Shown here: one piece after another, positions 1 to 64,000 of the stretch | How the letters are laid out: every line of letters begins with the position of its first letter | Position numbering within the stretch: the stretch's first letter is position 1 | Source of the DNA: a virus | Direction: 5' to 3' (one strand) | Length of the DNA stretch: 64,000 nucleotides | IMG/VR virus record: IMGVR_UViG_3300022188_000229 | Coordinates: 1 to 64,000 of that record | Translations under genes and position numbers: made by a program | The notes under the pieces: model-generated | What the model was told of the DNA's origin: nothing | Database searches by the model: none | The model's input: the letters and a program-made list of their open reading frames with translations, nothing else

Positions 1-4
1 CTCC

Positions 5-787
5 ATGGATACTATAAATGTTTATAGTAGTACATTAAATAAAAGTTATAATGATTTAACTTATAGTGTGGTGGGTGATATGTTACATGAGGATCTAAGT
101 GCAAGTATTCATCCATACTCTAATAAGCATTATGGGTCATCGGTAACACAAAAATTTGTAACATTGAAATTAAAAAATAATATAGAGGATTTTCGTAAGT
201 ACGTTGAATTAACATTTAATTCTTATGCTAATCAATATTATTACTTTTCAGGTAATCAACGAGCATATAAAGCTTTTCGTGACGACCATTGGGTAGTCAG
301 AGTAGAAGGCCACCAATTGTTACCGATAGGCGCAGGGTTTGAGAAGACAAAAGTAATGCGCAAATATATTTTTAATTTGAGACATTACGACACTATTGAT
401 GCAGCCATAATTGACATGATTGATAGAGTGACCCTGTTAAGGAATTCAGATTTGGAAGTAGCTATAACATCTATAGGTGGAGTATATAAAGATCTAAATG
501 TATGTGTGATGCCTAGCGATATAAATGGTATTTCTGCACGTAGAAAATATTATACCAACAGGACTCTGTCTGGATCTATTTTAGTGACTAGACCACAAGA
601 TGCTGATTTATTTGCCTATATCACCCCTACTGGTTTGGAGGCTGAAAGTAATCTTACTAGCGAAATTACAGGGATAGATTATGAGAATCCCACGGACGGT
701 ATCGTTGATTTTAATTTTGAGGGTAGTGGGGATATACAACCGCCATCAGATCAAATAGATTTTACATTTATATTTGGAGATAACTAA
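5..787 (+). CDS. hypothetical protein, probably virion-associated (true start may lie upstream of the window)
   Basis: 260-aa ORF translationally coupled (TAATG) to two tail/receptor-binding-like genes. Confidence 0.45.
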   Translation: MDTINVYSSTLNKSYNDLTYSVVGDMLHEDLSASIHPYSNKHYGSSVTQKFVTLKLKNNIEDFRKYVELTFNSYANQYYYFSGNQRAYKAFRDDHWVVRVEGHQLLPIGAGFEKTKVMRKYIFNLRHYDTIDAAIIDMIDRVTLLRNSDLEVAITSIGGVYKDLNVCVMPSDINGISARRKYYTNRTLSGSILVTRPQDADLFAYITPTGLEAESNLTSEITGIDYENPTDGIVDFNFEGSGDIQPPSDQIDFTFIFGDN

Positions 788-2706
788 TGATGATACGTAG
801 AGTAGGAATAACTAGAGGATATAGGACTATAGCAGAGGCTTATTATATGGCTCTACCCGGTGATGTAATTTTAATTGATGAAGGGATCTATAATGAGCAA
901 ATTAATATGGTGGGTAATAAAAATGTACACCTTGTAGGTAATACAAGAGACCCCGGCCTCGGTAAGGTCCGGGTCATCCCTCCTAATGAAGCTGCTACTA
1001 GGTGTATAACATTTACTGATTTTACACTGCAAACAACTATATATATAGAGGGCATAAATTTTAAATTTCCACCCACAAGTACTTTAGAGCCTATAGCTGC
1101 TTGGCGTTGTTATGAGACCGAACTAGTATTCAACAGATGTATAATAAATGCAACCTATGTACATGAGTATGTATTTAATTTTGATGTTGATGAGATCAAT
1201 TCAATTACGCTTAATAATTGCAGAGTGATATGGAAAGACGATTACAGTTATACTGCCCCAGGGGCAAGTCATTTTGAAAGGTCAGGTAGAGATATAGATT
1301 ATAGAATAAATAAATGTATTTTTAGTAATTCATTGGATAATCTTAATACTATTTATTTTACCCTTCCTTCTAAGAATGGCCCTAATGAACTGACTACAGA
1401 TAATACTGTTTATTCTTGTACTAATCCAGCAGGGTATATGGGCGACATGACAGCACTGTTTGATGATGATATTATAAATGGACCAATCATTCATTCCCAC
1501 GCCCATGCGTCGGGCGATGTTATTACCTTTACTACTGATTTTGGAGAAGGTAATGAAAAAAGTATTTACTATTTTCGCACGTCCCTGTATGCTTATGCAC
1601 GGGCATCTAGTGTAACTTTATACGGTTCTTCGGATGGTATAAATTGGGTTAAAGTTGTAGGTTTTCCGTATGCCGTTCTTTGGTACTCTAAAACTTTGAA
1701 GATGGAGGATTCATATAGGTACTATAAGGTAGATTTCGTGGCAACTGGTGTTTTTATTTCATTCTATGATTATTCTTTGTGTACGGAAAACCTGGATTAT
1801 GCACCGTTTGATTATACATTGAAGTCTAATATTTCAGGTTACGGTCCGCATTACGGAGAATACCAGAAATACATCTTATCTGATTACTGTCTAGAGGGTA
1901 CTGTTTTTGATACGTTATCTGAAAATACTGTGACTAATACTGTAATTCTAGATGAATACAATGGTTCTAGTAAAATAGAGTTATTAGATGACAATTTGTC
2001 TATAGCACTAGACAGCACGTATTTAAATCAACATAAAGCTATTAAAGCTTCTGTTGGTAAAACAACTGGCAAATGGTATTTTGAATTTAAATCTTATGAG
2101 TACTACTCACTTACTAATAGTAGGGTTGGTTTCGGCCAAAGTTCCGCCGCTAATGATTATGCTTGTGGAGGAGCTGATAGTAAAAGTTGGGGGATGGAAC
2201 TGTCTACAGGTAATTTTTATCATGGTGAAGAGGTTGTTAGTCAAGGCACTGCAGCCTTATATTCCAGTATAGTAGGTGTGGCATTAGATTTAGATAATGG
2301 GAAAGCATGGTTTTCTGTTAATGGTGTGTGGGTACTAGACGGTGACCCATCTCTTGGAATTAATCCTATATTTGAATTTAGTAATATGCGTTTATTCCCA
2401 ATGATATCCTTACAAAATATTGGATTTTTTAATGCTTATTCAGATATAATATTTGACCCTTTTGATTTAAATTATACCATCCCTGATGGTTTTTCTTACT
2501 ATAGTGAGGGAGTTAAATGGAAGATAAATTATTACAATACGGCTACTAACGATTATCTTGGGTACGTTTATTCAGATGATACGGGTAGTTATAAGATAAT
2601 TACTACTTATTCTGGAGCGCATTTTTTAATATGCGAAGATGCATCCACTGCTCCAAGTTATAATGACTTAATATATAGTAATTTAATTCCAAAGGGGTAT
2701 GTATAA
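787..2706 (+). CDS. putative virion/receptor-binding protein: beta-helix-like N-terminus, discoidin/F5-8C-like domain, SPRY/B30.2 domain
   Basis: N-terminal 'YRTIAEAYYMALPGDVILIDEGIYNE' (pectin-lyase-like start); 'LYGSSDGINW' (F5/8C-like); 'GKWYFEF...VGVALDLDNGKAWFSVNG' (SPRY). Confidence 0.65.
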   Translation: MMIRRVGITRGYRTIAEAYYMALPGDVILIDEGIYNEQINMVGNKNVHLVGNTRDPGLGKVRVIPPNEAATRCITFTDFTLQTTIYIEGINFKFPPTSTLEPIAAWRCYETELVFNRCIINATYVHEYVFNFDVDEINSITLNNCRVIWKDDYSYTAPGASHFERSGRDIDYRINKCIFSNSLDNLNTIYFTLPSKNGPNELTTDNTVYSCTNPAGYMGDMTALFDDDIINGPIIHSHAHASGDVITFTTDFGEGNEKSIYYFRTSLYAYARASSVTLYGSSDGINWVKVVGFPYAVLWYSKTLKMEDSYRYYKVDFVATGVFISFYDYSLCTENLDYAPFDYTLKSNISGYGPHYGEYQKYILSDYCLEGTVFDTLSENTVTNTVILDEYNGSSKIELLDDNLSIALDSTYLNQHKAIKASVGKTTGKWYFEFKSYEYYSLTNSRVGFGQSSAANDYACGGADSKSWGMELSTGNFYHGEEVVSQGTAALYSSIVGVALDLDNGKAWFSVNGVWVLDGDPSLGINPIFEFSNMRLFPMISLQNIGFFNAYSDIIFDPFDLNYTIPDGFSYYSEGVKWKINYYNTATNDYLGYVYSDDTGSYKIITTYSGAHFLICEDASTAPSYNDLIYSNLIPKGYV

Positions 2707-4562
2707 TGACAATAATTAGGGTGGGTCAAGATAAAGAGTTTTTAACTATTCAGGGAGCTTTTAGCTCTGCAATTAATGGAGATACTATCTTTATTGATGA
2801 AGGTACTTATGAAGAAGCACTTTATTTTGTAAACAAAGCTATTAATTTAGTTGCAAATACAGATTATCCGTCAGAAGGTAAAGTAATTATAAATCCAATT
2901 AGTTATTCTACTCCTACAGTTAAACGGTATGCTATGCCTCTAACAATAGCATATGCAGAGTCTGAACCTCCCAGAGTAATGTTTATAGAGGGTATTAAAT
3001 TTGTTTCTGATGTTAATAGTAATGAAGAAACTATAATAAGGCTAGAACAAGCTGAGGCAGGTACTACTTCTTCTCTAGATATAGTATTTAATAAATGTAT
3101 TTTGGACGCTTCAGCAGGTTTGTATAATTCTGGTGCTGTAATATTTAAAGAGTTAACTACAGGTTATCCCGTCAATAGTGTAACTTTAATTAATTGTGAG
3201 GTATTATGGTTAGATGGGGACGATATGGTAAATTCGGAGTTCTATTTGATACCAGCAAAAAAACTACAGAAATGTGTATTAAGTAGTCACCCACCTATAA
3301 ATACCTTTGGAGCCTCGTTCGACTTGTGTGTATCAGGTACTATAACTTCTTCCGGCACCACTAATCAGGAAAATATTTTTGATGGTAACGAATCCACTTA
3401 TGGTGCTATAGGGTATGATCCAATCGGCTGGGTGGGCTATCAGTTTTCAGCCCCATTTGCTATAAATCAGCTTAAAATTAAGGGGGACAGCTCTGGTCAT
3501 GGCAGTGGCTTTACTTTGGTAGCTTCTACTACTGGGGCTTTTTTAGGAGAAGAAGTAATTTTAAATATAGACACTATTGGGATGGGGTATACTTGGTCAA
3601 CTTATATTTTTGAGAATTATAATGAATACTCTTATATTCGCATTTATAATACCGGAGATGTGCGGCCATGGCAAGTTTCAGAAATAGAGTATAGAAAGAT
3701 TATGCCTGAGGATAACGACTATATTTTAGTAGACAATAAAAATAATTTTCAATATGGTCCTTTATATTCTTCGTTTATTACAGCTATCCAACCAAGCCAT
3801 TGTTTTTCAGGTATAGTGTCTGTTAATAGTACTCCAGTAGTACGGGATCTGAAATTATTTAGAAGAGATAATGGGCTCTTTTTAGGCTCTACTACTTCCT
3901 CTGGAGGGACAGGCGAATACTATATTGAATCTTCCTTCGGTGGTCATCACAGTATAGTGTGTTCAGATGATGCAGCTCTTCCTAATTATAATGATTTACT
4001 TATGTCTAAATGTTTACCTAAAGAGGTACCTAATCTCTATGTTCCGGTAGAACATTCTCCTCAAAGCGTTAAAACATTCATTATGGATATGGCGGATAAT
4101 TGGTCTGGTGCCACTTATATATCCATTAGGTCTATAGATTTTTTGTTTGAGGGTGTTGTTATACCTTTAGAAGTTGCATTTAACTGTGAGTCTTATAGTA
4201 CTACTGATTATAGTGACTATTACTACTCTAAATATGCTTTTAATACTGCCACTTTAAAAACTGGCGCTATAATATTCCAGAGTTGGCTTTCTCAGAATGG
4301 CCTAGCAACTAATCAGCGTTTAATATGTGTATTTAATGAATCAATACTAGTGGATAAAATAAGAATAAATAATAGCCATCATAATGGGACAGAGACATCT
4401 GTAGGGTACGGTGCCAAGAATACAAAAATTCATATTTCGTCTATTGAATACACCGATACTACATACAATAATCCAATTTCCCAGAGTATCGAAGTGTTTG
4501 ATGGTATTATTCCGAAACATATTGCAGAAGATATTGAAGATCCTTTTGATATATCTATTTAA
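2706..4562 (+). CDS. putative virion/receptor-binding protein, paralog of 787-2706
   Basis: Same N-terminal motif ('FLTIQGAFSSAINGDTIFIDEGTYEE') and shared 'YNDLxxSxxxPK' motif; discoidin-like middle domain. Confidence 0.6.
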   Translation: MTIIRVGQDKEFLTIQGAFSSAINGDTIFIDEGTYEEALYFVNKAINLVANTDYPSEGKVIINPISYSTPTVKRYAMPLTIAYAESEPPRVMFIEGIKFVSDVNSNEETIIRLEQAEAGTTSSLDIVFNKCILDASAGLYNSGAVIFKELTTGYPVNSVTLINCEVLWLDGDDMVNSEFYLIPAKKLQKCVLSSHPPINTFGASFDLCVSGTITSSGTTNQENIFDGNESTYGAIGYDPIGWVGYQFSAPFAINQLKIKGDSSGHGSGFTLVASTTGAFLGEEVILNIDTIGMGYTWSTYIFENYNEYSYIRIYNTGDVRPWQVSEIEYRKIMPEDNDYILVDNKNNFQYGPLYSSFITAIQPSHCFSGIVSVNSTPVVRDLKLFRRDNGLFLGSTTSSGGTGEYYIESSFGGHHSIVCSDDAALPNYNDLLMSKCLPKEVPNLYVPVEHSPQSVKTFIMDMADNWSGATYISIRSIDFLFEGVVIPLEVAFNCESYSTTDYSDYYYSKYAFNTATLKTGAIIFQSWLSQNGLATNQRLICVFNESILVDKIRINNSHHNGTETSVGYGAKNTKIHISSIEYTDTTYNNPISQSIEVFDGIIPKHIAEDIEDPFDISI

Positions 4563-4566
4563 ATAC

Positions 4567-4599
4567 TTGACAAATATTTATTCTGCCTTACATTATATT
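4567..4599 (+). promoter_or_regulatory. sigma70-type promoter (first of a tandem pair)
   Basis: ACTTGACAAA, then TACATT after 16 nt. Confidence 0.55.
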
Positions 4600-4652
4600 C
4601 ATATGAAACTACCATTATCTAAAATAATTTTATGTGTACAAAAAATAAATAC

Positions 4653-4681
4653 TTGACAAATGGTTTTTTATGTATTATATT
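4653..4681 (+). promoter_or_regulatory. sigma70-type promoter upstream of the replication operon
   Basis: TTGACA-N17-TATATT, same motif as nine other intergenic copies. Confidence 0.8.
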
Positions 4682-4777
4682 ATACCTGTTGAGAGAATTT
4701 TATCTAGGAAAGAAGATTAAACTAACCTTTATATAGATAGAATAAAGTAAATTAACATTAAAAAGATAGAGGTATGA

Positions 4778-5902
4778 ATGGAATTTTATGTCAAGACCGA
4801 GGAGGCTCAACGAGCCTTCAAGCTTTTGGGTGTAACGGCTAAAGTAAACACCACTGACTTCGATGGTCAGATTCTTATTAAGGCACTACCAGATAGTGTT
4901 CTTTTCTTATCTAACAACGGCAGCTCCGGAATTTCGTGCGAGGTCCCTGCTAATGTTACTACTCAAGGTAAAGCTACTGTGATATACAGTAAGATGAAAT
5001 CTTTCATCATGACCTTTGTCCCATGGGACGGAGAGATTGGTGCTAAAGAGTTTCATTTTTCTTCTAAGTTAGGCAAACTACATGTAGCTACTTCAACTAA
5101 ACATTTAAATGAGCTGGAAACTAATAGTAATCTAAAATTAGATCAGGTTCGAGGCTCTGCTTTTGTTTCCCAAGTTTCATTGAATGAACCCACTATTATA
5201 CTCAACTCCAGTATTATGAAATCAGCAATCGAAAAAGGATTATATGCTATTGATGCTGCTAGTCTTACTGATTATGTAAAAGGCTTAAGAATGTGTATAG
5301 AGTCTAATACTATTCGGTTTACTTCTACTAATGGCCATGTAATATCTGATTATGCGGTTACTAGTGAAGGGGATTTAAAAGAGGGGGATCATTTCCTATC
5401 ACATGAGTTTCTAATGGGTCTTCGTCGTATCATTATAGATGATGCTCAATTATTTTTAGAATTTACTAAATCTAAAACTGTAGTTGCGTTAGATAATGTT
5501 GTATACTGGTCTACTGCTTTACATTATAAAGAATATCCCCAATTTAGGTCTCTTTTTAAAGAAGAAGAGAAAGAAATAGAGGTGGATCGAGAAACTTTAT
5601 TGAATGGACTTTCCTCTTTTATAGATATATTGGATGAGGATGACCACAACCGAGTAACTTTAGAGATGGCTGATAGCAGATTGGCATTGAAAACTGATAA
5701 TTCATTATTTGAGTATCCAGGCATGACTGGAACTGTTGAATTTAGTATTGACCTAGATGGTAGAGAGATGATAGCCACCCTACATGCCTTAGGGGACGAC
5801 TCTTTAAAGCTAAGGTCTTTAGGTCCCAACAAAGGTATGGTATTTGAATCAGTAGGTTATGAAGATCATAAATCTTATGTGGTCAGTTTAAAGCCGAGGT
5901 AA
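4778..5902 (+). CDS. dnaN: DNA polymerase III beta sliding clamp-like protein
   Basis: 374 aa; 'FTSTNGH' (ATDGH-like), 'YPQFRSLF' (YPDY-like), clamp-type length; first gene of the replication operon. Confidence 0.75.
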   Translation: MEFYVKTEEAQRAFKLLGVTAKVNTTDFDGQILIKALPDSVLFLSNNGSSGISCEVPANVTTQGKATVIYSKMKSFIMTFVPWDGEIGAKEFHFSSKLGKLHVATSTKHLNELETNSNLKLDQVRGSAFVSQVSLNEPTIILNSSIMKSAIEKGLYAIDAASLTDYVKGLRMCIESNTIRFTSTNGHVISDYAVTSEGDLKEGDHFLSHEFLMGLRRIIIDDAQLFLEFTKSKTVVALDNVVYWSTALHYKEYPQFRSLFKEEEKEIEVDRETLLNGLSSFIDILDEDDHNRVTLEMADSRLALKTDNSLFEYPGMTGTVEFSIDLDGREMIATLHALGDDSLKLRSLGPNKGMVFESVGYEDHKSYVVSLKPR

Positions 5903-5909
5903 TACCATT

Positions 5910-6506
5910 ATGTATGGAGTAAATTTAATTGCATTAGAAAAAGCTTTAGAAGAAATGAAAGCGGGCAATCCTTTAATACCAGAATCCTTCTTACTTGATA
6001 ATGTGTTAACTAAATGTAGAGATTTATTAGTTAGAAATAATTATGCTGTTATAAAGAAGCCAAGAACAGCTTTGAAAGTTAAGGATATAAAAGGTCTAGT
6101 TGATTTGTATTATTACATTCTTAATGCTACTACTGATTTGACCCCTTATAGAGATGACAAGATAGATTTAACTACAGCTAAAAGACTAGTTAAGCACGTA
6201 CAATCAAGTACTGGCTTAGACTATGAGCTCGCTATAGTAAAATGCATTAATATAGTAGAAGGGTTGTTTAGATATAAGAAACAACTTAATTTAAATCCTG
6301 AAATTATGACTACTTTTAAAGTGTTTGGTCAAGATAGGTTAGGATGGATTACTGAAAAGATAGTATACTTATTAAATAAAGAAGCACATGATGAGGCAAG
6401 GCTAATATCTAGAGCCGATGCTGATGCTGATGCTTATGTTAAAAGACATAATATAAAATTTGGCTGGGAAGACTTAGAAGAGCTGGCTAATAAAATAGGA
6501 GATTAA
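5910..6506 (+). CDS. hypothetical protein
   Basis: 198-aa ORF within the operon, with RBS. Confidence 0.6.
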   Translation: MYGVNLIALEKALEEMKAGNPLIPESFLLDNVLTKCRDLLVRNNYAVIKKPRTALKVKDIKGLVDLYYYILNATTDLTPYRDDKIDLTTAKRLVKHVQSSTGLDYELAIVKCINIVEGLFRYKKQLNLNPEIMTTFKVFGQDRLGWITEKIVYLLNKEAHDEARLISRADADADAYVKRHNIKFGWEDLEELANKIGD

Positions 6507-6507
6507 A

Positions 6508-7587
6508 ATGGCTGCAAAGAAGAAAAAAGAAGAAACCGCTAAACTTAGCGCTGCTATCGAGAAGAAGGCTACAGATGCAGTGTTACTTAAGATAAAAAAG
6601 AAATATGGAAATGTATTATCCCCATTATCTGAGGCTAACGATTGTATTAATACTGTTAGTACTGGGTCACTAGGATTAGATTTAGCGTTGGGCCGTGGTG
6701 GTATGGCCTTAGGCCGTGTTTATGAGGTGTATGGTCCTAATAGTAGTGGTAAGAGTACCTTAGGGGTACATGTAGTTATACAGGCCCAAAGAAGGGGCCT
6801 TAAGTGCGCTTATTTAGATGCTGAGGTAGCAGTAGATCCTAAACTTTTCGCTAACTATGGAGTAGATTCCGATAAATTAGATCTAGTTCAGGTATATGGA
6901 GGCGAACCTAACCTTGATATTTTACAAAAACTTATTGAGACAGGGGCTTACTCTGTAATCGTTATTGATAGTGTTAGTGCTTTAATACCAATGGCAGAAG
7001 CAGAAGCAGACATTGATAAAGATCATATGGCACTACAAGCCAGGCTTATGAGTAAAGCTTTAAGAAAAATAGCACCTAAAGCAGCGGAAAATAGTACGCT
7101 ATTGATATTCGTTAATCAACTAAGAATGAAGTTAGGAACTTATGGTAATCCTGAGACAACTACTGGTGGAGAGTCTTTGGGTTTTTGGACTACAGGCAGA
7201 ATAAGCATTAGAGGTCCAGAAGCTAGAAAAAGACGCTTATTAGATGATGCCGGAGAAGTATATGGTCATATAGCTGCTCATGAGATACAAAAGAACAAAT
7301 TAGGGGAACCATTTAAGAAGGCAAACTTAAATCTTATATATAATAAAGGGTATGATTTTTATAATGAAGTCCTTGAGATGGCAGTTAGTCTAGATGTAGT
7401 TGAGAAAGCAGGTTCTTGGTTCAAATACAAAGATGAAAATTTGGCTCAAGGCAATGATAAAACTCTAATAGTTCTTAGAGAAAATAAAGAATTATTTAAT
7501 GAAATCAGAGATATTGTAATAGAAACTGTAGGATTAAAGGAGCAATATGAGCTACATAGCAACCCAGGTCCACTCTACCCTAGTTAA
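6508..7587 (+). CDS. recA: RecA/UvsX recombinase
   Basis: 'STGSLGLDLALG', Walker A 'GPNSSGKST', 'IDSVSAL', 'QARLMSKALRK', 'NQLRMKLG..GNPETTTGG'. Confidence 0.97.
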   Translation: MAAKKKKEETAKLSAAIEKKATDAVLLKIKKKYGNVLSPLSEANDCINTVSTGSLGLDLALGRGGMALGRVYEVYGPNSSGKSTLGVHVVIQAQRRGLKCAYLDAEVAVDPKLFANYGVDSDKLDLVQVYGGEPNLDILQKLIETGAYSVIVIDSVSALIPMAEAEADIDKDHMALQARLMSKALRKIAPKAAENSTLLIFVNQLRMKLGTYGNPETTTGGESLGFWTTGRISIRGPEARKRRLLDDAGEVYGHIAAHEIQKNKLGEPFKKANLNLIYNKGYDFYNEVLEMAVSLDVVEKAGSWFKYKDENLAQGNDKTLIVLRENKELFNEIRDIVIETVGLKEQYELHSNPGPLYPS

Positions 7588-7909
7588 ATTATTTCCAGCA
7601 AACCCCTTTAAACAGGTGTTTTGTGAGCACTATGTAAATTTTCAAGGACAGCGACTGTTTTTTGATTTTTATATAAAGAAGTTGGGGGTATTTATTGAAG
7701 TCCAAGGGCGACAGCACACCGAATTTGTTAAACATTTTCATCAAGATAAGAAAGCATTTTTAAAACAAAAAGAACGAGACAATTTAAAAATAGTATGGGC
7801 AGAAGAGAATGATTACAGTTTGGTACGGATTAATTTTGATGAAGAAATAACGGATAGATTAGTAATGGATAAAATAACAAGAGCTATGGAAGGAGGATTC
7901 TATGAGTGA
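7547..7909 (+). CDS. PD-(D/E)XK endonuclease (Vsr/DUF559-like)
   Basis: 'LFFDFYI...IEVQGRQH...QKERD..K'. Confidence 0.7.
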   Translation: MSYIATQVHSTLVKLFPANPFKQVFCEHYVNFQGQRLFFDFYIKKLGVFIEVQGRQHTEFVKHFHQDKKAFLKQKERDNLKIVWAEENDYSLVRINFDEEITDRLVMDKITRAMEGGFYE

Positions 7910-8201
7910 GCAAACAAAAAATAAATCTACCCCTGATTCTTTGAAATATAATAAAGATTGTGCAGATTTTATTTGTCTTAGTGATGGAACCATTTATAGA
8001 GAATGTAAGTATTGTAATCATAGTCTTGAGTGCCAACAGGTTGATATATTAAAGGGAAAGCCTGTACCAATGGAATCACATTACTGTCCGATTGTAGACC
8101 CGATTACCCTTGATCTGGTCGAGTGGCAATATTATTGTACTGGTATGCATGATACAAGATCTTTAGATGAACGAAAAGAAGGTGATGATAAAATATCATA
8201 G
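7902..8201 (+). CDS. Cys-rich hypothetical protein
   Basis: 99 aa with 7 Cys including CKYC; RBS ggagga. Confidence 0.55.
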   Translation: MSEQTKNKSTPDSLKYNKDCADFICLSDGTIYRECKYCNHSLECQQVDILKGKPVPMESHYCPIVDPITLDLVEWQYYCTGMHDTRSLDERKEGDDKIS

Positions 8202-8210
8202 GAGTTAATT

Positions 8211-8672
8211 ATGGATAGTGGAGTAATGTCGTTTAATAGGATAGAAATAAATAATGATTTTTTAGAACAAATTTGGAAGTTTAACCCTGTAACTTTAGGG
8301 TCTCTAGATGATTTAACAGTAAGCCAGTACTCTATATGTTTGGCTCAGTATTTAATCTTTTTTAGATCTGAATTAAATCAAACTAAAGCTATTATAGCAA
8401 AGAAAAAGAAACTTTTAGACTCTTCTATAGCTATTGCTATGGACGCTAAAATTATTAAAACATACAAGACTAAAACTGCAGCTATTGATTTTATTAAGAA
8501 CTCTAGCCCTGAGCTTTCTGCATTGGAGGAACAAATAGACAATTTGAAGGATGAGGTTATACGTATAGACGGTATAGATAAAGCAGTTAGTGAGTATATA
8601 GCTACTTTTAAGAGAGAATTAACCCGTAGAGAGAAAGAAATATTTGCTATAAGAGCAGAAAGGAGAAGTTAA
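8211..8672 (+). CDS. coiled-coil protein, possibly a UvsY-like recombination mediator
   Basis: Helical 153 aa between recA and dnaB; functional call is positional inference. Confidence 0.4.
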   Translation: MDSGVMSFNRIEINNDFLEQIWKFNPVTLGSLDDLTVSQYSICLAQYLIFFRSELNQTKAIIAKKKKLLDSSIAIAMDAKIIKTYKTKTAAIDFIKNSSPELSALEEQIDNLKDEVIRIDGIDKAVSEYIATFKRELTRREKEIFAIRAERRS

Positions 8673-10102
8673 TGTCGACAGAATTAGTACCAGCCACACA
8701 TCAAAGAGATCTTTTTTATCGCCCAGGCGATGAGCGGACAGTACTATCATACTGTTTTAAAAGCGTGGATTATTTCTATGATTTGACATCCAAGTTGACT
8801 GAGCGAGACTTCTTATCTCCAGAGCATCAGTTATTGTACGCCATGTTTAGTGGTTTTATTAGTGAAGGTGTAACTACTTTAGATATGTCAATGGTTATAA
8901 ATCAAGCACAGAGTAATGGTATCATAGATTTGTTAGGCGGTGTAGGTTATATTCAATCAATTTGTAATATCCAAGCTTCCAAGGAGAACTTTGAGGTATA
9001 TGTAAACAATGTTCTTGAAGCCAGTACTAAATTTCAAACTCATGTCGCATTAACTCAACATTTAACTACCATAGAAGAGAACGCACAATCAGGCTTAAGT
9101 GGCTCAGAATTAATAAGTAAAGTAGAGGCTAATATGTTAGATATGTCATCTATTTCTTTACTTACTGAAGATCCTATTAAATTGGGGGATGGACTTGCTG
9201 AATACCTTGAAGAACGGCGGAATAAAAAGATATTTATGACTGGTTTGTCTACAGGATATCCAATTCTAGATAGGCAAATAGATGGGTTAATTCCTGGTAC
9301 ATTGATGGTCATAGCCGCCAGAAAGAAAATGGGTAAGAGTGCTTTTTTAACTAATGTAGCTTTATTTAATGCCTTTAAATCAGGTGTTTCGACGCTCTAT
9401 ATTGACACAGAGTTGACATACTCAGAGTGGCAGACTAGAGCTCTCTCTATATTATCAGGCGTCAAGGAGCGTGACATTAAGCATGGTGGTTATACAGACG
9501 AACAGATGAGAAAACTAGAGTGGGCAGCTAAGATTGTATCTAAGGGTAAAGTATTTCATAAATATATGCCTGGGTACAGTGTAGATAAAGTAGTCTCTCT
9601 TTGTAAAAAATATAAATTAAAAGAAGATATTGGCTTAATAGTTTTTGATTATCTTAAAGAACCTGATCTATCTACAACAGATGGCAGCCGTAAAGAGCAT
9701 CAGTTGTTAGGGGATATAACTACTAAATTAAAAGATTTGGCTGGAGTATTAGATCTTCCAGTACTAAGTGCTGTGCAATTAAATAGACAGAATGACATTG
9801 CGGATAGTGATAGAATAGCGAGATTTGGTGACATTATCTCTATTTGGGGTGTACGTACTGATGAAGAGAAAGAAAAATGTGGCCCAGAAGGTGGGTCGTA
9901 TAAACTAGTTATAAAAGATACTCGTAGAGGGGGCAGTACAGGTGGCGAAGGGATAGGTTATTGGTTTTTTAAAAATCGGCTTACCATTAGAGAGGTTAAT
10001 CCAGCTGATCAGTATTTTATACATCAGAGTGAAGAGGTCTCTAATATAGATGACCTAGACGATGATCTTTATATCCGAGAGGTGGAGGATGAGCTTGCCT
10101 AA
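8672..10102 (+). CDS. dnaB: replicative DNA helicase
   Basis: 'GLSTGYPILD', Walker A 'ARKKMGKS', 'IVFDYL', 'AVQLNR'. Confidence 0.95.
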   Translation: MSTELVPATHQRDLFYRPGDERTVLSYCFKSVDYFYDLTSKLTERDFLSPEHQLLYAMFSGFISEGVTTLDMSMVINQAQSNGIIDLLGGVGYIQSICNIQASKENFEVYVNNVLEASTKFQTHVALTQHLTTIEENAQSGLSGSELISKVEANMLDMSSISLLTEDPIKLGDGLAEYLEERRNKKIFMTGLSTGYPILDRQIDGLIPGTLMVIAARKKMGKSAFLTNVALFNAFKSGVSTLYIDTELTYSEWQTRALSILSGVKERDIKHGGYTDEQMRKLEWAAKIVSKGKVFHKYMPGYSVDKVVSLCKKYKLKEDIGLIVFDYLKEPDLSTTDGSRKEHQLLGDITTKLKDLAGVLDLPVLSAVQLNRQNDIADSDRIARFGDIISIWGVRTDEEKEKCGPEGGSYKLVIKDTRRGGSTGGEGIGYWFFKNRLTIREVNPADQYFIHQSEEVSNIDDLDDDLYIREVEDELA

Positions 10103-11141
10103 ACGAAACGAAGATGATTTTAGACTACGTGTAGACACAGTGAAGCAGTTAATAGACCCTGTATATCTAGCAGAAACTTTGGGATTCAAATTAACTAATG
10201 AAACCCCTAAAGAGTTTAGAGCTGCCTGTCTTATACATGGTGGAGATAATACTACTGCATTTAGAGTGAATAAAGACTTAAAAACTTGGGTCTGTTTCAC
10301 ACACAAATGTCATGATGAGTCAGGAAATGATATGTTTGGCCTTGTTATGGCTGTTAATAAATGTGGTTTTATGGAGGCTCTAGAGTATTTAGAAGAATTG
10401 ACTGGTAGTAAAACTATAAACAGAACTCAGTTAAATGCATTTAAAAGAAAACGTGAGCAACAAGAATTTGTTAGACAAAATAATTATGATAGTAATGAGA
10501 AACCTTCTATAGTTGATGCTACTAGGCTAAAATATTATAAACCTTTTAGATCCTCCTTATTTATAGAGGATGGTTTTTCATCAGAGACCTTAGATTACTT
10601 TGAAGTGGCTGGAGGTTACTCAGATAAAGAGGGTATAGTTAGAGATATAATTCCTATACATAATGATAAAGGATTATTGGTTGCTTATAGTCTTAGAGAT
10701 ATAAGACGTAATGCTGAGAATACGGATAAGAAATATAAATTAACATCGGGTTTTGATAAGAACATGGTGTTATATAATTTAAATAGAATTAAGGATATAG
10801 TAGCAGATACCCCACTTATTATGGTTGAAGGATTCAAAAGTGTTTGGAGATTATATGAGTTAGGTATTAAGAATGTAGTAGCTTGCATGGGTTCAGGTAT
10901 TACTACTGGGCAAGTAAATTTACTATGTACATATGCACATAAAGGTATCGTTTTCTTTTTTGATAACGATTACGCCGGCGCTTCAGCCATTGGGAGATCA
11001 TTTGATCTTGTTAAAGGAAAGATGAAGACATATGTAGAGATAATAACAGAAGTAGATGAAGATGGTGAAGGGCTAGACCCAGCCGATTTAACAGATGAAC
11101 AAATATTTTATTATTTGAATAATTATATAGAGGAGAAATAG
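10089..11141 (+). CDS. dnaG: DNA primase (CHC2 zinc finger + TOPRIM)
   Basis: 'CLIHGGDN...WVCFTHKC', 'MVEGFKSV', 'FFDNDYAG', 'DPAD'; start placed at ATG 10089 behind ggagg. Confidence 0.92.
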   Translation: MSLPKRNEDDFRLRVDTVKQLIDPVYLAETLGFKLTNETPKEFRAACLIHGGDNTTAFRVNKDLKTWVCFTHKCHDESGNDMFGLVMAVNKCGFMEALEYLEELTGSKTINRTQLNAFKRKREQQEFVRQNNYDSNEKPSIVDATRLKYYKPFRSSLFIEDGFSSETLDYFEVAGGYSDKEGIVRDIIPIHNDKGLLVAYSLRDIRRNAENTDKKYKLTSGFDKNMVLYNLNRIKDIVADTPLIMVEGFKSVWRLYELGIKNVVACMGSGITTGQVNLLCTYAHKGIVFFFDNDYAGASAIGRSFDLVKGKMKTYVEIITEVDEDGEGLDPADLTDEQIFYYLNNYIEEK

Positions 11142-11142
11142 T

Positions 11143-11478
11143 ATGGAAGGTGAAAATTTTGTAACATTAGTAGGAACAGTATCAAGAGGTACTTATAAAG
11201 AGGTAGGGCAGTTTAATACTGGTTTGTTTAAGGGTAGTTTAGCCATTCCTACCGTTAAAGGGACTAATCAGTACTTAAAGATTGCAGCATGGGCAGATTT
11301 AGCTGAAGCATTGAGGGATACAGACACTGCTGCAACTGTAAAAATTCATGGTCATATAGAAGAGAGTTCCTATGATGGGAAATGTAGGCATTGTCAAGGC
11401 CCTGAGAAAAAATATTGGACTGAAGTAATTGTAGATAACTTTACTGTAATACCAGAAGGAGTAGAAAATGTCGGATGA
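11143..11478 (+). CDS. ssb: single-stranded DNA-binding protein (OB fold) with a CxxC insert
   Basis: 'NFVTLVG', 'IAAWADLAE', 'IHGHIEESSY', 'TEVIVDNF'. Confidence 0.8.
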   Translation: MEGENFVTLVGTVSRGTYKEVGQFNTGLFKGSLAIPTVKGTNQYLKIAAWADLAEALRDTDTAATVKIHGHIEESSYDGKCRHCQGPEKKYWTEVIVDNFTVIPEGVENVG

Positions 11479-11809
11479 AAAATACATAGGTTTACCAACG
11501 ATGGCGTTGTTACCGCTAACTAATGTGGAGTTTTCGTCGGTGCAAGATCTTGAGATTATAATCCCTAGGAGAGGGAACTATGCAGAGCTAGCACCTCTAA
11601 TATTTAAAGAAGAGGACGGGGATTTTAATATATTAGACGAGGATATTAACGCGTTATACTTACCTTCTGTAACTAAAGTATTACTGGCGTGTGGGAAGTA
11701 CCCAACTTTAACAGCCAATCAGTTGTTTGTACCTCAGTCTTTCGTGTTCAACCTTGAGCAGGTAGTTATTACAGGAAGCATACTAGAAATTTTTAGCATT
11801 ATAAAATAG
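11468..11809 (+). CDS. hypothetical protein
   Basis: 113-aa ORF within the operon. Confidence 0.55.
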   Translation: MSDEKYIGLPTMALLPLTNVEFSSVQDLEIIIPRRGNYAELAPLIFKEEDGDFNILDEDINALYLPSVTKVLLACGKYPTLTANQLFVPQSFVFNLEQVVITGSILEIFSIIK

Positions 11810-11820
11810 GGAGAATTAAC

Positions 11821-11970
11821 ATGGGCGTAATTAAAGAAGAAAGTAATGAAGGTTTATTGGATACAGTACATAGATGCATCATGTGTGATGCTCCAGCGTA
11901 TGAAGTGGAAGAGAATGAGTACGAATGTACAGAGTGTGATTGTACCTGGAAGGTAGTTAAGTGTGGCTAA
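11821..11970 (+). CDS. small zinc-ribbon protein (49 aa, not in the ORF track)
   Basis: RBS gggag; MGVIKEESNEGLLDTVHRCIMCDAPAYEVEENEYECTECDCTWKVVKCG with two CxxC. Confidence 0.7.
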   Translation: MGVIKEESNEGLLDTVHRCIMCDAPAYEVEENEYECTECDCTWKVVKCG

Positions 11971-12520
11971 TAACTCTTACCGAGTTTTGAGTTTGGATGT
12001 ATCTTCTACATCTACTGGCTGGTCTTTTATTACTGAGCGTAAGAACTCTTTAAAGTTTGGTACTATTAGACCAGATCGGAAACTAAGTGTAGTTGCTAAA
12101 CTTAATTTTTTCAGGGTCGAATTAATTAAGGTCCTAAAAAAATATAAACCTACTTATATTGTGTTAGAAGATACTTTTATGGGGGCTAATCCTAAAGTAA
12201 CTAAATTACTAGCTAAATTTGGTGGTGTGGCTGAACAGACAGTGTATGAATATAGTAAAAAAGAGCCTTATGTTATGAGTAACACTACTCCTAAGTCATT
12301 TTTTAAGGCAAAGAAAAAAGAAAAACTATTCGTTTTAATAATAGATTTACTTGACTTTACTGAAAAGATGATTACATTTAAAGAGTGGAATGATATAGCA
12401 GATAGTATTGCGCAACTGTGGTGTTATTGTGATGAGGTGTTAGAAATCAAAAAGATTAGAGAGGAGAAGGAATATGGCTATAGATTCAGGCCGGGTTCTT
12501 GCAACCCACGCTCGCACTGA
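11963..12520 (+). CDS. ruvC: RuvC-like Holliday junction resolvase
   Basis: 'VLSLDVSSTSTGW', 'IVLED', 'DIADSIA'. Confidence 0.85.
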   Translation: MANNSYRVLSLDVSSTSTGWSFITERKNSLKFGTIRPDRKLSVVAKLNFFRVELIKVLKKYKPTYIVLEDTFMGANPKVTKLLAKFGGVAEQTVYEYSKKEPYVMSNTTPKSFFKAKKKEKLFVLIIDLLDFTEKMITFKEWNDIADSIAQLWCYCDEVLEIKKIREEKEYGYRFRPGSCNPRSH

Positions 12521-12836
12521 GGCATTGAAGACTGATTTTCTAGATTTACTTGTAGATATAGCAGCTAGACATGAGATTTCATTAGATGAGACTTCTAAAA
12601 AACATATGTATTTGTATTTAGATTACTTAATTAAAAAATTGGACTTAGGCGAAGAGCATAAAATAGTTATTGAGAGGATTATAGTGGAAGAAGATTCACC
12701 AGACCCTGTCAGCTATGTTAAATATGATGAAGTGATTGCTCTAACTGAGGCATTTAAAATTAAGCTCGGGACTGTACTTTTAGACTTAATAAGTTATGAG
12801 CTTGAAGCTTTTTTAAAAACAAGAGGAGAAAGATGA
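12474..12836 (+). CDS. hypothetical protein
   Basis: 120-aa ORF with RBS aagga. Confidence 0.55.
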   Translation: MAIDSGRVLATHARTEALKTDFLDLLVDIAARHEISLDETSKKHMYLYLDYLIKKLDLGEEHKIVIERIIVEEDSPDPVSYVKYDEVIALTEAFKIKLGTVLLDLISYELEAFLKTRGER

Positions 12837-14071
12837 CTAAAAAAATAATTAAACTTAGCGCTACTAGAATAGGTTCTTACTTAAGATGTAAACGTAAGTA
12901 CTGGTTCAATTATGTAGAGCACATGCCCAAACTATCTAATCCGGCGTTTAAACTAGGATTGGCTTGTCATGAGTCTCTAGAGATAGCCGGTAAGATTTGG
13001 ATGGAAGAAGGCAGGCTGAGTAAGGCCGCCTATACAAAAATTTTCGCACACTATGATAAGATTTCTGTGAGAGAAGGTATTGAGGCGATGGAGGTACATG
13101 TTCAGGGAAAAGTGCTAGTAAAAAATAGACTAGATAACTTTGCACTAGGTACTAAAATCATCAGCCTTGAAGAAAAGTTTGGATTCGGCAAGGGGACTAA
13201 AGATATATCTACTACACTGGGCGTACCTCTAATTGGTGCAATGGATAAAGTAGTAGAGCTTGATCCAGACACTATAGTAGTGGTGGATTATAAAACTTCT
13301 AAAACTGCACCTACTTATGATCAATTGAAAGACGATTTACAGCTTTCTTTATATGATCTTGTAGCAGGTATTTTGTTTCCTCAGTATTCTAGAGTGATAC
13401 TTTGTTTAGATATGTTGAAATCAGAGCCGGTATATACTTATAGAACACCTTTTCAGCGAGAAGAATTTAATAGTTACTTATCAGTAATTCATGAAGAAAT
13501 GTCAGCACTTGTAGAGAAGGACGCTTATGCGTCATTGAATGTATTTTGTCCTTGGTGTGATTTTAAAGACTACTGCAAGGAATATAAGAAAGCAAGTTCG
13601 CAGACTAAATATGAATTTTTACCAGTATCCAAGATGACAGATGCTGATTTAATAGAAGAACATGAAAGAGTTAAAGGCGTGGCCAAGATACTTGACATGA
13701 GAAAACGTGATTTGGCAATGATTCTAATGGAGAAAATTAAAATTGCTGGTACTGATTTGAAGGGCGGGGATAATCAGATGTATATAAGACAGAGTGCCAG
13801 AACTAACTATGATGCCAAGGGTTTACATAAATTGATTCCACCCGATGAGTTCGCTACTATGGTATCATTGAATAAAAAAGCAGTAGATGCTTATTGTTCT
13901 AAACATCCTAAATTAAAGAAAGAAATTGAGAAGAATGCTACCACTAACTATACTTCTCCATTCTTGGCAGTTAAAAAAATTAAAGAACCAAAACCAGTAA
14001 AGAAAAAAGGAGCTACTAAAACTAATGGCAAAAAGAAAACTAAGCAAACAAGTAAAGCAAAAAAAGATTAA
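12833..14071 (+). CDS. PD-(D/E)XK exonuclease, RecB/Cas4-like
   Basis: 'LSATRIGSYLRCKRKY', 'GLACH', 'GAMDKV', 'VVDYKTS', 'QLSLY', 'CPWCDFKDYC'. Confidence 0.88.
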   Translation: MTKKIIKLSATRIGSYLRCKRKYWFNYVEHMPKLSNPAFKLGLACHESLEIAGKIWMEEGRLSKAAYTKIFAHYDKISVREGIEAMEVHVQGKVLVKNRLDNFALGTKIISLEEKFGFGKGTKDISTTLGVPLIGAMDKVVELDPDTIVVVDYKTSKTAPTYDQLKDDLQLSLYDLVAGILFPQYSRVILCLDMLKSEPVYTYRTPFQREEFNSYLSVIHEEMSALVEKDAYASLNVFCPWCDFKDYCKEYKKASSQTKYEFLPVSKMTDADLIEEHERVKGVAKILDMRKRDLAMILMEKIKIAGTDLKGGDNQMYIRQSARTNYDAKGLHKLIPPDEFATMVSLNKKAVDAYCSKHPKLKKEIEKNATTNYTSPFLAVKKIKEPKPVKKKGATKTNGKKKTKQTSKAKKD

Positions 14072-15332
14072 AGTATTAGCGTACTGCGACTCTCCAACCT
14101 GTGCAACAGGCTTTGGAACGGTGGCAAGGAATATTTTTGAGGCCCTACATAAAACAGGTCGGTATGAAATTGATATTCTAGGTATTAATTATTGGGGCGA
14201 CCCACACGGTTTACCTTACAGAATATGGCCAACAGGAATTAATGGAGATAAAGATCCTTATGGACGCAGAAAAGTGGCTGGTATGATACCACAGATGCAG
14301 TATGATATATTGTTTCTGTTACAGGACTCGTTTATATTGGATTTCATGCCTGCGCTATTTTCAAAATTAAAATCATCAGGCAAAGACTTCAAATCCATTT
14401 GTTATTTTCCTATAGATGGAAAACCTAAAGCGCAATGGATAGATAATGTTAATAACGCTGATGAGGTAGTAGCTTATTCACAGTTCGGGGCAGACGCAGC
14501 TAAGGCCGCTCAACCTGAGTGTAAAGATCTTCATATTATACCTCATGGAGCTAACGTCAATGATTTTAGACCCCTACCTGAGGGAGAAGTTAAAGCTTTT
14601 AGGAAACAATATTTTGGTAAGCATGCGGATAGTTTCATTGTCACTAATTTAAATAGAAATCAGCATAGGAAAGATATCCCACGGACTATTGCAGCGTTTA
14701 AAAAGTTTAGAGAGTCGGTTCCTGAATCGGTACTTTATTTACACATGGCTCCTAAAGATCAGGGTTGGGATTTGCCCGAAGTATGTAAAGCCTATGGGTT
14801 TAATATAGCTGAGGATGTAATATTCCCGGAGAACTTTGGCCCCAATCAAGGCTACCCGAGAGAAGTGGTAAATATGATCTATAATGCATCTGATTTGGTA
14901 GTAAGTACTACCCTTGGAGAAGGTTGGGGGTTGTCTTGGGTTGAAGCTATGGCAACTAGAACTCCTGTGCTTATGCCTAATAACACAGCAATAACTGAAA
15001 ATATTAGCGAAGATAGAGGCTATTTATGTAACAGTGGTACTAGTATAGGGCTAACAACTATATTGGCGAATGATAATGAAGTCATTAGACCTTTGGTCGA
15101 CGTAGAAGACATGGCTGAGAAGATGGTGCACATTTATAATAACTATGAAGAGGCTTTGGAGAAAGCAGATAAGGCATATAATTGGGTACATGAAAATTTA
15201 AATTGGCAAGGTAATGTTGGAAAGCAATGGGTTGACTTGTTTGATAAGGTATACGCTGACATGATTGAAGAGAAAATTAGTAGCCCCGATCATGATGCAA
15301 TAGGAAAAATGATTAAGGCTGAGACATTTTAG
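14025..15332 (+). CDS. glycosyltransferase, GT-B/GT4 family
   Basis: 'DSPTCATGFG', 'NRNQHRKD', 'GEGWGLSWVEAMA'. Confidence 0.92.
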   Translation: MAKRKLSKQVKQKKIKVLAYCDSPTCATGFGTVARNIFEALHKTGRYEIDILGINYWGDPHGLPYRIWPTGINGDKDPYGRRKVAGMIPQMQYDILFLLQDSFILDFMPALFSKLKSSGKDFKSICYFPIDGKPKAQWIDNVNNADEVVAYSQFGADAAKAAQPECKDLHIIPHGANVNDFRPLPEGEVKAFRKQYFGKHADSFIVTNLNRNQHRKDIPRTIAAFKKFRESVPESVLYLHMAPKDQGWDLPEVCKAYGFNIAEDVIFPENFGPNQGYPREVVNMIYNASDLVVSTTLGEGWGLSWVEAMATRTPVLMPNNTAITENISEDRGYLCNSGTSIGLTTILANDNEVIRPLVDVEDMAEKMVHIYNNYEEALEKADKAYNWVHENLNWQGNVGKQWVDLFDKVYADMIEEKISSPDHDAIGKMIKAETF

Positions 15333-15333
15333 C

Positions 15334-15361
15334 TTGACAAATAAAAACTAATGTTTATATT
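15334..15361 (+). promoter_or_regulatory. sigma70-type promoter immediately upstream of the hairpin/cassette array
   Basis: TTGACA-N16-TATATT. Confidence 0.8.
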
Positions 15362-15376
15362 ATATATATGTTAGGA

Positions 15377-15427
15377 AAATAACGCCACAGTTCACCGGCT
15401 TTGTCCGGTGTAACTGATTGGTTATTA
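15377..15427. repeat. attC-like hairpin repeat 1
   Basis: AAATAAC GCCA CAGTT CACCGG CTTTGT CCGGTG T AACTG ATTG GTTATTA: complementary TAAC/GTTA ends, unpaired spacer, stem with one bulged base. Confidence 0.75.
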
Positions 15428-15440
15428 AAAAGGAGGTATT

Positions 15441-15728
15441 ATGGAACAAAAACTTTTCCCATTTGAATGTAAATGTAGTGTTAAATTACGTAAGGCTGGT
15501 CTTTTTGAACTAAACATAAAAGGACTACCACATCCTACTGATCCAGAAGGAACGCATAGTATGATGACTACGGGTAGAACATTAGGCGAGGCTTTTTTTA
15601 ATATGGGTCATCACTTGACATTATCCTTTGAAGAACTGGCTCCTGGCCTTTTAGATTGGGCAGTTTGTGATGAACCTCGTCCTGAGCTAATTGAAAAGCT
15701 TCGTTTTCCGAATTGGCTTCAATTTTAA
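15441..15728 (+). CDS. cassette 1 plus-strand hypothetical protein
   Basis: Strong RBS aaggaggt directly after hairpin 1; 95 aa. Confidence 0.7.
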   Translation: MEQKLFPFECKCSVKLRKAGLFELNIKGLPHPTDPEGTHSMMTTGRTLGEAFFNMGHHLTLSFEELAPGLLDWAVCDEPRPELIEKLRFPNWLQF

Positions 15729-15783
15729 TAATATATTCAGGATGATTTTGATATTTTAAAGTAATTGTATATTTTTTGATCAT
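15598..15783 (-). CDS. cassette 1 minus-strand hypothetical protein
   Basis: RBS aggaga; leader identical over 18 nt to the leader of gene 58059; starts just inside hairpin 2. Confidence 0.55.
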   Translation of the reverse strand: MIKKYTITLKYQNHPEYIIKIEANSENEAFQLAQDEVHHKLPNLKGQEPVLQRIMSSDDPY

Positions 15784-15808
15784 TTAGGTTCTCCTATCTG
15801 ATTAAAAT

Positions 15809-15859
15809 TAATAATACCACAGTTCACCGGCTTTGTCCGGTGTAACTGATTGGTTATTT
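15809..15859. repeat. attC-like hairpin repeat 2
   Basis: Core identical to repeat 1 (CCACAGTTCACCGGCTTTGTCCGGTGTAACTGATTGGTTATT); left end TAATAATA instead of AAATAACG. Confidence 0.75.
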
Positions 15860-16000
15860 GGGTTTAGGATTTAAGTTGAGGGGTTTTGTATCTGTTTTAT
15901 GAAGTTCAAACGAACCGCAAAGAGGACAACGTTTCGTTTCAGTACATTCAAAAATGTGTTTACATTTTAAACAGGCATAAACTTTGTTTTTATTTTTAAT
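15854..16000 (-). CDS. cassette 2 minus-strand zinc-ribbon protein (48 aa, ATT start or decayed start; not in the ORF track)
   Basis: IKNKNKVYACLKCKHIFECTETKRCPLCGSFELHKTDTKPLNLNPKPK; GAGG 8 nt upstream of ATT; stop TAA lies inside the end of hairpin 2. Confidence 0.5.
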   Translation of the reverse strand: MKNKNKVYACLKCKHIFECTETKRCPLCGSFELHKTDTKPLNLNPKPK

Positions 16001-16027
16001 TTTATTGTCCTCATTAAGGTGATTACT

Positions 16028-16270
16028 ATGTACGAAGATATTATAGCACGATATAAAAAGGCGGGTATAGAAATTCCTAAAGAATTTTATGATGCTAATG
16101 TAATAGAAATGCTTGGTTCAGAAAATACTTTCATGTGGGAAAATAGAAAGTATAGGTTTCTTGCTTGTAATTTTGGACCAACAATAACAATGAAATGTGT
16201 TGATGATGATAGTAGAATAAGTTTTAATATTATATCAGAACTTAAAGACGAATTAATTAAAATTAATTAA
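16028..16270 (+). CDS. cassette 2 plus-strand hypothetical protein
   Basis: RBS taaggtga before ATG 16028; stop codon abuts hairpin 3. Confidence 0.65.
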   Translation: MYEDIIARYKKAGIEIPKEFYDANVIEMLGSENTFMWENRKYRFLACNFGPTITMKCVDDDSRISFNIISELKDELIKIN

Positions 16271-16319
16271 AAATAACGCCACAGTTCAGCGGTTTATCCG
16301 CTGTAACTTGTGGTTATGG
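16271..16319. repeat. attC-like hairpin repeat 3
   Basis: AAATAACGCCACAGTTCAGCGGTTTATCCGCTGTAACTTGTGGTTATGG; compensatory stem change CACCGG/CCGGTG to CAGCGG/CCGCTG. Confidence 0.75.
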
Positions 16320-16331
16320 AGGAAGAACAGC

Positions 16332-16928
16332 ATGATTGAAGTGAATAAACTACATGAAAACCAAGGTAATTTTTTGGCGGCTTTAGTTGGTATGGGGTTA
16401 GCTTTTGATAAGACAGTTAAAGGGTTAGATAACGGAACTGATATTTTCTTTAGTGCTGATGGCACATATAATGATTTGTATTTTAAGATGTTAGATAGAG
16501 CTAAAAGGATGGCATTTAAGGGGATGGGCCATAATAAATTCCTTAGAGCGATACATGTAGATCTCATTGTGAAGGCTCCTTGTGATTGGTGGCAACAACA
16601 GGCCACGTATACTACTATCTCTGCGGTGCAGTCAACATCCACTATGCACATGTTGAAGAAATCAGGCTTTGATAATGGGGTAGATCCTTTAATGGATGAA
16701 GTTATTTTAAATAGATACAATGAACTACTTAAAGAGACTGATGACCTAATTAAATTGAAACGTAATCTACCAGCTGGTTATATGTATATAAGAACTATCC
16801 ACTTAAACTACATGAATTTACAGGCTATGGTTAATCAGCGAATTAATCACAAAGAACCGGAATGGCCAGAGTTTTGTGAGCAAGTACTAGCACAGATAAA
16901 CCATCCATATTTAGTGATGAAGGGGTAA
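16332..16928 (+). CDS. ThyX-like (flavin-dependent thymidylate synthase-related) protein
   Basis: 'HNKFLRAIHV...AP..WW.Q..TY...STSTMH', 'NLPAGY...NY..L.....QR..H...EW..FC'; start placed at ATG behind ggagg. Confidence 0.65.
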   Translation: MIEVNKLHENQGNFLAALVGMGLAFDKTVKGLDNGTDIFFSADGTYNDLYFKMLDRAKRMAFKGMGHNKFLRAIHVDLIVKAPCDWWQQQATYTTISAVQSTSTMHMLKKSGFDNGVDPLMDEVILNRYNELLKETDDLIKLKRNLPAGYMYIRTIHLNYMNLQAMVNQRINHKEPEWPEFCEQVLAQINHPYLVMKG

Positions 16929-16931
16929 CAG

Positions 16932-17105
16932 ATGAAGACAGTGAGGATACACCTACTATCCACTAGTAATGAGATAACATATACTAACATAATAAATAGT
17001 TATATTAAATCTAATATGTATTGTGTTTTGTTTGAAAAAGATGATGGAATGGTAGTACATAAATACCCATTCTCTAATATTTATAGAGTAGAAGAAGACT
17101 ATTAG
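16932..17105 (+). CDS. small hypothetical protein (57 aa, not in the ORF track)
   Basis: RBS agggg; ORF fills the gap exactly. Confidence 0.55.
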   Translation: MKTVRIHLLSTSNEITYTNIINSYIKSNMYCVLFEKDDGMVVHKYPFSNIYRVEEDY

Positions 17106-17113
17106 GAGGTTAC

Positions 17114-18235
17114 ATGGAGATAAAAGGAATTAAATATACAGGCCCGATTTTTGATAACTCAGGGTATGCTAAGGCATGTAGAGGTAATATACTTGCTTTG
17201 CATCATGCAGGGGTGCCTATTACTTTAAACCCCATAACATTCGAACAGGCGCATCCAAATTTAGGTGAAAATGCTGAGCTTTTAAAAAGTTTAGTAAATA
17301 AATCTGTAGATTATAACGTTAATTTAATGCATACTACACCAGAGTTCTGGTCTAAGCATAAAGAATCCACATCATGTAATGTTGGTTATACTATTTGGGA
17401 GACTACTAAGCTACACAAAGATTGGCCCGGGTACATAAATTCCAACGTTGAGAAAGTATTGGTAGGGTGTGAGTGGAACAAAGGCATCTTTAAAGATAGT
17501 GGTGTAACTGTTCCTATTGGGGTGGTTCCCCATGGCACTAGTGCGAAGGAATTTGATAACGTAACCCCCTTCCAAATTGCTGGTGTTAAAGACACCGACT
17601 TTGTGTTCTATAGTATTTTTCAGTGGACAGAGCGTAAGTGCCCCTTGGCTTTGTTAAAGGCTTATTACCATGCTTTTCAGAATAATGAAGATGTAGTACT
17701 GGTCTTGAAAGCTTACGGTAATGACTACAGTACAAAACAAAAAGAGTCCGTAGTCAATGCTATTAAATATTTGAAATATAATATGCCTATGCCGCACTTT
17801 CCTAAGATAGTTCTTATTGGGGATATGATATCTGAGGACGAGATGGCCTCTATTCACGCAAGAGGGGATTGTTATGCTTCTTTAGATAGAGGTGAAGGCT
17901 TCGGACTTAGCCCGTTTACTGCTGGAGCAGCCGGAAACCCTATTATAGTTACAGGTTTTGGAGGATCAACTGAGTATGCTAAAGAAGATAATAGTTATTT
18001 GGTGGATTATCAATTAACACCTGTCTACGGAATGCCGTGGAGTCCCTGGTATGATGGTACTCAGTTATGGGCCGAACCTAATGTCGTAGATGGTAGTAAT
18101 AAAATGAGATATGTATATGCAAATAGAGAAGAAGCAAAGGTTAAAGGATTAAAACTACAGGATAGTATAACTAAGAACTTTTCTTGGGAAGCTATAGCTG
18201 ATAGAATTATTACTGAGATAAGGGAGATCAATTAA
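17114..18235 (+). CDS. glycosyltransferase, GT-B/GT4 family
   Basis: 'SGYA', 'YTIWET', 'ERK', 'RGEGFGL'. Confidence 0.9.
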   Translation: MEIKGIKYTGPIFDNSGYAKACRGNILALHHAGVPITLNPITFEQAHPNLGENAELLKSLVNKSVDYNVNLMHTTPEFWSKHKESTSCNVGYTIWETTKLHKDWPGYINSNVEKVLVGCEWNKGIFKDSGVTVPIGVVPHGTSAKEFDNVTPFQIAGVKDTDFVFYSIFQWTERKCPLALLKAYYHAFQNNEDVVLVLKAYGNDYSTKQKESVVNAIKYLKYNMPMPHFPKIVLIGDMISEDEMASIHARGDCYASLDRGEGFGLSPFTAGAAGNPIIVTGFGGSTEYAKEDNSYLVDYQLTPVYGMPWSPWYDGTQLWAEPNVVDGSNKMRYVYANREEAKVKGLKLQDSITKNFSWEAIADRIITEIREIN

Positions 18236-18729
18236 TGAAGAAGAAGACACTTAATATAGGAGCGGGAGAGCGCACTTATACCTACTATCCTACTAATAAT
18301 TATGAATGTATTAATTTTGATGAGCGTAAGTTGAAGACTACCGATGTTGTAGGGGATGTTAGAGTATTAGATATGTTTGAAGATGAAGAATTTGATTTCA
18401 TTCTAGCCAGTGATATTATAGAACACTTCCCTATTAAAGAAGTGCAAGATATACTAAAAGAGTGGGGTCGAGTACTCAAAGCCTCAGGAATGATAGAATT
18501 TAGATTACCTAATTTAACTGCAATCTGTGTCCAATACATTAATGAAAAAAATGCTCGGAATGTGAGTTGGTTATTGTATGGGGGACAGGATTACTCTGGC
18601 AACTTTCACTACACTTGCTATGATAGAGTTCTCTTTAAAGAAGAGCTTATTAAAGCAGGTTTGGAGGAAGTTACTTACAGTGAAGAAGGTTATAATATGG
18701 TAGTTAGAGTTAGGAAAGGGGAAAAATAA
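18235..18729 (+). CDS. class I SAM-dependent methyltransferase
   Basis: 'LNIGAG', 'IIEH', 'EWGRVLK.SG....LPN'. Confidence 0.85.
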   Translation: MKKKTLNIGAGERTYTYYPTNNYECINFDERKLKTTDVVGDVRVLDMFEDEEFDFILASDIIEHFPIKEVQDILKEWGRVLKASGMIEFRLPNLTAICVQYINEKNARNVSWLLYGGQDYSGNFHYTCYDRVLFKEELIKAGLEEVTYSEEGYNMVVRVRKGEK

Positions 18730-19485
18730 ATGAAAACAATAACATTTCCGGTCGGCTATAGACCACAGTATTTAGAACAGTTTTTAACCTGCTTAGAGAA
18801 ACAGAATTTGGAGGGGTACACTATATTTTGTAGTGCTGAGGATTCTCCAGAATGTATCCAAATACTACAGAATTCTAAATTAGCTTTGAATATTTTATAT
18901 AAGAAGAATTCAAGTGGGAAACGAAATCATTCGGGAGCAAAAGATAATATGTTTAACGTGCTCAATGCCGCCTTTGAAGCAGGGTCTACCTTTAATCTAC
19001 ATTTGGAAGATGATTTTTTATTAGCCCCCGATGCAGTAGATTTAGCTAATTGGTATTATACTAATTTTAAAGATAAACCCATTACATATATGTCATATGG
19101 TATGTTCGGATTTAATCCTAGAGGCCTCGACCCCTCTGCTTTAGAAGAAGTACCTTTTTTTGAAGGGCTTGGTTGGTGTACATTTAAAGAGGGCTGGGAG
19201 ACATGCTATAAGCAAGCATGGTACGATATTAAACTAGCTAAAAAATATTTTGGTTCAAGCCACGGTTGGGATTGGTCAGTGCAGGCTTTCTTTAAAGAGT
19301 ATGGGTATAAAGCACTTCGTCCTCTTATTAATAGAACCCAACATAACGGACGTATGGGGGGAACTTGTTGTACGGTACGCCATCATGATAAACATTATGT
19401 ACCATTAAAATGGAACACAACCGAGCGCATATTAGAATTTAATTTAATAGGCACTTCTAAAGAAACAGCAGAGTGGATAAAATGA
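18730..19485 (+). CDS. glycosyltransferase, GT-A fold (GT2/GT13-like)
   Basis: 'YRPQYL', 'HLEDD', 'GLGW', 'GWDW', 'RTQHNG'. Confidence 0.7.
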   Translation: MKTITFPVGYRPQYLEQFLTCLEKQNLEGYTIFCSAEDSPECIQILQNSKLALNILYKKNSSGKRNHSGAKDNMFNVLNAAFEAGSTFNLHLEDDFLLAPDAVDLANWYYTNFKDKPITYMSYGMFGFNPRGLDPSALEEVPFFEGLGWCTFKEGWETCYKQAWYDIKLAKKYFGSSHGWDWSVQAFFKEYGYKALRPLINRTQHNGRMGGTCCTVRHHDKHYVPLKWNTTERILEFNLIGTSKETAEWIK

Positions 19486-20549
19486 AAATACTTACTATAA
19501 TTGGTACTAGGCCTGAGCTGATAAGATTGAGTGTACTAATTAAAAAACTAGATAAATTAGTGGATCATGTGTTTGTATATACTAATCAGAATTATGACTA
19601 TTCTTTAAGTGGCAAATTTTTTAAAGAGCTGAAGATTAGAAAGCCAGATTATTATTTTAGTAATGAAGGTAATTCTATTGGTAATTTTTTATCAAACGCT
19701 ATTCTTCAATTTGAAGAGGTTCTTCTTAAAGAAAAACCAGATAAATTACTAGTGTTGGGTGATACTAATTCAGGTTTGCTGGCTATAATAGCAGAAAAAT
19801 ATAATATTCCTGTATATCATATGGAAGCAGGTAATAGATGCTATGATAATAGGCTACCAGAAGAAATGAATAGGCGTATTATAGATCATGTGTCTGCGTA
19901 TAATTTACCTTATACGGAGGGTAGTAAACAGAATTTATTGACCGAGGGGTTTCATAAGAACTACGTTTTTAAAACAGGCAATCCTATATATGAAGTTCTG
20001 TTGTATTACACTAAGGAGATAAATGATAGTAAAATTTTACAGAAACTATCTCTGAAAACTGAGGACTTTGTTCTAGTAACCACACATAGAACAGAGAATG
20101 TAGACGACCCTACCTCTTTACTAGGTATAATTAATGCCTTGAATGAAATTTCAAAACAATATAAGGTTATAATTTCTTTACACCCAAGGACAAAAGATAA
20201 ATTAAATAAGTTTGGGATATCTGTGGCTGATAATATTACTATGTTAGCGCCACTTGGATTTTTTGACTTTGTAAAATTAGAACAATCAGCAAAACTAGTT
20301 ATCAGTGACTCTGGGACTTGCCAAGAAGAGTGTTGTATTTATAATGTACCCTCTATAACAATAAGAGAAAGTACCGAAAGACAAGAAACCATAGAGTGTG
20401 GATCAAACGTGCTATCAGGAACAAATACTGAGCAAATTGTACGTATATTTAATACACTGTTAAACAGACCGTATGAATGGGCACCACCAAAGGACTACAT
20501 GAAGAAGAATGTATCTGATACAGTTGTAAATATATTGTTAGGAAAATAA
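19482..20549 (+). CDS. UDP-N-acetylhexosamine 2-epimerase (non-hydrolysing; WecB/FnlC-WbjD type)
   Basis: 'GTRPELIRLS', 'LGDTNS', 'HMEAGNRCYD..LPEE.NR..IDH', 'SDSGTCQEE'. Confidence 0.92.
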   Translation: MKILTIIGTRPELIRLSVLIKKLDKLVDHVFVYTNQNYDYSLSGKFFKELKIRKPDYYFSNEGNSIGNFLSNAILQFEEVLLKEKPDKLLVLGDTNSGLLAIIAEKYNIPVYHMEAGNRCYDNRLPEEMNRRIIDHVSAYNLPYTEGSKQNLLTEGFHKNYVFKTGNPIYEVLLYYTKEINDSKILQKLSLKTEDFVLVTTHRTENVDDPTSLLGIINALNEISKQYKVIISLHPRTKDKLNKFGISVADNITMLAPLGFFDFVKLEQSAKLVISDSGTCQEECCIYNVPSITIRESTERQETIECGSNVLSGTNTEQIVRIFNTLLNRPYEWAPPKDYMKKNVSDTVVNILLGK

Positions 20550-20570
20550 AATACAGATGGGAGATTTAAT

Positions 20571-21140
20571 ATGATACTTGAGGATATGGATTTCACAGAT
20601 TTTTTTAAACACATTTCAGAGATTTTTTCAGGGTATTTCTCAAATAAAGAGACCGACATGCTGATGGGATTTGTTGATGTGTTATCTGACGCAAATTTTC
20701 GTTGTTACAAAGCTAATATGATTGTGATTAAGTCTAGAAAAGCACACGAGGATAATTATAAACTAGTTTCAGATATGGAGTGGGTAGCTAGAAGTGTAGG
20801 GGAGTATAGAGTTTCTTCTAAAGCTAGAATTAACTTGTATATCTCTAAAATAAGAGCTCAAAGCATAAGAACTAACTCAGCTACTTGGGTAAGTGATGAT
20901 GTAGTTTATAGTATAGGTGAGATGATGGATAGGTTATCAATAGAGACTATTAAAAGGGAAGACTTCTTTAAGAATAATAGACCAGACCACATGAGACGAG
21001 CCTCTCAGGACATTAGTGATAGGGTAGAGAAGTATTTAAGGGTTAAGCTAAAAGAGATAGATAGGAAAGGTTTCTACGAGTGTATACACGAGCAGAGAAC
21101 TTATGATCTTGAAGGTATAGTGCAAGAATTGGCGATATAA
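20571..21140 (+). CDS. hypothetical protein (DUF4254-like)
   Basis: 'SIGEMMDRLSI..IK' motif; within the sugar locus. Confidence 0.45.
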   Translation: MILEDMDFTDFFKHISEIFSGYFSNKETDMLMGFVDVLSDANFRCYKANMIVIKSRKAHEDNYKLVSDMEWVARSVGEYRVSSKARINLYISKIRAQSIRTNSATWVSDDVVYSIGEMMDRLSIETIKREDFFKNNRPDHMRRASQDISDRVEKYLRVKLKEIDRKGFYECIHEQRTYDLEGIVQELAI

Positions 21141-21974
21141 ATGGATCTTATACCTAAAATATTACATACTTATTGGGACGGTAGCAACATGTCTCAGTTA
21201 CAAATGTTCACAGTGACTACGTTTCATAGACAAAACCCTGATTGGGAAATAAATGTGTATACAGCTAAACAAGATTATACAGGCAGAGCTCAGTATATAC
21301 CTGACTACAAAGGACAGAACTATTTTGATCTAGTAAAACAACTTGCTTATGTAAATATAGTTACAGTGGACTTAGATGACTATGGTATATTGCATAATCT
21401 ACATGGTATACTACGATCAGACATATTTAGGTACCATGTACTCTATAATATTGGCGGGGTTTGGTCTGATTTTGATGTAATATGGCTCAAACCAATGGAA
21501 CATTTTAATAACATTAAATATCATGGAGAAGCATCTATCAAAGAAGCTAACGCTATAGTTTCTTTTATGAAGGGTACTTACGGTGGCCATAGTATTGGTA
21601 TTATGATACACGCTAAACATGATCCATACGTTTTATCTTTGATTGAAGCCACTAAAAAAATTAAGCCTCCATATACACATGAAGTATTCGGTGGCGACAT
21701 GATTAACAAATACTACCCTACGTTAACTTCTTTATCTAACTACGGTAATGTTATTGGAGCGAGATTTGAAACTTATTATCCCTACAACATACACCCACCA
21801 AATGTTACCATACAAAAATTATATTCCGGTGTAGATTTAAATTGTATAAATAATAATGTTATGTGCGTGCATTGGTATAATGGACGTAAAGAGAGTAAGC
21901 ACTATGTTAATAATAATGGTTTTGAAAGAAATTGTAGTATGACTACAATATTAAAAAACGAGGGGTGTATATAA
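21141..21974 (+). CDS. glycosyltransferase, GT32/DXD sugar-binding type
   Basis: 'IPKILHTYW', 'SDIFRYHVLYNIGGVWSDFD', 'HWYNG'. Confidence 0.88.
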   Translation: MDLIPKILHTYWDGSNMSQLQMFTVTTFHRQNPDWEINVYTAKQDYTGRAQYIPDYKGQNYFDLVKQLAYVNIVTVDLDDYGILHNLHGILRSDIFRYHVLYNIGGVWSDFDVIWLKPMEHFNNIKYHGEASIKEANAIVSFMKGTYGGHSIGIMIHAKHDPYVLSLIEATKKIKPPYTHEVFGGDMINKYYPTLTSLSNYGNVIGARFETYYPYNIHPPNVTIQKLYSGVDLNCINNNVMCVHWYNGRKESKHYVNNNGFERNCSMTTILKNEGCI

Positions 21975-22739
21975 ATGAAAGTTTCTATTATAATACCATC
22001 ATATAAGAGGTGCCATCTACTTAAATGGGGACTATGGTCCTTGGCTAGGCAAAAATTTCCTTTTGAATTTGAAACAATACTTTTAAATGATGGGCTTTTA
22101 GATAATACTGAAAGTCTTGGGGAACAAAATAAAGAAAGACTTAATTTAAAGTATGTTTTTACTGGCCAAAGAAATATAAATGGGGCTTCTTTGTGGAGAG
22201 TGCCTGGGTTTGCATTAAATATCGGGGCAAAGCAAAGTACCGGTGATATTATTGTGTTTTGTTGTGCTGAGATGTTTCATTTAAATAATACTATAGAATT
22301 ACTTACTTCTATATACAGTTCTTCAGGAAATGAAAAAATATTAGCAATGCCTAAAGCTAAGGATGATAGTGGGGAGTTTCTGAAACATGTTGAAGCCACA
22401 GGCGGAGCAACAAGTATTGAAGTGTATAATAAACAGCCCTCACTTATTAACGTGAGATTTCCCTTCTTTTTAGCCATGATGAAGCAAGAATTTATGGCCA
22501 TAGGAGGTTATGATGAGGATTTTACTGGGACAGACTACGATGATGAGGATTTAGTAATGAGACTGTTGGATAATGGGTGCTCTCATGTTGAAACTAATGC
22601 GTTGGCTATACATTTATGGCACCCACGTCTAGCTATGACACGTGAAAGAATACCTAGGTTCAATCATAATAAAAAATTATTTGAACAACGTCGTGGTATT
22701 ATAACTAGAAATGAAGGAAGGGAGTGGGGAGTGCTTTAA
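21975..22739 (+). CDS. glycosyltransferase GT2 with GT7-like C-terminus
   Basis: 'VSIIIPSY', 'NDG', 'IGGYDEDF.G...DDEDL..RL', 'HLWH'. Confidence 0.88.
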   Translation: MKVSIIIPSYKRCHLLKWGLWSLARQKFPFEFETILLNDGLLDNTESLGEQNKERLNLKYVFTGQRNINGASLWRVPGFALNIGAKQSTGDIIVFCCAEMFHLNNTIELLTSIYSSSGNEKILAMPKAKDDSGEFLKHVEATGGATSIEVYNKQPSLINVRFPFFLAMMKQEFMAIGGYDEDFTGTDYDDEDLVMRLLDNGCSHVETNALAIHLWHPRLAMTRERIPRFNHNKKLFEQRRGIITRNEGREWGVL

Positions 22740-23578
22740 TGGTAAAAGATATATATTTTTATTGGGGAAATAGTACTATGTCATATATGCGTTATATGAC
22801 GCTACATTCTTTTAAAACACATAACCCAGACTGGACTATATATTTGATTAAGAATAGCCAAGAAACTAATAGAGATTTAACTGAGACTGTAGAGAAACAA
22901 GATAAAACTGAATACACTGGTAAAGATTATTCATATTTAATAGATGATTTGAACATAAATATTGTGGAATTCGGAAATGATTTTATAGATTTGGATGATG
23001 CTGTTGTAGCGTCTATGTCAGATGTACACATTAAAGATATTCTGAATTGGAAATTATTAGCAGAACAAGGCGGCATAGTTGCTGATATGGATATACTATT
23101 TACTACCCCAATAGGTGATTCTATACAAGACTCTGTTGAATTAGGACTAATTTGTTTTGATAACAATCCTCAGAAAGATTATATTCCAGTGAGTTTTATG
23201 TACAGCTCAGGAAAGAATGAGTTTTTTAAAAAGACCTATGAGAATGCTCTTAGAAACTATAATCCTAGTATCTACGAGAGTTGTGGTACTATGTGTATAG
23301 AAGAGAATAATTTAAATGAGATTAAAGGTAACTATCTTAATATGGGTATCCAAGAACTAGCTGATGGGGTAGTATTTCCATTTATAGCTGTACCTTGGAT
23401 GAAAGGAATAAATATGTTGTACGATACTGATTGTACTAGTTTGATGGATTCTAATTCTGTAGGAATACATTGGTATGGCGGAGCGCCACAGTCACAAAAA
23501 TATAATAATATAATAAACGATAAAACAGTACATGAAATTAATAATACAATCTCTGTGAATATAAGGAAAATAATTTAA
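22739..23578 (+). CDS. glycosyltransferase, GT32-like (paralog of 21141-21974)
   Basis: 'YFYWG', 'HNPDW', 'GGIVADMD', 'HWYGG'. Confidence 0.8.
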   Translation: MVKDIYFYWGNSTMSYMRYMTLHSFKTHNPDWTIYLIKNSQETNRDLTETVEKQDKTEYTGKDYSYLIDDLNINIVEFGNDFIDLDDAVVASMSDVHIKDILNWKLLAEQGGIVADMDILFTTPIGDSIQDSVELGLICFDNNPQKDYIPVSFMYSSGKNEFFKKTYENALRNYNPSIYESCGTMCIEENNLNEIKGNYLNMGIQELADGVVFPFIAVPWMKGINMLYDTDCTSLMDSNSVGIHWYGGAPQSQKYNNIINDKTVHEINNTISVNIRKII

Positions 23579-24208
23579 ATGGGTTCTAAAAACAAGGAAA
23601 ATTTTATATATCATTATAACTTAGAAGTAAGTAATAATAGGCCTCCATGTGGTCCAGGGAGTGAACATAGTTTTATTGAAAGAAGTGGAACAGTAACTTT
23701 TTTGAATACTGTAATTAAGAAGTATAATATTAAATCTATAAATGATTGTCCAAGTGGATTACTCAGTAATTGGATGCATCTTGTAGATTTTAAAGATGTT
23801 GATTATGTAGGATATGATATAAATCCTCTGGCTGTTGAGAGAAATAAGAAGGAATTTCCTGCAATTTCATTTTTTGAATTTGATCTAGTAAATGAAATAT
23901 TACCGACTGCAGATTTAATTATTTGTAGAGATTGTTTTTTTCATCTTTCTAATAATTTTGTATCAAAAGGGCTAGAAAATTTTAGAAAAAGTGGAACCAA
24001 ATATTTATTATCTACATCACATTATTGGTTGGGTAAAAATAATGAATTAACTAAAAAAGAATTAGATATAGAAGCAGGTTATAGACATCTAAATTTAGAA
24101 ATCGCGCCGTATAATATGGGATCTCCATTGGAGATACATATTGAAGGTGGTTGGACCCCTTTAGACGCTGGAAATAATAGACAATTATCTTTGTGGAAAT
24201 TAAATTAA
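23579..24208 (+). CDS. class I SAM-dependent methyltransferase
   Basis: 'GPGS', 'INDCPSG', 'YVGYDI', 'ADLIICRDCFFHL'. Confidence 0.8.
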   Translation: MGSKNKENFIYHYNLEVSNNRPPCGPGSEHSFIERSGTVTFLNTVIKKYNIKSINDCPSGLLSNWMHLVDFKDVDYVGYDINPLAVERNKKEFPAISFFEFDLVNEILPTADLIICRDCFFHLSNNFVSKGLENFRKSGTKYLLSTSHYWLGKNNELTKKELDIEAGYRHLNLEIAPYNMGSPLEIHIEGGWTPLDAGNNRQLSLWKLN

Positions 24209-24223
24209 AAAAGGAGAAAGAAA

Positions 24224-24868
24224 ATGAATGATGTTACTAATGTATTTATTAGCGGCTTTCCTAGAGCAGGAACAACTATGTTGTGTTTAATGATGAATTA
24301 TTTTGAGGATTGCGAAGTACATTCTGATGGAGAAAGGCACCCTGGAGATTTTTCTTTATTAAAAACTAATAAGAAATATTTGGTTATAAAACAACCTTTT
24401 GGGGTTAAAGATTTTACACCTTTATATACCTATGAAAGTTTAGAGTCAGATTATAATTGTAAAATAATTTCATTAGTCAGAGACCCAAGAGATGTAGGAA
24501 CATCTATACATGCAGCAGATCCAAGTAGATATTGGGTAACAAGTGGCATGATAATTAGGAATTGTGAAGAATATCTAAATAATATAGATAATCCAAATGT
24601 TCTTTTTGTCAGATATGAAGATTTAGTTAATGATACTTCAATAGAATTAGATAGAATAGCTACTTTTTTAGGGACTACTTATAGTAGTAACTTTGAAAAT
24701 TTTTATACACTGTCTAACGCTAGTTTATTGAAGAATAATTCGTTAGGAAAACCACGACAAATAAATAATAAGAGTGTAGGTGAATGGAGAAAAGAGAAAC
24801 ATTCTAAAAGAGTTAAAGAATTAATGACTCCAAAACTACAAGAATATATAACTAAATTAGGTTATTAA
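24224..24868 (+). CDS. PAPS-dependent sulfotransferase
   Basis: 5'-PSB loop 'GFPRAGTT', 3'-PB 'VRDPRD', 'VRYEDLV', 'VGEW'. Confidence 0.88.
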   Translation: MNDVTNVFISGFPRAGTTMLCLMMNYFEDCEVHSDGERHPGDFSLLKTNKKYLVIKQPFGVKDFTPLYTYESLESDYNCKIISLVRDPRDVGTSIHAADPSRYWVTSGMIIRNCEEYLNNIDNPNVLFVRYEDLVNDTSIELDRIATFLGTTYSSNFENFYTLSNASLLKNNSLGKPRQINNKSVGEWRKEKHSKRVKELMTPKLQEYITKLGY

Positions 24869-24882
24869 AGGAGATATACAGA

Positions 24883-25497
24883 ATGACAATGAGCCCAGAT
24901 TTTACTAACTATTATGATATTATTTTTGATTATGTTACAGAAGGCCCAGTATTAATTTACGGTGTACATAAAAATGTAGCAGAAAATCAAATGCCAGAAA
25001 AATACCAAGGAGTAACTGATTTTTCAGATTGGTTTAAAAAAAGAAATATAGATGCTTATACTTTAGATTTGTTTGACAAAGAAGCTAGTTATAATTTTGA
25101 TCTCAATGATCCAGTACCTGTGGGACAACTTAAGAGGTATAATGCTGTTATAGATATAGGTACAATAGAGCATATATTTGATGTGAAACAAGTACTACAT
25201 AATAGTTTTGGTATGGTGAAAGAGAATGGTTATTACATACTACAGACTACTGCTAATGGATTATACGAACATGGATTTTATGCTTTTGGTCCTGAACTAA
25301 TTCAATCAACTCTACGTAGTAATGGTTTTGATGTATTGTATTTTAAAACCAGTAATCTCACAGGAGTAGAGACTAATTTTTCAGATGTTTTTGCTCCAAT
25401 GCAGCCAAGTATGGTTATGTGGGTTGTAGCTAAAAGAGTTAAAGTATTGGAAAAGTTTGTAAATCCACAACAAGATCAGTGGAAAAATTTATATTAA
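24883..25497 (+). CDS. methyltransferase-like protein
   Basis: 'FDLNDP', 'DIGTIEHIFD', 'HGFY'. Confidence 0.7.
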   Translation: MTMSPDFTNYYDIIFDYVTEGPVLIYGVHKNVAENQMPEKYQGVTDFSDWFKKRNIDAYTLDLFDKEASYNFDLNDPVPVGQLKRYNAVIDIGTIEHIFDVKQVLHNSFGMVKENGYYILQTTANGLYEHGFYAFGPELIQSTLRSNGFDVLYFKTSNLTGVETNFSDVFAPMQPSMVMWVVAKRVKVLEKFVNPQQDQWKNLY

Positions 25498-25512
25498 AAG
25501 GAGAATTATCTA

Positions 25513-26268
25513 ATGGAAAGAGTATCAATATTTAATTGTGTATCATCAGCATATGAAATGTTAAAATTTTCATCTGATGCTATAATACAAAATGCAGGTT
25601 ACGACAACTATGATTACATAGTAGTAACATGGGGGCCAACACCAGAAGTATCTGAATATTTAGATGAGTTAAAAAAGAAACATGATTTTGTTCATATTAT
25701 CGATTATAAAACTAATAAAGATGTGCCATATGTACCAAATTTAAGAGGCATGATGAATACTGGTTTTGATTATGGATTTGAATTGAATGACTACTGCGGA
25801 CTAACTAATACTGATCAGTACTTTGGAAAAGATTGGTTATTAAATTTAGTTAAATACGCTAATCCCACTGATATAGTTAACGCAACTTCCATTTGTCCAG
25901 TAGATTGGCCAAGTCACATTAATATTAATCTAGGAATTCCTGAGTATGGTAAATTTAATTTAGAAAAATTTAATCAATTATATGACGAATTATATGAAGA
26001 TAAAATTCAAACTGAAGAAGAACGAGGTGGCAGAAGAGCTACTAATACTATGCCCTATCTAATTCCAAAAAAATTCTGGGAAGAAGCAGGTCCTTGGGAA
26101 TTAAGGGTAAGTCCTGGAGATAGCCCGGATGTAAAATTTTTTCAAAGATGTAAAAAAGCAGGAGCACATTTTACTATGAGTCGTTCTTCAATAGTGTATC
26201 ATCATGAAGCAGTAGAAAGACGTAGTGGTCAAAGACCAGATGATGCAAAAGATATGAGTGAAGAATGA
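25513..26268 (+). CDS. glycosyltransferase, GT-A/GT2-like
   Basis: 'TNTDQYF', 'DVKFF', 'VYHH'. Confidence 0.7.
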   Translation: MERVSIFNCVSSAYEMLKFSSDAIIQNAGYDNYDYIVVTWGPTPEVSEYLDELKKKHDFVHIIDYKTNKDVPYVPNLRGMMNTGFDYGFELNDYCGLTNTDQYFGKDWLLNLVKYANPTDIVNATSICPVDWPSHININLGIPEYGKFNLEKFNQLYDELYEDKIQTEEERGGRRATNTMPYLIPKKFWEEAGPWELRVSPGDSPDVKFFQRCKKAGAHFTMSRSSIVYHHEAVERRSGQRPDDAKDMSEE

Positions 26269-26963
26269 TAAGTAATAGTATCAAATTTAGTGATGTCATT
26301 AAAAAATTAGCAGTAAAAGATTATTTATCAGACATGAGTTGCAGAGAAGTAGGTAGAAAATATAAAGCCCATCATAGAACTATTGGACGATGGGTATTAA
26401 AAGCTGGATATAAATTAAGAACTAGAAAAGAGACAGAAATTTTATCTGGCAGAAAGATGAAAGGTATTAGAAGAAGTCCTGGTAGTGAATTTAAGAAAGG
26501 AGACCCTCCTTGGAATAAAGATACAAAAGGGATAATGAAACCTAACAAAACTTCTTTTAAGAAAGGAGTACATTATTCAATAACTACAGAATTTAAAAAG
26601 GGAATGCCTACATGGAATAAGAATATCCCATGTTCTGAAGATACTAAAAAGAAAATAAGTGAAGCTTTAAAAGGTAAATTGTTAGGTAGTAAAAATCCAA
26701 ATTGGCTAGGTGGGCCGAAAGATTATGGAAAAGAATTTAATTTTGTTTTAAAAGAAATAATAAGAAGTAGAGATAACTATAAATGTAGGGTATGTGAAAA
26801 GACTCAAAAAGAAAATAAAAGAAGACTCAGTTGTCATCACATAGATTATAACAAGAAAAATTGTAAAGAAAATAATTTAATTAGTTTATGTGACTCATGC
26901 CATATGACAACTAATTTTAATCGAGAATACTGGGAAAAGTATTTAAAGGAGATATTATGTTAA
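26265..26963 (+). CDS. HNH homing endonuclease with HTH and NUMOD3-like repeats
   Basis: Repeated 'FKKG..PWNK', 'SEDTKKKISEA', 'RDNYKCRVC...HHIDYNK.N...NLISLCDSCH'. Confidence 0.88.
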   Translation: MISNSIKFSDVIKKLAVKDYLSDMSCREVGRKYKAHHRTIGRWVLKAGYKLRTRKETEILSGRKMKGIRRSPGSEFKKGDPPWNKDTKGIMKPNKTSFKKGVHYSITTEFKKGMPTWNKNIPCSEDTKKKISEALKGKLLGSKNPNWLGGPKDYGKEFNFVLKEIIRSRDNYKCRVCEKTQKENKRRLSCHHIDYNKKNCKENNLISLCDSCHMTTNFNREYWEKYLKEILC

Positions 26964-27964
26964 AGAATTCAATATTTACTGGGGAAGTGGTCCTTTTGAC
27001 AGGGGGTACCGGATCATGGGCTCATGAACTAACAAAACAACTACTTGACAAAGATCCAAAGATGATTATATTAATATCTAGAGGTGAATTGGCTCAAGTT
27101 ATGACAGCTAGAAAATTTAACAATGACCCAAGACTTAAGTTTATAATTTGTGATGTAAGAGATACTGCTGCAGTAGATAGAGTACTTAGTACAGGGGTGG
27201 ATTATGTATTTCATATGGCAGCATTAAAGCATGTACCTGTATGTGAGGACCAACCACAAGAAGCTATTAAAACCAACATAGATGGTACAATGAATATTAT
27301 TAACTCTGCTATTAGACATAAGGTGAAGAAAGTTATTGATGTGTCAACAGATAAAGCAGTTTCACCTACTAATTTATATGGTTTTACAAAAGCAGTAGGG
27401 GAAAAGTTAATAATTCAAGCCAATACTTTGTCAGATGACACTGAGTTTGTTTGTATTAGGGGTGGTAATGTTCTTGGTTCTAATGGTAGTGTAGTACCTT
27501 TATTTATAGATCAGATAAAAGAGTTTAATAAAATAACAGTTACTGATGAATCAATGACTAGATTTTTTCTTACACTGCCAGAAGCTATAACTTTATTGTT
27601 TCAGGCTACAGAATATAGTACAGGCGGAGAAACATTCGTTATGAATATGCCAGCCTTCTATATAGGGGATTTAGCTAAGGTAATGATTAGACACTATGGG
27701 GATGAAAACACTTCAATAGATGTAATAGGTTTGAGACCAGGAGAAAAAGTCCATGAAGAGTTAATTTCTGAACATGAATCTCATAGGTCGCACATCTTTA
27801 ATGAGGACTACTATGTGATATTACCTGAAATTGCTATGGGAAAAGACTATGCTGATTTAAAAGCCATGGATAAAGTAAAGTTTGATAGTTTTTCTTCATC
27901 TGACAATGTGAAAGGACAAAGGTATTTAACAGATTTGCTTAATAATGGGGGCTTTTTAATATGA
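26957..27964 (+). CDS. UDP-GlcNAc 4,6-dehydratase/epimerase (FnlA/CapE/PseB family)
   Basis: 'TGGTGS', 'AALKHVP.CE', 'STDKA..P.N.YG.TK', 'GNVLGSNGSVVP', 'MTRF', 'RPGEK.HE'. Confidence 0.92.
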   Translation: MLKNSIFTGEVVLLTGGTGSWAHELTKQLLDKDPKMIILISRGELAQVMTARKFNNDPRLKFIICDVRDTAAVDRVLSTGVDYVFHMAALKHVPVCEDQPQEAIKTNIDGTMNIINSAIRHKVKKVIDVSTDKAVSPTNLYGFTKAVGEKLIIQANTLSDDTEFVCIRGGNVLGSNGSVVPLFIDQIKEFNKITVTDESMTRFFLTLPEAITLLFQATEYSTGGETFVMNMPAFYIGDLAKVMIRHYGDENTSIDVIGLRPGEKVHEELISEHESHRSHIFNEDYYVILPEIAMGKDYADLKAMDKVKFDSFSSSDNVKGQRYLTDLLNNGGFLI

Positions 27965-28779
27965 GAATTTTTGTTTTTGGAAGAAATGGTATGTTAGGTA
28001 ACTACGTATACTCTTATTTTAAATTGAACACATCATACGATGTTATAGGTATTACTCGAAAGGATATCGACCTGTCCCGTGTATCTAACTTTAAGTTACT
28101 AGAAGGTCAGTTTAGTCCTGAAGATGTGATTATAAATTGTGTTGGGGTTATAAAGCAACGGAATAACGCAGAAGATATGGAGTTTATTGTAGTAAACTCA
28201 GTTCTTCCACATTATTTAAACAACGTTTGTAAAAATATTAGAGCTAAGTTTATTAATATTTCAACAGACTGTGTGTTTACAGGGGCAGATGGAGGTTACG
28301 ACGAGGAATCTGCTCACGATGCGTCAGATATATATGGAAGAACCAAGTCTTTGGGTGAGCCTGTGGATGCTACTACTATTCGAACATCAATAATAGGGGA
28401 AGAGCTAAGCAATTTTTGTTCCTTGATCGAATGGGTTAAAAGTAATAAAGATAAAAATGTGTTAGGATATACTAATCATTTCTGGAATGGAATAACCTGT
28501 CTTCAGTTTGCAAAGATATGTGAATACATGATAGATAATTCTTTTTATTGGGAAGGCGTCAGACATATTAATTCTCCTAGTGTTGTTTCAAAATGTGATT
28601 TGGTTAAATTAATATCTGACACTTATGACTTGAACATTGAGGTTACCCCTCATACTGCACAGACATACTGTGATAGGTCGTTGTCGTCCATTAAAGAGAA
28701 ATTTCCAATAGATATTCCAGAGTTAGTTGTTCAAATCGAGGAGCAGAAAAAGTTTTATGGGAGACACTATGGACTTTAG
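27961..28779 (+). CDS. RmlD-like NDP-4-keto-6-deoxysugar reductase
   Basis: 'GRNGMLG', 'STDCVF.G..G.Y.E', 'YGRTKSLGE', 'RTSIIG'. Confidence 0.9.
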   Translation: MRIFVFGRNGMLGNYVYSYFKLNTSYDVIGITRKDIDLSRVSNFKLLEGQFSPEDVIINCVGVIKQRNNAEDMEFIVVNSVLPHYLNNVCKNIRAKFINISTDCVFTGADGGYDEESAHDASDIYGRTKSLGEPVDATTIRTSIIGEELSNFCSLIEWVKSNKDKNVLGYTNHFWNGITCLQFAKICEYMIDNSFYWEGVRHINSPSVVSKCDLVKLISDTYDLNIEVTPHTAQTYCDRSLSSIKEKFPIDIPELVVQIEEQKKFYGRHYGL

Positions 28780-29263
28780 TAAAATTGATATAATTGTTAG
28801 CGAAATTGATGGTATTTTAACTGATGGATTCAAACCAATAGATAATATGAATTTGTGCTTATTTAAGAACTACTGTGAGAAAGATTTTGAAGCCATTAAC
28901 GAATTAAAGCGATTCTTTACAGTAGTATTCCTTGCTTCAGACTCAGATGTTAGTTATAATGTGATGAGGACTAGAAATATACCTGCTTATTTTATTACAT
29001 CTAAGGAAACTAAACTAGATATACTCACTAGAAAGATAATGCCTCGTTATAATATGCGTCCTGAAAATTTATTATATATAGGTAATAAACTATCAGATGT
29101 CCCTTGTATGAACTACGCTGAGTATAGCTTTACAATACCGGCTTCAGCCAATAGAGTGGTTTGTGCAGCCAACGGATCAATTGCTGGAGCATCTGGGAAG
29201 GGCATCATGACCAAGTTGTGTGAGGTTTTACTTCCTGAGATAGAAAAAAGAACAAGAAAATAA
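28769..29263 (+). CDS. KdsC-like HAD phosphatase (motif I is EIDG instead of DxDG)
   Basis: 'SEIDGILTDG', 'YIGNKLSD', 'GKG...E'. Confidence 0.7.
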   Translation: MDFSKIDIIVSEIDGILTDGFKPIDNMNLCLFKNYCEKDFEAINELKRFFTVVFLASDSDVSYNVMRTRNIPAYFITSKETKLDILTRKIMPRYNMRPENLLYIGNKLSDVPCMNYAEYSFTIPASANRVVCAANGSIAGASGKGIMTKLCEVLLPEIEKRTRK

Positions 29264-29264
29264 C

Positions 29265-29292
29265 TTGACAAGTTTAGAATATGTATTATATT
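29265..29292 (+). promoter_or_regulatory. sigma70-type promoter
   Basis: TTGACA-N16-TATATT. Confidence 0.8.
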
Positions 29293-29329
29293 ATATGTAA
29301 CTATGACAATTAGAAATTAAGAGGTATTT

Positions 29330-30388
29330 ATGTTAATCAAAAGAGCAACAAGTTATGGGGCTAATGATCTTATTACCACATACCGTCCTTGTACTATAGG
29401 TGAACTTATAGGTCAAGATGTCAATAAAAAAATAATTAAAAATAACTTACTTAAGGGCACAACTCCTCACTCCATGTTGTTTACCGGACCACCAGGTTGT
29501 GGTAAAACAACTGCTGCCAGGATCATAGCCCTGAGATTGAATTGTCTACATCCTTTACATGAACATACTTATATCCCATGTTTAGAGTGTAAGATATGTA
29601 AATCTACATTGGAACAAAATAATCTAGATATAGTAGAAATAAATGTAGGTAAATCAGGAGGCAAGGCTGCTGTCGAAAAGATAACTTCAAGGTTAGCCTA
29701 TTCACCTTTGATGAGCGCCAATAAGATATTAATATTTGATGAGGCACACAAATTAACACCCGCTGCCCAGGATCTATTACTAAAAGAGATCGAGGACGGA
29801 TATGATAATGTATATTTTATTTTCTGTACTAACCAACCTGAGAAATTAGTACCAGCGTTCATTGATAGAAATTTCAGTATGCATTTTGGTACTATAGCTG
29901 ATAAATTACTTACAGAGCTATTAACAAATATCTGTGATTATGAAGGTATAGAATATAAACCAAATATTATAAGGTACATTGTTGAGGCTGCGAAAGGAAC
30001 ACCAAGAAGAGCTATAATGAATTTGAAAGTTATTATAGATGAAGGTAGTTGGTCTCTTGATAACGCTAAAGCAGCATTAATAAGTCAGAGTATCGATGAA
30101 GATAATCCTAATATAATGGAGATAGGTAAGTGTCTAGTCTCTGGTAAGTTCAAAGAAGCACTTAAAGTACTGAAGAAGTTAAAGAATGTGCCTGAGGAGA
30201 CGGTACGTATAGCTACTGCAGGATTTTTTACTAATCGATTAACTTGGTGCAAGTCTTTCGAAGAGGGTGATAAGCTTTCAGCAATTTTAGATTTTATGAC
30301 TGTGCCTATCCTTATGACAGGTAAACCAGCCTATCATAAACTTGTCAATAATTTTTATAAAGCAACTAAGATAATGAAGGGTAAATAA
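29330..30388 (+). CDS. dnaX: DNA polymerase III gamma/tau-like clamp loader
   Basis: 'YRP....LIGQ', 'GPPGCGKTT.ARI', Zn motif 'NC...PCLECKIC', 'DEAHKLT..AQ..LLK..E'. Confidence 0.92.
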   Translation: MLIKRATSYGANDLITTYRPCTIGELIGQDVNKKIIKNNLLKGTTPHSMLFTGPPGCGKTTAARIIALRLNCLHPLHEHTYIPCLECKICKSTLEQNNLDIVEINVGKSGGKAAVEKITSRLAYSPLMSANKILIFDEAHKLTPAAQDLLLKEIEDGYDNVYFIFCTNQPEKLVPAFIDRNFSMHFGTIADKLLTELLTNICDYEGIEYKPNIIRYIVEAAKGTPRRAIMNLKVIIDEGSWSLDNAKAALISQSIDEDNPNIMEIGKCLVSGKFKEALKVLKKLKNVPEETVRIATAGFFTNRLTWCKSFEEGDKLSAILDFMTVPILMTGKPAYHKLVNNFYKATKIMKGK

Positions 30389-32319
30389 TGGGTACTTTTG
30401 AAGTTGAACAGACAGGCCTACCTAAACCTAACTATGAATACATAAACAATGGCGAGGATGTAGGCAGAGCTATTGAAGACATTCTTAAGCATAATATTAT
30501 TGAGGTGGATACAGAGACTACAGGGTTCGATCCATACACTAAAAAGATAGTGTTGGCACAGATAGGGATTCCTGGAAAATCTTATGTGTTCGATGTACGC
30601 CATGACACTGAACGTTCAAGTGTACATTTAGAGCAATTAAAACCGGTACTAGCTAATAAGAATATTTTAAAGCTGTTACAGAATGCAGTTTTCGATATGA
30701 AAATGTTAAAAGTTCATGGTGGTTATTATTTAGAAAATATATATGATACCATGCTGGTGGAGCAATTATTTAACCTCGGAAAGATAGGGAGAGGTGCAAG
30801 ATTATCTGATATTGTACTGAAGTATTTAGGTCTTGTTCTTCCTAAGGAGCCTGCCACTACGTTTCAAGACTATAATCAGGAATTTAAACCATTTCAATTA
30901 GAATATGCCGCAAATGATGTGACTATTCTATCCTTGATACGAGATTTGCAGGCACCTAGAATTATTTCTGAAGGGTTTGAGAATGTATGTAGGTTAGAGT
31001 TTGAGTTCACTAAGCCTATGTGTGAAATGGAATTGAATGGTATTCATTTAGATAAAGATAAATGGCGTGTGATGATGGCAGATATAGAAGTAGAGAGAGG
31101 TTCAGAGCTCACTCTTATTCAGCAGTTACTAACAGCCACTTATGGTAAGAATGTTTTATTTGGTGTACCAGTTGTGAATTTAGACAGCCCCAAGCAATTG
31201 CTTAAGGCATTAAAGAGTTATGGTTTACCTAATTTAGATAGTACTGCTGAAGCTGCTTTGAAAAAATACAAAGATGTTCCTGTTGTTAAATCACTATTAA
31301 AATTTAGAAAGCTGAACAAACTTATGTCTACTTATGGCGAGACTCTTCTTGATAAGCTTCATCCAATCACTGGGAGACTCCACACACGTTTCCGCCAGAT
31401 GGTAAGCACCGGTAGGATGAGTTCTTCTGCCCCTAATTTGCAGAATATACCTAAGAAGCAAAAGTATAGAAGCTGCTTTGTAGCAAAACCGGGGTATGGA
31501 CTAGTCACTGCTGATATGTCAGGAGCCGAGTTAAGAATTCTTGGTAATATATCAAATGATGCAGTGTTCATTGAGTGTTACGCTAATGGGATAGATATAC
31601 ATACTAGAACTGCCTCAGAAGTATTTGATACTCCTATGGATAGAGTTAAAGGTGCCATGAGGAACTCTGCTAAAGCTATTAACTTTGGACTGTGTTATGG
31701 TCTATCTAAATACGGATTGGCAGACAGACTTAAGATCACTGAGAAAGAAGCAGATAGAATGATTAATACTTATTTTGAACGTTATAGTGGAGTAAAAACA
31801 TATTTAGATTCCGCTGCGAGAAGTGCAATTAAAAATGGTTACTCAACTACTGTAAGTGGACGTAAAAGATTCTATAATGTGCCTCCTTATGGACACCCTG
31901 ATCGTAAAAAAATACAACGTTCGGTGGAAAGGGCAGCTAAGAATGCTGGTATTCAAGGTGCCAATGCTGATACAATTAAAGAGTCTATGATTTTGGTCGT
32001 AGATAGATTAGAAAAGAGTGGTTTAGACGCTAAACTTTTACTTACTGTACATGATGAAGTTGTAGTAGAAGTGAGGAATGACCAAATTGAGGAGGCTTCT
32101 GCAATCGTTTCCCAGTCCCTTATTGATGGCTTTGCTACTTATTTTAGTAAGATTCCTATGGAGACCGATGCGTTATCAGGTCCTTGTTGGTTAAAGGGAT
32201 CTTGTGAAGAGGAAGATGAAGATGGAAAAGAATGTGGATGCGCAAAAATGATGTTTGCACCAGATGAAAAATTTGGAACTAAGTTAGTGTGTTCCAGTTG
32301 TGGAGCACCACAAGATTAA
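30388..32319 (+). CDS. polA: DNA polymerase family A (3'-5' exonuclease + polymerase, no 5'-3' exonuclease)
   Basis: 'DTETTG', 'YAANDV', 'TGRMSS..PNLQNIP', 'DMSGAELR', 'AKAINFG..YG', 'VHDE'. Confidence 0.97.
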   Translation: MGTFEVEQTGLPKPNYEYINNGEDVGRAIEDILKHNIIEVDTETTGFDPYTKKIVLAQIGIPGKSYVFDVRHDTERSSVHLEQLKPVLANKNILKLLQNAVFDMKMLKVHGGYYLENIYDTMLVEQLFNLGKIGRGARLSDIVLKYLGLVLPKEPATTFQDYNQEFKPFQLEYAANDVTILSLIRDLQAPRIISEGFENVCRLEFEFTKPMCEMELNGIHLDKDKWRVMMADIEVERGSELTLIQQLLTATYGKNVLFGVPVVNLDSPKQLLKALKSYGLPNLDSTAEAALKKYKDVPVVKSLLKFRKLNKLMSTYGETLLDKLHPITGRLHTRFRQMVSTGRMSSSAPNLQNIPKKQKYRSCFVAKPGYGLVTADMSGAELRILGNISNDAVFIECYANGIDIHTRTASEVFDTPMDRVKGAMRNSAKAINFGLCYGLSKYGLADRLKITEKEADRMINTYFERYSGVKTYLDSAARSAIKNGYSTTVSGRKRFYNVPPYGHPDRKKIQRSVERAAKNAGIQGANADTIKESMILVVDRLEKSGLDAKLLLTVHDEVVVEVRNDQIEEASAIVSQSLIDGFATYFSKIPMETDALSGPCWLKGSCEEEDEDGKECGCAKMMFAPDEKFGTKLVCSSCGAPQD

Positions 32320-32339
32320 AAATAAAAAGGAGAACGACT

Positions 32340-32789
32340 ATGAACGTAACAATTAAATACACAAAATTAAATGAGACCGCAGTACTACCTGAATATGCAC
32401 ACGACACTGATGCATGTTTTGATATCTTTGCACTGGAGGGTGGGGTACTTAAGCCTCACAGACATGTACTAGTTAAGACTGGCTTGGCTTACGCTTTACC
32501 GATTGACTATGAGATGCAGGTTAGACCTAGAAGTGGTAATGCAAATAAGAAAATGGTCACTGTATTGAATACCCCAGGTACCATTGATCAGGACTATAGA
32601 GGGGACCTTGGTGTAATTCTTATCAACCACAGTAACAATCCGTTTGTATGGGAAGCAGGTCAAGCCATAGCACAGGGTGCAGTTAAGCCTGTGTACCGTG
32701 CCAATTTTGTTGAAGTAGATAACCTAGATGAAACTGTACGAGGTGAAGGTGGATTTGGTTCTACTGATGCTCCCAAAGAAAATAATTAA
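32340..32789 (+). CDS. dut: dUTPase (trimeric)
   Basis: 'RPRSG', 'GTIDQDYRG', 'RGEGGFGST'. Confidence 0.97.
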   Translation: MNVTIKYTKLNETAVLPEYAHDTDACFDIFALEGGVLKPHRHVLVKTGLAYALPIDYEMQVRPRSGNANKKMVTVLNTPGTIDQDYRGDLGVILINHSNNPFVWEAGQAIAQGAVKPVYRANFVEVDNLDETVRGEGGFGSTDAPKENN

Positions 32790-32804
32790 GGAGGCAATTA
32801 AAAT

Positions 32805-35800
32805 ATGCTATTTATAGATAGTTTTCAAGAAAAAATTTGGAAGGATAAGTATCAGTACGGAGATGAGACTTATGAAGATTTCTGTCACCGTATAGCGTAT
32901 ACTATCTTTGCCAAAGATGAACACAAAGCTAAACAATTAAAAGAGTCTATTGAGGGCTTTAGGACTTTATTTGGTGGAAGAATTAATTCTAATATAGGTA
33001 TACCAGAGCAAGGACTAACTCTCTTCAATTGTTTTATTGAGGCAACAGTCAAAGACCCTGATTCATTAGAAGGTATCATGGATATGGTAACCAAGTATGC
33101 TCTCACATTAAAGACTGAGGGTGGAGTAGGTTTCTGTGCTAACTTTTTAAGACCGGCAAATACTTTGATTAGGAAGATAGGTGTTACTACCCCTGGGGCA
33201 ATCAAGTTCCTAGAGATATTTGATAAGGTATCAGAAGTTATTACTTCAGGCAGTGTATCTAAGAAAGATAGTATACAGGGCGTTCCAACTAAGAAAAGCA
33301 TCCGTAAGGGTGCTACCATGGTAACTATGAGCGCCAACCACCCAGATATAGAGGATTTTATTACAGCTAAATCTATACCTAATAAGCTTACCAAGATGAA
33401 TATGTCTGTACTAATTTCAGATGCATTTATGTATGCTGTAGACAATGAGTTAGATTGGAATTTGTGGTTTCCAGACATAAGCCATGATAAGTATGACAAA
33501 GAATGGGATGGGGATTTTGAAAAATGGGCAGGGAAAGGTTACCCTTGTGTGACATATAAAACTGTAAAAGCTAATTATCTTTGGGAATTATTACTTAAGT
33601 CTAGTTATTGTGTCCCAGGTACGTTAGAATTACCTGCCTATCATAATAATAACCCAACAGATATAAGTATAACACACCTACACAAGATGGTGCAGAATGG
33701 TGAGGATATTCAGGTTCTTTCTATTAATAAGGATACTTTAAAATTAGAAAAGAAAAGAGTTACTAATTCGGTTTGTACAGGAGAAAATGAACTATTAAAT
33801 ATCACTACTAGTTCTAATTTACAATATAAATGTACCGGTGAGCATAAATTGTTTGGTATGTCTACGGGAGCCCCTTTATATGAAACTATGGCTAAAGACT
33901 TTGTTGTAGATGATTACATAGCTACTGTAAATAAAACTACGGTTGAAGACGAGAACTTCTGTGTTGATGATGATTGGGAAGTATTTACTGGCATGATTTT
34001 AGGAGACGGCAGTGTAAGACATGGGCAAATAAGAATTGCAGTACACATAGACCAGGTTGAGGAGGTGCTACCGTTAGCAAATAGAATAGCTGAAAGATAT
34101 AATAGAGAAGTAAAATTATATTATGATAAAAGATCAAATAATTGGGCAGAGCTTAGTATACATTCTACCAAGTTGAGCACTGATTTAGAAGCCTTTATGT
34201 ATCAATCTAAATTTGAAGGACAAAGTACTTCTATTAAAGAAATACCTAATTACTTATTTACTACTATTAATTTAAGAAGTGTTAGAAATTTTCTATCAGG
34301 ATTCTTTAGTGCAGACGGCTGTATTAACGGGCAGAAGACTACTTATTATTCTAAACACGATCATATAGCTATTGGTATACAGAGATTACTTCTTAGAGTT
34401 GGAGTTATTAGTAGAAAATATAAAGTTAACCATAAGGAACTTAAAGTGTTTGGATTTCGTGTAGACATGGATATGAACAACTCTGTTAAGTTACTAAAAG
34501 AAATACCTAAATTTTTGATAGAATCTAAGGTTAATAGAGACTTCTATGAGACCGTTAACGAATATAAAGCTCCTATAGGGATTATGGCTTATGATGAAAT
34601 AAAATCTTTTTCTAATAAAGCAAAATTACATAGAGAAAATAGAAGAACTGGTAAACAAAATTTTCCAGAAAAATACCAACACTTATTTGATTCAAATGTG
34701 GTACATGAGTCTATAGTTGATATATCTTCTGGAGGTACTGTAAAAACATATGATATAACAGTTGAAGATAATGAAAATTTTATTTGTGTGGATGGAGGAT
34801 TATATCATAATTGCCGCAACGAACCTGGAATTCTTTTTATAGACACTATTCGTAGTATGGACAATATTAAGTATCTTACTAGTTCCATACAGGCTAGTAA
34901 CCCATGCGGGGAAGTGATGGGAAACACTGGTATAGTAGAGCACAAAGGTCAACTCTTTGAGCTTGGTGATGTTTGTAACTTAGGTTCTTTGGTTCTACCT
35001 TATTACTATGATATGAGTACCGAGAAGTTTAATTTTGAGGAATTCAAAAAAGATATAACTATTATGGTAGAGGCTCTGGATAATGTTATAGAGATATCAG
35101 ACTACCCATTGGATATGTATGAGCAGGCTGCTAAGATGAAACGTAAAATCGGTCTTGGAGTAGCAGGTATCGGATCTCTTTTTATGATGATGGGTGTAAA
35201 GTACGGTAGCGACGAGAGTATTAAAATTACAGAAGAAATTTTGTCTATTTTAGCTAACACATCTTACCAAGCTTCTGCTCTTTTAGCTAAAGAAAAAGGT
35301 CCTTTCCCACTATACGACGAAAAACTATTGGAGGACGGTTATGTAAAGAATGGAGGTGTTCTGACTGAAGATACTTTAGCAATTGTTAAGAAGCATGGGC
35401 TTAGACACTCAGCTACAATGGCTATTGCACCTAACGGTACCTTATCTATTCTAGCAGGTAATGTCTCTGGAGGTCTGGAACCTGTATTTTCACCTGAGTT
35501 CACTAGATGGAATAGGATAGAAGGTAAGAAATTAGGCTTTACTTATCCCAAGATCCATAAAGGTGAATGGTTTGAGACAGATTATTTTAAGGAAGAACTA
35601 ATAGCTGATGAACCTATTTTGGTTTCTACAGATGGTAAGTATAGAATTGATAATAATCAAGGTCTTTGTAAAGAAGTAACTATTAGGGACTATGGGTATA
35701 ACCAAGCATTAGAGTATGGTAAGATAGAATTTACTACTGCCATGGGTCTTTCAGTACAGGAGCACTTCAATATCTTGAGTGTGTTCGCTAAATATATTGA

Positions 35801-36545
35801 TTTGAGTTGTAGCAAAACTGTAAATCTACCAGCAGATATTACCTTTGAAGATTTTAAGGCGCTGTATGGTAAGATTCATAGCCAGGGTATTAAAGGCTGC
35901 ACTACTTATAGAGCAGGGACTTCTATAGCTGTTCTAGAGGTAAAGAAGGAAGAGAAGGATAGAACTATCAAAGCTCAACAGAAAGAGTTTTTAGAGGCGT
36001 TTAGAGGCCACGAGAATGGAGACATTATGCGTGATGTAGTTAAGCTACCAGAAGAGTACCCAAGTATGGGATATGTAATTAGAGCAGAGAAGAAAAAATG
36101 GTATTTACATGTGGCTTTTAAGAATGAAGCTAAGACTAAACCTTTTGCTATTTTTGTAAGCACTAATGATCAGTCCCCTACTCTTATTACTAACAATGCA
36201 ATTGAGGCTCTAGAGAAATTAGCTAGAAAGCATAGACTCGGCGGTAGGCGTTTAGAAGAAGTTGGTAAGAAGTATGCACGACAACCTAATTCTGTTAAGG
36301 TAGCCCGTATGCTGGGTTACCTGTTAAGGCATAATGTGCCTATGCTAGATATAGTTAAGGCATTAGATAATGTCGAGGATGCTCATGTTGGAACTTTTGT
36401 TTTTAGAATCAAGAAATTTCTTATGCAGTTCATCACTGAGCCTGTAGATTTAGGTATCACTTGCAATGAATGTGGAGGAGTAGACGTAATTCTTCAAGAA
36501 GGGTGCACATTGTGCCGCTCCTGCGGTTCAAGTAAATGTTCTTAA
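32805..36545 (+). CDS. nrdJ: class II (adenosylcobalamin-dependent) ribonucleotide reductase, intein-containing
   Basis: 'TLFNC', 'EGGVG', 'NPCGE', 'CNLGS', 'RKIGLG', 'IAPNGTLS', 'KG.T.YR', C-terminal 'CNEC...EGCTLCRSCGSSKC'; no small subunit adjacent. Confidence 0.92.
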   Translation: MLFIDSFQEKIWKDKYQYGDETYEDFCHRIAYTIFAKDEHKAKQLKESIEGFRTLFGGRINSNIGIPEQGLTLFNCFIEATVKDPDSLEGIMDMVTKYALTLKTEGGVGFCANFLRPANTLIRKIGVTTPGAIKFLEIFDKVSEVITSGSVSKKDSIQGVPTKKSIRKGATMVTMSANHPDIEDFITAKSIPNKLTKMNMSVLISDAFMYAVDNELDWNLWFPDISHDKYDKEWDGDFEKWAGKGYPCVTYKTVKANYLWELLLKSSYCVPGTLELPAYHNNNPTDISITHLHKMVQNGEDIQVLSINKDTLKLEKKRVTNSVCTGENELLNITTSSNLQYKCTGEHKLFGMSTGAPLYETMAKDFVVDDYIATVNKTTVEDENFCVDDDWEVFTGMILGDGSVRHGQIRIAVHIDQVEEVLPLANRIAERYNREVKLYYDKRSNNWAELSIHSTKLSTDLEAFMYQSKFEGQSTSIKEIPNYLFTTINLRSVRNFLSGFFSADGCINGQKTTYYSKHDHIAIGIQRLLLRVGVISRKYKVNHKELKVFGFRVDMDMNNSVKLLKEIPKFLIESKVNRDFYETVNEYKAPIGIMAYDEIKSFSNKAKLHRENRRTGKQNFPEKYQHLFDSNVVHESIVDISSGGTVKTYDITVEDNENFICVDGGLYHNCRNEPGILFIDTIRSMDNIKYLTSSIQASNPCGEVMGNTGIVEHKGQLFELGDVCNLGSLVLPYYYDMSTEKFNFEEFKKDITIMVEALDNVIEISDYPLDMYEQAAKMKRKIGLGVAGIGSLFMMMGVKYGSDESIKITEEILSILANTSYQASALLAKEKGPFPLYDEKLLEDGYVKNGGVLTEDTLAIVKKHGLRHSATMAIAPNGTLSILAGNVSGGLEPVFSPEFTRWNRIEGKKLGFTYPKIHKGEWFETDYFKEELIADEPILVSTDGKYRIDNNQGLCKEVTIRDYGYNQALEYGKIEFTTAMGLSVQEHFNILSVFAKYIDLSCSKTVNLPADITFEDFKALYGKIHSQGIKGCTTYRAGTSIAVLEVKKEEKDRTIKAQQKEFLEAFRGHENGDIMRDVVKLPEEYPSMGYVIRAEKKKWYLHVAFKNEAKTKPFAIFVSTNDQSPTLITNNAIEALEKLARKHRLGGRRLEEVGKKYARQPNSVKVARMLGYLLRHNVPMLDIVKALDNVEDAHVGTFVFRIKKFLMQFITEPVDLGITCNECGGVDVILQEGCTLCRSCGSSKCS
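33609..34811 (+). mobile_element. intein (401 aa) with LAGLIDADG homing endonuclease in nrdJ
   Basis: Starts 'CVPGT'; block B 'CTGEH'; 'GMILGDG' and 'FLSGFFSADG'; ends 'YDITVEDNENF...YHN' followed by +1 Cys. Confidence 0.93.
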
Positions 36546-36549
36546 TTAC

Positions 36550-36577
36550 TTGACAAATTAAAATTAATGATTACTAT
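36550..36577 (+). promoter_or_regulatory. sigma70-type promoter followed by a 5' hairpin (36586-36609)
   Basis: TTGACA-N16-TACTAT; GTGGGGGAC/GTCCTCCAC stem. Confidence 0.7.
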
Positions 36578-36626
36578 ATAGATATGTGGGGGACAATCTA
36601 GTCCTCCACTATCATAAGGGATTACC

Positions 36627-36914
36627 ATGAAAATACCACGAATTAATTGTATACACTTTGACTGGGGGGCTTGCGGTAAGTGCAATAAACTACCTAAGTT
36701 TCTGAAGTACTTTAGAAGAAGTTGTTCGGAGATATACAGTGTTACCCCATCAGCCTGTAAATTCCATGAAAAATATTCTCGGTTTGATATAAATAACCCA
36801 CCTATGCCCCCTCCATGTAGAGTGTATAAGTGTTATGGTCCTAATATGGTGAGGACTAAAGAAAGTATTCAGGATAGTTATGAATGGGACTGCAAATTAA
36901 ATAAAAAGGATTAA
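36627..36914 (+). CDS. Cys-rich hypothetical protein
   Basis: 95 aa behind a promoter, with RBS. Confidence 0.5.
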   Translation: MKIPRINCIHFDWGACGKCNKLPKFLKYFRRSCSEIYSVTPSACKFHEKYSRFDINNPPMPPPCRVYKCYGPNMVRTKESIQDSYEWDCKLNKKD

Positions 36915-36917
36915 CCT

Positions 36918-37520
36918 ATGAATTTTGGATTTGATTTAGATGAAGTTATAGCAAAGACAGCGCACATGGCTGTAGGGCATTTGAATGCCGTGTGTAATTG
37001 TAATTATGGAATAGAAATATTTAAAAGTTTTCAGTTTAATGAGAATATATTTTCAGAGGATAAAGAAGAACAACAACTAGTTGTTGACACTCTTGTATGG
37101 GCAGTATTTGATAAGAAAATGATGGCTAGTGTGAAGCCCTACGAGGATGCTGTTAGAGTCATAAATGATTTGAAACGTCAGGGACACAAGATATTCATTA
37201 TAACAAAGAGACCTAAAGAACTTACTGGTATGACTAGTAGATGGCTACATAGTCACAAGGTTGGCTTTGATAAGCTAGTTTTGACTGGTTTAGAAAGTAA
37301 AGGTAGCTTCGCTAAGCGCTTGCAATTAGATTGTTTTGTTGACGATCTAGAAGAAAATCTATATGATATGTATATCGCCAAGAGGCGATGGAATAAAGGC
37401 TTGATTCTAATGACTAGACCTTGGAATGAGACCGATGTTATAGATGGAAGTAAGTTCTCTAGAGCTGATAATTGGCTGGACATTAGAAAATTACTGTCTA
37501 TCGGTAATAGATTAAAATAA
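36918..37520 (+). CDS. HAD 5'(3')-deoxyribonucleotidase-like protein
   Basis: 'FDLDEVI', 'ITKR', 'FVDD', 'RPWN'. Confidence 0.85.
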   Translation: MNFGFDLDEVIAKTAHMAVGHLNAVCNCNYGIEIFKSFQFNENIFSEDKEEQQLVVDTLVWAVFDKKMMASVKPYEDAVRVINDLKRQGHKIFIITKRPKELTGMTSRWLHSHKVGFDKLVLTGLESKGSFAKRLQLDCFVDDLEENLYDMYIAKRRWNKGLILMTRPWNETDVIDGSKFSRADNWLDIRKLLSIGNRLK

Positions 37521-37524
37521 ATAC

Positions 37525-37552
37525 TTGACAAATTAAAAATAGGTATTATATT
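37525..37552 (+). promoter_or_regulatory. sigma70-type promoter
   Basis: TTGACA-N16-TATATT. Confidence 0.8.
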
Positions 37553-37559
37553 ATATACT

Positions 37560-37712
37560 ATGAAAATTAAAAAAATAAAGAAAGATGCAGTTTCGTATGT
37601 TCCACCACCTAAAAAACACAAAGGACTTACTTGTAAAGAGTGTGGGGTAAGTTCTTACTACATAAAAGATAAGTGTTGGTTGTGTGGTACACCCTTTAAA
37701 AAGGAAACATGA
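37560..37712 (+). CDS. small zinc-ribbon protein (50 aa, probably leaderless; not in the ORF track)
   Basis: MKIKKIKKDAVSYVPPPKKHKGLTCKECGVSSYYIKDKCWLCGTPFKKET; ATG 7 nt after the -10 box. Confidence 0.6.
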   Translation: MKIKKIKKDAVSYVPPPKKHKGLTCKECGVSSYYIKDKCWLCGTPFKKET

Positions 37713-37713
37713 T

Positions 37714-37959
37714 ATGAAAATTAAGTATTGCTTAATAGGCCTGTTAGTAATTATGGGTTGCGGTGGAGATGCTAACCAAGGTATGGAAGCGGTTCAGAAA
37801 AAGTATCCAAATGAAGCAGTTATTAATATACCTGAGAGTACAAATCAATATATAGTGTTAATGAAGGATGGAAGAACGATCAGATATATAACAACAAGCG
37901 TCGGTACACACGTAAATACTATACGTACAGACATAGAATTATATAAAAAAGGAAGGTAA
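37714..37959 (+). CDS. putative lipoprotein
   Basis: 'MKIKYCLIGLLVIMGC' signal peptide with lipobox-like Cys. Confidence 0.6.
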   Translation: MKIKYCLIGLLVIMGCGGDANQGMEAVQKKYPNEAVINIPESTNQYIVLMKDGRTIRYITTSVGTHVNTIRTDIELYKKGR

Positions 37960-37961
37960 AA

Positions 37962-38237
37962 ATGAGAATCAAATGTAACATGTGTGTAAATGAATCAGGC
38001 AGAAAATGTGTAGTAAGAAAAACAACGGTTAATACTACTAAGTCTCGCAAATGTAATGACTATGAGTTTGAAGAGTCACGGGAGATCGCAAGACTAGAAC
38101 GCAAAGCAAGGGTAATGGATCAACAAGAAGCTAAAGCGAAAGCAGTACATGCAGCTATGGTTCATGCTCAAGAAGCCGCTGATGCCCACCCATCAACTGG
38201 CGATTTAAGTAGATTTAAATCTAGTGCTACTAAGTAA
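37962..38237 (+). CDS. hypothetical protein
   Basis: 91 aa, N-terminal Cys cluster. Confidence 0.55.
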   Translation: MRIKCNMCVNESGRKCVVRKTTVNTTKSRKCNDYEFEESREIARLERKARVMDQQEAKAKAVHAAMVHAQEAADAHPSTGDLSRFKSSATK

Positions 38238-38239
38238 TT

Positions 38240-38884
38240 ATGCCAAAAACATACCCAACATATGATATAGAGAGTGACATGTATGGTAAAGATTACACTC
38301 ATGTAGTAGGGGTTGACGAGTGTGGGCGTGGAACTCTATGGGGAAGTGTTGTAGCAGCAGTGGTGTATATACCTCAAGAAAATATACCTAATTTATTAAA
38401 TAAAGTACACGATTCTAAACAACTTTCTGCTAAGAAAAGAGATGAATTGTCTGAATTAATAAAAGATAATTGTTTTTATGGTATAGGTGAAATAGGGCCT
38501 GACATAATAGATGATATAAATATACTTAGGGCAACTGAACAAGCAATGGTATTGGCACTTTCTAAACTCCGTATCGATAGCGGTATTAGCTATGACTGTG
38601 TGCTTATAGATGGCACTGTCAAACTTAAGATGGTGCCTGAATACCAACAGCAGATCATTAAAGGAGATGCTTCAGTGTTGTCCATAGCCGCTGCTTCTAT
38701 AATAGCTAAAACTTATAGAGATAATACCATTTTAAATCTACCTGATATTGACTATTATAATGTTTGGGATATAGCAAATAGTAAAGGGTATGGTACTAAA
38801 AAACATCGAGATGCTATTAAGGTTTATGGTCTCAATAAATTACATAGAAAAACTTTTGGTATTTGTAAGGAGTATAATGATTAG
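38240..38884 (+). CDS. rnhB: ribonuclease HII
   Basis: 'GVDECGRG', 'DSKQLS', 'IDG', 'KGD....IAAASIIAK..RD', 'KGYGT..H', 'HRKTF'. Confidence 0.96.
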   Translation: MPKTYPTYDIESDMYGKDYTHVVGVDECGRGTLWGSVVAAVVYIPQENIPNLLNKVHDSKQLSAKKRDELSELIKDNCFYGIGEIGPDIIDDINILRATEQAMVLALSKLRIDSGISYDCVLIDGTVKLKMVPEYQQQIIKGDASVLSIAAASIIAKTYRDNTILNLPDIDYYNVWDIANSKGYGTKKHRDAIKVYGLNKLHRKTFGICKEYND

Positions 38885-38950
38885 TAAAGACAAAGTGCGC
38901 TATCAAAAAACTTATCGTAAAAATAATAGAGAGGCATTAAAGAGTTTTAT

Positions 38951-39097
38951 ATGACAGAAGAAACAATCACAATAACTAGGAAAGAGTACAAAGAGTTGAA
39001 AGAGGACTCTGATTTTTTACAAGCCTTAAGAGCAGCAGGAGTAGATAATTGGGACGGCTATGATTATGCCATAGATATTTTAAATGAGGATAACTAA
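38951..39097 (+). CDS. small acidic protein with GVDNWDGY motif (T3-like gp5.9 family; not in the ORF track)
   Basis: MTEETITITRKEYKELKEDSDFLQALRAAGVDNWDGYDYAIDILNEDN; TAATG overlap with the next gene. Confidence 0.7.
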   Translation: MTEETITITRKEYKELKEDSDFLQALRAAGVDNWDGYDYAIDILNEDN

Positions 39098-39420
39098 TGA
39101 CAGAAGAAATTAAATTTATAGATATAAAAGAGTTTAGAGCGAAAGGATTTTTACAAGAGGCGAACAGATTATTTTTTCATCCATTAGGGTTAGCTTTGGC
39201 TGTTAACATTCACGAAGACGGTACAGAAACTCTTGATGGTATATGGGATTACAGAGATGACCCAGAAGGCATGTTCTTTGGTCAGGAAATGATTAGAGAA
39301 GATAGAATTAAACACGTACTAGCTTTAAAAAACTCTAAACGATTTGATAGGTTGATGGCAGCAAGAGATTATGGTTATATTGTAGATAGTGATAGTATAC
39401 AAATTACTATGGATCTATAG
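39097..39420 (+). CDS. hypothetical phage protein
   Basis: 107 aa, 'LQEANRLFFHPLGLAL...WDYRDDPEG'. Confidence 0.6.
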   Translation: MTEEIKFIDIKEFRAKGFLQEANRLFFHPLGLALAVNIHEDGTETLDGIWDYRDDPEGMFFGQEMIREDRIKHVLALKNSKRFDRLMAARDYGYIVDSDSIQITMDL

Positions 39421-39446
39421 CAAGTAAATATAAAGAAGGTGAGAAG

Positions 39447-40283
39447 ATGTCTAATTATTTTGAGACACACATTCAAGAAGCGGTTAATAACGCGGATATT
39501 CATGGTTTTTGTGCTGGTGACGTTAATCAGAGGGTATTGTTCCCGTCACACACAGGTGGGTGTGATTGGACTCTAGAGGCAGTTATAGGATGCACTTTTA
39601 AATGTTCTTATTGTTTAGCAAAAGTATGTTCGATGGCATTTGGAGAGCTAACTGATCTATCCTACTGGAATCATATAAAAATTAAAAAAGATATATTATT
39701 TCAATTCAATAATGAATTAAAAAAAGTTAAAACTGGCCAATTTATTTGGGTATGTGATTTAACCGATCCTTTTATGATTGGAAGACCTGATGTTACTAGA
39801 CTACATTTAGATCTTGTTAATAAAATGAATGTAGTTGGGATTTTTGCAAAGGTACTAACTAAAGGGTTTCTTCCAAAGGAGCTATTTAATTTATCAGTTA
39901 AAAATAAGATCGGCGTCTCAGCCTCAATATTAGATGATGGGTTTAGGAAGATATATGAGAAGAATACTATACCAACTTTAGTGAGATTAGATAGACTTAA
40001 ACAGTTCAGTGACGCCGGCTTTTATACCTGGGTAAGTATTGCTCCTTATCCATCCCCCGATTTATTTAAATATGAACCCATTGAGCAGTTTCTTGAAAAA
40101 ATAAGTTGGACAAATCGAATAGTCTTTGATGCTTTTGGTTATTTTGGACCTATTAAAGAGGAGAATAAAGATTTTTATTTTGAAATATCAAGTAAGATTC
40201 GTAACTTCTGTAAAGCTCACGACATAGAATTTAATAATTTGTCTAAAATAAGAGAGCTAGTTAAAGAGCGTATAGGTATATAG
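39447..40283 (+). CDS. radical SAM protein (spore photoproduct lyase-like/Rv2578c-like)
   Basis: 'GCTFKCSYC' CxxxCxxC, 'TDPF', 'LTKG', 'TWVSIAP'. Confidence 0.8.
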   Translation: MSNYFETHIQEAVNNADIHGFCAGDVNQRVLFPSHTGGCDWTLEAVIGCTFKCSYCLAKVCSMAFGELTDLSYWNHIKIKKDILFQFNNELKKVKTGQFIWVCDLTDPFMIGRPDVTRLHLDLVNKMNVVGIFAKVLTKGFLPKELFNLSVKNKIGVSASILDDGFRKIYEKNTIPTLVRLDRLKQFSDAGFYTWVSIAPYPSPDLFKYEPIEQFLEKISWTNRIVFDAFGYFGPIKEENKDFYFEISSKIRNFCKAHDIEFNNLSKIRELVKERIGI

Positions 40284-40317
40284 CTAGTTAATAAAAGATG
40301 TATAAGGAATAAATTAA

Positions 40318-41145
40318 ATGCTAGGAACCAAGACTAAAGAACAAGTACTTAACTTGTTCCCACAACACACCATTTTAACGGCGTATAGAGGTAGTGTAGC
40401 ACACGGTATGTACGTACCTGATACTGACCCTCATAGTATAGACGATATCGACCTATTTGGTATCCATATGGCTCCTATAGATTGTTACTTAGGTTTGTTA
40501 CAACATAAAGACTACTATGAGCCTGTAGTAGGTAAATACAAAGAGACTATAGAGGGTTTCTTTGATGAATATGACGTGGTCAGCTACGAGTTTAAGAAAA
40601 TGATGCGTTTGCTTATCAATAGTAATCCTAATGTACTTTCACTTTTAAGTCTTAGAGAGGAACACTACCTTAATATAACTGGTGCAGGAGAACTGTTACT
40701 TAAGCATAAAGAGGCATTCTTTTCTCAGAAAGCTTACTATTCTTTCGCTAGATATGCAGAGGATCAACTCAAGAAGATGACTCACTTTGCATTTGAAGGC
40801 TATATGGGAGAAAAACGTAAGACCCTTGTTAAAAAATTTGGGTATGATACTAAGAATGCAGCTCATTGTATTAGATTGCTTCGTACTTGCATTGAGTTTT
40901 TAGATACCGGAGAGTTAAATGTTTTTAGAGAGGAAGATTCCGAAGAGTTATTACAGATTAAATTGGGGCAGCGAAGTTTAGAGTCTGTAGAAGCAGAAGC
41001 AAAGGATCTCATTGTTAAAGCTACTTATGCTAAGAACCATTCAGTGTTACCTGAAGTACCTGACTATAATAAGATTAATTTAATTACTAAACAAATAGTT
41101 TATGATTATATTATTGATGAGGCGTCGGGTGTTTATGCTTTTTAA
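40318..41145 (+). CDS. nucleotidyltransferase, DNA polymerase beta superfamily (YcgL/RlaP-like)
   Basis: 'RGSVAHG....DDIDLFG', 'NPNVL', 'GYDTKNAAHCIRLL'. Confidence 0.85.
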   Translation: MLGTKTKEQVLNLFPQHTILTAYRGSVAHGMYVPDTDPHSIDDIDLFGIHMAPIDCYLGLLQHKDYYEPVVGKYKETIEGFFDEYDVVSYEFKKMMRLLINSNPNVLSLLSLREEHYLNITGAGELLLKHKEAFFSQKAYYSFARYAEDQLKKMTHFAFEGYMGEKRKTLVKKFGYDTKNAAHCIRLLRTCIEFLDTGELNVFREEDSEELLQIKLGQRSLESVEAEAKDLIVKATYAKNHSVLPEVPDYNKINLITKQIVYDYIIDEASGVYAF

Positions 41146-41157
41146 TAAAATAATTAC

Positions 41158-41185
41158 TTGACAAACCAATAAAATGCATTATATT
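41158..41185 (+). promoter_or_regulatory. sigma70-type promoter
   Basis: TTGACA-N16-TATATT. Confidence 0.8.
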
Positions 41186-41217
41186 ATATTTAAGTTAAAT
41201 TTAAAAAGGAATCACAG

Positions 41218-42489
41218 ATGGAACGAATTATCTTAGTACAAAAGAATATACATGGAAGAGTGAAATACATCGAGCTTACCCTAGAAGAAGCTACAATTCG
41301 TAGAGTATGGGGCCTTATAGACGGTAAGACTCAGAATACTTCTAATACTTATGACTACACAAATAAAGACAAGGCTAATGAGCTGTCCCCTAGTGAGACG
41401 GCTCAAGCCGATTTTAATAGAATCATTGAGACTAAAACTAAGGAGGGTTATCTTGATGCTGTATCACTGGATGAGCTACCTGAATTTGATAATAACCAAA
41501 TGGACTTCAACGATCTGCCTGTACAATTCTGCTGCTCTAAACCCCATACTAGTATTTCTGTATCTAAATGTAATAAACTAATTAAACAAAAACTAGCACG
41601 TTTTTTTATTAAAGAGAATGGGTTGTGTCATTTTATTCTTATAACTGGCACTGGTGAGGTTAAAATCTATACTCGACGTATAGACGATCACACTAGAAAG
41701 TATCCAGAGATTGTTAAGTACATAGAAGACTTAAAACTCCATAAGAATACTTTATTGATTACTGAGTTTGTGATTGATCCGAAGCTTAATATACCTCACA
41801 TGGATGGGTTCAAATTAATTCGTAGTATATCTAAATGTGATGTTTTGGCTGGTAAAGTATTGGAAAATGTAGAAAACTCTATTGCTCGACAAGAAGAACA
41901 TAGAGTAGTAGCAGTGGTATTTAATTTACTCTTTATAGATGGAGAAGATCTTACTAAGATAGAGTATGAAGAAGCTCTTGAATTATTACTTGATGAGTCT
42001 GAGTGGGATGGTCCTGTGATACTACCTAGAGAGGTAAAGTTCAAGTCCTATCAAGAAGCGTATGCTTGGGCGGATGATAATAATGAACAGTATGAGGGGT
42101 TAGTTCTCTGGAATGCGCATGAGAATGCTGAAATAACTTACAATGGTAAACCAAATAGAAGGGCTTGTTATAAAGTTAAAGCTGCGTTAGAAGATGATGT
42201 TGTAGCTTATGCCTGGAAGGAAGGAACAGGCGCTAAACAAGGTAAGGTAGGTAGTCTTTTTATAGGTAAATATAATGTGGTAGGGGAGATAGTCCCTATG
42301 GGTAGAGTAGGCTCAGGCTTAAAAATTAAACAAGGCGAATGTGAAATAGACTATTGGAAACTGCCTTGTGTTATTGAGATTTCCTATTCACAAAGATTTC
42401 CTACAGGGGCTTATCAGTTTCCAGCTTACAGTAAAAAACATGAAGATAAAGTTCCTTCCGACATAGTAGTTGACAAGGATGGATTTTAA
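41218..42489 (+). CDS. ATP-dependent DNA ligase with WGR-like N-terminus
   Basis: 'KENG' (KxD/NG), 'YTRR', 'EGLVL', 'KVK', 'GRVGSG', 'QFP'. Confidence 0.85.
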   Translation: MERIILVQKNIHGRVKYIELTLEEATIRRVWGLIDGKTQNTSNTYDYTNKDKANELSPSETAQADFNRIIETKTKEGYLDAVSLDELPEFDNNQMDFNDLPVQFCCSKPHTSISVSKCNKLIKQKLARFFIKENGLCHFILITGTGEVKIYTRRIDDHTRKYPEIVKYIEDLKLHKNTLLITEFVIDPKLNIPHMDGFKLIRSISKCDVLAGKVLENVENSIARQEEHRVVAVVFNLLFIDGEDLTKIEYEEALELLLDESEWDGPVILPREVKFKSYQEAYAWADDNNEQYEGLVLWNAHENAEITYNGKPNRRACYKVKAALEDDVVAYAWKEGTGAKQGKVGSLFIGKYNVVGEIVPMGRVGSGLKIKQGECEIDYWKLPCVIEISYSQRFPTGAYQFPAYSKKHEDKVPSDIVVDKDGF

Positions 42490-42490
42490 T

Positions 42491-42754
42491 ATGATAACAA
42501 TAAATAATATAGAACGCACTACGTTAAAATATAACTGTGAGTGTGGCGTGTCCGGCCAGTGTATGTTCAAAGCTCCTAATGGGGATGTAGCATTAATTAT
42601 GGACCTACAGTGCCCCATGTGTAAAAATTTGGAACGTGTGAAGATCTTTAGATATACATCAGAAGAGAAAAGAGAACAGCTATTGGGAGATGATGTAGAT
42701 TTACATTGGGCAATAGTAGTAGATAATATAATTGAGGAGCCACAGGATGAATAA
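42491..42754 (+). CDS. hypothetical zinc-finger protein
   Basis: CEC and CPMC motifs. Confidence 0.5.
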   Translation: MITINNIERTTLKYNCECGVSGQCMFKAPNGDVALIMDLQCPMCKNLERVKIFRYTSEEKREQLLGDDVDLHWAIVVDNIIEEPQDE

Positions 42755-43697
42755 AAATTTTACAGACGATCCTTTATTTAAATCTATACATGCTACAGAT
42801 AATTCTTTAGATTTTAATGAAGAGAGGTTCACAAATTTTACTGTAGAAGATGTATATGATATTTTAAATTTAATCAAAGCCAGTTTAATTTCTAATATGT
42901 CTTTTACCAAATGTTTTCAGCATATATGCAGTGAAAAGTTAAAAGACAATGGTAAAGAAGATTTAAAATTACTTACTTTTCAGATAGCTTTCAAACATCT
43001 AGTAGCTTTAAATGATTCAGATATTTTATTTCTAAGTGGCAAGAGGGATTTCGTTGCAGAGGTAGCAGCCCGGCAGTATGGGATGTCCGTACTGGATATT
43101 ACGGAAGAAAATAAACAACAACTTTTTAGAGACTCAGATAGTGTCTACTCTATAACAGACCCCCCTGTACCTAGTTGGGATGAGTATTTCTTTAATGTAT
43201 GTAGACAGGCTGCACGGCATTCTAAATGTTTGTCTAGAAGAATTGGAGCAGTGCTAGTTAAAGATAAAAGTATTATTAGTACTGGATATAATGGACCTCC
43301 GAGAGGGGTGCCTAGTTGTGATCGCAGATGGGAAATAGATTCTCACTTTGTAGCTAGGTATGAGAGTAAGATAGTTGTACCTATTAATCACAATAAGCCT
43401 GTGTGTCCGAGACATACTTTGGGTGCGCAATCCGGTGAGATGCTGGATATTTGTATAGCAGGTCACGCGGAAGAGAATGCTATTTTGAATGCCGCCCGTA
43501 TGGGCGTATGCACTAAAGGAGCTACTTTATTTATGACATGCTCTGTGCCTTGCTTTAGATGCGTAATTAAAATTATTAACGCAGGGATATCAGAAATAGT
43601 AGTTACTGGTATTTCTTTTTATGATGATAATGCGGAGTTCCTCCTAAATAATAGTGATGTTAAGGTTCGTTTTTATGATTTTGAGAAAAAAACATAA
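42747..43697 (+). CDS. dCMP deaminase with N-terminal extension
   Basis: 'WDEYF', 'SKCLSRRIGAV', 'TGYNG', 'HAEENA', 'PCFRC'. Confidence 0.92.
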   Translation: MNKNFTDDPLFKSIHATDNSLDFNEERFTNFTVEDVYDILNLIKASLISNMSFTKCFQHICSEKLKDNGKEDLKLLTFQIAFKHLVALNDSDILFLSGKRDFVAEVAARQYGMSVLDITEENKQQLFRDSDSVYSITDPPVPSWDEYFFNVCRQAARHSKCLSRRIGAVLVKDKSIISTGYNGPPRGVPSCDRRWEIDSHFVARYESKIVVPINHNKPVCPRHTLGAQSGEMLDICIAGHAEENAILNAARMGVCTKGATLFMTCSVPCFRCVIKIINAGISEIVVTGISFYDDNAEFLLNNSDVKVRFYDFEKKT

Positions 43698-43773
43698 CAA
43701 TTTTTTTGATTTCTGTACTATACTATATATAGAGGGCAGAAAAGCCTAACAAAATTAAAAAGGAGAACTAAAT

Positions 43774-44283
43774 ATGTCAGAATACAATTTTTATCAAATT
43801 GACCACACCGGAGTAAACGAGCCGGATAGAGACGCAGATGCAAGAACAGATGGAGCTACTCCCATCAGACGAGCACTTGATGCTAAAATTTCAAATTTCG
43901 GTGCAAAGAACATAGGCGCAAGAATGAGTTCCGATTATACTAGAACTGATCTAATCTTCGAGTCTAAAGATAATCTGCTCGACCATAACGTACTTATTGA
44001 GGATACAGGAATGGGAAGTAATGTTGCTGGTAGGGGCATTAGTGTAGTACATAATCCATATCTAGAGGGTTCCTCTGTTAAGAGAGTTAGAGATGAACAA
44101 GCATTTAGAATGGGTATGTCAGATAATAGAGGATCAAGCGTAGACGCACCTGGCTTTGACGTATCTGATACTGATGTAGTTATAGAGGGTATGGTCGCTG
44201 GAAAGAATTGGCCTACTGAAGGTTGGCGTACTTACGGTGGTAAATATGATTTCACACCTTATACTGGTGGCGGAATCCATTAA
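43774..44283 (+). CDS. hypothetical protein
   Basis: 169 aa, strong RBS. Confidence 0.6.
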   Translation: MSEYNFYQIDHTGVNEPDRDADARTDGATPIRRALDAKISNFGAKNIGARMSSDYTRTDLIFESKDNLLDHNVLIEDTGMGSNVAGRGISVVHNPYLEGSSVKRVRDEQAFRMGMSDNRGSSVDAPGFDVSDTDVVIEGMVAGKNWPTEGWRTYGGKYDFTPYTGGGIH

Positions 44284-44303
44284 TAACAAAAGAGCCTAAT
44301 TAA

Positions 44304-44516
44304 ATGAAAGAGAATTTCTGTGAATGTGACAAATGGAATTTTTATATAACTCATTACCATGAAACTTTTTATTGGCATCCTAAAGCAAAAAATTGGTATG
44401 TTCAATGGGTGAGCCTCTCAGAACAAGGGGGGTACACCCAGGTTTCAAGGTATGCAATTCCAATGTCCTTCTGCCCATTATGTGGTGGTAAATTAAATGA
44501 CCCTGAGGAAGGCTAG
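44304..44516 (+). CDS. small hypothetical protein with C-terminal CPLCG
   Basis: 70 aa, 'FCPLCGGKL'. Confidence 0.55.
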   Translation: MKENFCECDKWNFYITHYHETFYWHPKAKNWYVQWVSLSEQGGYTQVSRYAIPMSFCPLCGGKLNDPEEG

Positions 44517-44522
44517 CCTTTT

Positions 44523-45062
44523 ATGACTAATGATGATAATACAGACACAGGTCCAGTTGTAAAACTGCATCTACAAGAGTCAAAAAATATGCAGAAGGAG
44601 TGGTTTACTTACGCCTTAGATGCTATTCAAAGGCTCTCTGATAAGATTGAAATAACTGTATTATCCATACAGAAAGAACGCGAAGAGTCCTTGTTACGTA
44701 TGGTAGAACTTCGTGAGCAATTGTTGGAACAACTAACGATTAATGACAAAAGTAATACTAAAGAATGGGTAAGAGTGAGTGTTAAGTTAGACGATACCTT
44801 AAAAGAATTAACAGCAAAACTTTCTAAATCTGAAAGTGAAACTAAATTACTCTTAAAAGAATTTACTAAAGACTACGGCGATAAAATGAAAGAAGTAACC
44901 GATGCCATTCAAATAACTAAAGATACTCAATTAGTGGTTGGTACAAAAGTTAGAACTTATATAGCAATGACAGGAATAATTGTCACAGCAGTTATTACTA
45001 CGCTTGCAGGGGGAGCCCTTGTATTATTTAAAGATGCCATTAAAGCCTGGATAGGGAGTTAA
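44523..45062 (+). CDS. coiled-coil protein with C-terminal transmembrane helix
   Basis: 'IAMTGIIVTAVITTLAGGALVLF'. Confidence 0.65.
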   Translation: MTNDDNTDTGPVVKLHLQESKNMQKEWFTYALDAIQRLSDKIEITVLSIQKEREESLLRMVELREQLLEQLTINDKSNTKEWVRVSVKLDDTLKELTAKLSKSESETKLLLKEFTKDYGDKMKEVTDAIQITKDTQLVVGTKVRTYIAMTGIIVTAVITTLAGGALVLFKDAIKAWIGS

Positions 45063-45064
45063 AT

Positions 45065-47209
45065 ATGGTCCACGATCTAGAAAAACTAAGAAAACTGACA
45101 GAAACTTTAACAAGTAATGGTTATTTAACTGATCAAGCCGCTTCCTGGGAATATGCGTTTGACTCAGTAAAAGCTTTTGTTTGTATAACTAATACTGCTT
45201 TTAAATTGAAGTATGTAAATAAACCTCTCCGTAATATATTAAAAATCCAATCAGAAGAATTTATAAACCAAGAACTGTATAGTATTTTAGGTGATAAAGA
45301 CCTACAAAGAGAGCTAGACAGTAAGCAGGGAGTAATAGCCTTAGAAGGAGGCTCAATAACTTATCAAGAGCTTTTTATAAAGTCTTTTAATGGGTGGTAT
45401 GAGTCCCATAGAAACAATATAGTGACTAGTAAAGGTGAACTCATAGGATATATTTATATTTTTACTGATGTTACACAAAAACGATTAGCTCTTGAGGCTT
45501 TAAAGAAGAGTGAGAAAAACTATAGACTTCTATTTGAGTCTATGCTGGATGGTTTTGCTCTCCATAAGATGTTATTTAATGAAGAAGGTGAGCCTTATGA
45601 TTATGAATTCATAAATGTAAACCCGGCTTTTGAAAAGATAACCGGCTTAACTGCAAAACAATTAGTAAGCTATACAGCCTTAGATGTTTTACCTAAACTT
45701 GAGCAGCATTGGTTTGATGTTTATATTAAGGTGGTTCAGACAGGGAAATCCTATAGATTTAGTAACTACTCTCCTGAACTATGTAAGTATTATGATGTAG
45801 TAGTATTTAGACCCATGCCTGGTTATTTTGCCTGTATTATATCCGATATAACTGATAGGACTTTAGCCGAAGAAAACCTTCAAATTTCTGAGAAACGTTT
45901 CCGTGAAATTATTGAGAAGGTAGAAGGTATAGCAATAAGAGGGTATGATGAGCACTTTAATGTGATTTTTTGGAACAAAGCTTGTGAAACTCTTTATGGT
46001 TATACTAGGCAGGAAGCTGAAGGAGAGAATATAGAAGACCTCACTTTTTTAAAAGGATTAAAGGTACCAGTTGAAGAGTTTCTTGAAGATTGGTTTGATG
46101 ATACTACCCCTCCCCCAGCACAAGAATTAATCCTTAAGGATAAATTTGGAACAGATGTTCATGTGTTTTCTTCCAGCGTACTACATCAAACTGCTATTGG
46201 TAAGGAGATGTTTTGTATTGATGTTGATTTGAATCCTATTAAAGATGCACAGAAGGCTTTACATGATACTAATATATTATTAAATGGCATATTAAATGCT
46301 ATTCCTGATGCAATAGTTGTTCAAGATGCTGATCATAATGTAGTTAAGTGTAATAAAGCCGGCAAAAACTTCTTTAATGTAACCTCTAAGCAGGTAGAAG
46401 GAGTAAAATGCTTTCATTTACTAGGTCGTGATGATAACTGTGATGAGTGCCAGACAAAGATAGCAAGAGCAACTAAGAAACCAGCTAAATTGGAACGTTT
46501 TATAGAGGAGCTACAAAGTTGGTTTGATTGCAGATCTTATCCTCTTTTGGATGAAGAGGGTAATGTTACTAAAATAATAGAGCATCTAAGAGACATTTCT
46601 GACTGGAAAAAAGAACAAGAGATGTATAAGGATGCGCATTTAAAGGTAGAACAATCTCTTAGAAGATTGAGGTTTATAGTGCAGGCGGTAGATGGATTTT
46701 TATGGGAAAAAACCTTTAATATAGACTCTAAAGATTGGGAACATACTTATATTGATCCTTCGTTCTGCCGTGAATTTTACGGACTAGGAGGCAACGATGA
46801 AGAAATATGTGAGCAAGCGTACGGGAAGTCAACAGAACAGTTACTACAGCTTTGTGATGATCCAGACCCTATCAATTCTTTTGCAGTTGTATGTGCTGCC
46901 ACTGACAATCATTGTATTGAGCAAGGAACATCTTGTGAATACTTTGAGATGGGGTATTTAAATAATATATGGACTATATTAAAAGTAAGAAAAACTCCTT
47001 TATATGATGACGACAATAAATGTATAGCTATCCTAGGTTTTGCTAGAGATTGTTCATGTGATTCACACTCTGTGAGAGAACTTATAGAGAATGGTATAGA
47101 TTCAGAAAGAATTGAAAAACTTAAGACAGATAGTAATAGAATTAAATTATATTGGGTAGTAAAAAGAAAGAATGAGATAAAAGATTTAACTCATTTAGAC
47201 TTTCCTTAG
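45065..47209 (+). CDS. multi-PAS sensor protein without a recognisable output domain
   Basis: Repeated PAS/PAC signatures ('WEYAFDS', 'DVTQK', 'SEKNYRLLFESMLDGFALH..VNPAFEKITG', 'DITDR', 'FWNKACETLYGY', 'RDISDWK'); no H-box, GGDEF, EAL or HD motif. Confidence 0.85.
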   Translation: MVHDLEKLRKLTETLTSNGYLTDQAASWEYAFDSVKAFVCITNTAFKLKYVNKPLRNILKIQSEEFINQELYSILGDKDLQRELDSKQGVIALEGGSITYQELFIKSFNGWYESHRNNIVTSKGELIGYIYIFTDVTQKRLALEALKKSEKNYRLLFESMLDGFALHKMLFNEEGEPYDYEFINVNPAFEKITGLTAKQLVSYTALDVLPKLEQHWFDVYIKVVQTGKSYRFSNYSPELCKYYDVVVFRPMPGYFACIISDITDRTLAEENLQISEKRFREIIEKVEGIAIRGYDEHFNVIFWNKACETLYGYTRQEAEGENIEDLTFLKGLKVPVEEFLEDWFDDTTPPPAQELILKDKFGTDVHVFSSSVLHQTAIGKEMFCIDVDLNPIKDAQKALHDTNILLNGILNAIPDAIVVQDADHNVVKCNKAGKNFFNVTSKQVEGVKCFHLLGRDDNCDECQTKIARATKKPAKLERFIEELQSWFDCRSYPLLDEEGNVTKIIEHLRDISDWKKEQEMYKDAHLKVEQSLRRLRFIVQAVDGFLWEKTFNIDSKDWEHTYIDPSFCREFYGLGGNDEEICEQAYGKSTEQLLQLCDDPDPINSFAVVCAATDNHCIEQGTSCEYFEMGYLNNIWTILKVRKTPLYDDDNKCIAILGFARDCSCDSHSVRELIENGIDSERIEKLKTDSNRIKLYWVVKRKNEIKDLTHLDFP

Positions 47210-47234
47210 TCAATGAGTTAATTTTTAATAAGGA

Positions 47235-47791
47235 ATTATGGGGCTCCCGTAAAAAGGAGAAAGAAACTATGAAAAGAAATATGAAAGATTTAGTTAAGAG
47301 ACGCAGCTCCCTAGGGAGTGTGTTTGCTGCTAATCGTTTCGACGATCTTTTTAGTGAGGTATATGCACTAATGGATCATGCTTGGAACGATTGGGATCTA
47401 AGCGCTAGTGCATTTCACGCCCTCCAACCTAAAGCAAACTTTCCAAAAATTAACGTGGCAGAAACTAGTTCTGCGTATGAAGTGGAAATTGCAATTTCAG
47501 GGTTCGATAAGGACAACCTGGAGCTGGAATTTAGGGACTCGTGTTTGTTTATTAAGGCTGATAAAGCTAATGAGCAAGAAGATGAAGATAAGAAGTGGCT
47601 AAGGAAGGAAATTTCTAGCAGATCGTTTAGACGAGCTCTGCAGTTTCCATTAAAGGTTGATAGTTCTTCAATCAGTAGCACATATGATGCAGCTAAAGGC
47701 ATCGTTACTTGTGTACTGCCTAAGCAATTAAAAAAAGAACCAAACGTAGTAAAAATAAAAATAAAATAAAATAAATTGGGAGCCCCATAAT
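47235..47791. repeat. 14-bp perfect inverted repeat flanking hsp20 (47235-47248 and 47778-47791)
   Basis: ATTATGGGGCTCCC ... GGGAGCCCCATAAT. Confidence 0.85.
47269..47769 (+). CDS. small heat-shock protein (Hsp20/alpha-crystallin)
   Basis: 'FPKINVAE...YEVEIAISGF.K', 'EISSRSFRR', 'GI....LPK', C-terminal IKI. Confidence 0.93.
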   Translation: MKRNMKDLVKRRSSLGSVFAANRFDDLFSEVYALMDHAWNDWDLSASAFHALQPKANFPKINVAETSSAYEVEIAISGFDKDNLELEFRDSCLFIKADKANEQEDEDKKWLRKEISSRSFRRALQFPLKVDSSSISSTYDAAKGIVTCVLPKQLKKEPNVVKIKIK

Positions 47792-47812
47792 CCCAACACT
47801 AAAGGAGAAAGC

Positions 47813-48040
47813 ATGGCAAGAAATTTTTATGATTGTGCCAAAAATGGCGGTAAGGTGATTAATAAAAAAACAAAGGATGGTAGGATGATTAAAGTTTGTT
47901 ATGATAGAGAAGGTAACTCTCATATTAAGCAAAACAATAGGAAGAAAAGAAAGAAAAATAACGCAGTTAGACATAAGGTTAAAGCTTCTGTATCTAGTTT
48001 ACAGACATTGGCAGACCATTTTAATAGTAAGAGGCATTAA
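47813..48040 (+). CDS. basic hypothetical protein
   Basis: 75 aa, RBS aaggag. Confidence 0.55.
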   Translation: MARNFYDCAKNGGKVINKKTKDGRMIKVCYDREGNSHIKQNNRKKRKKNNAVRHKVKASVSSLQTLADHFNSKRH

Positions 48041-48057
48041 TAAAAGGAACAAGACAT

Positions 48058-48531
48058 ATGATTAGATTTGAAGACGGTGATGATAGTTTGGTAGAGGTAT
48101 TTTTGGAAGTAATGGAGGATAGATTCCCACATTTTCAGTTCCTTAAATTTAAATTAGTATATGATTTGAAGAAGAGGACCAAGAATGGGCAGATTACTTT
48201 GGCTAGTATTGAGTTAGCCTCACCAAAAATTAAATACTTTTCACAGGATGAAAAAGCGGCAGAAGGGTATGATTATATTCTATTTGTAGATAAAAAAGCG
48301 TGGGATTTAGCCGGTGATAAAGATAAGAGAAGATTAATCTCTCATGAGATGCGACATGTTTTTGTTGATGAAAAAGATAAAGCAAAACTAGTAGGGCATG
48401 AGATAGAAGATTTCTATCAGGAGATAGAATTAAATAAAGACGATCCAGAATGGGGCCGTAAACTTGTCAGACTAATGACTGATGTTTATGATCAGGAAAA
48501 GGAAATGTCTAAACCAAATAAAGGATATTAA
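48058..48531 (+). CDS. putative phage metallopeptidase
   Basis: HExxH 'HEMRH' followed by 'HEIEDF'. Confidence 0.75.
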   Translation: MIRFEDGDDSLVEVFLEVMEDRFPHFQFLKFKLVYDLKKRTKNGQITLASIELASPKIKYFSQDEKAAEGYDYILFVDKKAWDLAGDKDKRRLISHEMRHVFVDEKDKAKLVGHEIEDFYQEIELNKDDPEWGRKLVRLMTDVYDQEKEMSKPNKGY

Positions 48532-48543
48532 GGAGTAAGACCT

Positions 48544-48792
48544 ATGGAAGATAAGAAAGAATTAACCCCTGAAGAGTGGGAAGTTGAAGTAAAAGCTAGA
48601 CTTAATGAGTTTATAGATAATTTCCTTAGTGTATCTAAGGAATGTAATATGGCAACCAAGTATTTTCATCCTGAACAGGAGGTTTTTGAAACTCATATTG
48701 AGTATGACAAGTCAAAAACTAACGGGGCAGAGCTTAGGGTAGTTTTTAATTTTGTTGAAGATTTTGATCTATCTTCAATGAGTTTTACCTAA
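48544..48792 (+). CDS. acidic hypothetical protein
   Basis: 82 aa, RBS aaggag. Confidence 0.55.
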   Translation: MEDKKELTPEEWEVEVKARLNEFIDNFLSVSKECNMATKYFHPEQEVFETHIEYDKSKTNGAELRVVFNFVEDFDLSSMSFT

Positions 48793-48824
48793 TTATTTAA
48801 CCTCGTATATAGTAGGAGTAGCAT

Positions 48825-49379
48825 ATGAAAAAGGGAACCATTTATTTTAGAGATGGGGATTTAATTGCGAAAAGTGGCGAGACACGGGTGTATACAATGA
48901 ATGATGAACTCTTCATGGAGTCACAAAGAGGTAATTTAATATCAGCAGAGCAAGATCTTAGTGATTATATTTGGCAAATAAATAATAAGCCCTTTGGTAA
49001 TTGTTTAGTTGTAGGTTTAGGACTAGGAGTTGCTGCTAGATATATTCTCTCTTTAAATAGAGTGAATAAAGTAACTGTTGTAGAAGAAGATAGGAGTGTT
49101 ATTAGAGCACAAGTAGATGCAGTTCCTATTAGTGATGATAGACTAACTATAATAAACAAAGAGTTCTTGTCTTTTCTTTATAGAACTAGAGAGAAGTTTG
49201 ATTTTATCTTTATTGATTGTTATAATAAAATTGATGAAGACACCTTCCCAATAGTTGCCGATATTGCTGCAGCCAGTAAATCAGCCCTAGCGAAGGATGG
49301 AATTCTTATAGGATGGTTAGATAATAGTACCCCTGAGATATTTATTGATGCATTTTATGGGTTATTTACACTTCATTAG
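48825..49379 (+). CDS. spermidine synthase-like SAM-binding protein
   Basis: 'CLVVGLGLG', 'VTVVE', 'FDFIFID'. Confidence 0.75.
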   Translation: MKKGTIYFRDGDLIAKSGETRVYTMNDELFMESQRGNLISAEQDLSDYIWQINNKPFGNCLVVGLGLGVAARYILSLNRVNKVTVVEEDRSVIRAQVDAVPISDDRLTIINKEFLSFLYRTREKFDFIFIDCYNKIDEDTFPIVADIAAASKSALAKDGILIGWLDNSTPEIFIDAFYGLFTLH

Positions 49380-49391
49380 GAGGTCCCCAAC

Positions 49392-49775
49392 ATGGACACT
49401 TATGATATATTAATTGTAGACGATGATCCAGAAGTCGCTGCACTTTATGAGGCTTTTATGGAATTAATGCCTTATTCTTTTAAAGTGGTTACTTCAGGAG
49501 AGGATGCATTAGAGTTACTTAAAAGTATTAAATTTACTGTGTTTATATTAGATATAGATTTAGGGTACAACGTCATGACAGGGGTTGACCTCAGCATTAA
49601 GATTAAAGACATGCAACAAGATGCTAAAGTGTATGCATTAACTGGCCACGCTGTAATCTTTGATGGGTTTGATCCATCAATAGCGGGCTTTGATGAAGTT
49701 TTTAGTAAACCATTAGGCTATAAAAGTTTAATCATTTTACTAAAAGATATACTAGGCGATAGAATTAATAAATAG
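49392..49775 (+). CDS. stand-alone response regulator receiver (CheY-like)
   Basis: 'ILIVDDD', phospho-acceptor 'ILDIDL', 'ALTG', 'SKP'. Confidence 0.92.
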   Translation: MDTYDILIVDDDPEVAALYEAFMELMPYSFKVVTSGEDALELLKSIKFTVFILDIDLGYNVMTGVDLSIKIKDMQQDAKVYALTGHAVIFDGFDPSIAGFDEVFSKPLGYKSLIILLKDILGDRINK

Positions 49776-49913
49776 TTTTATTGGGAGTTGATTCATATTA
49801 AGGTGTAGGTGTGCCACCACTCACTGAACCGGTATTAAATTAATTCCCTATCCCCGTAACCATTAGGTTATGATAATCAAGTTTAACAAAAATTAAAAGG
49901 AGGAAATTTGACT

Positions 49914-51722
49914 ATGGCTCTATTTGGAGTTGAAAATGGAGTACGAATAGAAACCTCAGATGGTAGTGCTGATTTGCTATTTGGTGTAACTGACCCTTCT
50001 GTATCCGGTAAGGCAGCCCCCGAGGGCTCTCTATATCTACGATCTACTGGTGTGTCTTATAAGAAGACAGGCCCTGGTGATCATGATTGGGAGTTAGCCT
50101 CACAAGCTGAAGGCGCGGCTATTGGTTATATTTTTATAACTGAAGTCACTAATGCTGGTAATATAGGAACAGAATCCTATGTTGCTAACACCGTACCTGC
50201 TGATACAGTTTTGACAGAATGCACTACAGATACAACAGATGTTACTATTGCGTTCCTTGCGGAACCCGCTGGTTTCTATAGCCCTACTCTTTCAATTAGT
50301 GGAACCAACTGTACAAATTTAGCCCAGTACGGAGACGATAGGCGTCTTTTTAGTGGGTCTATTGACGTTACTTTGACGTGTGCAGCTGGTGAATATCAAG
50401 ACTTTATAGTTGAGAGTTCCACTGGTCAGAGTACTTCAGTTAGAATAAATCGAGCTGGCGCAGGCCCAGAGATTAATGCTATTGTATTTGGAGCATATCC
50501 TGGAGTACAGACAGACCTAAAAAATAACGACCAGATTGGCGTAACTGTTACGGTTGCTAATGATGCTTCGTCCGTATGGATAGAAGCTGATAAAGCATCT
50601 AAAACATTAGTCAATTTGACATTAGGCGCAGTAGATGGTGCAGGTGCTGGTTACAGAAATGCAACTGGTACAATAACTATTTCTACTATAGCCTCAAATT
50701 CACCAGTGGATGCCCAGGCAGAAAATGCTTTGGGAACTAGAGGAAGTGTATTCACTTCTGCTAACCTGAGTATTGATCAGGTTTATCCTACCATCACATT
50801 TAACTCTATAACGTACCCAGCAACACAGGGTGCACTTAAAAATAGTGAGACTGCTGATGTAAATGTTTCTGTGACCAATTGGACACCTGGAACTGATGAT
50901 ATTACTTATAGCAATCCACTAAGTCAACTTTCTATTCCGAGTACTACTACTTACGCTCAAACAAAAGTTGTTACTAGAATTGCTGGAGATTACAACGTAA
51001 CTTCCAACAACTATAGTATCTCTGCTACTAAGGTAAATAATGCTGCAACTAGTTCTTCTAGTTGGAATGTTAAAATTGCCAATGTCTTAGCACAACTGAC
51101 TGTTGTTGAGCCAGCAGCTAGACTTAGGACAGGAAGTACTGGATTTTCTAACGTTGGTCTTACCAACGCTGCTTCTACAGCAGAACACACAATTACTCTT
51201 GTATCTAACCAGACATTGTCTGCGGTACCAACACTTGCTAACCCAGGTGCTGGCACAGGTACTTGGAAGAATGGTTCTTTTAGTAATATAAGTGCCATGA
51301 AATCATTTACTAATGTGATGCAGGTACCTGATAGTAGTACACGTGGTACACATTCTTGGGGAGCAATTAGTGGTACTAATCTCTCTGGTATGGTTACTTC
51401 AGCTATTACAGGTAGCACTACTTATGTTATTGGTGGTTTCTTAGCTCGATACTACGAGATAATTCTTGGACAGAACTCAAGTTCTGGAGCAACTGAAGTC
51501 ACTACCTATACTAAATTTACACTAGACTGGCAGTATACGAATGGGGATGGGCAGATCAAATCCCTCAGTCGTGCTGCAGCAGTCAATACTGCGCCACCTG
51601 TTACGAGTCAGTATACTATTGATGCTGTTGATGGTAATCCCACCAACTTTATCATTATAGATACCGCTGCGACTCAGGGACAGACGGTAAATAGCGCAAT
51701 ACGTGTAGAGGAGGCTGTGTAA
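49914..51722 (+). CDS. probable virion structural protein (Thr/Ser/Ala-rich, beta-rich)
   Basis: Composition, plus 'APEGSLYLRS.G..Y.K.G....W' typical of tail/fibre N-termini. Confidence 0.55.
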   Translation: MALFGVENGVRIETSDGSADLLFGVTDPSVSGKAAPEGSLYLRSTGVSYKKTGPGDHDWELASQAEGAAIGYIFITEVTNAGNIGTESYVANTVPADTVLTECTTDTTDVTIAFLAEPAGFYSPTLSISGTNCTNLAQYGDDRRLFSGSIDVTLTCAAGEYQDFIVESSTGQSTSVRINRAGAGPEINAIVFGAYPGVQTDLKNNDQIGVTVTVANDASSVWIEADKASKTLVNLTLGAVDGAGAGYRNATGTITISTIASNSPVDAQAENALGTRGSVFTSANLSIDQVYPTITFNSITYPATQGALKNSETADVNVSVTNWTPGTDDITYSNPLSQLSIPSTTTYAQTKVVTRIAGDYNVTSNNYSISATKVNNAATSSSSWNVKIANVLAQLTVVEPAARLRTGSTGFSNVGLTNAASTAEHTITLVSNQTLSAVPTLANPGAGTGTWKNGSFSNISAMKSFTNVMQVPDSSTRGTHSWGAISGTNLSGMVTSAITGSTTYVIGGFLARYYEIILGQNSSSGATEVTTYTKFTLDWQYTNGDGQIKSLSRAAAVNTAPPVTSQYTIDAVDGNPTNFIIIDTAATQGQTVNSAIRVEEAV

Positions 51723-51723
51723 T

Positions 51724-52290
51724 ATGGCATCTATAGATGGTAACGCGTTTGAGACTGAGCGTAGGTTTATTCAGCTTAAATTTAATACGAACATGCCTGA
51801 TTCCAGTACTTTGGGATACGATGGCAACCCAAATTCAGTAACCAATGGAGCTAATGGTGGTGAGACTTTAATTTATAATGTCGCATTAGGTGCTAGTTTC
51901 TTGCAGAGTAGCGGGGCTCTTTGGTTTAAGAAGTCTCTTCCAAATACTTGGGTTGAACTTGGGGGAAGTACAACTGTTGCAAGTAATATTGTTTCTTATG
52001 TTATTCCAGCTGGTAATACACAGCTGTTTTATACATTAGATTTAGCAAATAATCAGAACTTTGATTTTATAGTTGATACTGTACATGGGACAGACAGAAG
52101 TTTAGCTAAGGTATCTGTACTTTGGTCTGACCCCTCAATGGAACAAAATGAGTATAGTTTTCTAGGACATAACATTCATATAGATATAGTAGCTTCGGAA
52201 AGTGGTGGAAATTGTTTACTCAATATCACAAATAATGAAGCAACTGATGTCACCGTTATTGTCAAAGTGGACGCATTCAATGCTTTATAG
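51724..52290 (+). CDS. probable virion structural protein
   Basis: Coupled to the previous gene, followed by a terminator. Confidence 0.45.
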   Translation: MASIDGNAFETERRFIQLKFNTNMPDSSTLGYDGNPNSVTNGANGGETLIYNVALGASFLQSSGALWFKKSLPNTWVELGGSTTVASNIVSYVIPAGNTQLFYTLDLANNQNFDFIVDTVHGTDRSLAKVSVLWSDPSMEQNEYSFLGHNIHIDIVASESGGNCLLNITNNEATDVTVIVKVDAFNAL

Positions 52291-52305
52291 CAAATAATAA
52301 AACGT

Positions 52306-52330
52306 AAACCTACCTTTCGGGGTAGGTTTT
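52306..52330 (+). terminator. Rho-independent terminator
   Basis: AAACCTACCT-TTCG-GGGTAGGTTTT. Confidence 0.8.
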
Positions 52331-52344
52331 ACATAAGGCACAAT

Positions 52345-53037
52345 ATGTATAGAAAAGTAAAATATGAGTACGTTAAAAATTCTTTCGAAAAGGAAGGGTA
52401 TATACTTATTAGTAAGGAGTATATAAATAATTCTAGTAAACTTGAATATGTTTGTCCTCAAAATCATAACCATTCTATAGTTTGGCATGCTTGGGTGAAT
52501 GGGAAGAGGTGCCCTTATTGTTCTCGAAAAGCTAAACCAACTTTAGAGCAAGTTAAAAAATCTTTTGCTTTAGAAAATTATACTCTATTGAGTACTGAAT
52601 ATATCAACAATAGCACATCACTTGAGTATATTTGTTCTTATGGTCACAAACATAGTATAAGTTGGGGTCATTGGGAAAGTCATAAACGTCGCTGTCCAAC
52701 ATGCAGATACATTAATAATTCTGGGGCAGATAATTTTAATTGGAAAGGTGGGATATCATTTGAACCTTATTGTGAAGCATGGAAAGACAGAGAATACAAA
52801 CAAGATATAAGAGATCGTGATGGTAATAGATGCTTAAATCCGTACTGTGATTCTCCTAATAGAAATGATTTAACTATTCATCATATTGATTATGATAAGA
52901 AGAATTGTAGACCAAGTAATTTAATAACTGTATGTAGGTCATGTAATTCAAAAGCTAACACAGATAGAAAATGGCATAGATATTGGTACAACTCAATTAT
53001 TAATAGGAGGTATAATTATGGGTACAATAAAGATTAA
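52345..53037 (+). CDS. HNH homing endonuclease with two N-terminal zinc-ribbon repeats
   Basis: Twice 'EYINNS..LEY.C...H.HSI.W..W....RCP.C'; 'HHIDYDKKNC...NLITVCRSCN'. Confidence 0.88.
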   Translation: MYRKVKYEYVKNSFEKEGYILISKEYINNSSKLEYVCPQNHNHSIVWHAWVNGKRCPYCSRKAKPTLEQVKKSFALENYTLLSTEYINNSTSLEYICSYGHKHSISWGHWESHKRRCPTCRYINNSGADNFNWKGGISFEPYCEAWKDREYKQDIRDRDGNRCLNPYCDSPNRNDLTIHHIDYDKKNCRPSNLITVCRSCNSKANTDRKWHRYWYNSIINRRYNYGYNKD

Positions 53038-53191
53038 CACATTAAAAGGTTTGATAGCCAAAGCTAATAGGGTGATGGGTATTAAGAAAAAAAGACCAAA
53101 GAAACATGTAGCTAAAAAACCTAACAAAAAGACTAAGGAGACTCCTATTGAATCAGATAAAGAGTCGCATATAATAGACATCACTATATAA
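53018..53191 (+). CDS. small Lys-rich protein (57 aa, not in the ORF track)
   Basis: RBS aggaggt; MGTIKINTLKGLIAKANRVMGIKKKRPKKH... Confidence 0.6.
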   Translation: MGTIKINTLKGLIAKANRVMGIKKKRPKKHVAKKPNKKTKETPIESDKESHIIDITI

Positions 53192-53200
53192 AGGTGGTAC

Positions 53201-53779
53201 ATGAATCTAACTGACGTTCAAGATGAGGCAGCTAAATGTAATATGTGTGGACTAGCAAAGAACAGGCAAGTACCTGTATTTGCTAAAGGGAATCCTTACT
53301 CTAAGATATTAATTTGTGGTATGTGTCCTGGTCCTGATGAGAATCATCCTAAGAATGAGATGGGGTGGCCCTTTGTGGGTAGATCAGGGAAGCTTTTGGA
53401 TCATATATTAGAGGATACTACTTTAACACAGCGTGATGTATACATAACTAATATAGTTAAATGTTTCTTGAAACCAGGACTTCGGTTAGATGAAAGATGT
53501 ATAGATAGATGTTTACCTTATTTAATAGAACAGATAGGGGCTATTGAACCTAAGGTTGTTCTAGCTTTAGGAGCAGATGCCGGCAGAGCGTTGTTAAATA
53601 AACCAATGTCAACCTCACTGTCTTCTATGAGAGGTAAAAGATATAAGTTCACAGAAAGCATAAGTATTATAGTAACATATCATCCCTCGTATTTTTTACG
53701 GCAGGGTGGTAGAAAACACGACCATTATAATAGAATAATAGACGATATAGAATGGGTAAAGGAGATCATTAATAGATGA
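53201..53779 (+). CDS. uracil-DNA glycosylase family 4 (Fe-S)
   Basis: 'CNMCGL', 'PG..E', 'PFVGRSGKLL', 'YITNIVKC', 'TYHPSY'. Confidence 0.92.
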   Translation: MNLTDVQDEAAKCNMCGLAKNRQVPVFAKGNPYSKILICGMCPGPDENHPKNEMGWPFVGRSGKLLDHILEDTTLTQRDVYITNIVKCFLKPGLRLDERCIDRCLPYLIEQIGAIEPKVVLALGADAGRALLNKPMSTSLSSMRGKRYKFTESISIIVTYHPSYFLRQGGRKHDHYNRIIDDIEWVKEIINR

Positions 53780-53794
53780 TTAAATTACTACATC

Positions 53795-53949
53795 CCAGTC
53801 ATAATTGGACTGGACGCTAGCTATCTATATAACTAGCATATTTTCCCTTTAGCGATCACTTGTTTCTTAGAAACCGAAGTTTAAAGGGTTATCATACTCT
53901 TGATTAGGCTAGGTGGGGCGCAAAGCGGCCCCCTAGCCATAAGCTTTTT
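53795..53949 (+). ncRNA. candidate structured RNA (4-5 consecutive hairpins, the last terminator-like)
   Basis: CCAGTC/GACTGG; GCTAG/CTAGC; CCCTTTAG..ACTT.GTTTC/GAAAC.AAGT.TTAAAGGG; GGCTAGG..CCTAGCC then T run. Confidence 0.35.
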
Positions 53950-53984
53950 GATTTAAAATATAAATTAAAAGGAGAATTAATTTA

Positions 53985-54548
53985 ATGGCTAAATATACTT
54001 TGGATTTATGTACCGGAGGAACAGCTTCTTCTAATGGGCATTATTTAAGTTATGCTCCAGGTGCTGCCTTTGATAATAATATAGATAGTTTTTATCATAG
54101 AGTAGGCTTTCCTTCACAATTACAGTATGAGCTTGTTGAGCCTAGAATTATTAAAAAATATACTATTAGAGGAAGGGCTGGTGTACCAAGCCAGTCTCCT
54201 TATATATTTACATTTGAAGGATCTAATAATGCTGTAGCTTGGGATATATTAGATACACAGGTTGCTTTTAATCCTTGGAGTACTAATTTATTTCAAGAAT
54301 TTATTATTAGTAATAATACTAGTTATCTATATTACAGATTAAATATTACAAGAGCAGTAGGAGCTGGGGACAATGGCAGCGTGGCTGAGTTTGAAATGAT
54401 GGAAATGCTTGATCCAATTCCTACGTCTACAATTTATAATACTTCTTCAGTTAAAAAAAATATTAGAGGCAAAGCTGCTGAAGGTTTTATCCGCCCAACA
54501 ATTACTGAGTTTTTTACTAGTAAAGATTTTGAAGAGACGCTGAAATGA
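53985..54548 (+). CDS. discoidin/F5-8 type C domain protein
   Basis: 'AFDNN', 'FEGSNN...WDILD', 'YLYYRLNIT', 'AEFE'. Confidence 0.75.
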   Translation: MAKYTLDLCTGGTASSNGHYLSYAPGAAFDNNIDSFYHRVGFPSQLQYELVEPRIIKKYTIRGRAGVPSQSPYIFTFEGSNNAVAWDILDTQVAFNPWSTNLFQEFIISNNTSYLYYRLNITRAVGAGDNGSVAEFEMMEMLDPIPTSTIYNTSSVKKNIRGKAAEGFIRPTITEFFTSKDFEETLK

Positions 54549-54589
54549 TGGAAGGTATTTGGGAATAATAAAATTTAAGGAGAAACAAG

Positions 54590-54991
54590 ATGATCTTAGG
54601 GCCAAATGATAGTACCCTAGCTGACAATGCTAGTGAGATGAAAGACCAAAATTTTGGAGGAAACAGGGAGTTCACTGAAGGAGTCCAACAAAAAGACCAG
54701 GACTATAAGACACCTGTAGGAGGCTCATCTAATATAGAAGAGAATCCTGTAGAAGAAGTAACAAGAGACACAGACGAAATGACTGACCCAGCTATTAGAA
54801 AGAGAGAATTTTCTAGACGAGCTGAGACACAGGATCATCAGGACCATAATAAAGACAGGTTCCCTGAGTCTGAGCCAGACAACAGGCCACTAGAAGATAC
54901 TACTCCAGTAGCAGTACCTGATGATAAGTACCACGGTGATAGACTTAAGTATCATTTTGGTGAAGGCCAGTATGAGAGTGAAATGAGTTAA
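54590..54991 (+). CDS. acidic, probably disordered hypothetical protein
   Basis: D/E-rich, 133 aa. Confidence 0.55.
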   Translation: MILGPNDSTLADNASEMKDQNFGGNREFTEGVQQKDQDYKTPVGGSSNIEENPVEEVTRDTDEMTDPAIRKREFSRRAETQDHQDHNKDRFPESEPDNRPLEDTTPVAVPDDKYHGDRLKYHFGEGQYESEMS

Positions 54992-55017
54992 AATAAATTC
55001 AATAAGGAGGAATTAAT

Positions 55018-55395
55018 ATGAACTTTGATGCTAATTGGCTTTGGATTACTTTAGTTTTACCCGTAATTATAGGTATTTTTAAAAATGAGATAGGAAGATT
55101 CTTCTCAGACTATACAGTGTATAAGAATAGAGCATTTGATGCTGATGGGGACCCTGGTACTGGTCAGCACTGCTATGTACAGAGCGGAGCAACAGGAGAG
55201 TATGTAAAGGTTTATGTAGATGAGTATCAATTTGGTTTAGCCCCCAGTAAAAGGAAAATAATTACTCACCAGAAAGATCCAGACGGAGATCAGGGTAAAG
55301 TAATAATTGTACCTTACTCTTATACAATATGGGCTAGTATGGTTAAAGGTTCACTACAAAAAGAAAGAATGGATAGAGTTTTACTTAATAAATAG
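55018..55395 (+). CDS. membrane-anchored hypothetical protein
   Basis: N-terminal TM 'WLWITLVLPVIIGIF'. Confidence 0.6.
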   Translation: MNFDANWLWITLVLPVIIGIFKNEIGRFFSDYTVYKNRAFDADGDPGTGQHCYVQSGATGEYVKVYVDEYQFGLAPSKRKIITHQKDPDGDQGKVIIVPYSYTIWASMVKGSLQKERMDRVLLNK

Positions 55396-55414
55396 AATAT
55401 TATTAAATAATTAC

Positions 55415-55443
55415 TTGACAAACCTGTAGTTGTGTATTATATT
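55415..55443 (+). promoter_or_regulatory. sigma70-type promoter
   Basis: TTGACA-N17-TATATT. Confidence 0.8.
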
Positions 55444-55478
55444 ATATACATGTTTAATTAAAAGGAAAAGGATATAAA

Positions 55479-55889
55479 ATGAAAGAGCGGGAGTTAAAAA
55501 AAGAATTAAAGGGAGCTATAAAAGCTAAAGATACTTATAAGAAGGATGCTATTCGTATGATTCTTGGAGAGGTGCCTCGTCTTAACAAAAAGAAAGGCGA
55601 GGCAGTTACTGAAGATGAAATTACTAAAATTATAAGAGGACTAGTTAAATCTGAGGTCATTAGGCTTACTGCTGCTAATTATACCCATGAGAAATCCGAG
55701 TATCTTACCTATTTAAAAAGTTACCTGCCTGAGATGATGTCAGAGAAAGAAATTGAGGCTTGGATACTTGACAACATAGATTTTAGTACTTATAATAATA
55801 CTATGCAAGCAATGGGTCCTATAATGAAAGGATTAAATGGTAAGGTTGACGGTAATCTTGTTAGAGAGATACTTACAAGAAGTACTTAA
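55479..55889 (+). CDS. GatB/YqeY domain protein
   Basis: 'AIKAKD....AIRMI', 'YLPEMMSE.EI', 'MGPIMK...GKVDG..V'. Confidence 0.88.
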   Translation: MKERELKKELKGAIKAKDTYKKDAIRMILGEVPRLNKKKGEAVTEDEITKIIRGLVKSEVIRLTAANYTHEKSEYLTYLKSYLPEMMSEKEIEAWILDNIDFSTYNNTMQAMGPIMKGLNGKVDGNLVREILTRST

Positions 55890-55910
55890 TCTATAATTAA
55901 AGAGATAAAT

Positions 55911-56480
55911 ATGATTGACCCAACTAACATAACGAATTATGCATTGACTCTATTTAAGTTAGAGGAGACTCTTTTATTTTGGGTGTTGGCTGCTGGTAAG
56001 AATGGTACTACAACAGCACGTCTCCTTGATAATTTACTAATAGACATAGAGGCTGATAAGATAGGTGTATTTAATGCTTTTAGATTATATACTAAACCTA
56101 AGAGTATAGCACTTGAACTTAAGGAACATGGTATAGGATGCTATAATCAGAAAGCTAGAACTATATTTGAATTGATTCACTTAGACTTAGATTTAAAGAC
56201 ATGTACCGCAGAGGCTTTAGAACTGGTTCATGGAATTGGTATGAAGACTTCGCGTTGCTTCCTTATCCACTCACGAGAGAATATTCAGTACGCCGGAATT
56301 GACACCCACATGTTAAAAAATCTAAGAGTAAACGGTATAGAAGGTGTGCCTAAAACTACACCTACTAGTAAGAAGCTATACAGACGACTAGAGTTGGAAG
56401 TCCTGAGACTTTCAAGGGAAGCTGGACTCACTCCAGCCCAATATGATTTAGGTGTATGGAATACATACGCCGTAAAGTAA
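55911..56480 (+). CDS. HhH DNA glycosylase/lyase (8-oxoguanine glycosylase-like)
   Basis: 'VHGIGMKTSRCFL', 'IDTHML', 'Y..LE', 'DL.VW'. Confidence 0.75.
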   Translation: MIDPTNITNYALTLFKLEETLLFWVLAAGKNGTTTARLLDNLLIDIEADKIGVFNAFRLYTKPKSIALELKEHGIGCYNQKARTIFELIHLDLDLKTCTAEALELVHGIGMKTSRCFLIHSRENIQYAGIDTHMLKNLRVNGIEGVPKTTPTSKKLYRRLELEVLRLSREAGLTPAQYDLGVWNTYAVK

Positions 56481-56490
56481 GGAGAAGTAT

Positions 56491-57612
56491 ATGTTTTCAG
56501 GAAGATACCCACAGAAAGAAAGAAAAGCTAAATTATTCCCATTTGGATTACCTACAGCGAAGAAAGTAAGTGTCATTGATGATCCAAACAATTTTTTGGC
56601 GGGAAAAGAGAAGTTTAAAGAATTATTGGTAACCAATAATGTTTGTAGTAAAGAATATCTTGTAGCTATTAGAGATCAGAAGAACTTTGATGGTTCTTTG
56701 AAGGGAATTTTTAGTATGCATGTTGATGAGTTTCCTCTCACTAGATTGAGGTCAGATGGTATCTATAATAGAACTGTTAAAGGTACAACTAAAGAGAAAG
56801 TTAAAAAAGGGTTCGATACCTTTGGGGGTTTTGAACTTAACTCAGCAATTTTTGTAGACGTAGACTCTATAGATGCTTATGGTACTTTTGAGATAATTGA
56901 TGGTCAAAATAGACAGGCTGTAGCAGTAGAAGAAGGTTACACTACTGTTCCAGTTATATTCTATAAGTTCTACGCAGAAAAAGCTAAGCATGAGTTCTAT
57001 GAGATGTTGAATCTATGTAAGTCCTCTGTTAATAAGAAAGGAGAAATCCATCTTAAGGCAATTCAGGGATTTGCTGGTCCTAGATTAGCTTATAGAGCGT
57101 ACAAGAATGAAAATTATATTCATCTGTTTCATAAAATTGAACTAGAGAAGTACATAGACATTGATACACGTGAAGTGTTATCTGGTCCGACAAGTATTGG
57201 TGGAATTACAATTACTTACCCACAGTTCTGTCACGCAGTTAATGCGGCTGTTTTTCTAAAGAGTGAAGAGAGCAAAGAAAAAACTGTTGGGTCGTTTAAT
57301 TATAGAATATCTACCACACCGGAGGAAGAGATTCTTGAGAAAGTAAATGACATGATGGGCATGTATGTGGAATGTTTAGACTATAAAACTGATAGTATCT
57401 TGAGGGCATTCTTTTCCTTTTATGTTAAGTTGCACAAGCAACACCCTGAGGTGTTCATGAGAGCTAAAGAACTTGAGAGAGTTAAAAAGCAGCTCATGAG
57501 TATAGACCGTAAAGATATTTTATCTATAAAAGGACGTGATAGTAGAAAAGAAGTACGTAAATTGTACGAAAGTGCTTATAATTTTAGAAGACAAAAAAAC
57601 ATATTAGTGTAA
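56491..57612 (+). CDS. ParB/Srx-like protein with DGQHR-type motif
   Basis: 'FEIIDGQNR..A'. Confidence 0.55.
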   Translation: MFSGRYPQKERKAKLFPFGLPTAKKVSVIDDPNNFLAGKEKFKELLVTNNVCSKEYLVAIRDQKNFDGSLKGIFSMHVDEFPLTRLRSDGIYNRTVKGTTKEKVKKGFDTFGGFELNSAIFVDVDSIDAYGTFEIIDGQNRQAVAVEEGYTTVPVIFYKFYAEKAKHEFYEMLNLCKSSVNKKGEIHLKAIQGFAGPRLAYRAYKNENYIHLFHKIELEKYIDIDTREVLSGPTSIGGITITYPQFCHAVNAAVFLKSEESKEKTVGSFNYRISTTPEEEILEKVNDMMGMYVECLDYKTDSILRAFFSFYVKLHKQHPEVFMRAKELERVKKQLMSIDRKDILSIKGRDSRKEVRKLYESAYNFRRQKNILV

Positions 57613-57622
57613 AGGAGTATTA

Positions 57623-58012
57623 ATGATAGACTTTGAGAGTGCTTTGTATAGGGTAGTTTTTGATATAAGTAATAGTGCTCAAAAAGTAGTATGGGAGTCT
57701 GAATGGGGTCTACAGTTGGTAGACCCCATCAAACCTAGAAGTAAAAAATGGATTTATTTAATAGAGACCAACGAGTTACACCGTATAAAGATCGGAGTAA
57801 CTCGCTTCTCTAAATCTAGGTCAAGCTCTGTTGGAAACACTGTTGCTGATATAAGTGTGTTTAAACTAATACTACTTAATGAGAATTTAATTTCTGAAGA
57901 TGATCTACATTATTTGTTTAAAAAATATAATTATAAAGGGGAATTTCATTATAAAGAATGGCCATTAGAGTATTTTATTGATACTTTAAATAAAAAGTTC
58001 TTGACAAACTAA
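57623..58012 (+). CDS. GIY-YIG/T5orf172-like nuclease
   Basis: 'IYLIE.....IKIGVT', 'E..LH..F', 'GEF'. Confidence 0.6.
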   Translation: MIDFESALYRVVFDISNSAQKVVWESEWGLQLVDPIKPRSKKWIYLIETNELHRIKIGVTRFSKSRSSSVGNTVADISVFKLILLNENLISEDDLHYLFKKYNYKGEFHYKEWPLEYFIDTLNKKFLTN

Positions 58013-58028
58013 AAATAGTACATATATT
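58001..58028 (+). promoter_or_regulatory. sigma70-type promoter
   Basis: TTGACA-N16-TATATT. Confidence 0.78.
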
Positions 58029-58058
58029 ATGTAAACAATTTAATCAGATAGGAGAATT

Positions 58059-58736
58059 ATGATGAATAAAACAGAGAGAACAGCGTTACTAAAGAGATCT
58101 AAATCACAGAGGTTAGTGAGAGCTAATGCAAGTAAAACCAAACAGCTTTGGTTCGATGAGAAACCAGAAGACTTTTACCTAAGGTGTCATGCAGATCTGA
58201 CATCTCAGTCTTATGGTATTAGGATTCAGGAGTATATTAGAAATAAAGCGGGGCTTAAACAGGTAGCTTCTTCTAAAGACCAAGGAGACTATGAGAATAA
58301 ATATGAGGTATTCATAGAGAATAAGATTAATTATAAATCAGTAGATGGTAAGTACCTGTTTCTGCAGATCAGGCCTTGGCAGAGAGTGGGCCACTTCTTT
58401 ATAACAATTGATCCTGACAACAACTATACCGCTGATTATTTTTACTTAACCTTTGAACAGATACACGCTGAGCTCAGACAGTTAGGTACATATTGTCATG
58501 GTACTAAGAAAAGTATTAAGAATGAGAGACGTATGTACTCTATTAGATTTAATGAAGGCTCTGAGGCACATACTAGATGGTTGGCTAAGTATAAGCTTCC
58601 TTCTTATGAGGCAGCTATTACTAAACTTAAGACTGTTAAAAGAAAGTTTGTTTTCCTTAACACTGAGTTGAATAAACTAGCTCCGACCATTCTTTTTGGT
58701 AAAAAAGGAAAAAATAACTTGACAAACAAAAGATAG
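58059..58736 (+). CDS. restriction-endonuclease-like PD-(D/E)XK protein
   Basis: 'QGD.......IENK', 'QIRP'. Confidence 0.5.
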   Translation: MMNKTERTALLKRSKSQRLVRANASKTKQLWFDEKPEDFYLRCHADLTSQSYGIRIQEYIRNKAGLKQVASSKDQGDYENKYEVFIENKINYKSVDGKYLFLQIRPWQRVGHFFITIDPDNNYTADYFYLTFEQIHAELRQLGTYCHGTKKSIKNERRMYSIRFNEGSEAHTRWLAKYKLPSYEAAITKLKTVKRKFVFLNTELNKLAPTILFGKKGKNNLTNKR

Positions 58737-58746
58737 TGACTATATT
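58719..58746 (+). promoter_or_regulatory. sigma70-type promoter
   Basis: TTGACA-N16-TATATT. Confidence 0.78.
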
Positions 58747-58777
58747 ATATGACATGAAGGAAAAGGAGAAAGAAAAT

Positions 58778-59704
58778 ATGAGTGATACAAAAGAAACAAG
58801 AATTAAAGATGCATTATACCAACCGCTAACGGTAGATTCACGAAAAGGAAGAGGCGGAACTTACGATTATGTTAAATGGCAAGCGGTAGCGGATAGAATG
58901 AATGATGTTTTTGGTATGAATTGGAGTAGTAGTGTGGAATCCCAGGAAATCATTGGTGATATAGTTATAGTAAGAGTAAGTGTGTGTGCCAAAGATCCCA
59001 TCAGTGGACAGGAATTTTGTCAGGAGGGTTATGGGGGGTCTCAAATGAGATCATCAGATGAAGCTGGCTCAGCACATAAAGGTGCTTATTCTAAAGCATT
59101 AAAAGATGCTTGTAAAAAATGGGGTGTGGGTCTTCATTTGGAAGAGAGTGGGGAATCAAATTTTTCTAGTAAGCCAAGTGGCTTTTCAGGGCATGAGACA
59201 GCTATTCCTGCACCAAGTGCACCTCTGGTACCAATGACTAGTACGGCCTCACCCCCAGCATATACTATGCCTACACAGCAGGTAGTGGAAACACCTCTAC
59301 CTACTACACCGCCGCCAGCAGAGACATTACAACAAGAGACACCTGCCCCAGTTTCAGCACCGGCTCCTGTAGATAATGTAGTACCTATGGCTCCGCCGGC
59401 ACCAGCACCTAATACGCCTCCGGCACCAGCACCATCTCCAGCTCCTGCACCAAGTGCTACACCTGCACCGGTAACAGTAGCTAATGATGCTACGGCATCT
59501 CCTGATGCGCCTGGTACTATTAATAATGTACAGGAAATGGCAATTAAGAATCTTGCCAGATTAAGTGGGATCGAAGATCCAGCTCAGCTTTTAACTGACC
59601 TTATTAATAAAGCAGACACTGGATTAACACGACAGGTTACAAATTTAAGTGACCTTAGCTACACCGAGGCAGTGAACGTAATAAAAGCTGCTAAAAATTT
59701 ATAA
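58778..59704 (+). CDS. Rad52/Sak-like single-strand annealing protein with Pro/Ala-rich linker
   Basis: 'YDYV....V.DRMNDVFG..WS', 'KGAYSKALKDACKKWGVGLHL'; start placed at MSDTK behind aaggag. Confidence 0.88.
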   Translation: MSDTKETRIKDALYQPLTVDSRKGRGGTYDYVKWQAVADRMNDVFGMNWSSSVESQEIIGDIVIVRVSVCAKDPISGQEFCQEGYGGSQMRSSDEAGSAHKGAYSKALKDACKKWGVGLHLEESGESNFSSKPSGFSGHETAIPAPSAPLVPMTSTASPPAYTMPTQQVVETPLPTTPPPAETLQQETPAPVSAPAPVDNVVPMAPPAPAPNTPPAPAPSPAPAPSATPAPVTVANDATASPDAPGTINNVQEMAIKNLARLSGIEDPAQLLTDLINKADTGLTRQVTNLSDLSYTEAVNVIKAAKNL

Positions 59705-59715
59705 TAGGAGATAAT

Positions 59716-61662
59716 ATGTCAAAGAATAACCATACAGTACATCCAGAACTTATTAAGACAGTTGACTATGAGATTTTAGTACTAGGGCTTCCTAAGAAGG
59801 ACTTAGAAGATTTACTGACACATTTTGTGGCAGAAAGGGGTAAGATTTCAAGGAGTTTGTACGAAGATTTTCTAATTGCTAACTGTATTGCTAATCTAAA
59901 TCAGTTTATGGCCCACATTAATACAGCGACTATATCTGGAGAAATTGATTTATTAAAGTTACGCCAAGAGATTACTGAGGTAGTATTAACTCATAACCCA
60001 TTACTCCATCCTGAAAAGATAGTTATTAACAGGAACCAGGTATTAAAGCTTCTTGTTGGTAAGATTAATGATGACGCTGATGGTATTCTACTTAATGAAA
60101 ATATTTATTGGAACAAGTCTTACTATGATACTGAGGGGAATTATAAACCAATTTCTTTACAAGATAACTCTAAGAATCATATGGAAAAACCCCCTACTAA
60201 AAAGACTGAGTCTCCGAAAGGGGATACAGGTAAGAAAGATATTTCAGAGTTAGAGTGGAAGCCTGTACAGGTCTGGTGGACAAGATTAAATGAGTACGTT
60301 GTCGTTAAACAATACTCTTTAGAGAACATTGATCATATATTGAGGCAGCGTTACTTTCATAATAGCACCAGCTTTAATACATACATAGTGTCTAATTGTA
60401 TCGTAGATGTAGAAGATATTTATGCGCTTATCGATGGCATGGGAGCTAATGTTGATCCTAATAAAGTAATTAGGGAACTATTTGCCTTGTGTGAGGGTGC
60501 TAACGAGGGGTTAAATTTTACTAGAGCTAAAGAACTTCAAGAACCTGAAGAAGGTGGAGATGACAGTTCTAAACTTCGTACTAATTCTCCGGCACAGAGG
60601 GCTTATACTAAGGGCTATGGGAAGAAGAAATCGCAGAAGAAGATGCCTACGTTTAAAGATGTACCTAAAGCAGACCTATTAAAACTTTCTGATAACATGA
60701 AAGTAGCTTTGGTTGGGCAGGATGAAGCAGTAGATAAATTAGGTGAAGCTATTAAGAGAGCAAGTGTAGGACTGAAAGACCCTATTAAACCTATTGGATC
60801 GTTTCTTTTTGCAGGAAGGACTGGCTGTGGCAAGACTCTTGCAAGTAAAGTACTCGCTGATGAACTTATTAGGACTAGAAAGAATAGAATAGTGATCGAT
60901 TGTTCTGAGTACACGAATGATCATGAGTATGCTAAATTGATAGGGGCACCAGCAGGATACATTGGTCATGATGATGGTGGAGTGTTAACTAACGCCGTTG
61001 CAGAAACACCTTTTGCAGTTGTAGTGTTTGATGAAATTGAAAAAGCCAGTTCTAAGGTATATGATTTACTACTACAGGTTCTTGATGAAGGACGTTTAAC
61101 TGATGGTAAGGGGCGTGCAGTATCCTTTAGAGATACAATCATTGTGCTTACCTCTAATATTGGTGTCCAAGAAGTAGACGCAGTGACAAAGACTATTGGT
61201 TTTGGAGATGTCGCTATTCTTACTGAAGATAAAAAAAGAGGCGCACTCAATAAAGCATTAAAGAAAAAATTTAAACCTGAGTTCCTAAATAGAATTGATT
61301 CTGTAGTACATTTTAAGGACCTATCTGACGAGGACTATATGAAAATTATAGACATTGAATTGTATAAGCTCGGAGATAACCTGAAATCCAATGACACAGA
61401 GTATAAAGATGTTACATTGAACTTTGATAAGAAGATAAGAAAATTGATCTTTAAAGAGGGAGTAGATGAAAAGTTTGGTGCAAGACCTATTAAGAGAGCT
61501 ATAGAACAAAACATCTCTTCTGAGGTCGCCGGTCTTCTTCTTGAAGGTAATTTTTCTCCTTATGTAACCATTAGTGTATCAGAGAAAGCAGGTAAGGTAG
61601 TACTTACAACTAAAGACAAAGAGAAAGAACAGGAGATTAATCTTCTTGTTAATACAAAATAA
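59716..61662 (+). CDS. ClpA/B/C-like AAA+ ATPase with only the second ATPase module
   Basis: 'VGQDEAV', 'PIGSFLFAGRTGCGKT', 'LIGAPAGYIGH', 'FDEIEKA', 'DEGRLTD', 'PEFLNRID', 'GARP'. Confidence 0.93.
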   Translation: MSKNNHTVHPELIKTVDYEILVLGLPKKDLEDLLTHFVAERGKISRSLYEDFLIANCIANLNQFMAHINTATISGEIDLLKLRQEITEVVLTHNPLLHPEKIVINRNQVLKLLVGKINDDADGILLNENIYWNKSYYDTEGNYKPISLQDNSKNHMEKPPTKKTESPKGDTGKKDISELEWKPVQVWWTRLNEYVVVKQYSLENIDHILRQRYFHNSTSFNTYIVSNCIVDVEDIYALIDGMGANVDPNKVIRELFALCEGANEGLNFTRAKELQEPEEGGDDSSKLRTNSPAQRAYTKGYGKKKSQKKMPTFKDVPKADLLKLSDNMKVALVGQDEAVDKLGEAIKRASVGLKDPIKPIGSFLFAGRTGCGKTLASKVLADELIRTRKNRIVIDCSEYTNDHEYAKLIGAPAGYIGHDDGGVLTNAVAETPFAVVVFDEIEKASSKVYDLLLQVLDEGRLTDGKGRAVSFRDTIIVLTSNIGVQEVDAVTKTIGFGDVAILTEDKKRGALNKALKKKFKPEFLNRIDSVVHFKDLSDEDYMKIIDIELYKLGDNLKSNDTEYKDVTLNFDKKIRKLIFKEGVDEKFGARPIKRAIEQNISSEVAGLLLEGNFSPYVTISVSEKAGKVVLTTKDKEKEQEINLLVNTK

Positions 61663-61674
61663 AGAGGAACTATA

Positions 61675-62160
61675 ATGTCATTAAGACGAACTACATATGA
61701 TGTTGGTGCAATGTTGGGGGCTTTTAGGGTCCCCTACAATGTGACCAGTGTAATAAAAAATATTACTACACAGTATGTTATTGAAGATTTTGGTGTAGTG
61801 ATAAGTGTAATTAATCCTGGCGACTACGGGATGATTAATGAGCGTTTAGATACAGTATTAAAGGGATATAGAAAGTTATTTATCTCTAGTAATGATAATT
61901 TAAACGATAAACGTTATGAGATAATTTGGTCCCTCATGAGATCAGGTTATATGAAATGGTTGAGGTATACATACCCGGCACAATTCGTTAATATAGTGGA
62001 CACAGATAATTTAGGCGGACGTATAATAGATGAACGTATAGCTGTATGGGGCAATGCCCCTAAGTATAGATATCTAGTAGCAGATAATATAGAAGCAAAG
62101 AGCGCAGGGTTTAGGCAGTTACTTAGCCGTGACCCCTCATTCTTTGACTACATGCCTTAA
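61675..62160 (+). CDS. hypothetical protein
   Basis: 161 aa, with RBS. Confidence 0.55.
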   Translation: MSLRRTTYDVGAMLGAFRVPYNVTSVIKNITTQYVIEDFGVVISVINPGDYGMINERLDTVLKGYRKLFISSNDNLNDKRYEIIWSLMRSGYMKWLRYTYPAQFVNIVDTDNLGGRIIDERIAVWGNAPKYRYLVADNIEAKSAGFRQLLSRDPSFFDYMP

Positions 62161-62170
62161 GGAGGTTAAA

Positions 62171-62347
62171 ATGTTTACAACTAATGGAAGGGCTGGCAAA
62201 AGAGCCAGTAAAGAAAGAGCTAGCGTTAAAGGGAAAGAGTTTTCTTGTACTGCGTGTGGCGCAAGAAAACGTGTAGCTAATGTAGAGTTTGGAGAAGAGA
62301 TAGTGTGCGAGTGCGGCAAACCCATGGTGGAGAGTTATGAAGAGTAA
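62171..62347 (+). CDS. small zinc-ribbon protein
   Basis: CTAC...CEC; RBS aaggaggt. Confidence 0.6.
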   Translation: MFTTNGRAGKRASKERASVKGKEFSCTACGARKRVANVEFGEEIVCECGKPMVESYEE

Positions 62348-62699
62348 GTTCTTTTCTGGTGTATCTTCTAAGATAATAGCTTGGGCTACAGTGTTGGCAA
62401 CAATAGTTGCTATTGTTACTGCGATGGCTATGTTTGATGATAGATATGCTAGAGCTGAAGATTCAAAGGAAACACACGAAGAGATAATAGAATCTATAAA
62501 ATTAATGAACATTAACATGAAGATAAATGGACTACAGAGCCAAAGGATCATGTTGAAAATGAATAAAAGAGATTTAATGTTAAAACAAGCAGAAAACCCT
62601 GAAGATCCTACTATTAGATGTCTATTAGAAGATGCTAATGAAGATATGGCTACTATTAATAGACGCATAGGTGATTTAGAGAATGAGCAACTTAGATAA
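62337..62699 (+). CDS. membrane protein with N-terminal TM and coiled coil
   Basis: 'IIAWATVLATIVAIVTAMAMF'. Confidence 0.6.
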   Translation: MKSKFFSGVSSKIIAWATVLATIVAIVTAMAMFDDRYARAEDSKETHEEIIESIKLMNINMKINGLQSQRIMLKMNKRDLMLKQAENPEDPTIRCLLEDANEDMATINRRIGDLENEQLR

Positions 62700-62713
62700 A
62701 GGAGCACCGAACT

Positions 62714-63460
62714 ATGGTAGAAGAGACCACTAACGGAGTAACTAATGGGGATGTGAAAACGGAAGAACCTTCTCTTGTTAGATTATTGGATACAACTTAT
62801 CCATTACTAGCTAGATTTAGAGAGCTGTGTCCTGGTACGTATAAACATTCTCAAGCACTGGCTTCGATGATTGAAGGTGTTAGTTTAGCACTAGGGTTAG
62901 ATACAGATCTACTAAAATTAGCAGCTACATATCATGATATAGGTAAGACCTTTAATCCTAAGTATTTTACAGAGAATCAGATGGAAGATGAAGACACTCA
63001 TGAAGGCTTAGACCCAAAAATTAGTTATGAGATTATAACTAGACATGTGTCAGATAGTGTTATTATTCTATTAAATGATAGTAATTTTCCACGTAAGGTT
63101 ATTGAGATTATTAGTCAACACCACGGTAAGAATGTACTAAAATATTTCTTTAAGAAATCTGGAAAAGATGTTGAGGATTTTTTTAGATATAAGACCACTA
63201 AACCCACTTGCATAGAGTCAGCTATTCTAATGATTTGTGATGCTGTTGAAGCTACAAGCAGGTCCCAGGTACAGGCGGGTAAGTTTGATCCTAGCAAAGT
63301 AATTGAAAGTACAATTAATGGTTTAATAAATGATGGGCAGCTAGATGAAGTTTACATGAGGCTGGGTGATCTAAAGAAAGTTAAAGTAGCTTTAGGTAAA
63401 GAACTTGAAGGTACTTATCAGAAACGAGTAGATTATGAAGAGGTAGAGGTGAGTAAATGA
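62714..63460 (+). CDS. HD (HDIG) phosphohydrolase resembling the cytoplasmic domain of PgpH/7TM-HD proteins
   Basis: 'PGTYKHS', 'YHDIGK..NP.YF.ENQ', 'II.RHV', 'QHHG', 'FRY...KP...ESAILMICDAVEATSRS'. Confidence 0.88.
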   Translation: MVEETTNGVTNGDVKTEEPSLVRLLDTTYPLLARFRELCPGTYKHSQALASMIEGVSLALGLDTDLLKLAATYHDIGKTFNPKYFTENQMEDEDTHEGLDPKISYEIITRHVSDSVIILLNDSNFPRKVIEIISQHHGKNVLKYFFKKSGKDVEDFFRYKTTKPTCIESAILMICDAVEATSRSQVQAGKFDPSKVIESTINGLINDGQLDEVYMRLGDLKKVKVALGKELEGTYQKRVDYEEVEVSK

Positions 63461-63918
63461 CAGAGGCTGATGGAGTAATAATACTTGTAGTTGCTGTAGT
63501 GATCTGTATGTTTGGTCTTATATTTGGTGTTCTTAGCCTTCTAAAGCATTTAAAGTTACGTCGTGAGTATGATAATTTATTTGTTTATAATGAAAACCTA
63601 ATGGAAAAATTTAATAAGACTATTCACCAGAAAAAAAGTTCTGAAGTACGGCTTGGAAAGATAGGAGAGAACCTAGCTCCTTTTACTAAGTGCTGGCCTT
63701 GGGACCCTAATGATTTTAGATTTCTTGGTTCACCCATAGATGGTATGCAGTTCACAGAGGAAATGATTTATTTAGTAGAGATAAAGACCGGCAAGAGTCG
63801 GCTAAGTAAAAAGCAAGCTCGTTGTAGAGAGCTAGTAAAAGCAGGTAAAGTAGCATTTGTTTCATGCCGTATAGGTGAAGATGAGATAGAGATAAAAGAG
63901 ACTAATTTTTTAAAGTAA
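63457..63918 (+). CDS. Holliday junction resolvase-like endonuclease with N-terminal TM
   Basis: 'GKIGENLAPF', 'DFRFLGSPID', 'EIKTG...LS..Q'. Confidence 0.85.
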   Translation: MTEADGVIILVVAVVICMFGLIFGVLSLLKHLKLRREYDNLFVYNENLMEKFNKTIHQKKSSEVRLGKIGENLAPFTKCWPWDPNDFRFLGSPIDGMQFTEEMIYLVEIKTGKSRLSKKQARCRELVKAGKVAFVSCRIGEDEIEIKETNFLK

Positions 63919-63944
63919 CCTCAATATAGATAAGGAGAATTATT

Positions 63945-64000
63945 ATGATAGAAATAACAAAAGATGCAATTAAAAATATACTGGAGTATTTTAATGGTAA
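63945..64000 (+). CDS. partial ORF, N-terminus reminiscent of IscA/HesB-like proteins
   Basis: MIEITKDAIKNILEYFNG...; only 18 codons visible. Confidence 0.3.
   Translation, partial: MIEITKDAIKNILEYFNG

What the first reader, a model, noticed from the sequence alone, without database searches (positions are those of the whole stretch)
15334..16319. Integron-like gene-cassette array (three attC-like hairpins) behind a phage promoter, with no integrase in the window
Seen: three 49-51 bp repeats (15377-15427, 15809-15859, 16271-16319) separated by 381 and 411 bp of unrelated coding DNA. Each folds into an imperfect hairpin with complementary TAAC/GTTA ends, an inner stem and one bulged base; repeat 1 also has a fully mismatched spacer. 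Read on the minus strand, repeat 1 is TAATAAC-N6-GTTACACC...GGTGAAC-N6-GTTATTT, i.e. the R''/L''(extra base at position 4)/L'/R' layout of integron attC sites. Repeat 3 shows a compensatory change (CACCGG/CCGGTG to CAGCGG/CCGCTG), so structure is conserved over sequence. The two ends of each cassette are mutually complementary (GTTATTT...AAATAAC exactly for cassette 2; GTTATTA...TAATAAT with one mismatch for cassette 1), as expected if each once existed as a circle. The array starts 15 bp after a TTGACA-N16-TATATT promoter. Established: integron cassettes are promoterless ORF+attC units recombined as folded ssDNA by IntI. Inference: the phage captures or shuffles small genes at an expression hotspot using a host or distant phage-encoded recombinase. 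The sites are a little shorter than classical attC, so this may be a distinct phage family.
Basis: partly seen in the sequence, partly recalled or inferred. Interest (0 to 1): 0.92.

Follow-up and report, generated by a model that had tools for sequence, protein, structure and literature searches.

The report
Hairpin-bounded gene cassettes in phage
Three near-identical folded repeats cut part of a large hydrothermal-vent phage genome into small swappable gene units, much as integron recombination sites do in bacteria; related phages carry different sets of units, no recombinase was found, and arrays of this kind in phages were first described in 2023.

Summary
Three ~50-nt imperfect hairpins (15377-15427, 15809-15859, 16271-16319) are the only copies in the 92.9-kb record. 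Fifteen distinct copies from six related uncultured phages show strong covariation, and wobble pairs show that the + strand folds.

The layout matches the bottom strand of integron attC sites in detail:
- TAAC, a 5-6 nt spacer, GTT, then a 6-bp stem.
- A loop, a 6-bp stem, one bulged pyrimidine, AAC, a spacer, then GTTA.
- Two variants carry two bulges exactly 6 bp apart.

A covariance model built from published attC bottom strands ranks hp1 and hp3 first and second in the 64-kb window, though E-values are weak. Related phages have 0, 1, 3 or 4-5 hairpins at this locus, with different small gene units between them, and every unit holds a minus-strand gene. No tyrosine recombinase was found in seven phage records.

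Best reading (0.45): an integrase-less attC-type cassette array, like the phage CALINs of Qi et al. 2023. Main rival (0.35): a PeSL-like mRNA hairpin plus ribosome-binding-site module shuffled by homologous recombination. This scan noted similar arrays before in other phage genomes. Novelty: a new member of a known kind.

The parts
15334..15363 (+). Sigma70-type promoter (TTGACA, 16 or 18 nt, TATATT or TATTAT) heading the array. It is conserved with the first hairpin in relatives.
   Evidence: 11 of 12 matches; the only strong site in 14000-18000. Alignment A7, shows the promoter conserved in L077, G005, L005 and L007.
15377..15427 (+). Hairpin 1, an attC-like junction. Layout: AATAAC, GCCACA, GTT plus 6 bp, loop CTTTGT, 6 bp, bulged T, AAC, TGATTG, GTTATT.
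   Evidence: Rank 1 hit of attC model R3 in the window (17.1 bits). The ATG of the next gene lies 14 nt after it.
15441..15728 (+). orf95, a conserved small protein of unknown function with a strong ribosome-binding site.
   Evidence: Homologues at 58-67% identity over the full length. No Pfam or PHROG match.
15598..15783 (-). orf61, a minus-strand gene with its own ribosome-binding site. Its 3' part overlaps the tail of orf95.
   Evidence: In relative L077 it is the C-terminal part of a 107-aa minus-strand ORF (P0006).
15784..15808 (-). Leader and ribosome-binding site of orf61. Positions 15789-15806 are an exact inverted copy of the leader at 58039-58056.
   Evidence: 18 of 18 identical, E 0.001; one search shows the 58-kb leader behind a TTGACA promoter.
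15809..15859 (+). Hairpin 2, an attC-like junction that reads AAT in place of AAC. It is absent from relative L077, where the flanking minus-strand ORFs are fused.
   Evidence: R3 rank 6 (11.5 bits).
15854..16000 (-). Zinc-ribbon ORF (CxxC...CxxC) on the minus strand. ATT stands where the relative has ATG, and the stop codon lies inside the 3' arm of hairpin 2.
   Evidence: It matches the N-terminal part of P0006, which gives weak zinc-ribbon Pfam hits.
16028..16270 (+). orf80, a small + strand gene that ends 1 nt before hairpin 3.
   Evidence: phrog_10747, E 7e-4. By eye it is about 75% identical to a homologue in L077.
16271..16319 (+). Hairpin 3, an attC-like junction with upper stem CAGCGG/CCGCTG, directly before the ribosome-binding site of the ThyX-like gene.
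   Evidence: R3 rank 2 (15.1 bits). ATG 14 nt after it.
16332..16928 (+). ThyX-like gene (phrog_6721), the conserved right-hand border of the array.
   Evidence: phrog_6721, E 2.6e-29. The G005 homologue matches Pfam Thy1 (E 8e-6), and L011 has a true ThyX at this position.

Best explanation
The three repeats are attC-type folded junctions. The stretch from the promoter to the ThyX-like gene is an integrase-less gene-cassette array, a phage CALIN in the sense of Qi et al. 2023.

Shown here:
- The hairpin is selected to fold in the + strand.
- That strand has the geometry of an attC bottom strand.
- All copies share one polarity.
- The units between hairpins differ among related phages.
- Every unit holds a minus-strand gene whose polarity matches the canonical order of ORF then attC.

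Inferred, not shown: units are cut out and inserted as folded single strands at the AAC/GTT core. The enzyme would be an IntI- or Xer-type tyrosine recombinase supplied in trans, by the host or by a part of the phage genome not held here. Because the array lies inverted relative to the phage promoter, + strand genes in the units are read from that promoter. The hairpins therefore also sit in the mRNA, 14 nt before start codons, where they may have gained a second, RNA-level role.
For: 1. Structure. Fifteen distinct copies from the window, L077, L005, G005, L007, L010 and L016 give 94.5% paired cells. Eight pairs change on both sides, and 0 of 500 shuffles reach this.
2. Strand. There are 15 G.T wobble cells on the + strand and no A.C cells. 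The + strand folds better in 5 of 8 copies.
3. Geometry. The layout is TAAC, 5-6 nt, GTT, 6 bp, loop, 6 bp, a bulged pyrimidine in 14 of 15 copies, AAC, 5-6 nt, GTTA. This matches the attC bottom-strand definition in PMC5027507.
4. Variants not used to frame the idea also fit. The L016 copy has two bulged T 6 bp apart. A 120-130 nt long form in G005 and L005 has two bulges on the 3' arm exactly 6 bp apart; the G005 copy also has the ATAAC/GTTAT base and a 5/4 nt spacer, while the L005 copy lacks the 5' ATAAC.
5. Model R3 was built from six published attC bottom strands. It ranks hp1 and hp3 first and second and hp2 sixth in 128 kb searched, all on +. Relatives' copies score 12-23 bits.
6. The window's own model R2 picks TJE1_attC1 and attC2 as its top two hits, on the TJE1 bottom strand.
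7. Arrays differ among relatives: 0 copies (L012, L013), 1 (L007, L009, L014), 3 (window, L077) and 4-5 (L005, G005). Units are shared in different combinations.
8. For recently shared units the hairpin travels with the unit on its right, as expected for a cut at the 5' AAC of the + strand.
9. Every unit has a minus-strand gene. Nearly all other long ORFs in the 64 kb are on +.
10. Precedent: sites of 50-65 nt from virulent phages were recombined by IntI1 (PMC9892861).
Against: - No PF00589 tyrosine recombinase was found in seven phage records, about 885 kb in all, one of them 87% complete. No Y1 transposase or serine recombinase was found in the five records searched for them.
- The AAC triplet reads AAT in 3 of 15 copies.
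- The spacer is mostly paired in types B and C and fully paired in L007. The L007 copy also lacks the bulge and is not found by R3.
- Relative L027 has an unrelated hairpin at the same spot before the ThyX-like gene. This argues for an RNA-level need for some hairpin there.
- Eleven of 15 copies are followed directly by a + strand ribosome-binding site.
- The unit genes have few homologues, and a pattern-preselected sample of bacterial genomes held no family member. Exchange therefore looks confined to phages.
- Hairpin 2 is missing in L077, at a junction flanked by a 9-nt imperfect direct repeat. That is not a clean site-specific event.
- R3 E-values are weak (0.005 to 3). The curated IntegronFinder model could not be run.
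Confidence: 0.45

Rival explanations
1. PeSL-like regulatory module. The hairpin plus the ribosome-binding site is a cis-acting element of the + strand mRNA, serving as a processing, stabilising or translation-insulating hairpin. The same 50-60 nt is repeated at each junction. General or phage-encoded homologous recombination between copies then gains, loses and swaps the units, as shown for promoter-early stem-loops of T4-type phages. The attC-like geometry would be convergent.
For: - The folding strand is the mRNA-sense strand.
- Hairpins end 14 nt before start codons and abut a ribosome-binding site in 11 of 15 copies.
- The first copy lies about 9 nt into the transcript of the only strong promoter, and promoter plus hairpin is conserved as a module.
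- L027 has an unrelated hairpin at the same place.
- The single copy in L007 has lost the bulge and spacer but kept a strong stem.
- Copies within one genome are more alike than copies at matching positions in different phages. This indicates gene conversion or recent duplication.
- A PD-(D/E)XK exonuclease gene lies two genes upstream.
- PeSLs flank ORFans in hyperplastic regions and mediate indels and mini-circles (PMC2839356; PMC4122927).
Against: - It gives no reason for the conserved TAAC/GTTA base, the GTT/AAC box, the bulge or the exact 6-bp spacing. It also does not explain why the double-bulge and long-form variants keep the attC blueprint.
- It gives no reason for minus-strand genes in every unit.
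- Copies 2 and 3 have no promoter on the + strand.
- No hybrid hairpins with mismatched arms are seen, although crossovers inside the hairpin between types would make them.
- The stem-loops lack a U tract on the + strand, so they are not canonical terminators.
Confidence: 0.35
2. Purely an RNA processing or stabilising site, for example an RNase III-type intercistronic hairpin as in the early operon of phage T7. It would have no part in recombination; each unit simply arrived with or evolved its own copy.
For: - About 19-21 bp of interrupted helix, with an internal loop in type A copies.
- The order promoter, hairpin, gene, hairpin, gene.
- + strand wobble pairs.
- The T7 comparison rests on my own knowledge, not on a tool result.
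Against: - The family is confined to this one locus. G001 (238 kb) has one clear copy, and all G005 copies lie in the array.
- Mosaic borders between relatives coincide with hairpins, including a drop from about 97% to about 70% identity exactly at hairpin 2.
- No RNase III gene was found in the five phage records searched for it.
- Some hairpins are not followed by any + strand gene, for example G005 copy C and L077 copy III.
Confidence: 0.08
3. A small mobile palindromic element (MITE- or REP-like) that inserts on its own, splitting genes and duplicating a short target.
For: Hairpin 2 and its 26-nt leader are present in the window and absent in L077. The site is flanked by an imperfect 9-nt direct repeat (ATTTAGGTT and ATTTGGGTT), and in L077 the two flanking minus-strand ORFs form one 107-aa ORF.
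Against: - No transposase of the Y1, serine or tyrosine kinds was found.
- All copies are confined to one locus and share one polarity.
- The same pattern arises from deletion between short direct repeats around a palindrome.
- The junction is also a border between about 97% and about 70% identity. That fits recombination better than simple insertion.
Confidence: 0.05

Closest known systems
Phage-borne CALINs: clusters of attC sites lacking an integrase, in virulent phages such as Tetrasphaera phage TJE1 and Pseudoalteromonas phage PH101 (Qi et al. 2023, PMC9892861)
   Same: - Short folded sites with a TAAC/GTTA base, a GTT/AAC inner box, one bulged base and a 6-bp stem. TJE1_attC1 is about 50 nt with loop CTTTAGT; here the loop is CTTTGT.
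- No integrase in the phage.
- Small genes lie between the sites.
- Each model finds the other's sites as top hits, on the bottom strand.
- The glycosyltransferase next to this array has its best match among isolated phages in TJE1, at 40.6% identity. The TJE1 sites lie elsewhere in that genome.
   Different: - In TJE1 the genes and sites follow the canonical order, and the mRNA is top-strand sense. Here the phage promoter reads the bottom-like strand, and units carry genes on both strands.
- The bulged base is a pyrimidine, not G.
- Recombination by IntI1 was shown for the published sites and is untested here.
- Here several natural relatives show unit turnover at one locus.
Classical integrons (intI, attI, Pc, attC cassette arrays)
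   Same: An array of small gene units separated by imperfect hairpins with R and L boxes, extrahelical bases, a spacer and a variable terminal part. One strand is selected to fold.
   Different: - No intI or attI was found.
- The promoter faces the non-canonical way.
- Most sites are 47-52 nt, below the 57-141 nt range quoted in PMC5027507.
- AAC is lost in 3 of 15 sites.
- Units hold several genes.
PeSL (promoter-early stem-loop) mobile regulatory cassettes of T4-type phages (Arbiol et al. 2010, PMC2839356; Comeau et al. 2014, PMC4122927)
   Same: - A conserved promoter, stem-loop and ribosome-binding-site motif stands before ORFans in a hyperplastic region.
- Insertions, deletions and replacements between related phages are bounded by the motif.
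- No dedicated recombinase is present.
   Different: - PeSLs are defined by a promoter in every copy and by stem-loops that act as terminators, and about 50 are spread over the genome.
- Here only the first copy has a + strand promoter, and the family is confined to one locus.
- The hairpin has a fixed fine structure with covariation.
RNase III processing sites between early genes of phage T7 (own knowledge, not checked with a tool)
   Same: Similar repeated hairpins of about 50-60 nt with an internal loop lie between cistrons and after the early promoters.
   Different: No evidence of cleavage here. The T7 sites do not mark borders of variable gene content.

Membership tests
Integron attC site | Imperfect hairpin whose base is the R box, with 5'-AAC-3' on one arm and GTT on the other (consensus RYYYAAC / GTTRRRY) | tested here: inconclusive
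   AAC and GTT are present in 12 of 15 copies; three read AAT. The flanking consensus fits only in part (AAATAAC; GTTATTA or GTTATGG). Definition from PMC5027507.
Integron attC site | L box with extrahelical base(s) on the arm opposite the cleaved AAC of the folding strand; 6-bp stem between first and last extrahelical base | tested here: met
   A bulged pyrimidine lies just 5' of the inner AAC on the 3' arm in 14 of 15 copies, with exactly 6 bp to the loop. The L016 copy and the G005/L005 long form have two bulges 6 bp apart.
Integron attC site | Unpaired central spacer of 5-6 nt on each arm between the R and L boxes | tested here: inconclusive
   The DNA fold of type A copies shows a 4 x 4 internal loop. 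Types B and C pair 4 of 5 positions, and L007 pairs all.
Integron attC site | Length 57-141 nt, with the variation in the terminal structure | tested here: inconclusive
   Short form 47-52 nt, L016 copy about 60 nt, long form 120-130 nt. The published site TJE1_attC1 is also about 50 nt.
Integron attC site | One strand (the bottom strand) is the one selected to fold | tested here: met
   15 G.T wobble cells and no A.C cells on the + strand. By bulge position, that strand has the bottom-strand geometry.
Integron attC site | Recognised by an attC covariance model | tested here: inconclusive
   Only a home-made model (R3) from six published bottom strands could be run. Window ranks were 1, 2 and 6, at 17.1, 15.1 and 11.5 bits (E 0.13 to 3). 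Relatives scored up to 22.7 bits (E 0.005). The IntegronFinder and HattCI models were not available, and Rfam gave no match.
Integron attC site | Recombined by an integron integrase | not testable with these tools
   Needs an attC x attI assay such as that in PMC9892861.
Integron gene cassette | An ORF followed by its attC in the same polarity | tested here: met
   Read on the minus strand, all six units examined have an ORF pointing at the hairpin on their left. The stop of the zinc-ribbon ORF lies inside hairpin 2, and the G005 65-aa gene ends 8 nt from copy B. Most units also hold + strand genes.
Complete integron | intI tyrosine recombinase gene with attI and Pc next to the array | tested here: not met
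   No PF00589 match in G000-G006; controls were positive in 14 of 14 genomes.
CALIN (cluster of attC sites lacking an integrase) | Two or more attC sites close together with no integrase nearby | tested here: inconclusive
   Three sites lie within 1 kb and no integrase was found. Membership depends on accepting the sites as attC; see the rows above.
PeSL regulatory cassette | Sigma70-type early promoter in each copy, joined to a stem-loop and a ribosome-binding site | tested here: not met
   Only copy 1 has a strong + strand promoter. Minus-strand extended -10-like motifs in some copies are at chance level.
PeSL regulatory cassette | Insertions, deletions and replacements between related phages are bounded by the motif | tested here: met
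PeSL regulatory cassette | Mini-circles formed by exchange between neighbouring copies | tested here: inconclusive
   One 318-nt contig in run X4 joins 15816 back to 15385 across the 42-nt repeat. Depth is 4 and the competing branches are uncovered, so it may be an assembly artefact.

The most novel reading that the evidence does not exclude
These vent jumbo phages run a phage-restricted cassette-exchange system. The attC-like hairpins would be recombined during co-infection by an enzyme that is not a known integron integrase: an unrecognised phage protein, or a host Xer-type enzyme. The units would be built to be read from both strands, which would explain why each holds a minus-strand gene in an otherwise one-directional genome.
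Probability: 0.12. Interest if true: 0.85.

Novelty: new member of a known kind. Interest (0 to 1): 0.55.

Why it matters
Published phage CALINs were single genomes tested in an artificial assay. Here one locus can be compared across at least six natural relatives carrying 0 to 5 junction hairpins and different unit sets, so cassette turnover in phages can be seen directly. The sites keep the fine geometry that integron integrases read, yet no integrase is present and the array is inverted relative to phage transcription. This makes a concrete question testable: do phages use integron-type single-strand recombination, or have they converged on the same hairpin for RNA-level or homology-driven shuffling? 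The units hold unexplored small proteins, including zinc-ribbon, coiled-coil and tiny hydrophobic peptides. They sit next to a ThyX-like gene and glycosyltransferase genes, a cluster that may serve DNA modification.

Tried and rejected
- Rfam gave no family at gathering score for the window, and only chance-level hits at E up to 10 in 15300-16400.
- The isolated-phage collection gave no near or distant DNA match to 14000-18000.
- My first model, R1, had a mis-typed outer helix. It was used only to find copies by sequence and was replaced by R2.
- Weak hits were rejected. Window 57757-57815 (-) lies inside a 129-aa ORF. The R3 hit at 10737-10777 lies inside a 359-aa ORF and folds poorly.
- Peptide-pattern scans of viral contigs for orf95 and orf80, and a profile scan for the orf95 family, found nothing.
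The contigs of the orf95 homologues, one of 318 kb, could therefore not be read.
- Sequencing runs: no RNA holder was listed.
- The single contig that goes back 432 nt could be a circle or a tandem duplication. I judged it a likely assembly artefact.
It gave no family member by R2, and R3 found nothing in 12 loci from integron-rich genera. No host clue and no calibration came of it.
- A canonical intrinsic terminator on the + strand was rejected, because no U tract follows the stem.
- Frequent inversion of units through the palindromic junctions was rejected. All four units shared between phages have the same orientation.
- Autoregulation by the ThyX-like protein was rejected, because hairpins also precede unrelated genes.
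- The TJE1 sites are not next to its glycosyltransferase.
Full report
**1. The observation**

The window comes from a 92,895-base IMG/VR virus record, estimated 34% complete. Near-identical DNA is held only in hydrothermal-vent metagenomes.

Three direct repeats of 49-51 nt lie at 15377-15427, 15809-15859 and 16271-16319. Their core occurs exactly three times in the window and in the whole record. Each folds into an imperfect hairpin, significantly better than shuffles. The only strong sigma70-type site within 4 kb is at 15334-15363.

**2. Surroundings**

On the + strand the order is as follows:
- a PD-(D/E)XK exonuclease gene, then glycosyltransferase GT4a;
- the promoter, then hairpin 1 and orf95;
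- hairpin 2, then orf80;
- hairpin 3, then a ThyX-like gene (phrog_6721), a second GT4 and a methyltransferase.

Hairpins 1 and 3 each end 14 nt before the next ATG and abut its ribosome-binding site.

On the minus strand there are two further ORFs. orf61 (15783-15598) has its own ribosome-binding site. A zinc-ribbon ORF (16000-15854) has its stop codon inside hairpin 2. Long ORFs elsewhere in the 64 kb are almost all on +.

**3. Relatives**

Homologues of GT4a fetched 15 viral loci. A DNA pattern scan added G005, a 129-kb contig. A search with the minus-strand protein added L077, a 1.9-kb metagenome contig. The arrays are:

| Phage record | Array between the promoter (P) and the right-hand border |
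|---|---|
| L007, L009, L014 | P, one hairpin, ThyX-like gene |
| window | P, hp1, [orf95 / orf61(-)], hp2, [zinc ribbon(-) / orf80], hp3, ThyX-like gene |
| L077 | P, hpI, [coiled-coil unit], hpII, [orf95; zinc ribbon fused to orf61 as one 107-aa minus ORF; orf80], hpIII, [small hydrophobic peptide unit] |
| L005 | P, hp, [coiled-coil unit], degenerate hp, [65-aa Cys-rich(-) / 61-aa(+) / 46-aa membrane], hp, ThyX-like gene |
| G005 | P, hpA, [55-aa(+) / 66-aa(-)], hpB, [the same Cys-rich(-) / 64-aa(+) pair], hpC, [the same hydrophobic peptide unit], hpD, ThyX-like gene |
| L012, L013 | no hairpin and no ThyX-like gene |

Units therefore recur in different combinations, with hairpins at the borders.

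The family is confined to this locus. G001 (238 kb, 87% complete) has one clear copy, and all four G005 copies lie in the array.

**4. Structure and strand**

On 15 distinct copies, 94.5% of cells pair and eight pairs change on both sides. No shuffle or slid control comes near this. All 15 wobble cells are G.T on the + strand, and there is no A.C cell. The + strand is therefore the one selected to fold. The alignment was fitted by Infernal, which leans towards pairing, but the helices are unambiguous by eye.

**5. Comparison with attC**

Earlier notes of this scan on other phage genomes pointed to Qi et al. 2023 (PMC9892861). That paper reports 17 integrase-less attC clusters in phages and shows that sites from virulent phages are recombined by IntI1. 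Its supplement gives the bottom strands.

The + strand of the present hairpins has the same order of parts as those strands, and as the definition in PMC5027507. That order is R box with AAC on the 5' arm, a 5-6 nt spacer, GTT, a 6-bp stem, the terminal loop, a 6-bp stem, an extrahelical base on the 3' arm, AAC, a spacer and GTTA.

Three results that were not part of the original observation fit the same blueprint:
- The L016 copy has two bulged T exactly 6 bp apart.
- A 120-130 nt long form in G005 and L005 has two bulges 6 bp apart and a large terminal structure. The G005 copy also has the ATAAC/GTTAT base and a 5/4-nt spacer.
- Every unit has a minus-strand gene, which is the canonical cassette polarity relative to the sites. 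One of these genes shows a clear coding signature, with substitutions by codon position of 20, 14 and 32.

Model R3 was built from six published bottom strands. It ranks hp1 and hp3 first and second and hp2 sixth over both strands of the window. It scores relatives' copies at 12-23 bits. The window's own model finds the two tested TJE1 sites as its top hits, on their bottom strand. E-values are weak, so this is a ranked resemblance, not a curated-threshold test.

**6. What argues against an integron mechanism**

- No tyrosine recombinase was found in seven phage records. No Y1 transposase or serine recombinase was found in the five records searched for them.
- Three copies read AAT for AAC.
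- The spacer is paired in several copies. The lone L007 copy has become a near-perfect hairpin that R3 no longer finds.
- L027, whose ThyX-like gene is 78% identical, has an unrelated 11-bp hairpin at the same spot.
- The hairpins sit directly before + strand ribosome-binding sites.
- The unit genes have very few homologues. The pattern-preselected bacterial loci held no member of the hairpin family.
- Hairpin 2 with its leader is absent in L077. The site is flanked by an imperfect 9-nt direct repeat, and identity drops there from about 97% to about 70%.

These points fit a PeSL-like reading (PMC2839356, PMC4122927). In that reading a regulatory hairpin module in the mRNA also serves as portable homology.

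**7. Verdict**

What is shown:
- a locus-specific family of covarying hairpins that fold in the + strand;
- an attC bottom-strand geometry;
- borders of gene units that turn over among relatives;
- no recombinase in the DNA at hand.

What is inferred is the enzyme and the chemistry. I rate the readings as follows:
- attC-type recombination in trans: 0.45;
- PeSL-like RNA module with homologous recombination: 0.35;
- the remainder split between a pure RNA processing site and a mobile palindrome.

The two main readings are not exclusive. The finding is a new member of a known kind (phage CALIN). Its unusual features are inverted polarity, genes on both strands of the units, and visible natural turnover.

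Noticed in passing
window 16332-16928; L011:7417-8310; L010:7694-8518; L076:1585-2148: The slot between the two GT4 genes holds different pyrimidine-enzyme genes in different relatives. L011 has a true ThyX (Pfam Thy1, E 5.6e-65). L010 has a ThyA-like gene (PF00303, E 1.6e-10). G005 and the window have a short ThyX-like gene. Together with the flanking glycosyltransferases and a methyltransferase this suggests a DNA base-modification cluster.
   Followed up: partly
L005:9159-11459; L015:6001-8517; L016:5998-8454 and 8724-10295: In some relatives GT4a, GT4b and the ThyX-like gene are about twice as long. tblastn matches are split by inserts of about 1 kb inside one open frame. This looks like inteins or in-frame mobile insertions.
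   Followed up: no
window 15789-15806 and 58039-58056: The leader and ribosome-binding site of minus-strand orf61 is an exact 18-nt inverted copy of the leader behind a TTGACA promoter at 58 kb.
   Followed up: yes
L051:1270-1440 (G005) and L077:1-160: The unit after G005 copy C and L077 copy III encodes a 26-aa very hydrophobic minus-strand peptide (MIDFIVLLKLL...). It has a strong ribosome-binding site and is followed by a 16-bp terminator-like hairpin. This resembles type I toxins.
   Followed up: no
L005:7756-8137; L076:262-652: A conserved divergent gene pair: a 65-aa Cys-rich minus-strand gene and a 61-64-aa + strand gene. Their start codons overlap in the palindrome CATG, so there is no room for promoters between them.
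   Followed up: partly
L077:1090-1270 (its + strand): The minus-strand coiled-coil ORF of the first L077 unit has an in-frame TGA after about 21 codons. The frame stays open and coiled-coil-like after it (read by eye).
   Followed up: no
window 15811-15839 (-); L051:349-377 and 757-785 (-); L077 copy II: Copies that read AATAAT-ACC or ATTATAAC-ACC create TG-extended -10-like boxes on the minus strand, just upstream of minus-strand genes. Promoter-like sites overall are at chance frequency, so this is only a hint.
   Followed up: partly
L027:3940-3985: A relative with a 78%-identical ThyX-like gene has an unrelated perfect 11-bp hairpin (ATGACCGCAAG ... CTTGCGGTCAT) directly before that gene's ribosome-binding site.
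   Followed up: partly
window 15385-15816: One 318-nt contig of vent run X4 joins 15816 back to 15385 across the 42-nt repeat, which is circle-like or tandem-duplication-like. Depth is only 4.
   Followed up: partly
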